From IMG/VR virus record IMGVR_UViG_3300042558_004043: a stretch of DNA of 64,000 nucleotides. One strand, given 5' to 3'. The position numbers and the translations under genes were made by a program. The notes below the pieces were generated by a model. The model had not been told where the DNA came from. It saw only the letters and a list, made by a program, of their open reading frames with translations, and did no database searches. Shown in pieces: positions 1 to 64,000 of this stretch (position 1 is the stretch's first letter; the number at the start of each line of letters is the position of its first letter). Source of the DNA: a virus (taxonomy: Duplodnaviria; Caudoviricetes).

Positions 1-1
1 A

Positions 2-547
2 AGATTAACCTATAAAAAAGGTGATTTTATCAAACTACAAGAGGTTGAGATACCCCACTATAATGTTAAAACTTATAAGATAATTTCTGGTGATAAATCA
101 GACAACATTGACGGTATCTATTATTTGGGTGAAAAAACATTAGTTAAATTATTTCCTGAGATACTTGACCGCGAGGTTTCTTTTAACGATATTTTAACAA
201 GAGCCGAGGTATTACTAACCGAGGACAAAGAAAACAAAATTTTACAAAACTTACTTTCAGGTAAAACAAAATCAGGTATCTATGGAAATGAATTTTTTGA
301 GATTAACAACAAAATCGTGGATTTGTCTAATCCGTTAATCACAGAGGAAGGTAAGGAAATCGTTAAATTATATTATAGTGAAACATTAGACCCCGAGGGC
401 AGAGGACACAGAAACCTAATCCGTATGATGATGGAGGATGGGTTCTTTAAATTTCTCCCAAAACATGACGAAGCGTGGGTAAACTTTGTAAAACCGTTTA
501 TGAAATTAACAAGAAAAGAAAAAAAACAATTTAAAACCAAAAAGTAA
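2..547 (+). CDS. 5'-3' exonuclease / flap endonuclease (T4 RNase H or PolI N-terminal type), 5' truncated by the window edge
   Basis: The frame is open from base 2, upstream of the TTG used by the ORF track. It reads ISGDKSDNIDGIYYLGEKT, the helix-3-turn-helix motif (GDxSDNIxG..G.KT) of FEN/5'-3' exonucleases. Confidence 0.85.
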   Translation, partial: RLTYKKGDFIKLQEVEIPHYNVKTYKIISGDKSDNIDGIYYLGEKTLVKLFPEILDREVSFNDILTRAEVLLTEDKENKILQNLLSGKTKSGIYGNEFFEINNKIVDLSNPLITEEGKEIVKLYYSETLDPEGRGHRNLIRMMMEDGFFKFLPKHDEAWVNFVKPFMKLTRKEKKQFKTKK

Positions 548-553
548 TTTTTT

Positions 554-1006
554 ATGAAAGAGCAAGATTTAACAAAACTTGAGTTTTTGATGATGGTTAA
601 TGACAACATCATCGTTCAGAGGTATTTTAATGTCCGTGACTACAATCCCGAGGCAAGGTATTCATCTGAACTTTATGAGTTTATTTTAGAATTTAAAAAT
701 ACTCTCACGCATCGTTTAAAAATGAAAACTGTCGACTACATGCTTGAGAATTCTTATGAGATTCAGGGCAACCCGGCAATTTTGGATACGTCTTATACCG
801 ATGGACCCGAGCACTTTAACGTCTTTATTAAACATGGGGACATGACAATTTGTCATCGTCAGATTGATGCTAAAATTTTCCCTCCTAAAATAAGATACAC
901 CGTAGACATCCGTCCTCATATAAAAAGTTTGCTTTCATCACTTACTGACATTTTTTCGGCGAAAAATTTAACTTTTGAATTCGCGGGAATTAGTACTAAG
1001 CGATAA
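554..1006 (+). CDS. hypothetical phage protein between the exonuclease and helicase
   Basis: 150-aa ORF tightly packed in the operon; no recognisable motif. Confidence 0.75.
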   Translation: MKEQDLTKLEFLMMVNDNIIVQRYFNVRDYNPEARYSSELYEFILEFKNTLTHRLKMKTVDYMLENSYEIQGNPAILDTSYTDGPEHFNVFIKHGDMTICHRQIDAKIFPPKIRYTVDIRPHIKSLLSSLTDIFSAKNLTFEFAGISTKR

Positions 1007-1035
1007 TATTTATCTAACACAACAATTTATTTTTT

Positions 1036-2418
1036 ATGGCGTCAAACAAAAATTTCGATTATTTAGGGTCTTCTTTTCAAATACAGTTACTGAATCAAAT
1101 TATCATTGATAAAGAATTTGGGAGGTCCATAATTGACGTTATAGAACAACAATATTTTGAAAATAAGTACTTCAAAATCATCTTGCAAATGATTAAGGAG
1201 TATTATTTAAAATATGAACACGTACCGACTTTTGATACCTTAGAACAAATCACCAAATCGGAACTACAACAAGAATTGGCCTCTAAAATTGTGATGGATA
1301 CCATTGCAAAAATTAAAGAGTCACCAATCGAAGGTAGTGGATTCATCCAAGAAAAGGCTCTTAAATTCTGTAAACAACAAGAACTTCAAAAGGCCATTAC
1401 AAAGGCTCAAAAAGTTATTGACGGAGGTGAGTTTGAAAGTTATGACAAACTAGAAGAACTAGTTAGAGAAGCTCTACAAGTTGGAGAACGAGAGGATGGA
1501 ATGGCCGATGTATTCTCTAATTTGGACGATGTACTTAATGAAGACTATCGACACCCAATCCCAATGGGAATACCTGGAATTGACAGATTGTTAAAAGGAG
1601 GTTTGGCGAAAGGAGAATTAGGCGTTATCTTAGCTCCCACGGGAGTAGGTAAATCTACATTCTTAACCAAAATTGCAAATCACTCATTTAATTTGGGATA
1701 CAACGTACTTCAAATATTCTTCGAGGATAACCCAAAAATTATCCAACGTAAACACATCACACTTTGGACAAAAGTCCACCCTGATGAGTTATCAAATAAG
1801 AAAGATGAAGTGATGGATAAGGTTAGAGAGGTACAAAGTAAGATGGAGAACCGTTTAATTTTAAAGAAACTACCATCGGATACTTTAACAATGCTTCAAA
1901 TCAAAAATCAACTTCGCAAGATGATTGCAGATGGAATCAAGTTAGATATGATTGTATTAGACTATATTGACTGTATTGTTCCTGACAAGAATTTGGGTGA
2001 TGAATGGAAGAGTGAGGGTTCGGTTATGAGAGGGTTTGAAGCCATGTGTCACGAGTTGAATTTAGTTGGGTGGACGGCAACACAAGGTAACAGAAGTTCA
2101 ATTTCATCAGAGGTAGTAACTACAGACCAAATGGGAGGTTCAATTAAAAAGGCACAAGTTGGTCACGTTATTATCTCAGTTGCTAAGACATTACAACAAA
2201 AAGAGATGAAACTGGCAACAATTGCTATAACCAAATCTAGAATTGGTGATGACGGAATCGTGTTTGAAAATTGTAAGTTCGATAATGGTATGTTAGAAAT
2301 CGATACCGAAAGTTCTGTAACGTTCTTAGGATTAGAGGAACAGAAAGAAGAACAACAAAGACAAAGAGTAAAAGATTTACTCGAAAGAAGAAAACAAAGA
2401 GAACAACAAAATAATTAA
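1036..2418 (+). CDS. replicative DNA helicase, DnaB/T4 gp41-like
   Basis: Walker A APTGVGKS, Walker B IVLDYID, ATQGNR and KSRIG motifs; N-terminal DnaB-like helical domain. Confidence 0.92.
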
Positions 2419-2423
2419 TTAAT

Positions 2424-3371
2424 ATGGAGAAGATTTTAGTAGAGAACCCAAATAGGTTTGTTATATTCCCTATCGAACATAACGATATTTGGGAGTTTTA
2501 TAAAATGCATCAGGCGGCGTTTTGGACCGCTGAGGAAGTTGACCTCTCAGGAGATATCCGTGATTGGGAAAACCTTTCAGAAAATGAACAATACTTTGTT
2601 AAGAATGTTCTATCATTCTTCGCAGCATCTGATGGTATTGTTAATGAAAATTTGGCGGAGAATTTCTATCGGGAAGTTCAATATCCTGAGGCAAAGTTCT
2701 TCTACGGAATGCAACTTGCTATGGAAAATATTCATAGTCTTATGTACTCACTTTTGATTGATACCTATGTGTCAAATCCAAAAGAAAAAGATGAGTGTTT
2801 CCACGCAATTGATAGACTTCCCGCGGTTCAGAAGAAGGCTAAATGGGCTTTGGAATGGATTACTAACGCATCATTCCAAGAACGTCTTGTGGCTTTTGCG
2901 GCAGTGGAAGGAATATTCTTTTCAGGTTCATTCTGCTCAATATTTTGGTTGAAATCTAGAGGATTGATGCAAGGTTTGTGTAATGCAAATTCATTAATTT
3001 TTAAAGATGAGAATCTCCACTGTGATTTTGCAATTCATCTTTTGAACAACCACTGTGAGAACAAACCAAGTGAAAAAAGAATTAAAGAGATTCTATTGTC
3101 GGCTTTGGAGATTGAGAAAGAATTTATCACAGAATCACTACCTGTTTCACTTATTGGTATGAACTCCAATTTGATGAAACAATATTTGGAATTCGTGGTT
3201 GATGGTCTACTTGTTAAATTTGGATTTAAAAAACAATTTAATGTCGAACAACCATTTAAATTCATGGAACAAATTGCCGTTGAGACCAAAGGTAACTTCT
3301 TTGAATCAAGAACGGTTGAATACCAAAAAGCAAAGTTGAACGAAACATTGTCCTTTACGGATGACTTTTAA
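2424..3371 (+). CDS. nrdB: class Ia ribonucleotide reductase small (beta) subunit
   Basis: [21 protein letters not shown] (metal ligands and radical Tyr), [10 protein letters not shown] and DENLH motifs. Confidence 0.97.
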
Positions 3372-3390
3372 TTGATTATCTTTATAAACT

Positions 3391-5823
3391 ATGATGTCCT
3401 TAAAAATTAAAAAAAGAGGCGGGGATGACGCGTCGTTTAACCCTCAAAAAATATATAACCGAATTAAACGGTCCGCAAAAGGTTTGAATGTAAATTCAGA
3501 CGAAATCTTTATTAAAGTAATCACTTCGGTACCAACTGAAGGTGAGATTACGACCAAAGATTTGGATAAATTAATCTATGAGATAGCTGCGGCTTATACT
3601 GGTAGTCACCACGATTATTCACGTCTTGCGTCATCTGTTGCAATTTCTTCGTATCATAAAGAAACAAACCCAAGTTTCTCAAATACTATGATGGAACTTT
3701 ACAAAGAAAGAATTGTTAATGAGGAGTTTATCAATATGATTAGCAGTTACGGTCCGTCAAATATTGATGAGGTTATCAATCACGACAATGATTATAACTT
3801 TGATTACTTTGCTTGGAGGTCACTACAAGAGATGTATCTTTTGAAACTTCCAAGTGGTAAGACAATCGAGCGTCCCCAACATATGTACATGCGTGTTGCA
3901 ATTTGGGTAACAAAATCATTTGAACAAGCGGTTGAATACTATAAGTCACTTTCAAGTCAACTTATTTCACCGGCAACTCCAATTATGATTAATGCAGGTA
4001 CAAAGGTCCCACAACTTGCTTCTTGTGTATTACATTACAATGATGCAGATTCTCGAGAAGGTCTTTTGAATACAATGAGAGATATTTCCACATATTCATC
4101 AGACGCTGCGGGTATTGGTCTTTCTATGTCAAATATTCGTAGTAAGGAAAGTCGTATTACATCATCAGGTGGATTTGCCGGTGGTCTTTTGAAATATCTG
4201 AAAATTGTTAATGAATCACTTCGATTCTTTAACCAACAAGGACGCAGACCAGGTTCTGCGGCAATTTACTTAGAGCCGTGGCACAAAGATATTTTTGACC
4301 TTTTGGATATTAAAAAAAATACAGGTGCGGAGGAGTTGAGAGCTCGTGATTTGTTCACCGCACTTTGGATTCCCGATAACTTTATGAATGCGGTTAAGAA
4401 TAACGAGGATTGGTATTTGTTTTGTCCTAACGATATTAAAAAATCAGGAATCAAACCATTACAAGAATGTTTCGGTGATGAATATGAGGAAAATTATAAC
4501 AAAGCCATTAACTTAGGTATTGGTAAAAAAGTTAAAGCTCAGGAAGTTTGGTCAAAAATAATTGAATCCCAAATCGAGACAGGAGTTCCTTATTTGTGTT
4601 CTAAGGATAGTGCAAATAGAAAAACTAATCATTCAAATATTGGGGTGATTAAACAATCAAATCTGTGTAACGAAATTTATCAATACACAGATGAAAATAC
4701 TACGGCAATTTGTACTCTGTCATCTATGGTTTTGAAAAACTTTGTGAAAGATGGGGAATTTAACCACAAACTTTTATATGAGGAGACTCGTAAAGTTGTT
4801 AGAGCCCTTAACAAAGTTGTAGACATTAACAACTACTCAACTGAAAAAGGAAACAAGGGTGGACGTGAACAAAGAGCAATTGCTATTGGAACTCAGGGAC
4901 TTGCTGATGTATTTTATTTGATGGATTATATCTTTACATCTGATGAAGCCAAGAAACTTAACAAAGATATTTTTGAAACAATTTACTTTGCGGCAATTAC
5001 TGAAAGTTGTCGTTTATGTAAGTCAGAAGAATATAAACCATATGATTTCTTTAACGGCTCACCAATGTCAGAAGGGGTATTCCAATTTGATATGTGGGGT
5101 CTGAATGAAGGTGAATTATCAGGAAGATGGGATTGGAATTCATTGAAAGAAGAAGTTAAAAATTATGGTGTTTGTAATTCTTTATTCACTGCTCAAATGC
5201 CTGTGGCGTCATCGGCTAAGATTACAGGTTCATATGAAATGACTGAACCGGCTCACTCGGCTATTTTTAACAGAAGAGTTGTTGGTGGTGAGATTATGAT
5301 TGTCAACAAGTATTTGATTAATGATTTTGAAAAACTCGGCATTTGGTGTGAGGACCTAAAGAATGAGATAATTCTAAACGAAGGTTCAATACAAGGTATT
5401 AATTTCAATAATTACCTAGACCCTGAGGATAAACAATACAATAAAAAAGTTAAAAGAATCGAACACCTGATTCCAAAGTACAAAACAATTTGGGAGATAT
5501 CTCAAAAGGCGTTGATTGAAATGGCTGCTGATAGAGGTCCTTTCATTGACCAATCACAATCAATGAACATTTATATGGGTAACCCATCTTTGTCTAAGAT
5601 TTCATCCTCACATTTCTATAGTTGGGAAAAAGGTTTGAAAACACTTTGTTATTATGTTAGAACAAAGGCAATTTCAACGGGGGCAAAACACTTGGCGGTC
5701 GATATATCAAAAATGTCAAAACCAAATGTTACACCTGAACCACCAAAAGTTGATTATAGTAATATGAATTTACCACCAAAACCGGTAAATTCTGAGTTTG
5801 AATGTTTTGGATGTTCATCATAA
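3391..5823 (+). CDS. nrdA: class Ia ribonucleotide reductase large (alpha) subunit with N-terminal ATP cone
   Basis: ATP cone (IKKRGG...KIYNRI), QLASCVL, SNLCNE, ICTLSS, YYVRT and a C-terminal CFGC redox pair. Confidence 0.97.
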   Translation: MMSLKIKKRGGDDASFNPQKIYNRIKRSAKGLNVNSDEIFIKVITSVPTEGEITTKDLDKLIYEIAAAYTGSHHDYSRLASSVAISSYHKETNPSFSNTMMELYKERIVNEEFINMISSYGPSNIDEVINHDNDYNFDYFAWRSLQEMYLLKLPSGKTIERPQHMYMRVAIWVTKSFEQAVEYYKSLSSQLISPATPIMINAGTKVPQLASCVLHYNDADSREGLLNTMRDISTYSSDAAGIGLSMSNIRSKESRITSSGGFAGGLLKYLKIVNESLRFFNQQGRRPGSAAIYLEPWHKDIFDLLDIKKNTGAEELRARDLFTALWIPDNFMNAVKNNEDWYLFCPNDIKKSGIKPLQECFGDEYEENYNKAINLGIGKKVKAQEVWSKIIESQIETGVPYLCSKDSANRKTNHSNIGVIKQSNLCNEIYQYTDENTTAICTLSSMVLKNFVKDGEFNHKLLYEETRKVVRALNKVVDINNYSTEKGNKGGREQRAIAIGTQGLADVFYLMDYIFTSDEAKKLNKDIFETIYFAAITESCRLCKSEEYKPYDFFNGSPMSEGVFQFDMWGLNEGELSGRWDWNSLKEEVKNYGVCNSLFTAQMPVASSAKITGSYEMTEPAHSAIFNRRVVGGEIMIVNKYLINDFEKLGIWCEDLKNEIILNEGSIQGINFNNYLDPEDKQYNKKVKRIEHLIPKYKTIWEISQKALIEMAADRGPFIDQSQSMNIYMGNPSLSKISSSHFYSWEKGLKTLCYYVRTKAISTGAKHLAVDISKMSKPNVTPEPPKVDYSNMNLPPKPVNSEFECFGCSS

Positions 5824-5826
5824 AAT

Positions 5827-5851
5827 AAATCCCGAGAAATCGGGATTTTTT
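5827..5851 (+). terminator. intrinsic terminator after nrdA
   Basis: Stem aaatcccga / tcgggattt with a GAAA tetraloop and T-tract, immediately after the nrdA stop. Confidence 0.85.
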
Positions 5852-5870
5852 ATTTAAGATATTTATTAAT

Positions 5871-6494
5871 ATGGCGATATATAATGAAAATATTGAATTG
5901 TTTAAATGTTTGGTGAGAGTTTCTCACTTTACTAAAAATCCTGAAGATGACAATAAATTCCATAAAGCTTATGCCTTTGCGGTACAGTCTGTTGCGGGAA
6001 AAATCCTAACATTTCACATAATGACCGACTATGGTATGATGAGGTCACGAGTTCCAATATCAGAAATATTCATGAAAGAACCTGAAAAAGATATACCATT
6101 TCATTTCAAACAACTTTGGGATTGTTTTTCTGAAAATGTTACAATAACAACTTATGATTATCTATATGAAAAAAGATGTCAGGTTGTTTTAAGAGATGGG
6201 TCAAAAATTTGGGCGACATACTTAATGACTGTTGATTGGTATAGAAATCCATACTCTGATGAACCATCGGATTATAAGTGCGGTCACATTTTAATCGCTG
6301 ATGATGGATATCTTTTATGCCAACCAAACAATAGAATTTATTGGAAGGATTCCAATTGGATTACAAATAAATTTCCAATAGAACCAAAAGAAATAAAAGT
6401 CGACACTGATTTACCTTCGGTTGAAACATTATCAGATAGATGGGTTGCCGATAATGGTGATTGTTACTATTATAATATAAATGAGATTGAATAG
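5871..6494 (+). CDS. hypothetical protein
   Basis: 207-aa ORF with motif-like segments (QLWDCFS, YLMTVDW, YKCGHIL, QPNNRIYW); no function assignable. Confidence 0.8.
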   Translation: MAIYNENIELFKCLVRVSHFTKNPEDDNKFHKAYAFAVQSVAGKILTFHIMTDYGMMRSRVPISEIFMKEPEKDIPFHFKQLWDCFSENVTITTYDYLYEKRCQVVLRDGSKIWATYLMTVDWYRNPYSDEPSDYKCGHILIADDGYLLCQPNNRIYWKDSNWITNKFPIEPKEIKVDTDLPSVETLSDRWVADNGDCYYYNINEIE

Positions 6495-6518
6495 TATTTA
6501 TAATAAAACGTAGATATA

Positions 6519-6965
6519 ATGACATACGGTATAAATTTTCCATTTAGAGATTCATTCAACGGAACTTATTTTGATTTATCAACAACTAATGATGAAGAAA
6601 TAAGAACTGATTTGGTTCACTTATTACTAACCAGAAAAGGAACTAGATATTTTTTACCTGATTTTGGAACTAGATTGTATGAATATCTTTTTGAACCATT
6701 AGATGGACCAACATTTTCAGACATTGAGGCTGAAATAAGAGATACCGTTTCTGAATATATACCTGGTATCACAATAACTAAAATTGACATCAAACCTGCA
6801 TCTAGTGATGATGAGGATAAGGGGTCATATGTTAATGATAATGACGAAAGAGTGTTTAGAGTACCTGGAATTGGGACATTAGAACATACCGCTAAGATAA
6901 AAATTGACTATAAAATAAATAACGATGTTTTTAATGCTAGTGATTTCGTTATTATTAATATTTAA
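6519..6965 (+). CDS. baseplate wedge protein, T4 gp25/GPW-like
   Basis: LLLTRKGTRYFLPDFGTRLYEYLFEP matches the gp25-family signature (L.T..GER...P.FG..L..yLFEP). Confidence 0.9.
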   Translation: MTYGINFPFRDSFNGTYFDLSTTNDEEIRTDLVHLLLTRKGTRYFLPDFGTRLYEYLFEPLDGPTFSDIEAEIRDTVSEYIPGITITKIDIKPASSDDEDKGSYVNDNDERVFRVPGIGTLEHTAKIKIDYKINNDVFNASDFVIINI

Positions 6966-6970
6966 AGGTT

Positions 6971-8809
6971 ATGGCAAATAAAAAAATATCGTATACTACA
7001 AGAGATTTTCAGTCGATTAGGACTGAGTTAATAAATTTTACACAAACATATTATCCTGATTTAGTAAGTAATTTTAATGACGCTTCAGTTTTTTCTGCGT
7101 TATTGGATTTGAATGCCGCTGTTACAGATAACTTACAGTTTAATATCGATAGAAGTATACAAGAAACAGTACTTCAGTATGCACAACAAAGGTCTTCAAT
7201 CTACAATATTGCTAGAACCTATGGATTAAAAATTCCGGGACAAAGACCTTCTGTTGCGTTAGTTGATTTCTCAATTACAGTACCCGCCTTTGGAGATAAA
7301 GAGGATTTAAGATATTGTGGTATTCTAAGAAGAGGTGCTCAAGTTAATGGAGGGGGACAAGTTTTTGAAACTGTATACGATATTGACTTTTCATCACCAA
7401 TTAGTGGAGACGGGTTTCCTAATAGATTAAAGATTCCTGTATTTGATTCAAATAACAAGTTAATTAATTATACAATAGTAAAAAGAGAAACGGTTGTTAA
7501 TGGAGTTACTAAAGTATTTAAAAAAGTGGTAACACCAAATGACGTTAAACCATTTTTTGAATTGTTTTTACCTGAAAAAAATGTATTAGGAGTTACTAGT
7601 GTTATACTTAAAGACGGAACTCAATACGCTAACATACCTTCGGCTCAAGAATTTTTAAATAACGACATCAGATGGTATGAGGTTAAGGCTTTAATTGAAG
7701 ATAGAGTTTTTGTAGAAGACCCAACTAAAACTTCGGACAGACCGGGTATCAAGGTTGGAAAATATGTGGTAACTAATAATAAATTTATAACTGAATATAC
7801 ACCTGAAGGGTTTTTAAAAATGACTTTCGGAGGAGGTAGTCAATCCGCCGACGAACAATTAAGAGAATTTGCTCGAAATGGATACAAATTAGACCTGTAC
7901 AAATACTCAAATAATTTTGCGTTAGGTAGTACCTTAAAGGCTAATACGACTATGTTTGTTCAGTATAGAATTGGAGGTGGGTCTACTAGTAATTTAGGGG
8001 TGAATGTTATAACACAAATAGGTACGGTTTCATTCTTTGTTAATGGTCCTTCAGAATCTGTAAATAATAATGTTGTGAATTCATTAAGATGTATTAATGT
8101 TACTGCGGCAATAGGAGGGGCGCCCGCGCCAACAACTGAAGAGGTTAGAAACTATGTATCATTTAACTTTGCATCTCAAAATAGGGCGGTTACTGTTAAT
8201 GATTATGAATCGATAATTAGAACTATGCCTTCACAATATGGAGCGCCGGCTAAAGTATCGATAACCGAAGAAAATAATAAGATAAAAATTAAAATGTTAT
8301 CTTATGATGATTCGGGTAAATTAACTGAAATAATATCAAACACTTTAAAAAGTAATGTTGCAAATTATTTGTCAAACTATAGAATGATTAATGATTATAT
8401 CTCAGTTGAGACCGCAAATGTGGTTGATTTATCGTTAACTATTGATGTTGTATTAGACTCAACACAAAACCAAGGGGTTGTGATTTCTTCCATAATAAAT
8501 TTAGTCTCAGATTATTTTGACCCGGCAAATATGCAAATGGGACAGAATGTCAATATATCGGAAATACGTAGACTAATACAAAGCGAAAATGGGGTTCTAT
8601 CAATATCTGACATTTTGGTGTTTAATAAAATTGGAGGACAATATTCATCATCACAAACCTCCCAAAGGTACTTAGATTCAGAGACAAAACAAATCGAATT
8701 GGTGGATGATACAATATTTGCCGAACCAAATCAAATTTATCAAATTAGATTCCCCGGTAAAGATATTAATATCAGAGTTAAGAACCTTTCTACAGTTAAT
8801 TTTTCTTGA
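6971..8809 (+). CDS. baseplate wedge protein, T4 gp6 / baseplate J-like
   Basis: N-terminal YTTRDFQSIRTEL, AAIGGAPAPTTEEVR and SQNRAVTVNDY motifs; follows the gp25-like gene. Confidence 0.9.
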   Translation: MANKKISYTTRDFQSIRTELINFTQTYYPDLVSNFNDASVFSALLDLNAAVTDNLQFNIDRSIQETVLQYAQQRSSIYNIARTYGLKIPGQRPSVALVDFSITVPAFGDKEDLRYCGILRRGAQVNGGGQVFETVYDIDFSSPISGDGFPNRLKIPVFDSNNKLINYTIVKRETVVNGVTKVFKKVVTPNDVKPFFELFLPEKNVLGVTSVILKDGTQYANIPSAQEFLNNDIRWYEVKALIEDRVFVEDPTKTSDRPGIKVGKYVVTNNKFITEYTPEGFLKMTFGGGSQSADEQLREFARNGYKLDLYKYSNNFALGSTLKANTTMFVQYRIGGGSTSNLGVNVITQIGTVSFFVNGPSESVNNNVVNSLRCINVTAAIGGAPAPTTEEVRNYVSFNFASQNRAVTVNDYESIIRTMPSQYGAPAKVSITEENNKIKIKMLSYDDSGKLTEIISNTLKSNVANYLSNYRMINDYISVETANVVDLSLTIDVVLDSTQNQGVVISSIINLVSDYFDPANMQMGQNVNISEIRRLIQSENGVLSISDILVFNKIGGQYSSSQTSQRYLDSETKQIELVDDTIFAEPNQIYQIRFPGKDINIRVKNLSTVNFS

Positions 8810-8883
8810 TAATTTATTTATCTAAATAATGGTCTATCTTTTTTTGAAAATAGCAAATAAACTATTTATAAAAAAGGTTTTTC

Positions 8884-11800
8884 ATGTCGAAATCATACAG
8901 AATAAGGACTCAAGTTGGAGTTGATAAAGCGGTAAATGTTTTATTAGAACAAGATTTTGAGGCTTTAGAAATTTTATCACTAAAGATACTTCAGAATCAA
9001 ATATACACAAGACAATGTTCTGATTATGGAGTTGTTGTTGGTCGTGTAAGTGCAAATAACGGATTTGGGTTACCAAACGTAAAAGTTTCAATTTTTGTTC
9101 CTCTATCCGATGAAGACGAACTTAATCCAATAATTTCTGAGTTATATCCTTATAAAACACTCAATGATTTAAATGAGGATGGGTATAGGTATAACTTGTT
9201 ACCATATGAAGTTTCTCATGGTGGACACACACCAACAGGTACTTTTCCATCTCGTGAGGATGTTTTGATAAACCAAGGTTTAATTGAAGTTTTTGACAAA
9301 TATTATAAATATACTGCAAAAACAAATGATAGTGGTGATTTTATGTTTTTCGGGGTTCCAATTGGTGCTCAAACACTTCATATGGATGTTGATTTGTCTG
9401 ACATTGGTGAATTTTCATTGTCACCACAGGACCTTATCAGACTAAATTTGGCAACAGAAAATCAAGTAGACGGAACAAAATTTAGGTCATCAACTAATTT
9501 AGGTGAATTACCACAAATTAAACAGGCAAACAGAACTGTGGAAGTTGTTCCACTTTGGGGTCAACCCGAAATTTGTTATTTAGGTATTACAAGGGTTGAT
9601 TTTGATTTATCACAAGAATTTGGTATTAAAATAGAACCTGCTGCTATTTTTATGGGGTCTATATTTTCTAATGTGGATGACAAAATTATTAAAAGAAATT
9701 GTAAGGCTGACCGAAAGTTGGGTAATATGTGTAGTACGATTACCGGTCCTGGTCAAATATTGTCAATAAGACAAACTATAGCCCTTGACAATTTAAGTAG
9801 ACCTGTTTTGGAAACTTTTCCATTAGAAAACGGAGGAAATTGTATTGATGATAACGGAACATGGTTGATTGATTTACCAATGAATTTGGATTACGTCTAC
9901 ACAAGTGAATCGGGAGAAAGACTAATATCTACCGACCCATCAATTGGTATACCAACAAAGTCTAGATATAGATTTAAAGTAAAATGGCAACAACCACCTA
10001 CACTAACAGGTAAAATATTGAGGGGGACTTATTTGGTGCCTAATATTAAAGAATGGGGATGGGAAGAAACGGACAAAGACCCAACTGTAGACCCCCCATC
10101 TTCAATTGGAGAAGTTGTTTTTGGAACTTGTAAAAAACCTGAAGAAATTTTTATAACTTCAGAGCCGTACACGATTGTTAAAGCTTCTTATGCATTTAGT
10201 TTGGATTGGGAAGATTATGGTGCAGGGCCTGATAGGGATATAATGATAAATGAGGCGATAAGATGTGAAGATAGATTTTTTGAATTTTTACATAGTAAAG
10301 TTTATACAGTTTCATCTCTGATAACTGAATTTAGAGCTGCTCCGGATAATGATTTTAGATATTTGGCAATAAAAGATATTTTGAATAGTGAATGTGAATC
10401 CACAACAAATACATTTCCGGCCAATGACGGGCAAAAAAATAATGATATAATTTATCTGTTATTTACATTGTTATTGAACATATTAATTCCTGTAATGTTC
10501 ATAGTAATAATTATTGCCCATATTGTGGCCCTTTTAACCTGTATTGTTTCATGGATACTAGGTGCTTTAAAAATAGTTATATGTGGTATTGCGGATTTTT
10601 TAAATTTGTTGGGTAACATACCCTTGTTAGGTCTACCATTTCAATTAGCTGCAAAACCATTTGAGTTTCTATGTGAACCATTAGAGAATGCTTATGAAAA
10701 AATGAGTGAATTTTGCGGAAGTTTTGGAATAAACCTTCCGGTTATGGTTTATCCTGATTGTGAATTTTGTCCTTGTGAAGACCCAAATGCTGAAATTAAA
10801 CCAACTAACTTGGACTCTTTGGGAATTCCTGGCATGGACGAGGCTTTACAAGCGGCGGGAGGTACTTCAGTCGTACATGATTTCTTTTCAACTACAAAAT
10901 GGGAATGTAATCTAGTTCCACAAAATTGGGTTTGGATTGGGTTATCTGGACAAAATAATGTGGCAACACCAATTGCTGGTGATGATATTAGTAACTATAT
11001 TGGAGCATTACAAACTGGAGGACCTTCATTGGGTGGGTTGACATTTCATAGCCCAATACAACAAAATATAATAGTTGATGACAGTGACCCTAATGGTAAT
11101 GACAATGTTGATGCTTGGAAAATGTTTACAACGAGTATTCCTTTTTTTGAAAGGATAAATCTACTTAATACTAAAGCAAAGTATTTTTCACCAACCTCAA
11201 ACCCTGGAGGGGGAAGGAATAGAATCAGAGTAAAATTCGCGTCCGATAACGCCGCCAATACTGAATTTCACGAAGATAATGTTTTAATATTATTTGTAAA
11301 ACCAAGTCAGTTAGATAATTTTGAATCTGGAAAAATATACACACCTGTGGAAAAAAAATGGTCACAAGATATAAACCTTAATTTACTAACCTTAACTGCT
11401 CAAACACAATTCGGTAATTTAGCTGTAACAGGGACAACCTTGGGAACACCTGTTTTAAATTCTGAAGGTGAAATTACTCATTTTCAAAGAGACATATCTG
11501 TATTCTATGCAAACCCAAATGGTTCAGGTAATCAAGGACCGATAAACTACACAATATCGGCATCAACTGGAGACTTAGAATCGGGAGAAAATTTTTACAA
11601 GTTTCCAAGTGACATAGAATATTTCCAAGTTATTACAGGATTAACCGTATTTGATTACCTCGCATTATGTAACCCCGGTAGCACTGATGAAACTATAAGA
11701 GGTAGAATACTAAGTAGTTATATGGACATAATCCAAGATTTATTTGGAGACTCAAATTTAGTTGGAGACATAACTAATGTCACAAATTTATTTTATAATC

Positions 11801-14331
11801 CGGATTCAACCAGTGGTTTTGGAGGGTTCGGGTCCACTAGCCCGCCTACGGCGTGGAATTGTCAAAAAGATGCTCAAGAAATTGGTATAGTTTTTTTGGT
11901 AAGAGGTGTCGACCCATATAGTAGTAGGCAAACATGTTCTTACGACTTGAGTTTATTATTCGGATTCACAAGTTGGTTAACCGCTGGTTTAACTGTGGAA
12001 GGTCAATTTAAATTAAATATACCTATACAAAATAATCTTCGTAATGTTAGACATGGTTTAACAATAACTAACAATGGTTCTACTGATAGTTATTCTAGTC
12101 AATATCTTTTTTATCCATCTTATACTTTTTTACCCGACAGTTCCATGTATCAATCATATACTACTACTGCGACTTCATATTATCTAAAGGGGGATATTTC
12201 TGATACCGCTGGAGTTGATGGTAGTGCAATTACTGGAAATAGAGTTAGAAATAGTAATTGGTTTACCCGTTCATTTTGGTCAAGATGGGGTGGGATTTAT
12301 GCCTATGACCCAGATGTTGATGGAAGTTTTCCTTTAGGATGTAAATCCGTACTAGCTGATGATGATATTGGTGGATTTAATAATTTTGACAGCTTTAACC
12401 AACCTTCAAATACAAGAAATAGAGGTTATTTTCAAAATGAAATAGTTGAGGGTGCTGGAGTAATGTATTTAGACGCTAGCGAATACCAACCAATCCATTT
12501 TAACGCACCTATAGCTGGTAAAACAACACAATGTCAAGCCGGTAATGTTAGTGCTGGTTATTATTCATATTCATATAAGAGTTATTATTCAGAATCTCAA
12601 TATACTATAACGATGTCTAATTCACAAAGAATTGTTATGAGAGGAGATAGATTACCTACAAGTAGTGCGGAACAGTTGAATGGGACTTTATCTTATGCGT
12701 TACAATCTAACCAAAATTTTACATTATTCGAAGTTAGTGATGAGGGATATGTACAGTCTTCAGGTATCGGAAGTGGAGAAAACCCATCAGAGGTTGACGT
12801 TAGTGGAAATCCAACACTATCAGGGGCCGGTAATACTTTTACTTGTGAAGGGTTGGTTCCATTATCTTGTTATGAATATGACGTTAACGGATTTGTAACC
12901 GTGGCAGCGGCAAACGACACATGTTACACAAATGCGACTGGAGAAAATTATATACAGAATGGATGTTACCGATTAGTACAAATACCAATTGTAAGTCTCG
13001 TGAAAGACTTTCAATTATTGGCTGAGTGGTCGGCAAGAACTAAATTGGGATTTGCGGCATGTAGAAACATATATGGGTTAATTTTTACAAATTATTGGGT
13101 AAATGGAACATTATTCATGTTTCCTATTAAAAATAAAGTTAGATACACTGGACCAAATGACATTCCAGATAATGCTCCTTATTTATGTATTTGTCCTGAT
13201 GTCATGTTTGTTGATAACACAACAAATAATGCGTACTACAGGTCAGCACCTTATAAATATGGAACAGGTTTTATTGGAAGAGATGCGCCGGTTAATTGGG
13301 GAGGCCCTCGAATTGAAAAACCAAATTATCGAAATCTGATGTTCCCAACAACAGTCATGGATTTAGGACCTAGAACAAAATACACAACAGAATTAGTTTT
13401 AAGTGATGAATATTTGGGGTATGTTATGGATAGAATGTCAACAACATCATATCAAGACACTGCAGACCTTTTAAATCAGTTCATTATGTCACGTTTAATA
13501 TCTCAAACTTTAATTGGAATGATAGTAAGTCAGCTTGTTCCTGGTTTAAGTGTTATAAATGACCCTGTCAGGAGAATGTTTTCTAGAGGTTTCAATAAAG
13601 TTGATAGTGACTACGCACAAATGGTTGCCATAAATTCTCAGTTAGGAGTTTTTCCGTATGATGTCGATGAATATACTGTGCCTGACACAAGTGCGGTACC
13701 TTCGGCTCCAAATGGTTATTTATATATAAATCCGAGTAATTCTAAATTTAGTGTTTTCGGAGTTTTCTATCAGCAAAATTATGAGTTGAGAGATTGGTTA
13801 TCACCTCATAGATTACTTACAACACCAACTGGATATACATCTAATCCATGTACATATGAAGATTATCCCATATTCACGCAAAGAGTACCATTTTACCAAT
13901 GGTATATACAACCCAACAGAGATGGGGCCAGTGCTGATAGTATTTTTGGAGACCAACAAAATGATTGGTGGACACCACAACAGGCGGGAGGTCCCGACAT
14001 ATTTTTTACATCAAACTACCAAGGTATGGATAGATTGAATAGTGAGTTCATGCAACCCCAAAATAATACCGTGTATGGTTACCACGGAGGATATCTATTT
14101 AATGTAAATACTGCGGGAGAAGTGAGTGCCCAACCCCCAAATCCGGGTTCAATGCCTGAGTGGGACGTTGAATTCAATAATGGAGTATTTACTAAAGGTG
14201 ATAAGGTGTTTAATGCTAGAATTATGACACCGTCAGGACCTTACTACTTTTATTTCGGATTAAATAGAGGTAAAAGTGCATTTGATAGATTTTTAACTAA
14301 ATGGATACAAAGTGATACTTTCGAATTCTGA
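8884..14331 (+). CDS. giant virion structural protein (1815 aa), baseplate/tail associated
   Basis: Located in the baseplate operon; N-terminal beta-sandwich-like segment (VVVGRVSANNGFGLPNVKVSIF); internal long hydrophobic segment; many Cys. Confidence 0.7.
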   Translation: MSKSYRIRTQVGVDKAVNVLLEQDFEALEILSLKILQNQIYTRQCSDYGVVVGRVSANNGFGLPNVKVSIFVPLSDEDELNPIISELYPYKTLNDLNEDGYRYNLLPYEVSHGGHTPTGTFPSREDVLINQGLIEVFDKYYKYTAKTNDSGDFMFFGVPIGAQTLHMDVDLSDIGEFSLSPQDLIRLNLATENQVDGTKFRSSTNLGELPQIKQANRTVEVVPLWGQPEICYLGITRVDFDLSQEFGIKIEPAAIFMGSIFSNVDDKIIKRNCKADRKLGNMCSTITGPGQILSIRQTIALDNLSRPVLETFPLENGGNCIDDNGTWLIDLPMNLDYVYTSESGERLISTDPSIGIPTKSRYRFKVKWQQPPTLTGKILRGTYLVPNIKEWGWEETDKDPTVDPPSSIGEVVFGTCKKPEEIFITSEPYTIVKASYAFSLDWEDYGAGPDRDIMINEAIRCEDRFFEFLHSKVYTVSSLITEFRAAPDNDFRYLAIKDILNSECESTTNTFPANDGQKNNDIIYLLFTLLLNILIPVMFIVIIIAHIVALLTCIVSWILGALKIVICGIADFLNLLGNIPLLGLPFQLAAKPFEFLCEPLENAYEKMSEFCGSFGINLPVMVYPDCEFCPCEDPNAEIKPTNLDSLGIPGMDEALQAAGGTSVVHDFFSTTKWECNLVPQNWVWIGLSGQNNVATPIAGDDISNYIGALQTGGPSLGGLTFHSPIQQNIIVDDSDPNGNDNVDAWKMFTTSIPFFERINLLNTKAKYFSPTSNPGGGRNRIRVKFASDNAANTEFHEDNVLILFVKPSQLDNFESGKIYTPVEKKWSQDINLNLLTLTAQTQFGNLAVTGTTLGTPVLNSEGEITHFQRDISVFYANPNGSGNQGPINYTISASTGDLESGENFYKFPSDIEYFQVITGLTVFDYLALCNPGSTDETIRGRILSSYMDIIQDLFGDSNLVGDITNVTNLFYNPDSTSGFGGFGSTSPPTAWNCQKDAQEIGIVFLVRGVDPYSSRQTCSYDLSLLFGFTSWLTAGLTVEGQFKLNIPIQNNLRNVRHGLTITNNGSTDSYSSQYLFYPSYTFLPDSSMYQSYTTTATSYYLKGDISDTAGVDGSAITGNRVRNSNWFTRSFWSRWGGIYAYDPDVDGSFPLGCKSVLADDDIGGFNNFDSFNQPSNTRNRGYFQNEIVEGAGVMYLDASEYQPIHFNAPIAGKTTQCQAGNVSAGYYSYSYKSYYSESQYTITMSNSQRIVMRGDRLPTSSAEQLNGTLSYALQSNQNFTLFEVSDEGYVQSSGIGSGENPSEVDVSGNPTLSGAGNTFTCEGLVPLSCYEYDVNGFVTVAAANDTCYTNATGENYIQNGCYRLVQIPIVSLVKDFQLLAEWSARTKLGFAACRNIYGLIFTNYWVNGTLFMFPIKNKVRYTGPNDIPDNAPYLCICPDVMFVDNTTNNAYYRSAPYKYGTGFIGRDAPVNWGGPRIEKPNYRNLMFPTTVMDLGPRTKYTTELVLSDEYLGYVMDRMSTTSYQDTADLLNQFIMSRLISQTLIGMIVSQLVPGLSVINDPVRRMFSRGFNKVDSDYAQMVAINSQLGVFPYDVDEYTVPDTSAVPSAPNGYLYINPSNSKFSVFGVFYQQNYELRDWLSPHRLLTTPTGYTSNPCTYEDYPIFTQRVPFYQWYIQPNRDGASADSIFGDQQNDWWTPQQAGGPDIFFTSNYQGMDRLNSEFMQPQNNTVYGYHGGYLFNVNTAGEVSAQPPNPGSMPEWDVEFNNGVFTKGDKVFNARIMTPSGPYYFYFGLNRGKSAFDRFLTKWIQSDTFEF

Positions 14332-16124
14332 TGGGAAATAATAGTGAAATAAGAGTTTTATTAGGTTCACTTAGATATAAGTCGGCCTCTAATGTTGATT
14401 TCGGGTTTAAAGTACCATTTGTACAAACCACGAAACAAATTGTTGAGTACGATAAAAATATTGATTTAAATCTACAACAATTATTTGATGACGAGAGACA
14501 AAAATCCACTAAGTTTAGACCAAGTTCTAAGTTTTTATTTGTTTTTAAAAACTCATATACTGGAAGTTCGACTTATGAACCTTTCAGAAATAATCTATAC
14601 TATGTTGACGCTGAAAATGATGCTGCAGATGCTTGTGGAGGAGGTTCACCGGATTGGAATGGGTTTCCTCAGTATACCGAATTTGATTTTATAAGGACGG
14701 ATTATAATGCAACAGGTTACACACAACCAGATTCATCTACCCCTCCAAACTATCACTTAAGATTTCAGACACTTAGTGCTAGTTCATATAATTGGACTTT
14801 TTATATGAGTTATGCTTTTGAAAATGACTACAACAAACCATTAAGTGCTGTTATTTTGGATAAAGGTGTAAAATATACACTTAATTGGAATAGTGGTGAC
14901 GGTATACCATTTGTTGTAAGATTAACAGATGAAGGGGGTAAAGGATTGGTTTCATTTGTTTGTCCCGTAAAACATGGTATTACTGCCGGTGAATTTGTCA
15001 CTTTAAGTTTTAATTACACAACTACTACAGGACCAACAAATACTCTTCAAGTTTATTCAATTGGTGATAGTTTATATGGTACCGATGAATATATTTTTAA
15101 TTTGTTGAATCCAGGTTTCTTAGGGGTGACCTTTAATGAAGGAACTACGGGTACTGTTAAGAGAGTTGTAATAGATTCTAATTTGTCCGAAACAACTTCA
15201 AAATATTATATAAGACGAAATAAGATTTTAACGAATTCGGATGTTTCAGTTATGACAAAGGCCGCCTTCGAACAGAATATATTTAAAGATAATCGTAAAA
15301 TTGAAAGAGCCCCTTTAACACCAAATCAAATCAGGAGATTCTCAATTAAGGAAGGGTCTCAATCATATACCCTTAGTTTTAATGAAGACATAGATTTGGT
15401 AAATTTATTGGACAATCAAAAAAGACCTGTTTCAGAACTTTTTTACACAGTTATTTGGAGAGGATATTTTGGATGGATGAATGAGGTAAAACTAGGGTAC
15501 GATTTTAATTTACCTCTCGACCCAATAACACAAAGACCAACGACATGGTGGTCTTCACCTAATTCTAATTCTAATTTACCTACTGATTCATACGTTAATT
15601 TGGCCCCTTACGGAATTAGTCCTGCGGGTATTTCATATGTTTTTACTTACACGAATAATTTAATTTCGGGGGATACAATTGATGGTGATTTTTGTGAATG
15701 GAATGATTATGAACAAAATGAACGAGTAATATCAAACATATATCACAAACTCACATTCAATCAATTTAATTTTTCAGTTTCCATTTTTGTAGATGATGAA
15801 AATTATTTTAATCCGGGTTATTATTATCAACCATTACATCCGATTAGAATTAGGGCTTTTTCGGATTATATTGAAGAAAGTGAGACTACAAATGTTGAAG
15901 GAATACCAAATTGGGCATTTTTTTCACAAAATAGAAATTTATTTATTTGGAGAGACATATATACATATGGATACATTGATTCCGATGGGATTGGTGTGGA
16001 CCAACCGTTTTTGAATGGAAAACATCACCCATTTAAAAACATAATTTTTAGGTTAATACCTGAGGGTACAAATTATAGAGATACCACAAGTGTTGCCGAC
16101 CCATTAACTGACCCTTGTGAATAA
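14331..16124 (+). CDS. putative virion structural protein (597 aa)
   Basis: TGATG coupling to the upstream giant gene; beta-rich composition; operon context. Confidence 0.65.
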   Translation: MGNNSEIRVLLGSLRYKSASNVDFGFKVPFVQTTKQIVEYDKNIDLNLQQLFDDERQKSTKFRPSSKFLFVFKNSYTGSSTYEPFRNNLYYVDAENDAADACGGGSPDWNGFPQYTEFDFIRTDYNATGYTQPDSSTPPNYHLRFQTLSASSYNWTFYMSYAFENDYNKPLSAVILDKGVKYTLNWNSGDGIPFVVRLTDEGGKGLVSFVCPVKHGITAGEFVTLSFNYTTTTGPTNTLQVYSIGDSLYGTDEYIFNLLNPGFLGVTFNEGTTGTVKRVVIDSNLSETTSKYYIRRNKILTNSDVSVMTKAAFEQNIFKDNRKIERAPLTPNQIRRFSIKEGSQSYTLSFNEDIDLVNLLDNQKRPVSELFYTVIWRGYFGWMNEVKLGYDFNLPLDPITQRPTTWWSSPNSNSNLPTDSYVNLAPYGISPAGISYVFTYTNNLISGDTIDGDFCEWNDYEQNERVISNIYHKLTFNQFNFSVSIFVDDENYFNPGYYYQPLHPIRIRAFSDYIEESETTNVEGIPNWAFFSQNRNLFIWRDIYTYGYIDSDGIGVDQPFLNGKHHPFKNIIFRLIPEGTNYRDTTSVADPLTDPCE

Positions 16125-16932
16125 CAGTTATAGATTCATATTACCTGAAAATGACCAATCGATTGATATACCAGTCGAAATAAAATGGGATTTTCAGGGG
16201 CACACAGACAGTATTGAATTGTATGAGGACGAAGTGTTGGAAGAAATCATTGGACTACCTAAAGATTTTGAAATTTGCAGATTTGCCCATGATTTTTATG
16301 GTACCGATAGAATGAGTCAATTGGAGTATCAATTTTATTTTTTTAACGGAACTTCAGTTGATATACCAACTTCATTTAACACAGATTGGGTTATGAGTTA
16401 CCAACAAGCCGGATTTTCAATAACCGAATTATATTATAGAACAAGACCCGTAACAAAATCTTTTTTTAAAATTGATTTTTATGACACAACAGATGACCTT
16501 ACACAAAAAAATTATTTTACTATAATATTACCAACTGATTCAGTTAGAAGAGAGTCGGTTGTTTTAAATCCGACATTTGGGACAAATGCTGAAATAATAG
16601 TACCCAATTTTTTATTGGATTATGTCTTCGATAAGGAAGGTTTTTTTATTTATTGGTTGAGAGATTTTGAAATTCTAAGATTGTCAGAATTTTACATGTC
16701 TGTTAAATTTTTTGATGCAAAAAACGGAGCTTTTGTTAGAATGATGACAGAACCCCAATCACAACTTACAGGCTCGAGATATTTATTCGACCAAGAACTT
16801 TATTTCTATAGAAAAGTAAATTTGGACTACAACACTTTTACCTATAAAGTTTATGACATGATAACCGGATTAAGGGTCGGAGATGGAACACCACTTCAAT
16901 GGTATGAATATGTAAACCCCCCAGAATCATAA
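16117..16932 (+). CDS. putative virion structural protein (271 aa)
   Basis: Overlapping, coupled ORF with a GTG start inside the structural operon. Confidence 0.6.
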   Translation: MNNSYRFILPENDQSIDIPVEIKWDFQGHTDSIELYEDEVLEEIIGLPKDFEICRFAHDFYGTDRMSQLEYQFYFFNGTSVDIPTSFNTDWVMSYQQAGFSITELYYRTRPVTKSFFKIDFYDTTDDLTQKNYFTIILPTDSVRRESVVLNPTFGTNAEIIVPNFLLDYVFDKEGFFIYWLRDFEILRLSEFYMSVKFFDAKNGAFVRMMTEPQSQLTGSRYLFDQELYFYRKVNLDYNTFTYKVYDMITGLRVGDGTPLQWYEYVNPPES

Positions 16933-18107
16933 TGGAAGATAGAACCTACCATATTAGAATTTCACCTGAGGTCATTAAAAATGATATTTTTGGTATTCCG
17001 TATATTGAAGATGAATATTCTCAAATAATACCATTTGACCCTTGTTGCTCTACCGGAACGACTGTTTTTGGTACTTTAACAGGTATTACCTACGTATATT
17101 CATCTATGACAGAAATTTTGTCAGGAGGAACTAATGGTGATTCTTTATTAACTGACTTATCGGTACCAATTTTTTTGAGTGAAAATTATATTGATATTGG
17201 ATACTATTCTGTTTTTGACGGAGCCGTTACACAAAAAGATACAATGTTAAATTTTTTATTTACAGGTGATACATCTACCCCTAACACTGTATATTTTTTT
17301 AATACCTCAGATAAAGAATTTAAAAAATATTTAGAATTTTCTAATTATTACATAGATTGGGGTGACGGAAGTCCGGTATTAACTGTTACCACAGTTTCAC
17401 CTAATTTTTATACTCATACTTATTCTTCGAATGATACTTATACCATATCGATGTCAGGATTAAGTCCATGGGGGTATAATGTTATAAAAAAAGATATTAC
17501 AATACCTATTACTGATATTATTATTAGTGACCCATATGGTACTGCTTATTTTACTCCCGCTGGAGGTAGTTGGTCGGCGACACCAATTCAGTATAATTAT
17601 ATATTTTCAGGAGATTCGATTTGTGAAACAACTGTGCCTTGCTGTGAGTTCACATCAATTCCTTTTGTTGTTACAGGATATACTCAATCGACTTTGAATG
17701 ATTTAACACAATACGGACCAAAAGGGGACCCTAGTAGACTTGGGGGTAAGTTTAAACCTAATGTTTTTGTCACAGGTTCGTCTGGTGCTCAAGGGATAGT
17801 TTATTCTCCGTCCCCTAATTCTTTATTCACGGCATACACGGTAAATGATATTGATTATTATGATTATGCCGACGGCACTACAATATTCGTAGTTCAATCA
17901 TCGGGGTGTTCTGATTTGTTTTGTTCTGCTATAACTAAGAATGAAGTTTTACTAAATGTTGTATTTGAACCTGAGGTACAGAGTAACATTTTTATTGAAA
18001 GAGGTAAAAATTCTGCGTTAGAAAGAATCCAAAGATTGGGGGAGATTGACAATATGGGTGACTTAGTTAATTATGGGTATGGATTCTTTAATATCGTAGA
18101 AATATAA
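16932..18107 (+). CDS. PKD-like domain structural protein
   Basis: YYIDWGDGSP...HTYSSNDTYTISMSG is PKD-like; TAATG coupling to the upstream gene. Confidence 0.7.
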   Translation: MEDRTYHIRISPEVIKNDIFGIPYIEDEYSQIIPFDPCCSTGTTVFGTLTGITYVYSSMTEILSGGTNGDSLLTDLSVPIFLSENYIDIGYYSVFDGAVTQKDTMLNFLFTGDTSTPNTVYFFNTSDKEFKKYLEFSNYYIDWGDGSPVLTVTTVSPNFYTHTYSSNDTYTISMSGLSPWGYNVIKKDITIPITDIIISDPYGTAYFTPAGGSWSATPIQYNYIFSGDSICETTVPCCEFTSIPFVVTGYTQSTLNDLTQYGPKGDPSRLGGKFKPNVFVTGSSGAQGIVYSPSPNSLFTAYTVNDIDYYDYADGTTIFVVQSSGCSDLFCSAITKNEVLLNVVFEPEVQSNIFIERGKNSALERIQRLGEIDNMGDLVNYGYGFFNIVEI

Positions 18108-18155
18108 AACACAAAAAAAGGTATTTATAATAAAGTTTAATAATTTTCTAATAAA

Positions 18156-19064
18156 ATGGCTACAGGTACTTATGGAACTATACGACCCGCGGATGTCTCA
18201 CCAGAAGACGTTGAAATAATTTTGAATTATACACCGTCAAGAGATGAAACGAGTAACTTTCTTTTAACTAAATTAGATGCGCCTTCCATACTCAGACCAT
18301 ACTTTAATAACGCTGACACTGGAGGAAATCCTGATGTTGAAATTTTGGGTGGATTGTATAATCTAAAACTACCTGCAGATGTGTTTAATCGTATTGGAAT
18401 ATATACACTAATGATTAGACCTGCTCAAATAAGAACGACAATTTTAGATTGTGGTGTTTTATCGGCTTTACCAAACGTAAGAGGAATTGTTATTGATTTG
18501 AATTCAGTTCCATCACAGTATAGAAACAAATTTATAAATCAGGGTCTTGTTGGTTTTAGAGTTGAGTATTTAAACTCAGATGGAACTAAAATACCCAATT
18601 TTTTTAGAATTATAACCTCTTCATTTTTTTGTGACCCAGTTGTTCAAAACCTAACTAATACCTCAGCAAAGGCGATAAGATATAGATATACCGATAATAA
18701 TACCAATATAATTTTTTGTACATTATCACCTTCGTCAGCGCCATCAAACAAACCAAACGCAATACCCTATATCGGACAACCAAATCAAGATATAATCATA
18801 ACAAATACATTTTTCAACCCAATAACCCTCGATATTGAGATTGCGGAACATGACTTTTCAACTATTGCAATTGCTCTATTTGGTAATCAGAGTAAGTCAA
18901 TTGATGATGGAATTTATACAATGTACGATACACAAAATAACATTTATAGACAATACAATTTATACGAAATTAGAGACCAATTTAATAATTTATTATTTGA
19001 AGTTAGACAAGATAGAGGTAACAATATCGACTTCAGTAAGAACTTTACAAATATAATTTCTTAA
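18156..19064 (+). CDS. putative virion structural protein (302 aa)
   Basis: Preceded by TATTTATA; coupled to the gp7-like gene. Confidence 0.65.
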   Translation: MATGTYGTIRPADVSPEDVEIILNYTPSRDETSNFLLTKLDAPSILRPYFNNADTGGNPDVEILGGLYNLKLPADVFNRIGIYTLMIRPAQIRTTILDCGVLSALPNVRGIVIDLNSVPSQYRNKFINQGLVGFRVEYLNSDGTKIPNFFRIITSSFFCDPVVQNLTNTSAKAIRYRYTDNNTNIIFCTLSPSSAPSNKPNAIPYIGQPNQDIIITNTFFNPITLDIEIAEHDFSTIAIALFGNQSKSIDDGIYTMYDTQNNIYRQYNLYEIRDQFNNLLFEVRQDRGNNIDFSKNFTNIIS

Positions 19065-22000
19065 TGGCGATAAAAAAATTTATCTGTCCGCCGACACCGG
19101 CATCTGGCAGTGGGACATTCTCGGATAATTTGGTTGGATTTCAATTAGTCCAAGGAGGAGGTCTTACGCAAGGTAACTTTCAATTCACAAACGCAGTTAC
19201 AGAAAAGGTAGATAGAACATTTTATACGGGTGTTTTTTCAGACCCAATCAATTTGGAAAATTTGGGTATTGTAACTGTAGAACAGTCCAAATTAATTTTT
19301 GAGAATAATTTTAAAGTATATCCGAATTTTGATTTAACTCAGATAAATAATTTCGTCCAATATGGGTCAATGCCCAAAAGGATTTCAACATCTGTCACAA
19401 AAATAATTAGTTATTTTCCTGCGGCCATTGAATCCCACAAAATGGGTTTAAACTATAAAACAGGTGCGACCGCAACAAATATTGTATATGATATAGTTCA
19501 GGGAATAACATCATTTGATTTAGACATTGCAAAATTAAGAAATCCATTTGATGTTGATTTTACAGTAAATTCTACAAGAAACCTTTCATTAAAAGACATT
19601 GAGGTTTCTGTTCTTAGAAATTTGACAGTAGAATTTTCTAAGTATTCATTATATTACGATAATGAAGGGTATGAGTTATCAAGTATTATACCCACCAACT
19701 CTTTAACTAGTGGTGTTTTAACAATAACGGTTAAAGGAAATCCATTCTCAGGGGAAAGTGTTGTTTATAATACATTAGTTATTAGACCAAATGATTATGA
19801 AGTAAATAAAGTTTACAATGAGGATTTTGATGAGGTTGAGAATTTTTTGTTAAATAGGAATCAAACTCCAAAGTATACTTGTTCGTTTAGAAGTCCAAAA
19901 GAGGCGGACGACGGAACTTTCTTTATTACAAATGTCACTGCAACTTGGCCCACAAATGGAGTATGGAATTTGGACATATATACTGCAAATTTTGATAACT
20001 ATTTGGTCCAATTGGATGAGATAAGTCAAAATTTTGACTCCTTTAAATCAAACCTAATATCCCGTTTTTTAACAACTGGTGCCTTCAAAGATTTTGATAC
20101 GATAGGACAAAAGATGGAAAAGGTTTTACAAATTTATGGACGTAGTTTTGATGAAACGAATATGTTCATAAATGCGTTGGCCTTTATGAATTCTGTAAAT
20201 TATACTGTTAAGAATGATATACCATCACAACTTTTAAAAAATTTAGCTCAAACCTTAGGATGGGCAACAAATATATCACCGATAACAAATGATGATTTTT
20301 TATCTTCTGTTTTTGGACAAAAAAATAGCGGGCCATCTGATTTTACAGGAGTCGCAGTAAAATCAACTCCTGATGAATTAAATTATCAATATTATAGAAA
20401 TCTTGTATTAAATTCGGCATACCTATTCAAATCTAAGGGGACTAGAAAGTCTATTGAAAACTTATTAAAATTAATTGGAGCGCCTGACGCTTTGGTTGAA
20501 TTTAATGAATATGTGTATGTTGCGGACCAAAAAATCAACATGTCCCAATTTAACACTCAATTTTTACAAATATCGGGAGGTACCTACATAAACGAAACAG
20601 CGGTTTTAGACCCAACAAATGTTTTTTCTATTTTTGGAACAACTTATACAGGTTACACGACATCACTGGTTATTAAGGATGTAAATGTATTGAGAGATGA
20701 TTTTCCGATGGATGATGAGGGATATCCCACTACCCCAGAAGACAATGAAAGTTTTTATTTTCAAATAGGTTCGGGTTGGTTTGAATCAACACCACAACAC
20801 AGGTCCCCTGAGCAAGTTGATTTAACGAATAGTGTGTTTACAGGTTCTAATCCGAACTATCAAACACAATTAACCCCTTTTACATATGGTCAAATTTATT
20901 TGAATCGTTTCAGAAATTTCCCATTTATGAACTTGGGATATGAATTGACTTCAGTTGTTGATAATAATAAAAGTTGGACTAACGATGAGGTTGGACAAAG
21001 AGTAAATATTGACGGAGCGTTTAATGCTCGATACGTTGTTGATGACGAAAGGCTTGTTTTAAATGTAAAAAATATTGAAGTATTTTTAAATCCAGGTCAG
21101 GCCTTACTATACGACGTTTGGTATATGTCAAGACAATATAATTACCCTATACCAAACCAAGGATTATTCTATCAAAGACCAACGAGGTGTAATCCAAATC
21201 CAAACATCGAATATCCTTATAGAGGAGGTGTCGATTGGACAGAGATAAATCCTCAACCCAAAAGAAAATCGTTTTTTGAATTTGCTCAAACATTTTGGCA
21301 TAATACAATTAATGTTAGAAATAGACAGTTCCAAAGTGACGGTAAAACAGGAGGTTACCCTACATTACAATCAATTTTTTGGAAATATCTTAATTCTAAT
21401 AAAAAAACTAACGATAGTAGGTCAAACGGGTTACCATGTTCTCAAGTTTTTGCAGATATAGATGACGGACCTGGCATAGAAAACAATAATTTCAATTATC
21501 AAAATATGATTGAATATGTTAATGGACTTGGTGACTATTGGGTAAGATTGGTTGAACAAATGGTTCCGGCTACTACTATATGGAACACAGGTGTAAAATA
21601 TGAAAATTCAATTTTCCATAGACAAAAATTCGTATGGAGGAGACAATCAGGATGTAACTTTGTTCCTGAAAGATGTAATTCTTGTGCTACAACTGCCAGC
21701 ATATTTCCGTTCGATTGTCCGCAAGTTTCGTCCACTTGTCCTCTTTACCCATGGACGACACAGATAAAAAATTTCAATGATATTTTAAGTTATACTTTAT
21801 CTATGTATCTTAATCCACAAGGAATTTATTTAAATGATTGTGAATTGAATACTATGCAAACCATTTGGTTTGTGGATATTTTAATAAATGATACTTCAGT
21901 ATCTAATTATTCTTTTTTTGAAGGACAAGGTTTTGGAGTTAATGGGGTTAGTTCTCCGACTGAGGAAGAGTGGGTATCGGCTTTAACTGGTACCTTGGAT

Positions 22001-22141
22001 AGTTTAGAAAATTCAGGTTATAGTTATTATTTAACAAATGACGAAGAAATAGTGATTTATTTGACTAATTGTGAATACCAACCAGGTAACTTGAATTTGA
22101 AAATAAATGTAGGAATAAATTTCGAAATATATTGTAATTAA
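19064..22141 (+). CDS. baseplate wedge protein, P2 gpI / T4 gp7-like domain within a 1025-aa protein
   Basis: LLKNLAQTLGW...YYRNLVLNSAYLFKSKGTRKSIENLLKLIG fits the gpI/gp7 wedge signature (L..LA...GW ... R......y..KGT...i..ll...G). Confidence 0.75.
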   Translation: MAIKKFICPPTPASGSGTFSDNLVGFQLVQGGGLTQGNFQFTNAVTEKVDRTFYTGVFSDPINLENLGIVTVEQSKLIFENNFKVYPNFDLTQINNFVQYGSMPKRISTSVTKIISYFPAAIESHKMGLNYKTGATATNIVYDIVQGITSFDLDIAKLRNPFDVDFTVNSTRNLSLKDIEVSVLRNLTVEFSKYSLYYDNEGYELSSIIPTNSLTSGVLTITVKGNPFSGESVVYNTLVIRPNDYEVNKVYNEDFDEVENFLLNRNQTPKYTCSFRSPKEADDGTFFITNVTATWPTNGVWNLDIYTANFDNYLVQLDEISQNFDSFKSNLISRFLTTGAFKDFDTIGQKMEKVLQIYGRSFDETNMFINALAFMNSVNYTVKNDIPSQLLKNLAQTLGWATNISPITNDDFLSSVFGQKNSGPSDFTGVAVKSTPDELNYQYYRNLVLNSAYLFKSKGTRKSIENLLKLIGAPDALVEFNEYVYVADQKINMSQFNTQFLQISGGTYINETAVLDPTNVFSIFGTTYTGYTTSLVIKDVNVLRDDFPMDDEGYPTTPEDNESFYFQIGSGWFESTPQHRSPEQVDLTNSVFTGSNPNYQTQLTPFTYGQIYLNRFRNFPFMNLGYELTSVVDNNKSWTNDEVGQRVNIDGAFNARYVVDDERLVLNVKNIEVFLNPGQALLYDVWYMSRQYNYPIPNQGLFYQRPTRCNPNPNIEYPYRGGVDWTEINPQPKRKSFFEFAQTFWHNTINVRNRQFQSDGKTGGYPTLQSIFWKYLNSNKKTNDSRSNGLPCSQVFADIDDGPGIENNNFNYQNMIEYVNGLGDYWVRLVEQMVPATTIWNTGVKYENSIFHRQKFVWRRQSGCNFVPERCNSCATTASIFPFDCPQVSSTCPLYPWTTQIKNFNDILSYTLSMYLNPQGIYLNDCELNTMQTIWFVDILINDTSVSNYSFFEGQGFGVNGVSSPTEEEWVSALTGTLDSLENSGYSYYLTNDEEIVIYLTNCEYQPGNLNLKINVGINFEIYCN

Positions 22142-25014
22142 TGGCTTCTTTTTGTGGTTTAGATTTTAGTGTACAAGTTACGGGAGATTGTTCAAACAAT
22201 GGTTCAGGGGCGTTTAGTTTAACTATAACTGGAGGTGCTCCTGACTTTACTGTACAATTTTTAGGTCCGACAACTGATGTATATTACTTAGGTCCAGGTG
22301 TCACTGCAACAACATTCACATCTTTATCTGCAGGAAGTTACGTATTTGAAGTTTTTGACACCTGCTTAACTGCGGGTACACCTAATGTCGGAACCGCTTA
22401 TATATCAAGTGGTACAACTGTGACATGTATTGATATTGAAAATACTAGTAATTTACTAAATAATGGAGCCATTACCGCTCAAACATCTAATATTTATGCC
22501 CCAAGTACATTTTATTTATATGATTTTTACAGTGGGTTAACAATTTCTGGACAATCATCTACAACTGGTTTTACTTTTATTGGATTATCTGCCTCAACAT
22601 ATTACGTTATTGCGGATGACGGAGGAGGATGTACCGGACAATCTGAAACAGTAATTATAAAAAGCTCAACAACTTTTGATTATGGGTTTTATATTGTTAG
22701 TGATTCCGTATGTCGAGGAGAAAACGGTAAATTGTTTATTACTGGATTAACAGGACAACAACCTTACACTTATTTATGGTCAAACGGAGAAACAACATCA
22801 TCAATATCAGGATTAACAGCAACTGGTTATACTGTTACGGTTACAGATAAAACAGGTGCGGTCGTAACAAAAGGAGCTGAAGTACCCCAAACACCCGAGT
22901 TAAGTATTTTAAGTATAACTCCTTATTCGGCTTCATGTTATTCAAATGATGGTTCAATGTTAATTGTAATAACAGGAGGAACTGCACCATACAATTATAT
23001 ATTATCAAATGGTAAATCAAATATAAATTATTCACAATTCCAAACTTTTACTGACTTATCTCCGGAAGACTACACTGTAACTGTAATTGATTCTGATTTT
23101 TGTACAACTAGTGCGCAAGTTTCAGTTTTAACACCCAGTGGATTTGATGTTTTATCAAAGACTGTTACAGACTCTTATTGTGATACATCAAGCGGGTCGA
23201 TATCAATAAAGTTAATTGGAGGATATCCAAACTTTACATATACATTGTCAGGAAGTAATGGAATAAACCTATCACAAATCACAAATGTAAATTCACACAC
23301 ATTTTCTAACTTATACTCTGGAGAATATTACCTAACTATAAGTGATTTAGGTACTTGTGTTTATAATGAGTTGATTACAATAAATTCAATAAACGGAATT
23401 TCAATAAATATTGAACCACAAGACGCTACTTTTAGAGGTGATGATGGGTCTGTTTTAATTTATACAAATTCAGGGGCCGCACCATTTACATATAGAGTAT
23501 CAGGTCAACCTACAATTACTAAATCTGACAGTTCAGTAATGTTCAGAAATTTAAAAACTGGCTCTTATTTAGCTTCAATAACTGATAATAGTGGATGTAC
23601 GATAAATGAAAATTTTTATATAGGACAAGTTGAACCTGTTGACTTCTTGGTTTACGTTCCACAAATACCGAGAGGTAAAAAAGGGTCTATTGAAGTTTAC
23701 ATAACTAAGGGAACCCCACCATTCCAAGTTGAATGGAGTCAAAATGTAGGTGGTAAAACAGGATTAACTGTTACAGATTTGAGTGCAGGTACCTATAGTG
23801 TTTCCGTAACTGACGGTAATGGTAGTACACAAAATAGAAGTGCAACAGTTAATTTTTCTGATTTTATTTCTTCATACTTAGTCTACAATGTTTGCGATAA
23901 TGATATAAATCAAAATGGAACCGTTGCTAAAAAAGGATTGAGAGAAATGTTAGTTGAAGGTTACTTAACTTTAACTCAAGATGACACCAATTGCATATTA
24001 AATTCCGCGGTATTCAATACTAATGTGATTATAAATGGTAATACATACCAAAGTTCTTTTTACACGTCTAATTCTTTGGACGATTTTCCTTTTGATAATG
24101 ATTTTTATTTGGCTACTGAAACAATATTATTAAGTATAGATGGAATTGACAGCGTTGATTTTAACTCAGTAACAAATCAAGTCAGAATTAATACAGGATG
24201 TTCAGACCAAACAGTGTCATTATTAGACCAACAAATAATAATAAATGTACTAATACAATATGATATAAGTTGTGAAAATTGTGGAGGTAACGGAGCAAAC
24301 CCAGCTGTTGGATTGGACTTTGCTTTTGTTTCATCCGACGTTAATACATTTGCCTACGATACCCAAGGAAGATATTTATATTCTTTACCACAACTTAGTG
24401 ATTACCCAAGTTCTTTGGGTATAACACGAGACCCTTCTAATACAAAACTTTGGATTTTGGATATTACGGGTACTTTAATTTACGAGTATGATATTGAAAC
24501 TTCAATTCCATTACAGGTATCATTTAATCGGCAAATTACTCTTAGTAATACGTTAAGCAGAGCCTTGGTATGGTACAACACAACTACTTTGATTTCTTTT
24601 ATAGATGGGTCACAATACCTATCGTTTGTTGATATTTCAACAGGGTCGGTTAGTAACGGTATATTTTTATCTACAACCCCATCAACGGTAGTATCCAAAA
24701 ATATTTTAATTAATTCATTGGATAAAATAATTATTGTATTAACTAATATAACAGGAAGTCATTTATTAGTTCAATTTGATAGTTATGGTAATAGTGAGGC
24801 TAAAACAACGTTACCAGTATCGACTAACGGATATACTATGTTCGAAGATAGTGGTGTTTTTTATGTTGTTAATCTTGATGATTTAAATGTCTATTCAGTT
24901 GAACCTACATACCCATATGATATCAATTTTTGTTATATTTTAGAAACTCCACAATCGGTATCTTACCTTTATATGACACAAATAAACACTTATGTTACAA
25001 CTAATTTTACATAA
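22141..25014 (+). CDS. SprB-repeat tail fibre/adhesin-like protein with C-terminal propeller-like domain
   Basis: Repeated ~75-aa Ig-like units, e.g. GKLFITGLTGQQPYTYLWSNGETTSSISGLTATGYTVTVTDKTG and GSMLIVITGGTAPYNY; C-terminal domain is paralogous to those of the minus-strand cassette. Confidence 0.7.
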   Translation: MASFCGLDFSVQVTGDCSNNGSGAFSLTITGGAPDFTVQFLGPTTDVYYLGPGVTATTFTSLSAGSYVFEVFDTCLTAGTPNVGTAYISSGTTVTCIDIENTSNLLNNGAITAQTSNIYAPSTFYLYDFYSGLTISGQSSTTGFTFIGLSASTYYVIADDGGGCTGQSETVIIKSSTTFDYGFYIVSDSVCRGENGKLFITGLTGQQPYTYLWSNGETTSSISGLTATGYTVTVTDKTGAVVTKGAEVPQTPELSILSITPYSASCYSNDGSMLIVITGGTAPYNYILSNGKSNINYSQFQTFTDLSPEDYTVTVIDSDFCTTSAQVSVLTPSGFDVLSKTVTDSYCDTSSGSISIKLIGGYPNFTYTLSGSNGINLSQITNVNSHTFSNLYSGEYYLTISDLGTCVYNELITINSINGISINIEPQDATFRGDDGSVLIYTNSGAAPFTYRVSGQPTITKSDSSVMFRNLKTGSYLASITDNSGCTINENFYIGQVEPVDFLVYVPQIPRGKKGSIEVYITKGTPPFQVEWSQNVGGKTGLTVTDLSAGTYSVSVTDGNGSTQNRSATVNFSDFISSYLVYNVCDNDINQNGTVAKKGLREMLVEGYLTLTQDDTNCILNSAVFNTNVIINGNTYQSSFYTSNSLDDFPFDNDFYLATETILLSIDGIDSVDFNSVTNQVRINTGCSDQTVSLLDQQIIINVLIQYDISCENCGGNGANPAVGLDFAFVSSDVNTFAYDTQGRYLYSLPQLSDYPSSLGITRDPSNTKLWILDITGTLIYEYDIETSIPLQVSFNRQITLSNTLSRALVWYNTTTLISFIDGSQYLSFVDISTGSVSNGIFLSTTPSTVVSKNILINSLDKIIIVLTNITGSHLLVQFDSYGNSEAKTTLPVSTNGYTMFEDSGVFYVVNLDDLNVYSVEPTYPYDINFCYILETPQSVSYLYMTQINTYVTTNFT

Positions 25015-25047
25015 AATTATTTAAATTATTAAATACATATATTATAA

Positions 25048-27684
25048 ATGACTGTAACTTGTGGACTTTTTATATATTCTGAATGTTTTACTGGAGGGAT
25101 AATGGCCGTTCAAGACGGACTCTTCAACGGAAGACCTCAATATGACTTCTCTTTCAGTTTTAATGGTAATATAATAAATGGAAGAATATATTGGGACTCA
25201 AATGAAAATGTATGGTATGCTGAAGACACTGGTGCCCAACAAATAATGAGTGTACTACCGTTTGACCGTCCTCATCCTTATGGTACAAACGCGGAATGGG
25301 AAAATTATACATTATTAACTTATGGATGTTTGTCAAACAGTACATCATTCAATACAATATGGTTTCCCGATTGTCCTCCGACTTACTTTGAATTTTGTTG
25401 TCTTGGGGAAAACTCGACTAAAATTTTTATAGGTGTTCAAGATTTTGAATATTATGGTTACATTGGTAGTATTTTTTATTTGGAATCACCACAGTTCAGT
25501 GGATGTGCTACTGTAATACAAGGTCCAATACCTAATAACTCAATAGTTTACAATTCGGTCAGTAATTCAGTTCAATATGACAGATGCGTTAGCTGTACGG
25601 CTGACACTGTATCTTGTATTACTCAACCGGTATACACAACCCCAACACCTAGACCTGTCGTTACTGCAAATACGGTATGTGGTGGGGTTTCATTGGTTAA
25701 TGAGTGTTTGCCAATTTCTGTACCTATAATGACTGTTATATGTGAAACAACAAACGTTACCACATACGGGGGAAATGACGGTTCGGTTGAATTAATAATA
25801 AGTGGAGGTACTCCTCCATATAACATTTTATGGAAAAACGGTAATACAGGATATGGTATATATAATTTAATTGTTGGACAATATGAGTATACCGTAACTG
25901 ATTATTATGGAGATTACACAACTAACGGTAGTTGTTTAGTCCAACAGCCACCAGTTCCAACCCCACCGGTCCCACCATCTAATTATTGTCTAAACGTTAA
26001 TATTAATGGTCAAGCCTTTAATATTCAGTTTGAAGTTTTTTTACCGTATAATGGAGGTATTCCCTCTTATAAAGGGTATGATGAAAATGGAGAATGGGTA
26101 TATGACTTGTTTTTTGATACAGGAGTCACCCCAAATAGATGGTTTTTAGAGGGTCCAGTTACTGCTGGTGATTTAGTTAATTATAACCCAAGCTATCCTC
26201 CTATAACAGGATGGACATGGTTAAATCCTGGTTTTGCAACAACAACAGGAATTGAGGGGGATTGCCAAAATTACGGTGATTTTTGTATGACATTAAACGT
26301 CAATTCATTTGCAACCCAACCTTATAGGATTCAATTTCAACAAGGGGGGGTTGTTAATGGACAACCTAGTTGGATTGATACTTCAAATATATATAGTGTT
26401 ATTTGGGTTACAGGAAACAATACAAATCCGCCTTATTGGTCATTAGTTGGGTTACCTAATTATTTTAATAATCCAATTGTTAATAATGACCCTACCGTAC
26501 CACCATTAAACGGATGGACTGTAGAAGGTACCTCAGGTGATATAGAAACAAATGAAGGTGACTGTTTCTCCGAATTTATATGTGCGTATTTTAAAAGTGA
26601 TTGTGGGGATGAAAGTATTGAATTATCCTCAGGAGACACTATAAATAATAATCCTACTTGGTATGGTATCTTACCTTGTGGTGAAGAAGGGTCTTTTTTC
26701 ATATTTTGGAATGACGAGGATAATTATTGGTCAACAAGTGGATTGACTTCAGTTACTGGTTTTGGAGATGAAGCCAGAAAAATTAGTAATAGTTACACAG
26801 GCCCATTTGGTGTTTTATCAACTGAAGGAAACTTTGAATTAAGTGTTTTTGAGGGGGAATGTAATCAACCTGGTAGAGCCCTCACAATAACCACAACTGT
26901 TAATGAACCGGTCACAGGTAGTGATGGAGGTATTGTTATTGGAGTTGACGGAGGAGTGGAACCTTATGAATATTCTGTTGATAATGGAACTTCTTATAGA
27001 AACTTACCTATTTTTTATGGTTTGAAAAGCGGTATATATGTTATATCTGTTAAAGATAGTAATGGTGTAGTAACGAAAACATCAGTAACTTTGAAAGTAC
27101 CCCAACCAAAAACAGTTTATCAGGTTTCATTAAATACCACATCTAGAAGAACATCAAATACTACAACAGTAACTACCACAGAATATACCACTGCAGTTTC
27201 TGTTGTCCCTTCGTTACCTAGTGGAGTCACAATTACTTTTGATTTAATTCATACGGATAATTACAATGTTTCACCATACGATTATTCAGCAACTTTAACA
27301 TTGGGTTCGATTATACTAAAAAATGGCTCGGAAATATTACCCGACCTTACTGAATATAATTCTTATAGTGAAATTAACACAACGATTGGATGTCAAAACT
27401 ATACTAAATATATCACGGCAACTACTGACACATGGCAAAATATCACAATGGGTTATGAAGACAATGTAATTGTTACAACTACAGTTTCAATACTAAGAAA
27501 TGGAAGATATCCATGTTATTCGGCAATTAATACTGAAAATTATTCATTATTTAATCTTTCCATTATAGGGTGTAGTAATTGTGAAGTTTCAAATCAACAA
27601 GGGTTACCTCCAATATCACCAACACCATCAACAACACCTTCGGCCACACCAACAAATACCAATACTAATACAGCCTTGACATAA
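25048..27684 (+). CDS. modular tail fibre/adhesin-like protein (SprB repeats plus repeated NG.P modules)
   Basis: SprB-like units (GSVELIISGGTPPYNILWKNG; GGIVIGVDGGVEPYEYSVDNG), four copies of an NG.P.(W/Y)...W module, and a Thr/Pro tail. Confidence 0.65.
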   Translation: MTVTCGLFIYSECFTGGIMAVQDGLFNGRPQYDFSFSFNGNIINGRIYWDSNENVWYAEDTGAQQIMSVLPFDRPHPYGTNAEWENYTLLTYGCLSNSTSFNTIWFPDCPPTYFEFCCLGENSTKIFIGVQDFEYYGYIGSIFYLESPQFSGCATVIQGPIPNNSIVYNSVSNSVQYDRCVSCTADTVSCITQPVYTTPTPRPVVTANTVCGGVSLVNECLPISVPIMTVICETTNVTTYGGNDGSVELIISGGTPPYNILWKNGNTGYGIYNLIVGQYEYTVTDYYGDYTTNGSCLVQQPPVPTPPVPPSNYCLNVNINGQAFNIQFEVFLPYNGGIPSYKGYDENGEWVYDLFFDTGVTPNRWFLEGPVTAGDLVNYNPSYPPITGWTWLNPGFATTTGIEGDCQNYGDFCMTLNVNSFATQPYRIQFQQGGVVNGQPSWIDTSNIYSVIWVTGNNTNPPYWSLVGLPNYFNNPIVNNDPTVPPLNGWTVEGTSGDIETNEGDCFSEFICAYFKSDCGDESIELSSGDTINNNPTWYGILPCGEEGSFFIFWNDEDNYWSTSGLTSVTGFGDEARKISNSYTGPFGVLSTEGNFELSVFEGECNQPGRALTITTTVNEPVTGSDGGIVIGVDGGVEPYEYSVDNGTSYRNLPIFYGLKSGIYVISVKDSNGVVTKTSVTLKVPQPKTVYQVSLNTTSRRTSNTTTVTTTEYTTAVSVVPSLPSGVTITFDLIHTDNYNVSPYDYSATLTLGSIILKNGSEILPDLTEYNSYSEINTTIGCQNYTKYITATTDTWQNITMGYEDNVIVTTTVSILRNGRYPCYSAINTENYSLFNLSIIGCSNCEVSNQQGLPPISPTPSTTPSATPTNTNTNTALT

Positions 27685-27711
27685 AATTAATTGATTAGAT
27701 ATTTAAGAGTA

Positions 27712-30117
27712 ATGGGTTATATAATAAAAAATACTTCAGGTTTAATTAATTCTAGATTAACTGATGCGGGCAGAAAAAAATTATCACAAGGTAATTTTAA
27801 TATTTCATATTTTCAAATTGGCGATAGTGAGGTGACTTATAATACTTTACCAAGTACGTATAATCAATTTGATACTATGATATTGGAACCTGGGTTTAAC
27901 TCACATAACTCTGCTGGTGTACCCGAGTCTAATAAACAATATGTTAAATACCCTTACTATGTAAGTAACTCACAAGGTAATACTTATGGGATTCCTTTCA
28001 TGGACTCACAAATTAGTAATATATTTAATACCGCGGCTTTAAGAGGATTCTTTTATGGTGATGTAACACAAGACCCAATTATTTGGAGTGCTTTAACAAG
28101 TTCTGATATTGCAATTAATACAAATTATATTGTAGATATGACTACCTTAACAGGTGGAACTGGAACTACTATAAATGTTATATACGATTCTTGTAATGAA
28201 TTAATGTGTCGAATACCACAACCTGGTGACATAATAACGATATATTATAATGGAGTTGGAGCAGGTAATTGCAGTTGTCAAATTGCTCCTCCACCCACCC
28301 CAACCCCAACACCTCAACCGGCACCTGAACCTTGTTACACTTGTGACCCATGTGAAACCCCACAACCGACAAGAACACCATCAGGTACACCATGTTTACC
28401 GACACCACCTAGAGTTATTTGTACACCGCCAAGACCTCAAGAATGCGTCATGTCAATGACAAATTGTTACCCTATTTTAACTTATAAAATAATTTCATTT
28501 TGTAATAATATAATGGAGTTAGATAGACCTGTACCAAATTTTGATTATTTCTTGAATGGGTGCTATGGTAGAATAATGGTATATCCATCAGGTATGACTC
28601 AATTGTATGATACTACAACACCTAGACCTCATTGGAATGATGATGTTATTAATTTTGAATCAGTTTGTGATGTTGACCAAAAAGATGTTAGAATTTGGAA
28701 TATGAATATTCCGTGGTCTGAAAATCCGGCAGGATTGATATCTAGTTCATATGTTGATTATTCAGGATTTGGTTCTAAACAATACTTGGGTTCTAAAGAG
28801 TATTATGGATACGCATCTGATTCGGGTCAAACAGATAGTAGTTCAGTTTTCTTTTATAATTCATTTGATGAAAGACAAATTTTACCACCATCAGACCAAA
28901 AAGCAATTGCTATCATACACTATACTAATTTTACAATAGATTTCTTTTATGGTGAAAAGTTTGCAATGCAACCGCATGATGAAACAAACCCTGTTGATAC
29001 TACAGGCGAGGCTAGAAACTTTAGATTACATATTCCTTGGTTAATGTGGCATAAGTCACCGGATTGTTGTAGTGGACAAACTTTTTATGTTGACCCACCT
29101 AATTTTGATGATGTTGAATTGTTCAAAGTTCAGTATTTACAATCTAGTAAGAACAATGATATGAACGTACCGGGATTAAGGTATTTCCATTTGTGGGATA
29201 CTTATGCTAATTCTGACGGTTATCCAAGCAGAATCGGAAAAGTATTTCCGGATGACAAAATTATTATTATAGATGATGAAGAAATTATAGCCGCAATGTC
29301 ATACAAGTCCAATAGAAATTGGACATTACCGGCACCCCGAGTGACATTAATAACGCCAAATACTTGTAATGCTGCGGGAGAATCAGATACTGGATTATTA
29401 AGTGCTAACACAGAATATGTTTATGTGACTTATTTGTTTACTAACAGTACAACTTTTACAAATTTTTTACACTGTAATTATTACATTAAAGTACAAGGGC
29501 CTAATTTAGATTGTTCAAATTCGGGCTCACAAAATATAGCAATTAGATTCGGTGAAGAATTCAATTGTTTGAACGTACCGGATACCGTTCCATCTGATGT
29601 TAATGGTTTCATTGCAAATGGTTTTTATATTTTGGTACAAAAAGTAACGGGTGACATTAGACCTAATTCTTCAGAGTGGAGAATAATTGACAAAACAGGT
29701 GATTTATCACCATATTTAGTGAATAATTTTATTCCATCAAATGGAATGACAAGTGTTACTTTTACAGTTACCAATGATGAGTATGAATCGGCACCATTTT
29801 ATGATTTGAATGATTATATTCCGTTAGTACCTGTTAATCCGACTGGAATAACTCTAAATTTTGGAGACGAATACTATTTTTATGGTTCCTTAGAAAGCGA
29901 CATTCAAGCGACTATTTATGAAATGAGGTATAAGGTAAACTTAGGAGCAGCTGATTTCCAAAATACAAGTAATCCTACGTGGACACCTGGTACGTCTTCA
30001 TATATTACTGACATTGGTCTTTACGATTTAGACAAAAATCTTATGATTATATCAAAAATGCAGTCACCTGTTTTAAGAACGGGATTACAACAGTTTTTGA
30101 TAAAGTTTGATTTTTAA
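27712..30117 (+). CDS. tail fibre attachment / tail-collar-like structural protein
   Basis: ATG at 27712 preferred over TTG 27691. N-terminal LTDAGRKKL...YFQIGD and C-terminal YITDIGLYDLDKNLMIISKMQSP resemble the two halves of the tail-collar fibre fold. Confidence 0.6.
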   Translation: MGYIIKNTSGLINSRLTDAGRKKLSQGNFNISYFQIGDSEVTYNTLPSTYNQFDTMILEPGFNSHNSAGVPESNKQYVKYPYYVSNSQGNTYGIPFMDSQISNIFNTAALRGFFYGDVTQDPIIWSALTSSDIAINTNYIVDMTTLTGGTGTTINVIYDSCNELMCRIPQPGDIITIYYNGVGAGNCSCQIAPPPTPTPTPQPAPEPCYTCDPCETPQPTRTPSGTPCLPTPPRVICTPPRPQECVMSMTNCYPILTYKIISFCNNIMELDRPVPNFDYFLNGCYGRIMVYPSGMTQLYDTTTPRPHWNDDVINFESVCDVDQKDVRIWNMNIPWSENPAGLISSSYVDYSGFGSKQYLGSKEYYGYASDSGQTDSSSVFFYNSFDERQILPPSDQKAIAIIHYTNFTIDFFYGEKFAMQPHDETNPVDTTGEARNFRLHIPWLMWHKSPDCCSGQTFYVDPPNFDDVELFKVQYLQSSKNNDMNVPGLRYFHLWDTYANSDGYPSRIGKVFPDDKIIIIDDEEIIAAMSYKSNRNWTLPAPRVTLITPNTCNAAGESDTGLLSANTEYVYVTYLFTNSTTFTNFLHCNYYIKVQGPNLDCSNSGSQNIAIRFGEEFNCLNVPDTVPSDVNGFIANGFYILVQKVTGDIRPNSSEWRIIDKTGDLSPYLVNNFIPSNGMTSVTFTVTNDEYESAPFYDLNDYIPLVPVNPTGITLNFGDEYYFYGSLESDIQATIYEMRYKVNLGAADFQNTSNPTWTPGTSSYITDIGLYDLDKNLMIISKMQSPVLRTGLQQFLIKFDF

Positions 30118-30120
30118 TTT

Positions 30121-30720
30121 ATGAAAAAATCTTTAAAGGAAAGTCCCAAGATTCTTGGGCTTGATGTCTCGACAAGTACAATAGGATGGGCTTTATTTGA
30201 TATTATGTCTAAAGAGTTATTGGAGCTAACCCATATATCACCTAGACCAAAACCTAAAACAGATAATAAAATTCATGAGTTACTATCTAAAGCTGAAATT
30301 TTTAGAACTAAATTATTACAGTATAAAGATTTAGGTATTACTAATGTGGTAATTGAAGAGCCACTACTTAATTCTAATAATGTTTACACTATCAGTACTT
30401 TATTAAGATTCAATACTCTTATTACAAAAGAAATCTATGATGTGTTAGGAATTGTCCCTGAGTTTATTTCAACATATAACTCAAGAAAAAATGCTTTTCC
30501 TGAATTAGTTCAAAAAAATGATAAAGGTAAACATGTTTTATTCGGAGGTTTACCTAAAGATATTGATAAGAAACAAATTATTTGGGATTTGGTTGCAAAA
30601 CGAGAACCTCAAATTCAATGGCAATATACTAAAAACAATACTCTTAAAAAAGAAAATTTTGACCAATCTGATGCTTATTGTTGTGTCCTTGGTTATATGA
30701 ATCAAGAAAAAGTTTGGTAA
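30121..30720 (+). CDS. RuvC-like Holliday junction resolvase
   Basis: ILGLDVST (Asp1), VVIEEP (Glu) and DQSDA (Asp pair) of the RNase H fold. Confidence 0.85.
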   Translation: MKKSLKESPKILGLDVSTSTIGWALFDIMSKELLELTHISPRPKPKTDNKIHELLSKAEIFRTKLLQYKDLGITNVVIEEPLLNSNNVYTISTLLRFNTLITKEIYDVLGIVPEFISTYNSRKNAFPELVQKNDKGKHVLFGGLPKDIDKKQIIWDLVAKREPQIQWQYTKNNTLKKENFDQSDAYCCVLGYMNQEKVW

Positions 30721-30730
30721 ATTTTTTTGT

Positions 30731-30754
30731 AAATCTAAAATTATAGGTTTTTTT
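30731..30754 (+). terminator. weak hairpin in the convergent spacer
   Basis: aaatcta / taggttt stem with one G-U pair and a T-tract, between converging genes. Confidence 0.35.
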
Positions 30755-33700
30755 ATGCGTTAGTCACATTCCATGATTTTGGGGCGGCGGTTAATTGAGC
30801 CTTACACCATAAACCTGTTCCTACTGTATTTGATGGACCTGAAGGTGAGGAATTAAACCAATATGTAACGTTAGTTTGATTCTCTAATGATAACTTACCT
30901 CCTGTTGGTAAACCACCAACCGCACCAACTAAACTATTCAAATTACATAAAATAAAATCAACCGATGATTGATTCAAAAGGTTATTCCTCATATCCAATA
31001 GTTTTAAACTTGTTGCTGAACTAAAACTTGTAGACCAATTTACAATTGGATTTGCATTAATGGTTAATCCTGTCAAAGAAGACGGAAAAGAATTTCCTAA
31101 AGGTAATAAATTATATTGATTATTTATTTGGTTATTAGAAATATCTAAAGATAATAGAGATATATTTGAATTTAAATTTGTTAAATTAGTTATAAAATTT
31201 TGGGCTAAAATCAAAGTTAGATTAGTGGTTGTATTTACATAACTTAAATCAAATGTGGTCAAATTGTTGCCAATAAAACTAATACTGTCAGTCGAGGATG
31301 GAAATTGAGTTGACCAACTAGAAAGAGACACTGAATTAAGTATAAAACTTGATAAATTAGTACAATTAATTAAAGGAATATTCCAAGTCGGAAACGTATT
31401 TGTACCTCCGCCAGAACCACCTATACTTTCTGCGTTAAATTTAACTAAACTTGTAGGTAAAGACGTTGGTAATGATGACATACCATTTAAACGATTAGCT
31501 TGTAGTGACAAATTTTGAACTGTATTTGGTAATGGAGGTAATGATAATAAATCGTTGTAAGCTAAATCTAGTGTTATTAAACTTGTGCAAGATATGATTG
31601 TTGGTGTTATTCCGGTGATACGATTGTTACTTAAATTTAAAACTGTCATCAAAGTATTTGATGATAAATTTATATTAAATCCTGACAATCCAAAAGGATA
31701 TCCTAAATTCGCATCTTCAATCCTATTATTGGAAAATAAGACTGATACTACCCGTGTCGGTAAATCATAAGTCCAACCTGTCAAATTATTGTTATTTACA
31801 TGGAATTGACTAACGGTGTTGGTACATGAGGTAAAACCGTTAGGTGCGTTAACATATTTTAATGCACATTTATTATTAGGGCCATGTAATAAAAAAGTAG
31901 TTAGGTTTGTAGGAGGTATAATTGTTACATTAACTAGTTGTACATTATTTTTAAAACTAAAAGTAAAACTCGTAGCAACATTGGTTGAAAAATCATGGTT
32001 TAAGCTGGTTAAATTACATCCCCACATACCAAATGACCTCAATTTAGTTAAATTATCTAATCCGAATGTATTAAATTCTAATGAGGGATTATTATTTCTC
32101 AAAAGAAATAAGTCATTAAAATTAGGAGATATCGAAATACCATTAAGTCCCGCAATTGTACAATCTTCAAAACGCAATTGAAGTAAATTAGCCCAAGTTG
32201 CAAATGTCCATTCATTAGGTATTATTTCAGATATTCTATAAAATCTACCAAATCTTAATTGACTTGTGTCAAATATACCAGCGTTTTGAAAATTTGCAAA
32301 AGTGGCGGTAAAAGAACCGTTAGGGTAACTATGATTGTTTTGTGTGTCTGTAGCCGAGGTAGGACCCACCCCTTCAGTATCACCATCGCCCCAATCTATA
32401 TAGTATTCTTTTGTGGATATGGACCAACTGAACCACGTATAATATTGTGATGGGCTAACTGGATTAATACCAGGTATGTTTTTGAATTGGAAATATGGTG
32501 TTGAACCGGTAAAACTACGGCCAACACATTGGAATGATTGAGACGCTCCTTTAACACCTATAATACCAATATTTTGAGTTGTGCTTGCGGTATAAGGTTG
32601 AACATAATTCACATTGTAAACATTACCATCACTTTGGTCTATAAAATAAAATTGATTATTAACTTGATATGCGGCGTTAGCGTCGGTAATATTTGGGGAA
32701 GGTACCGATGGGCAAGACCCGCATCCTATTACAATGTCTGGAAAATCTCTAGTGTTTGTAATGTAATCGTATTGACTTATGTAGTAATAAGAGGGAGAAC
32801 CCGGATTAGATTGTGTGAATATTACCTTTCCATTTGTTGAAACTAAAATATCACCTGTTACCGTGTTAGGTGTTAACACGCTACCTGGTAGGTCAAACAT
32901 TGGTGTAAATGTTGATGTATTGTCTGGAGATAAATTTAAAGTAATTTTTATCATCCTATCTGGAGTACCTAACGGAGTCCGATTAGTTTCACTACAGATT
33001 AAAATATTAGTACTAATTGCAAATAGTCCTTTACCCATAAATCCGATACCTGATGGAAAAGAAATATCTCTATAAGTACCAAAGGTTAAAGGAGTTAATG
33101 ATAAAATGTCCCACTCTCTGAAGAATTGGGAACCACTTCCTTGACCACCATACATCCAAAATTTACCAGACAAAGTACCTGGATTCCAATAATGAGCAAT
33201 ATCTTCAGAATTAAAAAATCCTGGTATTACTATATTATATAAAGTATTTGCGCTGTGATTATAAAGAAAAAGTTGAGTTGATGTGTTAACAAATATAAAA
33301 CAATCATCTAAAATATTTGGTGGGATATATGGAGTTGTTGGTGTTGGTGTTGGTGTTGAGGTACTTGTTGGAGTTGGAGTTTGTGTTCTAGTTTGAGTTG
33401 GTGTTTGGGTAGGAGTTTGTGTGCTCGTTTGGGTAGGAGTTTGTGTGCTCGTTTGTGTTGGTGTTTGTGTATTTGTTGGCGTTTGTGTTGGAGTTGGAGT
33501 CTGTGTACTTGTTTGTGTTGGTGTTTGTGTACTTGTCGGTGTGGGTGTTGAGGTTGGAGTTGGTGTTGAGGTACATGGTGGGTAAAAAACACAAGATAAT
33601 GCACAAGGGTCAAATAAATATTCATTTGGGCATGTGTAACCACTTGACAAATATTGACCAGATAGATTCTGTATTATTGTTGCGGTTGACTCTCCACTAG

Positions 33701-41297: not shown

Positions 41298-42200
41298 ATG
41301 TCCGATGAAAAAGAAATATTGGTTGAATTACTCCGAGAAATTCTTGGAGATGAAAAGATGCACTATGAACACAGAGGACAAATATCATTCAACTGTCCCC
41401 TCTGCGACGAGGACAGAAACAAGGGTAATTTAGAGGTAAACTATCTTCAACACGTATATAAATGTTGGAGTTGTTCTGAAACCAACGGCATGCACGGGCC
41501 GCTTGGAAAACTAATCGACAACTACGGAAACAAGAAACATAAAAAGGTTTATAAACTTTTTCAACCCGAAGATTTAAAACCTAAGGAGAAACCAAAACAA
41601 AAGTTAAGGTTACCTGAAAGTTTTGTTTTATTTAAAGATTCAAACCCAGTCTATCCGGTATATAAACAAGCATACAACTACCTGAAAAACAGAGGAATAA
41701 CCGATGAGATTATTGAAAGATATTCAATAGGGTTTTGTGATAACGGAAGTCATGCTGGTAGGATTATTGTACCATCATATGATATTGAGGGTGAATTGAA
41801 TTATTATATTGCAAGGAGTTGGGACCCAAAGTCACGAGCCAAATACAAAAATCCCCAAGCTGAAAAGGATAAGATAATCTTTAACCAACATTTAATTGAT
41901 TGGAAAAAGGATGTTTATCTTGTTGAGGGGGTGTTTGATGGATTCTTTTTACCAAATAGTATTCCGATGCTTGGTAAACATATGTCAGAGTTATTGTTTA
42001 ATACCTTATACGATAAGGTTAATAATAATATAATAATAGCTCTTGATGGTGACGCATGGGACAATGCTGTTAAATTGTACCGTGAGTTAAATGGGGGTAA
42101 ATTATACGGAAAAATAAAAATTATTCATCTACCCAAAGATAAGGACGTATGTGATTTGAGGGGACAGATAGATGAATATTATGTACAAATAAAGGATTAA
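41298..42200 (+). CDS. DNA primase (DnaG-like, Zn finger plus TOPRIM)
   Basis: CPLC...YKCWSC zinc finger, YLKNRGI, IIVP, KYKNP, VYLVEGVFD and ALDGDA. Confidence 0.92.
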   Translation: MSDEKEILVELLREILGDEKMHYEHRGQISFNCPLCDEDRNKGNLEVNYLQHVYKCWSCSETNGMHGPLGKLIDNYGNKKHKKVYKLFQPEDLKPKEKPKQKLRLPESFVLFKDSNPVYPVYKQAYNYLKNRGITDEIIERYSIGFCDNGSHAGRIIVPSYDIEGELNYYIARSWDPKSRAKYKNPQAEKDKIIFNQHLIDWKKDVYLVEGVFDGFFLPNSIPMLGKHMSELLFNTLYDKVNNNIIIALDGDAWDNAVKLYRELNGGKLYGKIKIIHLPKDKDVCDLRGQIDEYYVQIKD

Positions 42201-42201
42201 T

Positions 42202-43056
42202 ATGAATTTAAAACAAACTGCAAAAGAAATTAGAGAAATATTAGATAAACGACGTAAAGATATTGAGTTAACTTTTATTGAGGAAGAACACAAATATTTT
42301 ATGAAAGGATTGGATGGTGAGGTCAGGAGTGATTTTCCTTCGGTGTCCAAATTGTTAAAAAAGTTCTACGAGGAGTTTCCTGCTGAGGAGATATCATTAA
42401 AGAAAGCCAAAGGTGATGTAGTAGAACAACAAAGACTACTTGCGGAATGGAAAGCGGCTGGCGATTACTCAACTAACATGGGTAGTAGAGTCCACTACTT
42501 TTTGGAGAAAAAGATACTTGAAATGTATGAGTATGATAAAGATGTTAGGGTTCCTGATTTTGATTGTGATTTCACACAAATTTTAAAGGGTGATAGTATG
42601 ATTAATGCCGGTACTAACTACCTAAAACTTATGAAAGAAAGAGGTGGTGAACTTTTGGATACTGAGATTGTTTTAGGAGACCCAGGACTTGGATATGTGG
42701 GTCAACCCGATAAAGTTTGGTTGATTGAGGGTAAAGATAAAAAGAGTATAGGATTAATCATAACTGATTGGAAAACTAATAAGCCAAAGAATTTCGAGGA
42801 GAACCAATTTACAAAAAGAATGAAGGTTCCCTTCCAAAAACATCCTGACAATGCGTTAGGTCACTACTTCCTCCAACTACCATTTTATGGAAAATTACTT
42901 AAGGAAATGTTAAAAGGGTCAAAGTATGAGGATATTAACTTTTTTGGTTGTATCATTGTGCTACTAAAAGAAAATTCCGATTTTGAAGAGTTTAGAGTAC
43001 CTAAAGATGTTATTGATACGGTATTTTCTATGAATATGAAACAATATTTATCTTAA
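42202..43056 (+). CDS. PD-(D/E)XK nuclease superfamily protein (RecB-like exonuclease)
   Basis: FPSVSKLL, GSRVHYFLE, GQPDKV, ITDWKT and QLPFY motifs. Confidence 0.8.
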   Translation: MNLKQTAKEIREILDKRRKDIELTFIEEEHKYFMKGLDGEVRSDFPSVSKLLKKFYEEFPAEEISLKKAKGDVVEQQRLLAEWKAAGDYSTNMGSRVHYFLEKKILEMYEYDKDVRVPDFDCDFTQILKGDSMINAGTNYLKLMKERGGELLDTEIVLGDPGLGYVGQPDKVWLIEGKDKKSIGLIITDWKTNKPKNFEENQFTKRMKVPFQKHPDNALGHYFLQLPFYGKLLKEMLKGSKYEDINFFGCIIVLLKENSDFEEFRVPKDVIDTVFSMNMKQYLS

Positions 43057-43074
43057 CACTAAAAAATAAACGCT

Positions 43075-43611
43075 ATGAAAAACTTATTAATTTTATTTTC
43101 ACTTATTTTAACAATTTTTATTTACGCTCAAGTAACTCATAAAAATCCGGATTGTAAACCTAAAACAAATGCGGAAAAAATGTATGAATCAATATTAATA
43201 CATGCGGACTCGTTTGATGTTCCGTTATATATTGCATTTAATGTGGCTCGGTTGGAGACAGGTTATTTAGGTCCTAACCATAAAAATTATAACCACAAAC
43301 AAGTATCTAAAGCCGGTGCGGTTGGACCAATGCAAATTATGCCACAATACGCTTCGTTTTTTGCAGGGTTTCCGGTCAATAAAAAAGAACTAAAAGATAA
43401 CATTGATTTGAATGTTTATATATCAATGAAACTTTTGGCTCAACACTTTAAAAAATATGGAAATTGGAAAAAAGTATTGGGTGCCTATAACACAGGTAGA
43501 CCAATTATAAATGATTACGCCAAAAAAGGTGTTAAACCAGATTATTTGAAATACTGGATACCTAATCCTGTCGAAAGAGATACTATTGAGTTTTTAACAA
43601 TCAAAGGATAG
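43075..43611 (+). CDS. lytic transglycosylase (SLT domain) with Sec signal peptide
   Basis: Catalytic Glu in ARLETG, GAVGPMQIMP and AYNTG; N-terminal signal MKNLLILFSLILTIFIYA|Q. Confidence 0.88.
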   Translation: MKNLLILFSLILTIFIYAQVTHKNPDCKPKTNAEKMYESILIHADSFDVPLYIAFNVARLETGYLGPNHKNYNHKQVSKAGAVGPMQIMPQYASFFAGFPVNKKELKDNIDLNVYISMKLLAQHFKKYGNWKKVLGAYNTGRPIINDYAKKGVKPDYLKYWIPNPVERDTIEFLTIKG

Positions 43612-43615
43612 GTAC

Positions 43616-43646
43616 TTGATTGTTCGGTTTTTGTTTAGTATGTTTT
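43616..43646 (+). promoter_or_regulatory. candidate host-RNAP promoter
   Basis: TTG (43616)-N20-TATGTTTT (43639), upstream of the Zn-ribbon/Mre11 genes. Confidence 0.5.
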
Positions 43647-43657
43647 CATAAAAAAAT

Positions 43658-43882
43658 ATGGAAGATTTATTACCGAAAATTGATTTGAAAACACAACCTA
43701 CTGAGGTTTGTGAAAGTTGTGGAAGTGAGTATTTTAAGGAAGTCGTTTTAATTAAAAGGGTGTCTAAGCTCTACACAGGTAGTTCTGAAGACACCCTTGT
43801 TCCTTTTCCTACATACATGTGTGAAAAGTGTGGTCACGTTAACAAAGAATTTGCTTTATTTGATAAAGGAACTCAACTATGA
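43658..43882 (+). CDS. small zinc-ribbon protein
   Basis: CESC...CEKC pairs. Confidence 0.8.
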   Translation: MEDLLPKIDLKTQPTEVCESCGSEYFKEVVLIKRVSKLYTGSSEDTLVPFPTYMCEKCGHVNKEFALFDKGTQL

Positions 43883-44658
43883 TAAAAAAACTAATACACT
43901 TTAGTGACCTACACGTTAGGTTATTTAAGGACCATAACCTATACCGAAGTATATTGGAAGAGGCATTTAGTCAGTGGAGGAAAATTAATCCTGATAGAAT
44001 TGTTTTTACTGGTGATTTAGTTCATAGTAAAAACCAAATGACACCTGAACTCGTTGAGTTCATTGCATGGGTGATAACTGAGTGTTCAAAAATTGCAAAA
44101 ACTATTTTGATACCTGGTAATCACGACTTCTTAGAAAATAATATGGAAAGATTGGATGCGTTAACACCCGTTGTTGATTCATTGAAAAATGATATGGTGG
44201 TTTACTACAAAAATAGAGGGGTTTATCAAGATGCAAATATTGATTGGTGTGTTTATTCACTTATGGACCATAACATTCCACCCGATATTACTAAAAACGA
44301 TAGAAAGAAAATTGGATTGTTCCATGGACCAGTCCAAGGGTTGACAACCGATGTTGGATACAAGTTTGATAGTGGATTTGAATCAGATAAGTTTGATGGT
44401 TGTGACCTTGTTCTGTGTGGTGATATCCATAAGAGACAGGTGTTTAACATACCTGGGGGTAAGAAGGCTTACATGATTGGTTCAACTATTCAACAAAACT
44501 TTGGTGAAACAATTGAAAAACACGGATATGGTATATATGATGTGGAAAATGACAAATACGATTTTGTTAATTTGGTAAATCCAAAACCTTTCATATCATT
44601 CAAATTAAATTCTTATGACCAAATAATTGATGGAACAGAAAAACTCCTTAACTATTAA
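43879..44658 (+). CDS. Mre11/SbcD/gp47-like metallophosphoesterase nuclease (short form)
   Basis: SDLH, TGDLV, PGNHD, FHG and GDIH motifs. Confidence 0.9.
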   Translation: MIKKLIHFSDLHVRLFKDHNLYRSILEEAFSQWRKINPDRIVFTGDLVHSKNQMTPELVEFIAWVITECSKIAKTILIPGNHDFLENNMERLDALTPVVDSLKNDMVVYYKNRGVYQDANIDWCVYSLMDHNIPPDITKNDRKKIGLFHGPVQGLTTDVGYKFDSGFESDKFDGCDLVLCGDIHKRQVFNIPGGKKAYMIGSTIQQNFGETIEKHGYGIYDVENDKYDFVNLVNPKPFISFKLNSYDQIIDGTEKLLNY

Positions 44659-45124
44659 TTTAAGTATTCAAGACCATAAGGACTTGATGACTTTTTGTGA
44701 GATAAATGAAATAAAGTTAGTTGATGACTTCGCAAGACTTTGTTTCAGAAAGGGGTATTATATAGAGAAGTATGGTTTATTAAATCAAGGTCAATTACCT
44801 GAAGTTATTGACCGTGAATTGGAGAAAGAGGTTATTAAAGAAGTTATAGTTGAGAAGGAAGTTTTCATTGAAAAACCTGTTATTGACAATACAAAGATTG
44901 ATGAGTTACAAAACGAAATTTATATTTTGAAAGGTAAACTTGAAAATCAAAAAGAAGTTGAATGTGGTAAATTACAGGAAACTTTGATGAACTTAAACAG
45001 ACAACTAGGTGAAAAGAATGATGTGATAAAAGAATTAAGAAATAAGGTTGAGGACCTTGAAAATCTCACAAAAACTTCTTATGCTTTCTACATGAAAAGT
45101 TCAAATTTAAAAGATAGATTATAA
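44627..45124 (+). CDS. hypothetical coiled-coil protein
   Basis: EKEVIKEVIVEKEVFIEKPV segment followed by a heptad-rich C-terminus. Confidence 0.7.
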   Translation: MMEQKNSLTINLSIQDHKDLMTFCEINEIKLVDDFARLCFRKGYYIEKYGLLNQGQLPEVIDRELEKEVIKEVIVEKEVFIEKPVIDNTKIDELQNEIYILKGKLENQKEVECGKLQETLMNLNRQLGEKNDVIKELRNKVEDLENLTKTSYAFYMKSSNLKDRL

Positions 45125-45136
45125 AACAAACAAAAA

Positions 45137-45481
45137 ATGATGACAACTTTAATTGCATGGTTCGTGTTGGCCTACGGGTTTTCCAACATTATGGTTTATG
45201 GTAGTATTTTCGAAGGATTTAGAACTACCATAAGTTTATTGGGAAATAGATTCTCAATATTTAAATTCTTCTCTGACCTATTGTCCTGTATGATGTGTAC
45301 TTCTACATGGGTTGGATTTTTCTTGGGACTTGCCCTTATCTCCCCCTCTCATTACTTATTCTTAACTCCAAAATGGATATCATGGTTTTTCGACGGACTC
45401 ATGGCTTCAGGGGCGGTATGGGCGATTAACTCAGTTGTTGAGTGGTTCGAAGAAAACAGACCAAAAACTAATCATTTATAA
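45137..45481 (+). CDS. small multi-pass membrane protein, DUF1360-like
   Basis: Three hydrophobic segments; CMMCTSTWVG resembles the C..C.S.W motif of DUF1360. Confidence 0.65.
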   Translation: MMTTLIAWFVLAYGFSNIMVYGSIFEGFRTTISLLGNRFSIFKFFSDLLSCMMCTSTWVGFFLGLALISPSHYLFLTPKWISWFFDGLMASGAVWAINSVVEWFEENRPKTNHL

Positions 45482-45491
45482 ATTTAATATT

Positions 45492-45686
45492 ATGCCAAAA
45501 TCAAGAACTAGAAAAAATCACAAACAAAAGGTTGAAAATCGTAACAACCTACTCAAGGGTGTTCGACGTAAGATGGAAAAAGAATATACTGAAATGTTGG
45601 AAAAACAACTTCAGCAATATCAAGAACAAATGTCAGCCATGACAGAAGAGAACAACTCAGAAGTAGTTGACGTTACCCCACTTTAA
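45492..45686 (+). CDS. small basic-then-acidic protein
   Basis: ATG at 45492 (MPKSRTRKNHKQKV) is in frame with the ORF-track call. Confidence 0.7.
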   Translation: MPKSRTRKNHKQKVENRNNLLKGVRRKMEKEYTEMLEKQLQQYQEQMSAMTEENNSEVVDVTPL

Positions 45687-45689
45687 TAT

Positions 45690-48062
45690 ATGGATTTGTT
45701 TAATCCACCGCCCAATTTTAATTATAAAAATATGACTCACGATTTAAAAGTAGAAAATTTAGAAAACCCTTATATACAAGTCGTTTGGGAGGATTATGCG
45801 GAGAATTTCACTCAAGAAAAGATTAAAAGTGTTAGACAGTATTTCCAAAAAAAATACTTCTCAACTAATGTGAATGTTATAACCAAAACAATCATAACTG
45901 AAGAGACGACACATACTGTTGACATATCTTTTAATATTCTTGATAAGAACTATCAACATGAACTAATAAAGTCATATTTGAAATCCAAATCAAATGAGGA
46001 ATTATTTGAAGAAGTTTATAAATTGGATTCAGTGGTGGATAACAAATTGGTGTTAGACCAGTCAGAAGCGTCCCCATTCAAAAGATGGTACATTAAAAAC
46101 ATTGAGTTCTCAAATTTTCTATCTTATGGTGAAAACCAAAAGTTGGATTTTGAAAAGTGTAATGGTATTAGTGTAGTTGAGTCTAACCCTCCAAATTTTG
46201 GTGGTAAGACGGTTCTGACGGTTGATTTACTTTTATTTCTTTTCTTTAACGAAACTACCAAAACAACAAAGGCTGAGGAAGTCTTTAATAGATTTACCGA
46301 TAAGAATAAAGTATCGGTTAAAGGTGAAATTGTTATTGATGGGGATGAATATATTATTGTTCGTAACATTGAAAGAAAGAAAGCGAAATCGGGGGAATGG
46401 AATGTTAAGACTGAATTGGATTTCTTTAAAAAGTTATCCGATGGTAGTTTACAGAACTTTACGGGAGAGCAAAGAAGAGAGACTGAAACTTTTATCAAAA
46501 CATCGATTGGGTCTAAGGATGACTTTTTGATGACAATCCTAACAACCGCAACCAATTTGGAGGAACTTATTGACTCCAAACCAACGGCTCGTGGTCAGGT
46601 ATTGTCTCGTTTTATGGGACTGGACTTTTTGAAAAGAAAGGAAGAAGCCGCTAAGGAAATCTATGGAGAGTTCTCAAAGTCGATGATATCCAATATCTAC
46701 AATAGTGAACAGTTAAAGACGGATATTGAAACTTATAATGAAACCATAGATACTAACAATAAGTCCATAACATTAGAACAAGGTAACTTAATTGACGTTC
46801 AAAATCGTATTACCAAAGGACAAGATTATCGTGATGGTTTATTGAAAAATAAACATACGGATATTGATAAAGAGATTGGTATGTTACAACCTGATAAGGT
46901 TAAGACTGAAATATCAGAATTGGAGATTCAAAAAACACAAGTTGAAAAACAATTATCTGAAATCAAAGTTGTAGAACCAAGTCAGTATTACCACGAAGAC
47001 GAGCACGATAAGGTTAAGGAAGAATATAATACCGCATATAAGAAAAAAGTTGAGGTTGACACAAACATAAGTTCAATCGAAAAACTTAAAAGTTCTGTTA
47101 GTGGTGGAATAAAGTGTGAACATTGTGGTATAGAACTTATGAACGCCGCAATTACACAAACAAGAATATCTGAGCTTGACGGATTTATCCAACATAAAGG
47201 TGAAATTGAGGGGTTAATGCGGGATTTATCCGGCAAAGAGGAAGGTTTTGTTACACTTAAAAAAGAGTTCGATGAGTACGAAAAGAATAAGTTAATCAAA
47301 GAAAAATTGGAACTTAACATTGAAAGTATCAATTTTAAAATTGAAAAACTTAATGACAAGTTAACAAAATACGAACAAGCCCAAGAAAAGATTCAGACCA
47401 ACAACAAAATTGATGAAATGTTGATAAAGGCGGACATTCGTCTTAATGAACTTGAAATCGAAAAAGACGGTATTAACAAAAAGATGACAGGATATCAATT
47501 TGAAATTGATAGTCTGAATGAAAAGATTGTTAATAACGAAAAGTTAATTGAAAAAATTAAGGAAGAATCGTCAAAGGAACGGGTTTATAAGGTATATTTG
47601 GAAACATTTGGTAAAAATGGCATCTCCAAACTAATTATGAAAACAATGATGCCTTTAATTAATTCGGAATTACAAAGGTTGCTTGAAGATAGTAGTCATT
47701 TTAGATTGGAAATACGAATCAATGACAAGAATGAAGTTGAGTTCCTGATGATTGATAACAATACTCAAATTGAAAAATTGATGTCATCAGGTTCGGGTTA
47801 TGAAAGAACTATAGCTTCTTTAGCTTTAAGAGCCGTATTGAGTAAGATATGTTCTTTACCAAAACCAAACATTATAGTTTTTGATGAGGTATTTGGGAAG
47901 ATTTCGAATGAAAATCTTGATATGGTATCAGAGTTCTTCAAGAAAATAAAAGAATATTTTGAAAAAATATTTGTAATAACACACAACCCTTTGGTTACAA
48001 ATTGGTCAGATAATGTTGTCAGAATAGAAAAAGTTGATAACATTAGTTTTGTGAATCAATAA
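45690..48062 (+). CDS. Rad50/SbcC/gp46-like SMC ATPase with N-terminal extension
   Basis: IEFSNFLSYG, divergent P-loop PPNFGGKT, coiled coil with CEHC zinc hook, signature GSGYE, Walker B IVFDE, H-loop ITHN. Confidence 0.92.
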   Translation: MDLFNPPPNFNYKNMTHDLKVENLENPYIQVVWEDYAENFTQEKIKSVRQYFQKKYFSTNVNVITKTIITEETTHTVDISFNILDKNYQHELIKSYLKSKSNEELFEEVYKLDSVVDNKLVLDQSEASPFKRWYIKNIEFSNFLSYGENQKLDFEKCNGISVVESNPPNFGGKTVLTVDLLLFLFFNETTKTTKAEEVFNRFTDKNKVSVKGEIVIDGDEYIIVRNIERKKAKSGEWNVKTELDFFKKLSDGSLQNFTGEQRRETETFIKTSIGSKDDFLMTILTTATNLEELIDSKPTARGQVLSRFMGLDFLKRKEEAAKEIYGEFSKSMISNIYNSEQLKTDIETYNETIDTNNKSITLEQGNLIDVQNRITKGQDYRDGLLKNKHTDIDKEIGMLQPDKVKTEISELEIQKTQVEKQLSEIKVVEPSQYYHEDEHDKVKEEYNTAYKKKVEVDTNISSIEKLKSSVSGGIKCEHCGIELMNAAITQTRISELDGFIQHKGEIEGLMRDLSGKEEGFVTLKKEFDEYEKNKLIKEKLELNIESINFKIEKLNDKLTKYEQAQEKIQTNNKIDEMLIKADIRLNELEIEKDGINKKMTGYQFEIDSLNEKIVNNEKLIEKIKEESSKERVYKVYLETFGKNGISKLIMKTMMPLINSELQRLLEDSSHFRLEIRINDKNEVEFLMIDNNTQIEKLMSSGSGYERTIASLALRAVLSKICSLPKPNIIVFDEVFGKISNENLDMVSEFFKKIKEYFEKIFVITHNPLVTNWSDNVVRIEKVDNISFVNQ

Positions 48063-48077
48063 TTTTAATTATTTTTG
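48048..48077 (+). promoter_or_regulatory. candidate Bacteroidota-type promoter upstream of the sigma operon
   Basis: TTTG (48048)-N18-TATTTTTG (48070). Confidence 0.5.
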
Positions 48078-48091
48078 TAAAAAAAAACTAT

Positions 48092-48646
48092 ATGAAGTAC
48101 ATTATTTTTATGTTCGGTGGAATGGAAAAACAAGATGAATTTGTTAACTCACTATGTGATAATATTATCTTGAACATTAAAGTTGATTATATAAAATTTT
48201 TCTATGGTGATACCTCTTGTGTTTATACTTTTAAGAGCGAATCACAATTTGAAGAGGTATCAAAAACTATCACCAAAATATTACAAAATGTAAAAGTGTC
48301 TTATTTCTTATTACCTTATAGTGACTTTGAGATTGATGTTAAAATTGACGAAGAAACACTTGAACATTTATTTGGTAAAGATTTAGATGAAGAAGTGCCC
48401 GATTCCGATGATATGGATTTGGTTGAACCACAAACTTTTTTTTCAAGATTGGACGAGGCACTAGCGAATATGAAAGAAAATATAGAAGACTATGATGATG
48501 AGATTGATATTGACATACTACCAAGATTGAAGAAGAAGAAACAAACCAAAACTCTTGATGAAATTTTGGACCAGATTAACGAAAATGGTTTAAATTCGCT
48601 CACTGAAGAAGACAAACAACTTTTAGAAAAATACTCAAATATATAA
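48092..48646 (+). CDS. acidic protein with C-terminal DUF6576-like helix pair
   Basis: C-terminal TLDEILDQINENGLNSLTEEDKQLL resembles the D.ILDKI...G..SLT..EK..L motif. Confidence 0.65.
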   Translation: MKYIIFMFGGMEKQDEFVNSLCDNIILNIKVDYIKFFYGDTSCVYTFKSESQFEEVSKTITKILQNVKVSYFLLPYSDFEIDVKIDEETLEHLFGKDLDEEVPDSDDMDLVEPQTFFSRLDEALANMKENIEDYDDEIDIDILPRLKKKKQTKTLDEILDQINENGLNSLTEEDKQLLEKYSNI

Positions 48647-48647
48647 T

Positions 48648-49448
48648 ATGAAAGAAAAAAACACTGGCATTCCGATTAATCAAGAAGAAATTCAACATTA
48701 CCTAAAAGATATTCGTAAAATTAAGGTTATGACTCCTGAAAGGGAAAAAGAATTGGCTAAATTGATTCAATCTGAAAACATAACCAAGAAACAACGAGAT
48801 GAAATCAACCAAGAAATTTTGGAAGGAAATCTCAGATTCGTTATCACGGTTGCAAAACAATACCAAAATCAAGGTTTGGATTTTCCTGACTTGATTGCTG
48901 AGGGTAACTTAGGTCTATTGAAAGCCATTCAAAACTTTGATTGGAGTAAGAACTTACGTTTTATATCATACGCAGTATGGTGGGTTAAACAATCAATCCT
49001 TCAATCACTTAATGACAATGCTCGTACAATTCGACTCCCTGTTAATGTGGTACAGGACCTACAAAGAGCAAAGAAAGAGGTTGCATCTAAAGGTGGAAAA
49101 CTTGATGACCGATTTGAAATGTTACCTTCAATCATTGATTTGGATATGAACATAAATGAAGAAGGTGATACTTTGGTTGATGTAATTAAGAATGAAGAAG
49201 CGGACATGCCTGACGCGGTGTTTAATAACAAAGATGTTCTTAAGACAGAACTAGTTGGGTTGTTAAACATTTTGGATGAGAGAGAAAGAATAATTATAAT
49301 GGATTATTTCGGACTATCGGGTACACCAAGAACACTCGAAGATATAGGGTCTGACTTTAATTTGACTAAAGAAAGAGTAAGACAAATTAAAGAAAAAGCA
49401 CTAAGAAAACTGAGGAACGAAAGTTCGGTTTTGTTCGACTACATGTAA
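48648..49448 (+). CDS. RNA polymerase sigma70-family factor lacking region 1.1
   Basis: YLKDI (1.2), NLRFVITVAKQY and DLIAEGNLGLLKA (2.1-2.2), RFISYAVWWVKQSI (2.3-2.4), TLEDIG..FNLTKERVRQI (4.2). Confidence 0.93.
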   Translation: MKEKNTGIPINQEEIQHYLKDIRKIKVMTPEREKELAKLIQSENITKKQRDEINQEILEGNLRFVITVAKQYQNQGLDFPDLIAEGNLGLLKAIQNFDWSKNLRFISYAVWWVKQSILQSLNDNARTIRLPVNVVQDLQRAKKEVASKGGKLDDRFEMLPSIIDLDMNINEEGDTLVDVIKNEEADMPDAVFNNKDVLKTELVGLLNILDERERIIIMDYFGLSGTPRTLEDIGSDFNLTKERVRQIKEKALRKLRNESSVLFDYM

Positions 49449-49453
49449 AAAAC

Positions 49454-49489
49454 AAAAAACCTTCTATTTATTATGATAGAAGGTTTTTT
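49454..49489. terminator. intrinsic, possibly bidirectional, terminator after the sigma gene
   Basis: aaaaaaccttctat / atagaaggtttttt 14-bp perfect stem with an 8-nt loop. Confidence 0.8.
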
Positions 49490-49513
49490 ATTTTATTTAA
49501 AAACTAATTTGAT

Positions 49514-49807
49514 ATGAAAAATTTTTTAAACATTTTGGATGTATGGGGGGTTAGATTAATGACCCTATTGGTTATTATTATTTTTATGAAAACTTGTTCT
49601 ACAAACTCTCGAGTAGATAAAGTTAAAACACAAGTACAATTAAATAACGCAAAAATAGATTCTTTAGCCATTGAGTTGAGAAAAGAAATCAGAATCGAAG
49701 GTCTTGAAACCGAAAGAAGAATGATTCAATCAACCGATAGAGATATCATGGATGTGAATAGACAGGGTAAAATTGGAGAGATAATCGACAGTTTAAGAGT
49801 CCAGTAA
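49514..49807 (+). CDS. single-TM or lipoprotein-like coiled-coil protein
   Basis: Hydrophobic stretch ending IIIFMKTC, then a coiled coil. Confidence 0.6.
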   Translation: MKNFLNILDVWGVRLMTLLVIIIFMKTCSTNSRVDKVKTQVQLNNAKIDSLAIELRKEIRIEGLETERRMIQSTDRDIMDVNRQGKIGEIIDSLRVQ

Positions 49808-50547
49808 TGATAAAGAAGTCTTTACAGTGGATTAAGGATAATCCAAACAGAACAATGTTCCTGGTTCCAATTATATTGGTGGCCGGAATATCAATCTCTC
49901 ACGTAGTTGCATGGTACGATATTGCTAACCCGATTAATTGGGCAATTTACCTTTCAATCGCAATTGAGGTAGGAGCAATGACTGCTCTTGTTGCCGCAAC
50001 AAATAAAATTAAGGGTGGAGTTTGGTTTATGTTTGGGTTGGTAACCTTAATACAAATGATAGGTAACATTTTTTATTCGTATAAAGAAATCGATGCTAAT
50101 AGTGAATTGTTCAAAGCATGGATGGAGTTAACTTCACCACTTTGGGAGGCTTTAGGGTCCGATACGAATGATGTTATCTCATTAAAAAGATGGTTGGCGT
50201 TTTTAGAGGGGGGATTACTTCCGATAATTTCATTAACGTCATTACACTTCTTTACAAAATATGATAGTGGTAAAAAGTCTGAAGTGGTTGTTGAAGAAAA
50301 GATTGTTGAGGTGGAAAAAATTGTTGAAGTTGAAAAGATTGTAGAAGTACCGGTTGAAATAGAAAAAATTGTAGAAAAATTAATCGAAGTACCGGTTGAG
50401 GTAGAAAAAATTGTAGAGGTTCCTGTCGAAGTTGAAAAAATAGTTGAGAGAATAGTGGAAGTTCCGGTTGAAAATAAGATAGATGAAGTGATTGAAGAAC
50501 CAACAGAAACTGATTCGCAGGTAAAAAGACTAACCTACAGAAAATAA
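49807..50547 (+). CDS. four-TM membrane protein with C-terminal EKIVEVP repeats
   Basis: Four hydrophobic helices, then about seven VEKIVE(VP) units. Confidence 0.75.
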   Translation: MIKKSLQWIKDNPNRTMFLVPIILVAGISISHVVAWYDIANPINWAIYLSIAIEVGAMTALVAATNKIKGGVWFMFGLVTLIQMIGNIFYSYKEIDANSELFKAWMELTSPLWEALGSDTNDVISLKRWLAFLEGGLLPIISLTSLHFFTKYDSGKKSEVVVEEKIVEVEKIVEVEKIVEVPVEIEKIVEKLIEVPVEVEKIVEVPVEVEKIVERIVEVPVENKIDEVIEEPTETDSQVKRLTYRK

Positions 50548-50567
50548 ATCACAAATTGTGATGCATT

Positions 50568-51173
50568 ATGATAGATGTTATCAAATACGGTGATTTCAAA
50601 CCGACAGGAAAACAAAAGAAAAAACAACAGATTATTATCCAACACACTTCAAGAAACATTGAAGAGTATCTATTAGGTCTTAAATATAGATTTAATGGTA
50701 GGTATAAAAAAATACCTAATTATGTTGTAAGTCGAGATGGTAAGGTTTTACAACTTTTAAATAATGAATCTTACGGTAAAACATTTTCTGAGGAAAATAT
50801 TAATAGAAATTCCATAGTTATTTCTTTAGAGAATTTGGGATGGTTGGAAAAAGAACCACTAAATAATCAATACGTTAACTGGATTGGAGATATTTATAAG
50901 GGTGATGTGTATGAAAAAAAATGGAGAGACTATTTTTTCTGGCAACCTTATACTGAAACCCAAATAGAATACACGGCAAAGTTGTGTAAGAAAATTTCAG
51001 AAGAAACAGGAATTCCGGTTGAAGTTGTAGAACATAACACACGTATAAATGGGGTTGAAAAATTTAGGGGGATAACATCAAAAAGTAATTTCGATAGTGT
51101 TTTTACTGAATTGAGTCCGGCTTTTAATTTTGAAACATTTTTAAAATATTTGAATGATGAACAATTCACATGA
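50568..51173 (+). CDS. N-acetylmuramoyl-L-alanine amidase (Amidase_2/PGRP)-like protein with degenerate active site
   Basis: QIIIQHTS, NYVVSRDGKVLQL, NSIVISLENLG, PYTETQIE and GITSKSN...ELSP align to the amidase_2 layout. Confidence 0.75.
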   Translation: MIDVIKYGDFKPTGKQKKKQQIIIQHTSRNIEEYLLGLKYRFNGRYKKIPNYVVSRDGKVLQLLNNESYGKTFSEENINRNSIVISLENLGWLEKEPLNNQYVNWIGDIYKGDVYEKKWRDYFFWQPYTETQIEYTAKLCKKISEETGIPVEVVEHNTRINGVEKFRGITSKSNFDSVFTELSPAFNFETFLKYLNDEQFT

Positions 51174-51762
51174 TGAAATTAAGAACTTATTGAAAGCTTC
51201 AAGAAACATGCTTTCTAATAATAGAATTAATGAACAGATAAGTGATATCAAAAGTAAATATGGTATCATAACAGAACAAGGGTCTGATTTGGCTTCTGAT
51301 AATATCAGTAAACCAATGAATATAGCTAAGTCAGTTGAGGATAAAATAGAAGATGACGCTGAACCTGATAGAGATAAAAGTCAAGGATATAGAATTTCTG
51401 GAGGTATCTTAGTTCTCCACGGGAAAGATTCGTCTGACCTAGAATTGACAACCGATGACAAAATCGCTTTCCAAGAAACTATGGATGAGTTTGTTAATGA
51501 GGTTTCAGATTTGGTTGACTTTAATAAGTTAAATGTTTATCCAAATAACGTAGAATGGTCAGGTAAAATCATAGACTTTGACATTGAATTTTTCTTTTCA
51601 ATTGGAGAAGATGGAGGAATGTACATCAATGGTGATATGATTAAAGCGGATGAAAATTTTTTAGAGATGATTAATAAGTTGAAAACTTACTATGATAAAT
51701 TTAAGTCAAAATGGGCAAAAGTTTTGGCATCACGTAAGAAAACAAACAAAACAGAACAATGA
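51154..51762 (+). CDS. hypothetical acidic protein
   Basis: 202-aa ORF overlapping both neighbours. Confidence 0.7.
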   Translation: MMNNSHDEIKNLLKASRNMLSNNRINEQISDIKSKYGIITEQGSDLASDNISKPMNIAKSVEDKIEDDAEPDRDKSQGYRISGGILVLHGKDSSDLELTTDDKIAFQETMDEFVNEVSDLVDFNKLNVYPNNVEWSGKIIDFDIEFFFSIGEDGGMYINGDMIKADENFLEMINKLKTYYDKFKSKWAKVLASRKKTNKTEQ

Positions 51763-52106
51763 ACGAAACTTTAAAAACAATATTGTTATTTTTGATAGTT
51801 GGTTTAGTAGGTTATTCTATTTTTATAACCAATGGTATAAAAACCGATGTTCAATCACACTATGATAAGATTGATAGTTTACAGATATCAATAGATTCAG
51901 CAACTGCAGTGAATTCTATGATAGATGAAAAATTATTAAAATTGGATGTTGACATAAACAATGTCACAAACGAAATTTTGGCTGTAGACCAAACAATAAA
52001 TGATATTAAAATTCAAACAAATGGTAAGGTTATTAATGTTGATAAGTATACTCATACTGAGCTTAAAAAGTTTTTCTCAAAAAGATACAACTCAACTGGA
52101 AATTAG
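51759..52106 (+). CDS. inner-membrane-anchored coiled-coil protein, i-spanin-like
   Basis: N-terminal TM (ILLFLIVGLVGYSIFI) followed by heptad repeats; overlaps the next gene. Confidence 0.5.
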   Translation: MNETLKTILLFLIVGLVGYSIFITNGIKTDVQSHYDKIDSLQISIDSATAVNSMIDEKLLKLDVDINNVTNEILAVDQTINDIKIQTNGKVINVDKYTHTELKKFFSKRYNSTGN

Positions 52107-52425
52107 TACTCAGACGGCAAGACTGATTATTAAAGATTTAATTAAATATGATGGTTGTAAAGATGAACTAACTCAAGCCTATATTAAAATAGGAAAGTTA
52201 GAAGAAAGGGAATCTTTGAAAGATACCATGATAACTTATTTGGAGAAAAAAGATTCAACTTATCAGTTCATAATCAAAGAAAAAGATGGACAATTAACTG
52301 AATTTGCTAAAGCAAATACTAAACTTGAAAATGATTTAAATTCGAAAAATAAACAATTTAAATGGTATAAACGAGGCACCATCGCTGGAGGTGTACTCCT
52401 TGTAATACTACTATTAGTGATTTAA
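52021..52425 (+). CDS. exported coiled-coil protein with C-terminal TM, spanin-like partner
   Basis: Signal MVRLLMLISILILSLKSFS|Q, coiled coil, C-terminal GTIAGGVLLVILLLVI; starts inside the upstream gene. Confidence 0.5.
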   Translation: MVRLLMLISILILSLKSFSQKDTTQLEISTQTARLIIKDLIKYDGCKDELTQAYIKIGKLEERESLKDTMITYLEKKDSTYQFIIKEKDGQLTEFAKANTKLENDLNSKNKQFKWYKRGTIAGGVLLVILLLVI

Positions 52426-52426
52426 A

Positions 52427-52672
52427 ATGGCACTTTCAGATTCAGATAAGAAACAAATAGAAGTTATGATTCGAAAGGAAATTAAGGATTTCATCGGAAG
52501 TAACACTATGAGACAATATGAGGATAAGATTTTAGAATTAGTGTCTAAAGAAATCCGTAGAGGTAAACTTGAAAGTGACACTAAAGAAATCGTAATAAAA
52601 GTCTTCAGAGAGTTCTATAATTTTATGTGGACTCAAAGAGGGTATTGGGAACCAAGATTAAAAAATGCGTAA
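52427..52672 (+). CDS. small hypothetical protein
   Basis: 81-aa ORF, tightly coupled to neighbours. Confidence 0.7.
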   Translation: MALSDSDKKQIEVMIRKEIKDFIGSNTMRQYEDKILELVSKEIRRGKLESDTKEIVIKVFREFYNFMWTQRGYWEPRLKNA

Positions 52673-53600
52673 AATTAAATTAACTGAGAATATTCTCAAG
52701 CAACTTTCTTCAAAAATCTCAGACAATATTTTGTCTAATCCTAACATTATGTCAACAAATCCTATCGAAGGAATGAAAGACATTAGTGTTTTACAAAAAA
52801 AGATAGAGAGTAACGAAGAAATTGAAGAAAAATGGTCTGAAAAATACAAAAAAAGTATAGATTGTAATAATCCAAAAGGGTTCAGTCAAAGAGCTCATTG
52901 CCAAGGTAAAAAAAATAAAGTAAAGGAAGAGATTGAAGAATCGGAAGTTAGAGATATAAAATTGTATGATTTGGCAAAACAACATGCAAAAAGTGATTCT
53001 ACTGAAAAGATTTCCAAAATATATAATATTCTCAAGAGACAACTTAAAAAAGGAATGAAAGTTGAAATGGAACATGAGATGGGACTTAAAAAGGCTAAGA
53101 AAATTGCAATGGACCACCTTAAAGAAGACCCAAAGTATTATGACAAACTAGAAAAAATAGAAAATAAAGAGGCGACTGGTGCGGGAGGAGCGGGGGGTTT
53201 TGTGGGTCCCGTAGGATTCAATCCTGAAAGTGATTTTGTTAAGAAAAGTTTTAAAGAAACTCCTAAAAAAATTGAATCAAATGAAGCAACAGGGGCATCC
53301 TCCGCCGGAGCATATGACGCACCTGGTTTTGAGGATGTTAAAATGAAAGGTAATCATGAACGTGGTTCGGGTAAGTCATACAAAAATCCTCAAATACCTG
53401 GCGGTAAATTTGTTCAGGTTAAAAAGAAATGTAAAAAGTTTCCTTACTGTAATCAAGGTGATATTAAAGCTTTGAATATTTTTGAAAATGAAACTTTAAG
53501 TAATGTAATAAAAGAGGTGAGTAAGAAATATAATATTAGTGAACAAGTTGTCAAAAACATTATAGAGTACGAATATAATTTGATAAAAGATAAACTATAA
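52665..53600 (+). CDS. mosaic protein of short modules (includes a DUF5661-like segment); putative head-internal protein
   Basis: KWSEKYKKSIDCNNPKGFSQRAHC; LKKGMKVEMEH...IAMDHLKEDPKYYDKL; two EATGA..AG units. Confidence 0.65.
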   Translation: MRKIKLTENILKQLSSKISDNILSNPNIMSTNPIEGMKDISVLQKKIESNEEIEEKWSEKYKKSIDCNNPKGFSQRAHCQGKKNKVKEEIEESEVRDIKLYDLAKQHAKSDSTEKISKIYNILKRQLKKGMKVEMEHEMGLKKAKKIAMDHLKEDPKYYDKLEKIENKEATGAGGAGGFVGPVGFNPESDFVKKSFKETPKKIESNEATGASSAGAYDAPGFEDVKMKGNHERGSGKSYKNPQIPGGKFVQVKKKCKKFPYCNQGDIKALNIFENETLSNVIKEVSKKYNISEQVVKNIIEYEYNLIKDKL

Positions 53601-53635
53601 CGTAAAAATTAGATATTTATAAATAAAAAAATCAC

Positions 53636-54862
53636 ATGAAAAAGTCTTTAAATAACTATATTAATTCGTTAGTAGACAAAATTATTAACGAAACTATTGA
53701 AGAAAGAGCTGAGGAGTTGGTTACAAAATTAACCGAAGGTGATAAAATGGTTTGTGAACAATGTGGAAATATGATGACTGAAGGAATTTGTGAACAGTGT
53801 TCAGGGAGTGACATGAAAGAAGGTGAAGAATTTGACTATGTGGCTGAAGAGGAAGAATTTGGTTCAGACCCATTAGGTTTGGTTGATAGATTTTGTAAAA
53901 CGGATAGTGAAGATTACAATGAAGCCACTTGTAATTACCACAAAGAAAATTTCATGGGAGGAGAAGTCAGTGAAAAACTACACGGAAGACAATCAAGAAT
54001 TGATGTTGCCGAACCTAAAGGTAAAATCACTGGAGCCGACTTTAAAAAACTCAAAAGTATGAAAAAAGAAACTGATGAGGAAATGGAAGAAGGTAATGCT
54101 TTTACGGGTGCTTTATCTAAAGCTAAAAAAGAGGGTGATAAATCTTTTGAGGTTGGTGGCAAAAAGTTTGATGTTAGAGAATCTAAGAAATCAATTCAAA
54201 TGACCGAAAGCGAAATGATTAATTTTATTGAGAAAATTGTTTTACAAGAAGAAGAGAAATTAAAATCAATGGGTAAAACTAAAGGTCTTAATGTGTATCA
54301 GAAAGCCCATACCGCATCAGGTAAAGAAAACAAAGAGTATTTAAAATCTCTTGTTAAAAAGATGAAAGATTATCTTAAAGATGGTTCTAAAGGAGAATAC
54401 GACATGAATCCTGAAATATTTCCAAAAGGTAACGGTGAATTAGCCAAGATGGACAAAAAAGCTTACGAACCTTCAGACGCTGTTAAGGATTATACCGATA
54501 ATCTTACCGCCGCAGGACAGGAAAATCTTGATTATGATGAAATCCATCCTAATGAAGATTGGGTAACTGATAATGTGGAAGGTTCATCAAGAACAGGTAA
54601 TAATCCTGAGTGGGCGAATACTGGTAAATCAGATATTAATAAGAAACGCAACAAAGTTAGACAAGATAATATGTTAGCCAAAATTAAGAGAAAGGCGTAT
54701 AATAAATCTCCACAACCAATCATCCAAGATAAAACAGATGGGGATTCAGGGTCCAAACTTATGATGAAATTAGAATCAATTGATGAAAAAACCACAAAGC
54801 AAATTAATGAAGAATTCGAAAGAATGAAAAATTTAATGGGGTATAATCAAAAGACTCAATAA
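53636..54862 (+). CDS. acidic mosaic protein; putative prohead core / head-internal protein
   Basis: Two CEQC motifs, SRIDVAEPKGKITGADFKKL, EGNAFTGAL; modules separated by hydrophobic-x-Glu sites; preceded by TATTTATAAATA. Confidence 0.6.
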   Translation: MKKSLNNYINSLVDKIINETIEERAEELVTKLTEGDKMVCEQCGNMMTEGICEQCSGSDMKEGEEFDYVAEEEEFGSDPLGLVDRFCKTDSEDYNEATCNYHKENFMGGEVSEKLHGRQSRIDVAEPKGKITGADFKKLKSMKKETDEEMEEGNAFTGALSKAKKEGDKSFEVGGKKFDVRESKKSIQMTESEMINFIEKIVLQEEEKLKSMGKTKGLNVYQKAHTASGKENKEYLKSLVKKMKDYLKDGSKGEYDMNPEIFPKGNGELAKMDKKAYEPSDAVKDYTDNLTAAGQENLDYDEIHPNEDWVTDNVEGSSRTGNNPEWANTGKSDINKKRNKVRQDNMLAKIKRKAYNKSPQPIIQDKTDGDSGSKLMMKLESIDEKTTKQINEEFERMKNLMGYNQKTQ

Positions 54863-54908
54863 TATACATTAAAAATATCTTAACTATATTTTATCCATAA
54901 GAATTCTT

Positions 54909-55376
54909 ATGGATAATTTTTTTAATTACGTTACAAAACAGGTTAATCCTGAAGAAGTTGATTTATGGTTCAAGAGTAACAATATAATTCCTGAAAAATT
55001 GGAATTGTTCTCAGATTTTTGTAGGTCATTGAATAACTTAATAGTAGAAACTTATTTAGGAGAATCCGATTCACCAAATGAGACTAAAGTCAATATGTCC
55101 GAAGAGGACAAAATAAATCACTTTGTTTGGTGTTGGAATAAAGTAGTCGACAATTTTTCAAAAGAAAAAATAAAGTTTAATAAAAAAGGTGAACACTTTG
55201 ACTATTTTGTTTCATTTTTTGAAGAAATATTCTACAAACAAGAAAATAAAAAAGTAAGAGATTCGGTTACTGAGTTTTTTGAGGACCTTTTCGATTTAAA
55301 AACACCGTTCACTAAATCTGATTTAGATATGATAAGTACGGTTTATAAAGGTTTAGATAAAAACATGAATAAATAA
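54909..55376 (+). CDS. hypothetical protein
   Basis: 155-aa ORF preceded by TATATTTT (54885). Confidence 0.7.
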   Translation: MDNFFNYVTKQVNPEEVDLWFKSNNIIPEKLELFSDFCRSLNNLIVETYLGESDSPNETKVNMSEEDKINHFVWCWNKVVDNFSKEKIKFNKKGEHFDYFVSFFEEIFYKQENKKVRDSVTEFFEDLFDLKTPFTKSDLDMISTVYKGLDKNMNK

Positions 55377-55451
55377 AAAAATTGTTTTTCTCTTTACTAC
55401 TATAAAGGAAAAATTAATATTATTTATAATAAATTTGTAAAAATAATTACG

Positions 55452-55634
55452 ATGGAAACTTTAGAAAAAATCAAGTCACTGACAGAAGAACTGTCAATGG
55501 ACGCGACCAAATTCTTCAAAGGTAATAAAAGCGCTGGAACAAGAGCTAGAAAATCTGCTCAAGAACTTAAGGCTTTGTTACAAACCTTGAGAGGTGAAAT
55601 TTTGGAAGAAAGAAAAAAAACTGATAATGTTTAA
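55452..55634 (+). CDS. histone H1-like (Hc1-family) small DNA-binding protein
   Basis: KGNKSAGTRARKSAQELK resembles the GNKAAGTRARK motif of Hc1-like proteins. Confidence 0.8.
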   Translation: METLEKIKSLTEELSMDATKFFKGNKSAGTRARKSAQELKALLQTLRGEILEERKKTDNV

Positions 55635-55812
55635 TATAGATAATTTATTTTTTTTTATTTTCATTTTTTCAGTTTTAGTTGTTTTGAGAACAACTATTAG
55701 GTTAATAGGCGCCCTATCACAAAATTCGGATGTAAGAGTCTTGAAAAGTGATAGGGAGCTTGTTATCTTAGGGTTAACAATATCATACATCATAACTTAT
55801 TTATTTCGATAA
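55627..55812 (+). CDS. small two-TM membrane protein
   Basis: ATG 55627; hydrophobic LFFFIFIFSVLVVL and LVILGLTISYIITYLF segments. Confidence 0.65.
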   Translation: MFNIDNLFFFIFIFSVLVVLRTTIRLIGALSQNSDVRVLKSDRELVILGLTISYIITYLFR

Positions 55813-55816
55813 TCAT

Positions 55817-56248
55817 ATGAGTCTATATAAAGAATTTTCAAGTTTATTTCCTTATTTACAATCTGTAAGGAAATTAAAAAATTATCTTAGTTTTGATGTT
55901 AGTTTTCCGGAATCATGGAAGTTACCAAAAAAATATGTTGAGGAGGATAAGATTTTACAACAAGAATCACAAACACCTAATGAAAAATTATTTTCATTTG
56001 TTTCAGAATTTAATGAAGAAGAAGTTGAAAAAATTGCGGGTAATGTAAAAAGTATTATAAATTACAATTTGGAGAGAGAAGAGAAAGAACGTCTTTTCCA
56101 ATCTAAAGTTGATGAGTTAAAAAATGTTTTTGAAAAACAAAGTTTGAATAACCTTAAAAATCTAAAATTTGATATCAAATCAATACAAAATTTGGAGCTA
56201 GAAGATAATGAAGACGAAATCAAGCCAACTGCAATGGCTACAAAATGA
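55817..56248 (+). CDS. hypothetical protein
   Basis: 143-aa ORF in the operon. Confidence 0.7.
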   Translation: MSLYKEFSSLFPYLQSVRKLKNYLSFDVSFPESWKLPKKYVEEDKILQQESQTPNEKLFSFVSEFNEEEVEKIAGNVKSIINYNLEREEKERLFQSKVDELKNVFEKQSLNNLKNLKFDIKSIQNLELEDNEDEIKPTAMATK

Positions 56249-56384
56249 AATTGAGAAAGACAAACGAGATGCCGAGTTTGAAAAACTTAAGTTTATTGAA
56301 CAAATTAAAAAATTAAAAAAAGAGGAAATTTTTCCTAAAAAATTAAGTTTATGGAAAAGAATACTGAGGTTATTTATGGGTTAA
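56208..56384 (+). CDS. 58-aa protein not in the ORF track, with amphipathic C-terminus
   Basis: Manual translation MKTKSSQLQWLQNEIEKDKRDAEFEKLKFIEQIKKLKKEEIFPKKLSLWKRILRLFMG*; fills the gap and overlaps both neighbours. Confidence 0.7.
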   Translation: MKTKSSQLQWLQNEIEKDKRDAEFEKLKFIEQIKKLKKEEIFPKKLSLWKRILRLFMG

Positions 56385-56617
56385 TTGAAAGAATGGCTTT
56401 GGTGTCTGATGCAATAGACAGTTTATTTGTTAATGGGAAAAAGGTTATTGTTATAGAATTAAACAAGTTTGATTTTGAACAAACCAAAATACAGTTTAAA
56501 AATGTTGACCCAAAATTAAACCAATTCAAAATAGATATTTCAGGTATTGAGTTTATTTTTATTTTGGATGAGTTGTTGAATGTCTTTGAAGATAAGACCG
56601 AGGAAAACCTTGGTTAA
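56351..56617 (+). CDS. hypothetical protein
   Basis: 88-aa ORF converging with the minus-strand gene. Confidence 0.65.
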   Translation: MEKNTEVIYGLIERMALVSDAIDSLFVNGKKVIVIELNKFDFEQTKIQFKNVDPKLNQFKIDISGIEFIFILDELLNVFEDKTEENLG

Positions 56618-57200
56618 CCAAAATATCATATAGGTATTTTCTATGTATTGTCGAATAGTCTTTGACTAATATACAATCGTTTTTGTTTATTTTTCTTAAG
56701 TATTGACCTAACTCATCTAAAAATCTATTTGAGTCGGAATCGTTCTTAAATGTAAAAAGTTTATAATTTTCATCTATCTGTACTATAACTTTATTATTGA
56801 GTTTGGAAATCATTTTGATTCCTGTAACCTTTAGATATTTCTGTATAAACTCTTTAGAATTAATTTTTTTCTTAGTTTGGTAGTCTAAGAATTCCTCTTC
56901 AATTTCATATGAAATTATTTTACTGATTGTAAACTCCTCGTCATCTAAATCAACTTTGATTTGCCTACCAAGTTCATCTTTAATAAAAAGTTTTTCCTCG
57001 TTTGATTTCTTTTTCTCCAATATGGCAAGTTCATAAAATGAATGACTACCGTTCTCGTACTTAACAGGAAAAACAACTTCATTGGATTCTTCAATAAGAA
57101 TTTTAAACTTAGCATTTGTTTTTTTATAAGTTTTAAACTTATTGATTATTTTCTTTTTTATTTTATTTTTGAATAAAACAATTTGGAAATTATAGTCCAT
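56559..57200 (-). CDS. hypothetical basic protein
   Basis: 213-aa ORF, divergent from dnaJ. Confidence 0.75.
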   Translation of the reverse strand: MDYNFQIVLFKNKIKKKIINKFKTYKKTNAKFKILIEESNEVVFPVKYENGSHSFYELAILEKKKSNEEKLFIKDELGRQIKVDLDDEEFTISKIISYEIEEEFLDYQTKKKINSKEFIQKYLKVTGIKMISKLNNKVIVQIDENYKLFTFKNDSDSNRFLDELGQYLRKINKNDCILVKDYSTIHRKYLYDILVNQGFPRSYLQRHSTTHPK

Positions 57201-57241
57201 ACTAAATAATAAGAATCATTAAATAATTTTAAATATTGATT

Positions 57242-58168
57242 ATGAGTGCTGAAAGTTATTACAACATTTTAGGTGTTTCAGAAACCGCAACACAAGATGA
57301 AATTAAAAAAGCTTATAGAAAGAAGGCTGTAGAACATCACCCTGATAAAGGTGGTGATGAACAAGTATTTAAAAAAATATCAGAGGCGTATGATACGGTA
57401 GGTGATGAGAATAAACGCAGACAGTATGATGCTCAGAAAAATAATCCATTTGGAGGAGGGTTTAATCCGTTTGAGGATTTCTTCTCTCAATTTGGAGGAA
57501 GACAACAACGTCAACAAAGACCTCAAGTACCTGATAAGGTTGTAAATCTTGATGTTACAGTTATTGAATCTTATTTGGGTGTCGATAAAACAATTAATTA
57601 TAGTCGTAAACACGCTTGTAATACATGTAGTGGAAGCGGAGGAGATAGAAACACTTGTAGTAAGTGTAATGGACAAGGTTTCGTTACAGTTAGAATGGGT
57701 AACGGAATGTTCATTCAAATGATGCAACAGATGTGTGATTTATGTGGGGGACAAGGTTCTGTATTGACAAGGAGATGCGTTACTTGTAACGGACAAGGTA
57801 CAAGGTCTGAAATGGAAAGTGTTACATTCAAATTACCGCACGGCTCAGACAACGGTCAATTCTATAGAATGAATGACTTAGGTGATTATCATGGTGGTTT
57901 TTACGGAAACTTAGTTATTAAAGTTAACTTGGTTAATTCAGATAACTTTGAAAAAACAGGTAATGACTTAATTTATAACTCTTACCTCAATTTAGATGAT
58001 TTAAACAAAAATTCTGTTGGTGTTCCTCATCCTGATGGTGAAATGAGAGTTAACTTTCCTTTAGAGTTTGATACCTCAAAACCCCTTAGAGTAAAATCTA
58101 AAGGGTTCAAAAATGGGGGTCAAGGGGACCTTTATGTAAAATTGTTCGTTAAGTTTAAAAGAGGTTGA
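57242..58168 (+). CDS. dnaJ: DnaJ/Hsp40 co-chaperone (J domain, zinc fingers, C-terminal domain)
   Basis: YYNILGV...HHPDKGG; four CxxCxGxG repeats (CNTCSGSG, CSKCNGQG, CDLCGGQG, CVTCNGQG); GDLYV. Confidence 0.93.
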   Translation: MSAESYYNILGVSETATQDEIKKAYRKKAVEHHPDKGGDEQVFKKISEAYDTVGDENKRRQYDAQKNNPFGGGFNPFEDFFSQFGGRQQRQQRPQVPDKVVNLDVTVIESYLGVDKTINYSRKHACNTCSGSGGDRNTCSKCNGQGFVTVRMGNGMFIQMMQQMCDLCGGQGSVLTRRCVTCNGQGTRSEMESVTFKLPHGSDNGQFYRMNDLGDYHGGFYGNLVIKVNLVNSDNFEKTGNDLIYNSYLNLDDLNKNSVGVPHPDGEMRVNFPLEFDTSKPLRVKSKGFKNGGQGDLYVKLFVKFKRG

Positions 58169-58328
58169 TTATATTCTCGATAATTTTAACGGTCCCATAA
58201 ACTGCGGATATCAAAAAGTAAATCGAGAAAATTATCAAAGGGGTAGGTAACGCGGATAATGGTTTCTTAGCGTTACATGTTTTACATGATTTTTTTTCAG
58301 GGGTGATGTCTATTATATTGTTCTCCAT
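58155..58328 (-). CDS. 57-aa CxxC single-TM protein not in the ORF track
   Basis: Manual translation MENNIIDITPEKKSCKTCNAKKPLSALPTPLIIFSIYFLISAVYGTVKIIENIINLF*; has upstream promoter-like motifs. Confidence 0.7.
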   Translation of the reverse strand: MENNIIDITPEKKSCKTCNAKKPLSALPTPLIIFSIYFLISAVYGTVKIIENIINLF

Positions 58329-58382
58329 ATTATTAATTTTGAATAAAATATAAGGGTTATTTTCAAATCTATAAATATTTTA

Positions 58383-58415
58383 TTTGCTTTTTTGGTATTT
58401 CTTTACTATATTTTG
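58383..58415 (+). promoter_or_regulatory. candidate Bacteroidota-type promoter for the R-M genes
   Basis: TTTG (58383)-N20-TATATTTTG (58407). Confidence 0.6.
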
Positions 58416-58431
58416 AATAAATCAGATAAAC

Positions 58432-59913
58432 ATGCAAAAACTTTCGAGTAACACACTTTCCATATTTGAATCCGCCACAAATGAAAAGGACATTGAAAAT
58501 GGATATAGATATTATTTCAAAACTATAATTGGTGATATAAATTTTACATCACCTTATGGTTGTGATGGATTTGGAGTTTCTGAAAGTTTGGGGATGAGGG
58601 TTCTATGTGAATTTAAAGATGACCTTAGTTTAAGTTCAAGAAACGAATTGGTTAAAGTTCTTTGTCAATCAATCTATTATATAAAGAAATTTGAATTATC
58701 AGGCCAGAAACTACCCAAAACTATTTTCATTGGGGATAGAAACGAATGTTTGGTTTTGCACGTTAATGACGTTTTCCATTATCTATCAATTAACTTTGAT
58801 TGGAATATCGCACCATCAAACGCTCACAAAAATTTGGACCTATATCAGAAATTATTTAATGATGATAATATTAATCCATTCATATTTTCTGTTGAGGATT
58901 TACCAACCGCTATCGATAAGTGTAAAGATTTGAATCAAAATGTTAAACGATTGATTCCGGTAACACCTCATAATATAACTGAAGTATATAACTATTTTGA
59001 AAAGAATGTTGTTGGGTCTCATAAACTATCAACCAATGAATTGTCAAATTTATTCATTCAGATATTAATATCACCCGGTGAAAACTATCTCCATCCAATC
59101 AAAGGAAAGAAAGTTGTTGTAACAAAAAACTTTGGTGAAGTTACTGTCAAAAGTAAGGAAGCGTTCGAATCTTTTTTCTCTCATTTTTCAAGGGAATATA
59201 CTCCAAGAGAAAAAGAAGCTCTAACTTCAATTGTTGACAGGCTTGTTGAAGATACAACTCGTCGTAAACAAGGTGAGTTTTTTACTCCAACAATTTGGGT
59301 TGATAAAGCTCATGAATATATTTCATCTGTATTTGGTGAGGATTGGAAGGAACAGTATGTGGTGTGGGACCCGGCTTGGGGGACAGGGAATTTAACCCGT
59401 GATTATAAGTTCAAGGAACTTTATGTTTCAACGTTGAACCAATCTGATATTGATACTGCGAATCAAATGGGATATAATCCTGAGGCGGTTAAGTTTCAGT
59501 TTGATTTTTTGAACGACCCCGATGAAAAACTTCCCCAAGGGTTAAAAAATGCTATTGATGAAGGTCGTGAGATTATTGTGTTTATGAATCCACCTTATGG
59601 GACTTCTTCCACATCGGAAAATAAACACAAAGAAGGGACTTCACTTACTAAAATTTCTGATATTATGAAATTAGAAAAATTAGGAAAATCTTGTGAACAA
59701 CTTTATGCTCAATTTTTATTTAAAATAAAATCATTAAAAATTAACCACATCTGTATATTTGCCAAACCTAATTTTTTTTCAAGTTCAGGTTTTACTGAGT
59801 TTAGAACAAAAGTATGGTATGAATATCACTTTAAAAATGGATTTGTAATGGATTCTTCAGAATTCGCAGATGTAAAAAAATGGCCTTTAACTTTTACAAT
59901 ATGGAACAAATAA
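58432..59913 (+). CDS. type IIG-like restriction endonuclease / N6-adenine methyltransferase fusion, lacking the TRD half
   Basis: PD-(D/E)XK-like CDG...CEFK...QSIYY; MTase motifs GEFFTP, WDPAWGTGNL, FDFL and NPPY. Confidence 0.82.
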   Translation: MQKLSSNTLSIFESATNEKDIENGYRYYFKTIIGDINFTSPYGCDGFGVSESLGMRVLCEFKDDLSLSSRNELVKVLCQSIYYIKKFELSGQKLPKTIFIGDRNECLVLHVNDVFHYLSINFDWNIAPSNAHKNLDLYQKLFNDDNINPFIFSVEDLPTAIDKCKDLNQNVKRLIPVTPHNITEVYNYFEKNVVGSHKLSTNELSNLFIQILISPGENYLHPIKGKKVVVTKNFGEVTVKSKEAFESFFSHFSREYTPREKEALTSIVDRLVEDTTRRKQGEFFTPTIWVDKAHEYISSVFGEDWKEQYVVWDPAWGTGNLTRDYKFKELYVSTLNQSDIDTANQMGYNPEAVKFQFDFLNDPDEKLPQGLKNAIDEGREIIVFMNPPYGTSSTSENKHKEGTSLTKISDIMKLEKLGKSCEQLYAQFLFKIKSLKINHICIFAKPNFFSSSGFTEFRTKVWYEYHFKNGFVMDSSEFADVKKWPLTFTIWNK

Positions 59914-60713
59914 AATTAGATGTTTTACAATCAAAAGATTTTTTAATCACAAAGATAGGTGAGAAAAAATTTTATAACATTGACAAAGAAGTTTCTTTGA
60001 ATAAATGGATGGACAAAAAATTTGGAGATAATATTTTTGGTTTTTTAATTTCTGATGCTAATAATTTAGAAAAAAGTGTTCGTTCAGTTTATTTCCAAAA
60101 CGCACCTGTTAATAATAACAATAAGAAATATAAAATTGGTAATCATAATTTTATTAAGGCAGTTACACTGTTTTCGGCCAGAAGATTACCAAATGTTACA
60201 TGGTTGAATGAAAAAGATGAATTTTTAGCTCCTACTGAGAATATAAATAATTTTTCATATGACTCAATTGTTATTTCACTTTTTAATAACGCTTCATATC
60301 AGAAATCCAATAATGAACTAAAAAACGAATTTTTTTGGTTATCTAAAAACGAAATGCTTGAACTTTCAAATCAAAATAATTATTCTGACCTTTATAATGA
60401 CGCAAGAACTGATTCAGATAGATACGTTCATAAATTACTATTTGGTGAAGAAAGAATTTATGATAAACTATCACCTGACGCAAAATTAGTTCTTGATAAA
60501 GCAACTGAATTAGTTAGGAAGTCAATGCAAATGAGAGAGATATTTGCAAACGATGAAAATCATCTTAAATCATGGGACGCAGGTTACGCTCAACTCAAAC
60601 TTATTTGGAAAGAATATTATGCTGATGAATTCAAAGAATTCAGACAATTATATAAAAATTTGGAAGACAGAATGAGACCATTAGTCTATGAACTAGGATT
60701 CCTTTTAAAATAA
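59901..60713 (+). CDS. target-recognition/C-terminal portion of the type IIG-like enzyme (alternative start 59880)
   Basis: Overlaps the MTase stop in the -1 frame; no catalytic motifs; ends with a helical WDAGYAQLK region. Confidence 0.65.
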   Translation: MEQIKLDVLQSKDFLITKIGEKKFYNIDKEVSLNKWMDKKFGDNIFGFLISDANNLEKSVRSVYFQNAPVNNNNKKYKIGNHNFIKAVTLFSARRLPNVTWLNEKDEFLAPTENINNFSYDSIVISLFNNASYQKSNNELKNEFFWLSKNEMLELSNQNNYSDLYNDARTDSDRYVHKLLFGEERIYDKLSPDAKLVLDKATELVRKSMQMREIFANDENHLKSWDAGYAQLKLIWKEYYADEFKEFRQLYKNLEDRMRPLVYELGFLLK

Positions 60714-60719
60714 AAAATC

Positions 60720-61562
60720 ATGTTATCATACATCGGAGGAAAATCAAAAATAGGTAAATGGATAGTTCCATATTACCCAACTGATATGGAAACATACGTG
60801 GAAACATTTGGAGGAATGTTCTGGTGTTTCTTTAATATGGATTTGAAACAATATCCAAATCTAAAACGGGTTGTTTATAATGACTTCAATCCACTAAACT
60901 ATAACTTGTTTATGTGTCTTCAGAACCCTGAAGTATTACTTTCAGCGGTTAATAGAATACCATGTCAACAACAAGGAGTTGAGGAAACACCAGTAGTATA
61001 TAAAGAACAGTTTAACGAGTTTCAAAAAGAAATATTCGGGGATGGTTTCACAATAAACTATCCTGATTATGATGTTGCCGCAAAATACGCTTATGTTTTG
61101 ACACAAGTGTTTAGTGGTTCTAAACCTGAAACAAGTTCATTTATTGACCTAAAGGGTAAATACAAATCAAAGTATCTTACGTTCAGAGACAAATTATCTA
61201 AACCTGATTGGGTAGAACATTTTAACAGGATAAGTCATTTTAGATTGGGTGACTTTGAAAATGTTATAAAAGAATTTGATAGTCCGACAACTTATTTCTA
61301 TCTTGACCCCCCGTATTGGAAGACCGAGAATTATTATTCAAATCACGACTTTGACCGAGATGACCACGAGAGACTGGCAAATGTGTTGAAAACTATTGAA
61401 GGAAAATTTTCGTTATCTTATTATGATTTCGTACTTTTGTCGGAGTGGTTTCCCCAAGACCAATATAGATGGGAAAAGAAAGAATTTGCTAAGGCTGCCG
61501 CGGCAAAGAAAGGACAATCCCAAAATATGGGAGAGGAACTACTTATTATGAATTATTTTTAA
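60720..61562 (+). CDS. Dam-like (D12 class) DNA adenine methyltransferase
   Basis: YIGGKS, YVETFGG, VYNDFN and FYLDPPY. Confidence 0.9.
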   Translation: MLSYIGGKSKIGKWIVPYYPTDMETYVETFGGMFWCFFNMDLKQYPNLKRVVYNDFNPLNYNLFMCLQNPEVLLSAVNRIPCQQQGVEETPVVYKEQFNEFQKEIFGDGFTINYPDYDVAAKYAYVLTQVFSGSKPETSSFIDLKGKYKSKYLTFRDKLSKPDWVEHFNRISHFRLGDFENVIKEFDSPTTYFYLDPPYWKTENYYSNHDFDRDDHERLANVLKTIEGKFSLSYYDFVLLSEWFPQDQYRWEKKEFAKAAAAKKGQSQNMGEELLIMNYF

Positions 61563-61595
61563 TTTATTCGATATTTATTAAGTAAAAACATTCAA

Positions 61596-62960
61596 ATGAG
61601 ATTTACACAACTTCTAACAAATTTGATTTTGGAAAATTCAAGATTCCAAGTTCTGTATGACAAAATGGTTAAACCATCCAAAGGACAAGAAGGTGAAGGT
61701 AGAAAACCTAAAGGTTTAATGGACTTTGAAACGCTCAAGGCGATTATTCTTGCGGACCCAACAACTAGAGTTCCTCAAGGTCAAGATATTGATGAACTTA
61801 GTGTTGAGGACATGGAGAATGTTAAAGTTGGTAAGTATACTCAATGGATGTTGAAAAATTTTGTACTTCCAACATTTCAAGATGAAAGAGCTAATATGGA
61901 AAAAGGTACCGCCGAATACAAGCGTGTGATGAGTGAATACCAAAGATTGTTCTTGGAAGACTTACACAAAATGACCGAAGACCTTAAAAAGTACGAGAGA
62001 TTTAAGAATCAGTTACCTCAAGATAAGAGAGATATTAATAAGATATCTTCAGACCAACTTTTTGATTTGGTTAAAGATTTTAAATTAGAAAAGACCAAAG
62101 CATCAAAGCAAGAGAAAGAAGAAGCTAAAACATCATATCAATACCCTGGTAGTGAAATTGTGTTTAGAGGTCCAAAATGGACTTTGATAAAGATTGAAGA
62201 CCAAGGTGCTTTAGGTAAAGCGGCGGCGGTTTTCTTCGGAGGATATCAAGATGGAGATAGTGGTGAATCTAGATGGTGTACATCGGCACCTGGGTTGAGT
62301 TATTTCAACGGGTATATTAAAGATGGTCCGTTGTTTGTGGTATTACCAAATGATGACAAAGGTCAGGTAGGTAAAAGAACTGGACTTCCCGTAGAGAGAT
62401 TCCAATTTCACTTCCCATCTAACCAATACATGGATAGACATGACAGACAAATCAATTTGGTAGAATACTTGAACGGACCAATGGAAGAATTAAAAGATTT
62501 CTTCAAACCTGAGTTCGCTAAGGGTCTTGTAAGTAAAGGTGGAAATAAAGTTGAAGTTAATTATCCTGATAGTTCGGCGGGTAAATTTATCGCTCTTTAC
62601 GGATTTGATGAATTGTTTGACAGTTTGCCTGACACAATTGAACATCTTATTGTTACAAACAAATCAAAAGAAAATATTGCTTTGGACGTTCCAGAAAGTA
62701 TCACAAGATTTAAGAACCTTGATGCTTTACTAATGTCAAATATTGTAAGAACATTACCTGAAAATTTGGGTGATTTGAAAAATTTGAAGTTTTTAAATTT
62801 GGCAAATAACAAAGATTTAGTATCTTTGCCTGAGTCAATCAAGGATATTCCTAATTTGGCACTACTGAATTTGAAAAAAGCTAACCCTAATGTTGTAATA
62901 CCACCAGCTTTAAAAGAGGTATTATCTGATGAAGGAGAAGGATTTTTCTATCTCACTTAA
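61596..62960 (+). CDS. protein with a WCT-motif domain and C-terminal leucine-rich repeats
   Basis: RWCTSA...YFNGY...GPLFVV...FQFHF...YMD; LRR units (LPENLGDLKNLKFLNLANN, LPESIKDIPNLALLNL). Confidence 0.75.
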   Translation: MRFTQLLTNLILENSRFQVLYDKMVKPSKGQEGEGRKPKGLMDFETLKAIILADPTTRVPQGQDIDELSVEDMENVKVGKYTQWMLKNFVLPTFQDERANMEKGTAEYKRVMSEYQRLFLEDLHKMTEDLKKYERFKNQLPQDKRDINKISSDQLFDLVKDFKLEKTKASKQEKEEAKTSYQYPGSEIVFRGPKWTLIKIEDQGALGKAAAVFFGGYQDGDSGESRWCTSAPGLSYFNGYIKDGPLFVVLPNDDKGQVGKRTGLPVERFQFHFPSNQYMDRHDRQINLVEYLNGPMEELKDFFKPEFAKGLVSKGGNKVEVNYPDSSAGKFIALYGFDELFDSLPDTIEHLIVTNKSKENIALDVPESITRFKNLDALLMSNIVRTLPENLGDLKNLKFLNLANNKDLVSLPESIKDIPNLALLNLKKANPNVVIPPALKEVLSDEGEGFFYLT

Positions 62961-62971
62961 AAAATACTCGT

Positions 62972-63262
62972 ATGAAAAACATTGATGTTGAAATCTACCT
63001 TAACCAACTCATCACATTTTTTGAGAAAAACCCAAACGACCTGACCGAACTCATTGGAACTTCAATGAAAGATACTTTTTTTGATAAAGTAAGAGAGGCT
63101 TGTACGGAAAATGTTGAAAATGGTGATGAGGTGACCTTAACAAATCAACAATTAATTGATATTGTTCTTGATATTAAAGGTGTTAAGGGTTCAAAAGAAG
63201 AATTAGAAGTTATTAACAAAATATTTGTTAAAAACAAGTTTGGAACTTTTTGTTTAAATTAA
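62972..63262 (+). CDS. hypothetical protein
   Basis: 96-aa ORF. Confidence 0.7.
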   Translation: MKNIDVEIYLNQLITFFEKNPNDLTELIGTSMKDTFFDKVREACTENVENGDEVTLTNQQLIDIVLDIKGVKGSKEELEVINKIFVKNKFGTFCLN

Positions 63263-63294
63263 TTTGGTGGGACAGAGTTTCCGCCATATATTTG
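63263..63294 (+). promoter_or_regulatory. consensus Bacteroidota housekeeping promoter
   Basis: TTTG (63263)-N20-TATATTTG (63287), an exact match to the -33 TTTG / -7 TAnnTTTG consensus. Confidence 0.75.
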
Positions 63295-63318
63295 TACCAC
63301 AATTAAAAACAATAACCC

Positions 63319-64000
63319 ATGATGACAATTCAAGACCTCAAATTCAAAGCTCCTTCAGTATTCACCACTGAAAAATCGCCAAAAGTATCTGACCGTTATA
63401 TGATGGTTCCCACTATCGATGTCGTAAATAAGTTTATGGATGCAGGTTGGGAAATATCAAAAGCGAATCAAGTTGGTTCAGGGCCATTTAACCGTCACTC
63501 AGTTCGTATGAGAAACTCAGTTCTCCCCAAGGTTGGTGACTCTTTGGTTGAAGCTATCATTACCAACTCACACAATGGTACATCTAAACTTGAAATCGGA
63601 GCAGGACTATTCCGACTCGTATGTTCCAACGGACTTGTTATCTCACAACAAGAATTGATTTCACTCAATCAACGTCACATGAAAATCTCAATGGACGAGG
63701 TTGAGATGATTACTGAGACATTCATCAAGTCAACACCGGTGATTGAACGTTCAGTTAACCGTATGTCTGAGATTAAGATGGATACAGACAAACAGGTTGA
63801 TTTCGCAACCAAGGCCATGGGTATCCGATGGAAAAACACTGAGGATATTTCCACAATGACAATTGATAGTATCCTTAATCCAATCCGTCGGGATGACATG
63901 GACCCGACACTTTGGAACACATTCAATGTGGTCCAAGAGAAACTAATTCGTGGTGGTTTTGTTAAACAACAGAGTAACAAAACACGTCAGGTGAAACCAA
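63319..64000 (+). CDS. DUF932/DUF945-like protein, 3' truncated by the window edge (not in the ORF track)
   Basis: Manual translation MMTIQDLKFKAPSVF...SDRY..VPT...ITNSHNGTS...GLFRLVCSNGLV; NSH.G and FR.VC.NGL are family motifs; frame open to the window end. Confidence 0.82.
   Translation, partial: MMTIQDLKFKAPSVFTTEKSPKVSDRYMMVPTIDVVNKFMDAGWEISKANQVGSGPFNRHSVRMRNSVLPKVGDSLVEAIITNSHNGTSKLEIGAGLFRLVCSNGLVISQQELISLNQRHMKISMDEVEMITETFIKSTPVIERSVNRMSEIKMDTDKQVDFATKAMGIRWKNTEDISTMTIDSILNPIRRDDMDPTLWNTFNVVQEKLIRGGFVKQQSNKTRQVKP

What the first reader, a model, noticed from the sequence alone, without database searches (positions are those of the whole stretch)
58432..60713. Phage-encoded type IIG-like restriction-modification enzyme split at a slippery A7 tract
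Seen: the nuclease plus MTase ORF stops at 59913 just after the MTase core, and the remainder continues in the -1 frame. At the overlap is GTA AAA AAA TGG, an A_AAA_AAA heptamer at 59874-59880 in exactly the register where a -1 ribosomal slip or an A7-to-A8 change fuses the two ORFs. A second in-frame ATG at 59901 overlaps the stop and allows separate translation. Known: type IIG enzymes are normally single REase-MTase-TRD chains, and X_XXY_YYZ heptamers promote -1 frameshifting. Inference: either a switchable phage R-M weapon (host DNA degradation or competitor exclusion), a true two-subunit enzyme, or a frameshift lesion. The W..TF.IW residues after the A tract look motif-like, which would favour a lesion or split nearer 59901-59913.
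Basis: partly seen in the sequence, partly recalled or inferred. Interest (0 to 1): 0.72.

Follow-up and report, generated by a model that had tools for sequence, protein, structure and literature searches.

The report
Two-gene phage restriction enzyme, swappable cassette
A giant lake-water phage carries a cut-and-methylate enzyme as two ordinary overlapping genes, not as one gene broken at a run of seven A's, and the join lies inside a stretch of about 700 bases that differs strongly between otherwise near-identical phages.

Summary
The ORFs, their frames and the A7 tract (59874-59880) are all real. The A7 tract is not where the protein switches frame. Single-chain relatives continue in frame 0 through the conserved strand W-x-L-x-F-[ST]-I, which lies after the A tract. 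They align with ORF2 only from "QIKLDVL" onwards. ORF2 therefore starts at ATG 59901 (270 aa) and overlaps the ORF1 stop by 13 nt.

About half of the nearest relatives are split at this same domain boundary. They are split in all three relative frames, and each has its own ATG. The closest relative with the same 13-nt overlap has GTG AAA AAA, so it lacks the heptamer. Contigs from three independent lake metagenomes match the junction exactly. ORF2 is under strong purifying selection.

ORF1 combines a PD-(D/E)xK nuclease (E18, D45, E60, K62 invariant) with a gamma-class N6-adenine methyltransferase. Its model resembles DrdV, BpuSI and the BsaXI RM subunit. ORF2 is a variable beta-rich domain followed by a conserved helical domain, and the complex model docks it onto the end of ORF1.

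New here: 59600-60300 is a hypervariable cassette. At least 12 alleles, no more than 51% identical to each other, sit on a backbone that is 84-99% identical. Whether an allele is fused or split follows the cassette.

Verdict: a natural two-subunit type IIG-like enzyme, with no recoding.

The parts
58432..59913 (+). ORF1, the RM subunit (493 aa): nuclease, helical linker and gamma-class N6-adenine methyltransferase
   Evidence: AF2 model pLDDT 91.6. Aligns to DrdV residues 2-577 with Z 17.1, rmsd 12.2, 331-340 aligned, and to the BsaXI RM subunit 7-621 with Z 14.7, rmsd 21.9, 340 aligned. Foldseek top hits are DrdV, BpuSI and BsaXI.
58432..58836 (+). PD-(D/E)xK nuclease domain (aa 1-135). E18 is at 58483-58485, D45 at 58564-58566, E60 at 58609-58611, K62 at 58615-58617.
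   Evidence: E18, D45 and E60 are invariant and K62 is at least 90% conserved in 77 sequences; all four are invariant in 54. E18 lies on helix 18-32, D45 at the start of strand 46-50, and E60-x-K62 on strand 55-61.
59227..59910 (+). Methyltransferase domain (aa 266-493): motif X GEFFTPT at 59272-59292, motif I VWDPAWGTGN at 59362-59391, motif IV NPPY at 59587-59598
   Evidence: Invariant G281, T285, G317, N386, P387 and P388. PDB profile hits DrdV at 5.7e-5, HsdM and M.BseCI. VIA Z 15-16.6 to LlaGI, M.TaqI and MmeI, with every alignment ending at residue 493.
59874..59880 (+). A7 tract: two Lys codons of the conserved DVKKW motif. It is incidental and is not the frame switch.
   Evidence: L021 has GTG AAA AAA at this position.
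59901..60713 (+). ORF2, the S-like subunit (270 aa): a variable beta-rich domain (aa 1-135) and a conserved helical domain (aa 141-270). The real start is ATG 59901.
   Evidence: An independent gene call in L021 gives 270 aa with the same 13-nt overlap. AF2 pLDDT 95.7. Weak best fold rows fall on the recognition-domain (TRD) regions of DrdV, M.BseCI, PglX, CamA and LlaBIII.
59901..59913 (+). 13-nt overlap ATGGAACAAATAA: the ORF2 start lies inside the end of ORF1
   Evidence: L021 keeps it as ATGGAACAAATGA.
59600..60300 (+). Hypervariable cassette: ORF1 aa ~390-493 (directly after NPPY) plus ORF2 aa 1-~135
   Evidence: 47-66% nt identity to L001 and L022, against 95-100% in the adjoining parts of both ORFs. 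73-86% nt identity to L021, whose backbone is 48-64% identical. Twelve alleles. Contig break points at 59569, 59572 and 59604.
60720..61562 (+). Neighbouring D12-class (Dam-like) adenine methyltransferase. It is not a fixed partner.
   Evidence: Pfam PF02086 at 1.2e-18. Present downstream in L001, L002 and L004, replaced by an N6_N4 MTase in L021, and absent in other loci.

Best explanation
The locus encodes a type IIG/IIL-like restriction-modification enzyme as two separately translated proteins. ORF1 (58432-59913) carries the PD-(D/E)xK nuclease, a helical linker and the gamma-class N6-adenine methyltransferase. It ends three residues after the last beta strand of the methyltransferase domain. 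ORF2 starts at ATG 59901, 13 nt before the ORF1 stop. This layout fits termination-reinitiation coupling (inferred). ORF2 supplies the variable beta-rich domain, probably the DNA-recognition domain, and a conserved helical domain. In most relatives these form the C-terminal third of one ~800-aa chain. The two proteins are predicted to reassemble by strand addition: ORF2 residues 2-28 pair with ORF1 residues 445-489. No frameshift, phase switch or lesion is involved, and the A7 tract is two Lys codons. The join sits in the middle of a ~700-bp cassette (59600-60300) that related lake phages exchange by recombination at conserved anchors, NPPY on the left and the WDIKNEFFW region on the right. 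Exchange would change which DNA sequence is methylated and cut (inferred). Each cassette allele is either fused or split.
For: Position of the switch:
- Fused homologues continue in frame 0 through W.L.FSI and align with ORF2 from QIKLDVL.
- 65 of about 120 nearest clusters are ORF1-length; the 60 listed end within 3-9 residues of the strand motif where it was matched (57 of 60).
- Phage loci are fused, or split in frame 0, +1 or -1. Each split form has its own ATG followed by M.[FY].FD[VI]L.
- L021 keeps the 13-nt overlap but has no A7. Its one substitution in the overlap stretch is synonymous in frame 0 and changes the residue in frame -1.

Not an artefact or a dead gene:
- Contigs of three independent lake runs are identical across 58846-60333 with no indels.
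- ORF2 against L021 gives dN 0.17 with dS saturated. The ORF2 C-terminal part against L001 gives dN/dS 0.022.
- The window sits in a well-supported set of 13 rows that are all split.

Enzyme identity:
- Nuclease and MTase motifs are invariant.
- Fold matches to DrdV, BpuSI and BsaXI.

Assembly:
- Complex model ipSAE 0.81 (three runs, at least 80% of contacts shared, partner pLDDT at least 86) against a best control of 0.00. That mark was reached by 58 of 80 solved complexes and 2 of 110 mismatched pairs.
- These are halves of a protein that is fused in relatives, so this pass was expected and adds little.

Cassette.
Against: - Nothing here measures translation, binding, methylation or cleavage.
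- Contigs drop rare variants, so a minor A8 subpopulation is not excluded.
- ORF2 has no convincing solved-structure match (best Z 5.2, rmsd 4.5, 133 aligned). Its role as the recognition domain rests on its position, its variability and weak fold rows.
- There is no Shine-Dalgarno sequence before ATG 59901, and coupling is inferred from the layout alone.
Confidence: 0.85

Rival explanations
1. A programmed -1 ribosomal frameshift, or A7/A8 phase variation, at 59874-59880 fuses ORF1 to ORF2 and makes the enzyme switchable.
For: A_AAA_AAA is in the correct register and the -1 frame is open from 59835.
Against: - A slip would replace the near-invariant strand WPLTFTIW (W484, F488), which lies in the predicted interface, with MAFNFYN.
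- The heptamer is lost in L021, which has the same layout.
- Relatives are split in all three frames, and their spacers carry a stop and an ATG.
- No indel appears in contigs of three runs.
Confidence: 0.03
2. A frameshift lesion: a formerly single-chain gene that is now dead or dying.
For: Most cluster representatives (90 of 150) and nearly all bacterial homologues (69 of 80) are single chains. A few short forms, such as P0114, are true internal truncations.
Against: - ORF2 is intact over 270 codons and is under strong purifying selection.
- The same layout is kept in L021 at 75% amino-acid identity.
- The window sits in a well-supported set of 13 all-split alleles.
- The break falls exactly at the domain boundary and is followed by a start codon.
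Confidence: 0.06
3. An assembly or sequencing error in a homopolymer.
For: Homopolymer runs are error-prone.
Against: Contigs from runs X11, X12 and X14 (different studies, 2020-2025) are identical to the window across the junction. The frame switch is not at the homopolymer.
Confidence: 0.01
4. The enzyme only methylates, protecting the phage from host restriction, and the N-terminal domain no longer cuts DNA. This concerns function, not the split.
For: 17 of 150 cluster representatives lack the N-terminal domain. Phage-borne orphan methyltransferases are common (general knowledge).
Against: E18, D45 and E60 are invariant and K62 is at least 90% conserved across 77 diverse members, and they sit in the canonical places of the PD-(D/E)xK fold.
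Confidence: 0.15

Closest known systems
DrdV and MmeI (type IIL single-chain RM enzymes; PDB 7lo5, 5hr4)
   Same: Same domain order: N-terminal PD-(D/E)xK nuclease, helical linker, gamma-class N6A MTase, C-terminal recognition region. The ORF1 model aligns to DrdV 2-577 (Z 17.1, rmsd 12.2, 331-340 aligned). DrdV is the best profile hit, at 5.7e-5. Bacterial homologues stand alone, like MmeI-type minimal systems.
   Different: Sequence similarity is confined to the MTase core. No MmeI-named Pfam family was hit. The protein is ~800 aa rather than 920-1030. Here the recognition part is a separate protein. ORF2 matches the DrdV TRD only weakly (Z 5.2, rmsd 4.5, 133 aligned).
BsaXI and BcgI (type IIB: an RM subunit plus a separate S subunit; PMC11997821, PMC4081073)
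   Same: Nuclease and MTase sit on one chain and the specificity part on a second gene. Fused counterparts exist in the same class (AloI, PpiI, CjeI). The BsaXI RM subunit is among the top fold hits.
   Different: Type IIB S subunits have two opposed recognition domains, like HsdS, and form (RM)2S. ORF2 has one variable domain plus a helical domain and gave no Pfam hit at all, so a 1:1 pair that mimics the single chain is expected.
BpuSI (type IIG; PDB 3s1s)
   Same: Nuclease-MTase-TRD single chain. Foldseek E 3.9e-9 to ORF1.
   Different: Low sequence identity (12%). BpuSI is not split.
Allelic DNA-recognition domains of type III modA genes (PMC3311624) and TRD reassortment in type I and IIB systems
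   Same: A highly variable recognition segment flanked by conserved arms, with many alleles exchanged by recombination within a population.
   Different: Here the carrier is a jumbo phage. The cassette also includes the post-NPPY half of the MTase domain. Alleles also differ in whether the gene is fused or split.

Membership tests
Type IIG restriction-modification enzymes | Endonuclease and methyltransferase in one polypeptide | tested here: met
   ORF1 holds an invariant E18/D45/E60-x-K62 motif in PD-(D/E)xK topology, plus MTase motifs X, I and IV. Its whole length matches DrdV and BsaXI RM.
Type IIG restriction-modification enzymes | Gamma-class N6-adenine MTase core (motif X before motif I, then NPPY) | tested here: met
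   GEFFTPT at 281-287, VWDPAWGTGN at 311-320, NPPY at 386-389. Hits to HsdM, M.TaqI and M.BseCI. Pfam Eco57I reaches only 16.8 bits against a cutoff of 25.3 for the window's protein.
Type IIG restriction-modification enzymes | Sequence-specific cleavage at a fixed distance, with methylation of the same site | not testable with these tools
   Needs purified protein or methylome data.
MmeI family (type IIL) | Sequence membership across the N-terminal, helical, MTase and TRD regions | tested here: not met
   Pfam returned only a sub-threshold Eco57I hit. A single-sequence PDB search found nothing. The profile hit to DrdV covers the MTase only, and the N-terminal profile has no PDB hit. The resemblance is in fold and architecture.
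Type IIB (BcgI/BsaXI-like RM + S) | Separate S subunit with two recognition domains | tested here: inconclusive
   A separate ORF2 exists. Its model shows one variable beta-rich domain and a helical domain. It has no Pfam hit, and its fold rows are weak.
Programmed -1 frameshift sites | Slippery heptamer conserved at the point where the protein changes frame | tested here: not met
   Homologues stay in frame 0 past the tract. The heptamer is absent in L021. Split relatives use frames 0, +1 and -1.

The most novel reading that the evidence does not exclude
Related giant lake phages keep a large pool of specificity cassettes (at least 12 on one backbone) for a self-encoded restriction-modification enzyme. 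Each strain would then mark its own DNA and cut that of co-infecting rivals or of the host. Repeated fission into RM and S genes, in some alleles through a ~26-nt insert carrying a stop, a promoter-like TATATTTG box and an ATG, would make the recognition module separately expressed and easier to exchange.
Probability: 0.3. Interest if true: 0.65.

Novelty: new variant of a known kind. Interest (0 to 1): 0.4.

Why it matters
The proposed recoding or switch does not exist, so the finding as written is ordinary: a gene split at a domain boundary.

What remains of interest:
- This is an uncurated but very large family of DrdV-like single-chain RM enzymes. It has 1424 clusters at 50% identity, more than 580 loci in bacterial and archaeal species genomes, and no match in PHROGs and only sub-threshold or very weak ones in Pfam, NCBIfam and PADLOC.
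- Jumbo lake phages carry it with an intact nuclease motif.
- Its recognition half behaves as a population-level hypervariable cassette.

If the cassette alleles have different target sequences, the family is a natural series of specificity swaps on one scaffold. It would also be a possible case of phage-against-phage restriction.

Tried and rejected
- blastn of the region against GenBank phages found no match.
- PHROGs, NCBIfam and PADLOC gave nothing useful for ORF1, ORF2 or a fused homologue. The only hit was a weak mad2 / type II MTase hit on motifs X-I.
- Foldseek of ORF2 against PDB found no hit at E <= 0.001.
- The N-terminal profile has no PDB hit by sequence.
- A second copy of ORF2, or silent cassettes, in the 98-kb record: none found. 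That record is only about 33% of the genome.
- Repeats around the locus are only short chance-level matches, so there is no sign of a shufflon.
- Full Bacteroidota promoter pattern TTTG-N17-23-TAnnTTTG in the window: 12 matches against 5.9 expected, not decisive.
- A fixed companion methyltransferase is rejected, because the downstream gene varies between loci.
- Run X1 laid on the stretch gave only short fragments, so it is not informative.

Full report
**Observation**

ORF1 (58432-59913, 493 aa) and a -1 frame ORF (59880-60713, 277 aa) are present as described.
- The A run occupies 59874-59880, in the register GTA AAA AAA TGG.
- ATG 59901 lies in the ORF2 frame.
- The ORF1 stop is TAA at 59911-59913.
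- The -1 frame is open only from 59835, so any change of frame must fall within 59835-59913.

The window lies in an IMG/VR virus record of 97,966 bases, which CheckV rates at 33% complete. It carries ribonucleotide reductase, SbcC-like and baseplate genes. Related contigs are 100-320 kb long. All runs that hold the stretch come from lake-water metagenomes. This is a jumbo phage from lake water.

**Where the protein changes frame**

A search of 5.8 billion proteins gave 3016 relatives of ORF1. The best 120 fall into two length classes, about 490-500 aa and about 800-810 aa.
- In the long forms the chain continues after D-V-K-x through the conserved strand W-x-L-x-F-[ST]-I. In the window this strand is frame 0, downstream of the A tract.
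- After a short, variable, N/K/S-rich linker the long forms align with ORF2 from "QIKLDVLQSKDF".
- The frame switch therefore lies at 59901-59913, not at the A7 tract.
- Where the strand motif was matched (57 of the 60 short forms listed), the protein stops 3-9 residues after it.

**Is the split a lesion, a recoding site or a normal two-gene form?**

Twenty-one related phage loci were examined.

| Junction type | Loci |
|---|---|
| Fused | L001, L002, L004, L018 |
| Split, same frame | L003, L022 |
| Split, +1 frame | L005-L012, L017 |
| Split, -1 frame | L013-L016, L019, L021, and the window |

- Every split form has its own ATG followed by M-x-[FY]-x-F-D-[VI]-L. The ATG comes after a 2-35 nt spacer or a 13-nt overlap.
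- L021 is 69% identical in ORF1. An independent gene caller gave it a 270-aa ORF2 with the same 13-nt overlap (ATGGAACAAATGA).
- L021 has GTG AAA AAA, so the slippery heptamer is not conserved.
- The single substitution between the window and L021 in the stretch TGG..TGG is synonymous in frame 0 and changes the residue in frame -1.
- ORF2 against L021 gives dN 0.17 with saturated dS. Its C-terminal half against L001 gives dN/dS 0.022.
- Contigs from three independent lake runs (X11, X12, X14; 2020-2025) match the window exactly over 58846-60333, with no indel. Contigs cannot exclude a rare A8 variant.

Together these results reject assembly error, lesion and programmed frameshift.

**What the proteins are**

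In an alignment of 77 sequences (down to 33% identity), these residues are invariant:
- E18, D45 and E60; K62 is at least 90% conserved there and invariant in the 54-sequence N-terminal alignment.
- G281 and T285 (motif X, GEFFTPT).
- G317 (motif I).
- N386-P387-P388 (motif IV).

In the AF2 model (pLDDT 91.6), E18 lies on helix 18-32, D45 opens strand 46-50 and E60-x-K62 lies on strand 55-61. This is the canonical PD-(D/E)xK layout.

| Search | Result |
|---|---|
| Foldseek, ORF1 | Top hits DrdV (type IIL), BpuSI (type IIG), BsaXI (type IIB RM subunit) |
| VIA-align, ORF1 | DrdV 2-577 at Z 17.1 (rmsd 12.2, 331-340 aligned); BsaXI 7-621 at Z 14.7 (rmsd 21.9, 340 aligned) |
| MTase-only matches | LlaGI, M.TaqI, MmeI; all end at residue 493 |
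| PDB by sequence profile | DrdV at 5.7e-5, covering the MTase part only |

ORF1 therefore stops exactly at the end of the catalytic domain.

Curated libraries do not cover the family. Pfam Eco57I scores 16.8 bits, below its cutoff, and PHROGs and NCBIfam give nothing.

ORF2 (270 aa, pLDDT 95.7) has a beta-rich N-terminal part and a helical C-terminal part.
- It has no Foldseek hit in PDB.
- In an exhaustive alignment its best rows, though weak, fall on the recognition regions of gamma-class enzymes: DrdV 634-1029 (Z 5.2, rmsd 4.5, 133 aligned), M.BseCI 309-571 (Z 4.3), PglX, CamA and LlaBIII.
- This is consistent with a target-recognition domain but does not prove it.

The complex model of ORF1 with ORF2 scored ipSAE 0.81 (three runs, at least 80% shared contacts, partner pLDDT at least 86) against a best control of 0.00. 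That mark was reached by 58 of 80 solved complexes and 2 of 110 mismatched pairs.
- ORF2 residues 2-28 add strands onto ORF1 residues 445-489.
- These are halves of a protein that is fused in relatives, so the pass was expected. It shows likeness to the fused fold, not measured binding.

**The unexpected part: a cassette**

The window was compared with L001 and L022, which are 95-100% identical to it in nucleotides through the rest of the two ORFs; the wider flanks are mosaic.
- The block 59600-60300 drops to 47-66% identity.
- It begins directly after NPPY (59587-59598) and ends near ORF2 residue 135, before the conserved WDIKNEFFW region.
- The same block is 73-86% identical to L021, whose backbone is only 48-64% identical.

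Eleven protein clusters (P0003-P0013, excluding the fragment-like entries) are 84-99% identical to the window over residues 1-385, and the seven fused ones 86-98% over ORF2 residues 141-270. Over residues 395-493 they are only 29-48% identical, and over ORF2 residues 1-135 only 30-40%.

With the window this makes twelve alleles, mutually no more than 51% identical (median 39%). Seven are fused and five are split.

In run X12, a contig matches the window as far as 59604 and then runs on into unlike sequence, and others join from unlike sequence at 59569 (X12) and 59572 (X11). Other alleles therefore co-occur in the same lake samples.

The interface predicted lies almost wholly inside the cassette, so both contact surfaces move together.

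On a tree of the cassette part, the fused/split label needs 18 changes, at least 9 of them forced by well-supported branches. On the backbone tree it needs 27, and shuffled labels need about 37. These are FastTree trees on few columns, so the counts are rough. The window sits in a well-supported set of 13 split alleles.

**How fission happens**

In one closely related pair (cassette 86% identical), the split allele L104 differs from the fused allele L105 by a 26-nt insert, TGTAAAATAATTTTGTATATTTGTTG.
- The insert supplies the stop and a TATATTTG box and lies just before the new ATG.
- The same box lies in the spacers of L003, L013, L014 and L015.
- It also lies 10-30 nt upstream of ORF1 or of neighbouring genes in several of these phages.
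- It fits the Bacteroidota -7 promoter box TAnnTTTG, a comparison that rests on my own knowledge of that consensus.

The window's allele has no such spacer. Its 13-nt overlap suggests coupled translation instead.

**Distribution**

More than 580 loci in bacterial and archaeal species genomes encode relatives at 26-42% identity, including Clostridium, Staphylococcus, Macrococcus, Treponema, Bacteroidales and Saccharibacteria.
- 69 of the best 80 are single chains and 2 are split.
- Two bacterial loci examined (L025, L050) showed no partner methyltransferase among the neighbouring ORFs, as MmeI-type systems do.
- In the phages the downstream methyltransferase is not fixed: D12 class in the window, L001, L002 and L004, N6_N4 in L021, and unrelated genes elsewhere.
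- Fission is thus largely a feature of the lake jumbo-phage clade, where 66 of the 118 nearest clusters are split.

**Comparison with known systems**

- The architecture and fold are those of type IIG/IIL enzymes (DrdV, MmeI, BpuSI).
- An RM subunit with a separate specificity gene is known from the type IIB enzymes BcgI and BsaXI, which have fused counterparts such as AloI (PMC4081073, PMC11997821).
- Allelic recognition segments flanked by conserved arms are known from type III modA (PMC3311624).

Four things differ here:
- The carrier is a phage.
- The S-like protein has a single recognition domain.
- The cassette includes the post-NPPY half of the MTase domain.
- Fused and split alleles coexist on one backbone.

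Membership of the MmeI family by sequence is not met.

**Verdict**

Its headline mechanism is wrong, and its fallback, a split near 59901-59913 giving a two-subunit enzyme, is right. The split itself is ordinary. The hypervariable cassette is the part worth following up.

Noticed in passing
L104:1560-1720 vs L105:1720-1880; also L003, L013, L014, L015 spacers; window 63287-63294 and 59754-59761: Split alleles with a spacer carry a TATATTTG box, which fits TAnnTTTG, the Bacteroidota -7 promoter box. In one pair a 26-nt insert with a stop and this box, just before an ATG, is the only difference from the fused allele. The box also lies 10-30 nt upstream of ORF1 and neighbouring genes in several related phages, and upstream of the window's gene at 63319. 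It may be a promoter and a hint that the host is a Bacteroidota.
   Followed up: partly
window, upstream of the genes at 1036, 5871, 6519, 8884, 18156, 43075, 53636, 61596: A TATTTAT(A) motif recurs 10-30 nt upstream of many start codons (printout). It may be a phage promoter class.
   Followed up: no
window 60901-61400 (inside the D12 methyltransferase gene 60720-61562): Against L001, the central part of the neighbouring Dam-like methyltransferase drops to 75-89% nt identity, while its ends are 94-98% identical. This is a second, milder variable segment.
   Followed up: no
window 56900-58400: The region holding the 213-aa minus-strand ORF and the DnaJ-like gene (57236-58168; Pfam DnaJ, DnaJ_C, CXXCXGXG) is mosaic against L001, at 56-91% nt identity next to blocks at 95-100%.
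   Followed up: no
P0167, P0187, P0198, P0199 and others: 17 of the 150 best cluster representatives have the methyltransferase and the C-terminal part but lack the N-terminal nuclease domain. They are either methylase-only relatives or genes cut by contig ends.
   Followed up: no
L050:3932-8505 (Staphylococcus schweitzeri DSM 28300): A single-chain bacterial homologue (859 aa) lies downstream of truA and rplM (about 1.8 kb away) and directly upstream of a DUF6414 protein plus an AAA ATPase. This may be a small defence island.
   Followed up: partly
P0114 (529 aa) vs P0082 (801 aa): One short form is a genuine truncation inside the variable domain, 96% identical in the cassette to a fused relative. 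A minority of short forms are therefore real lesions or sequencing errors, unlike the canonical split.
   Followed up: no
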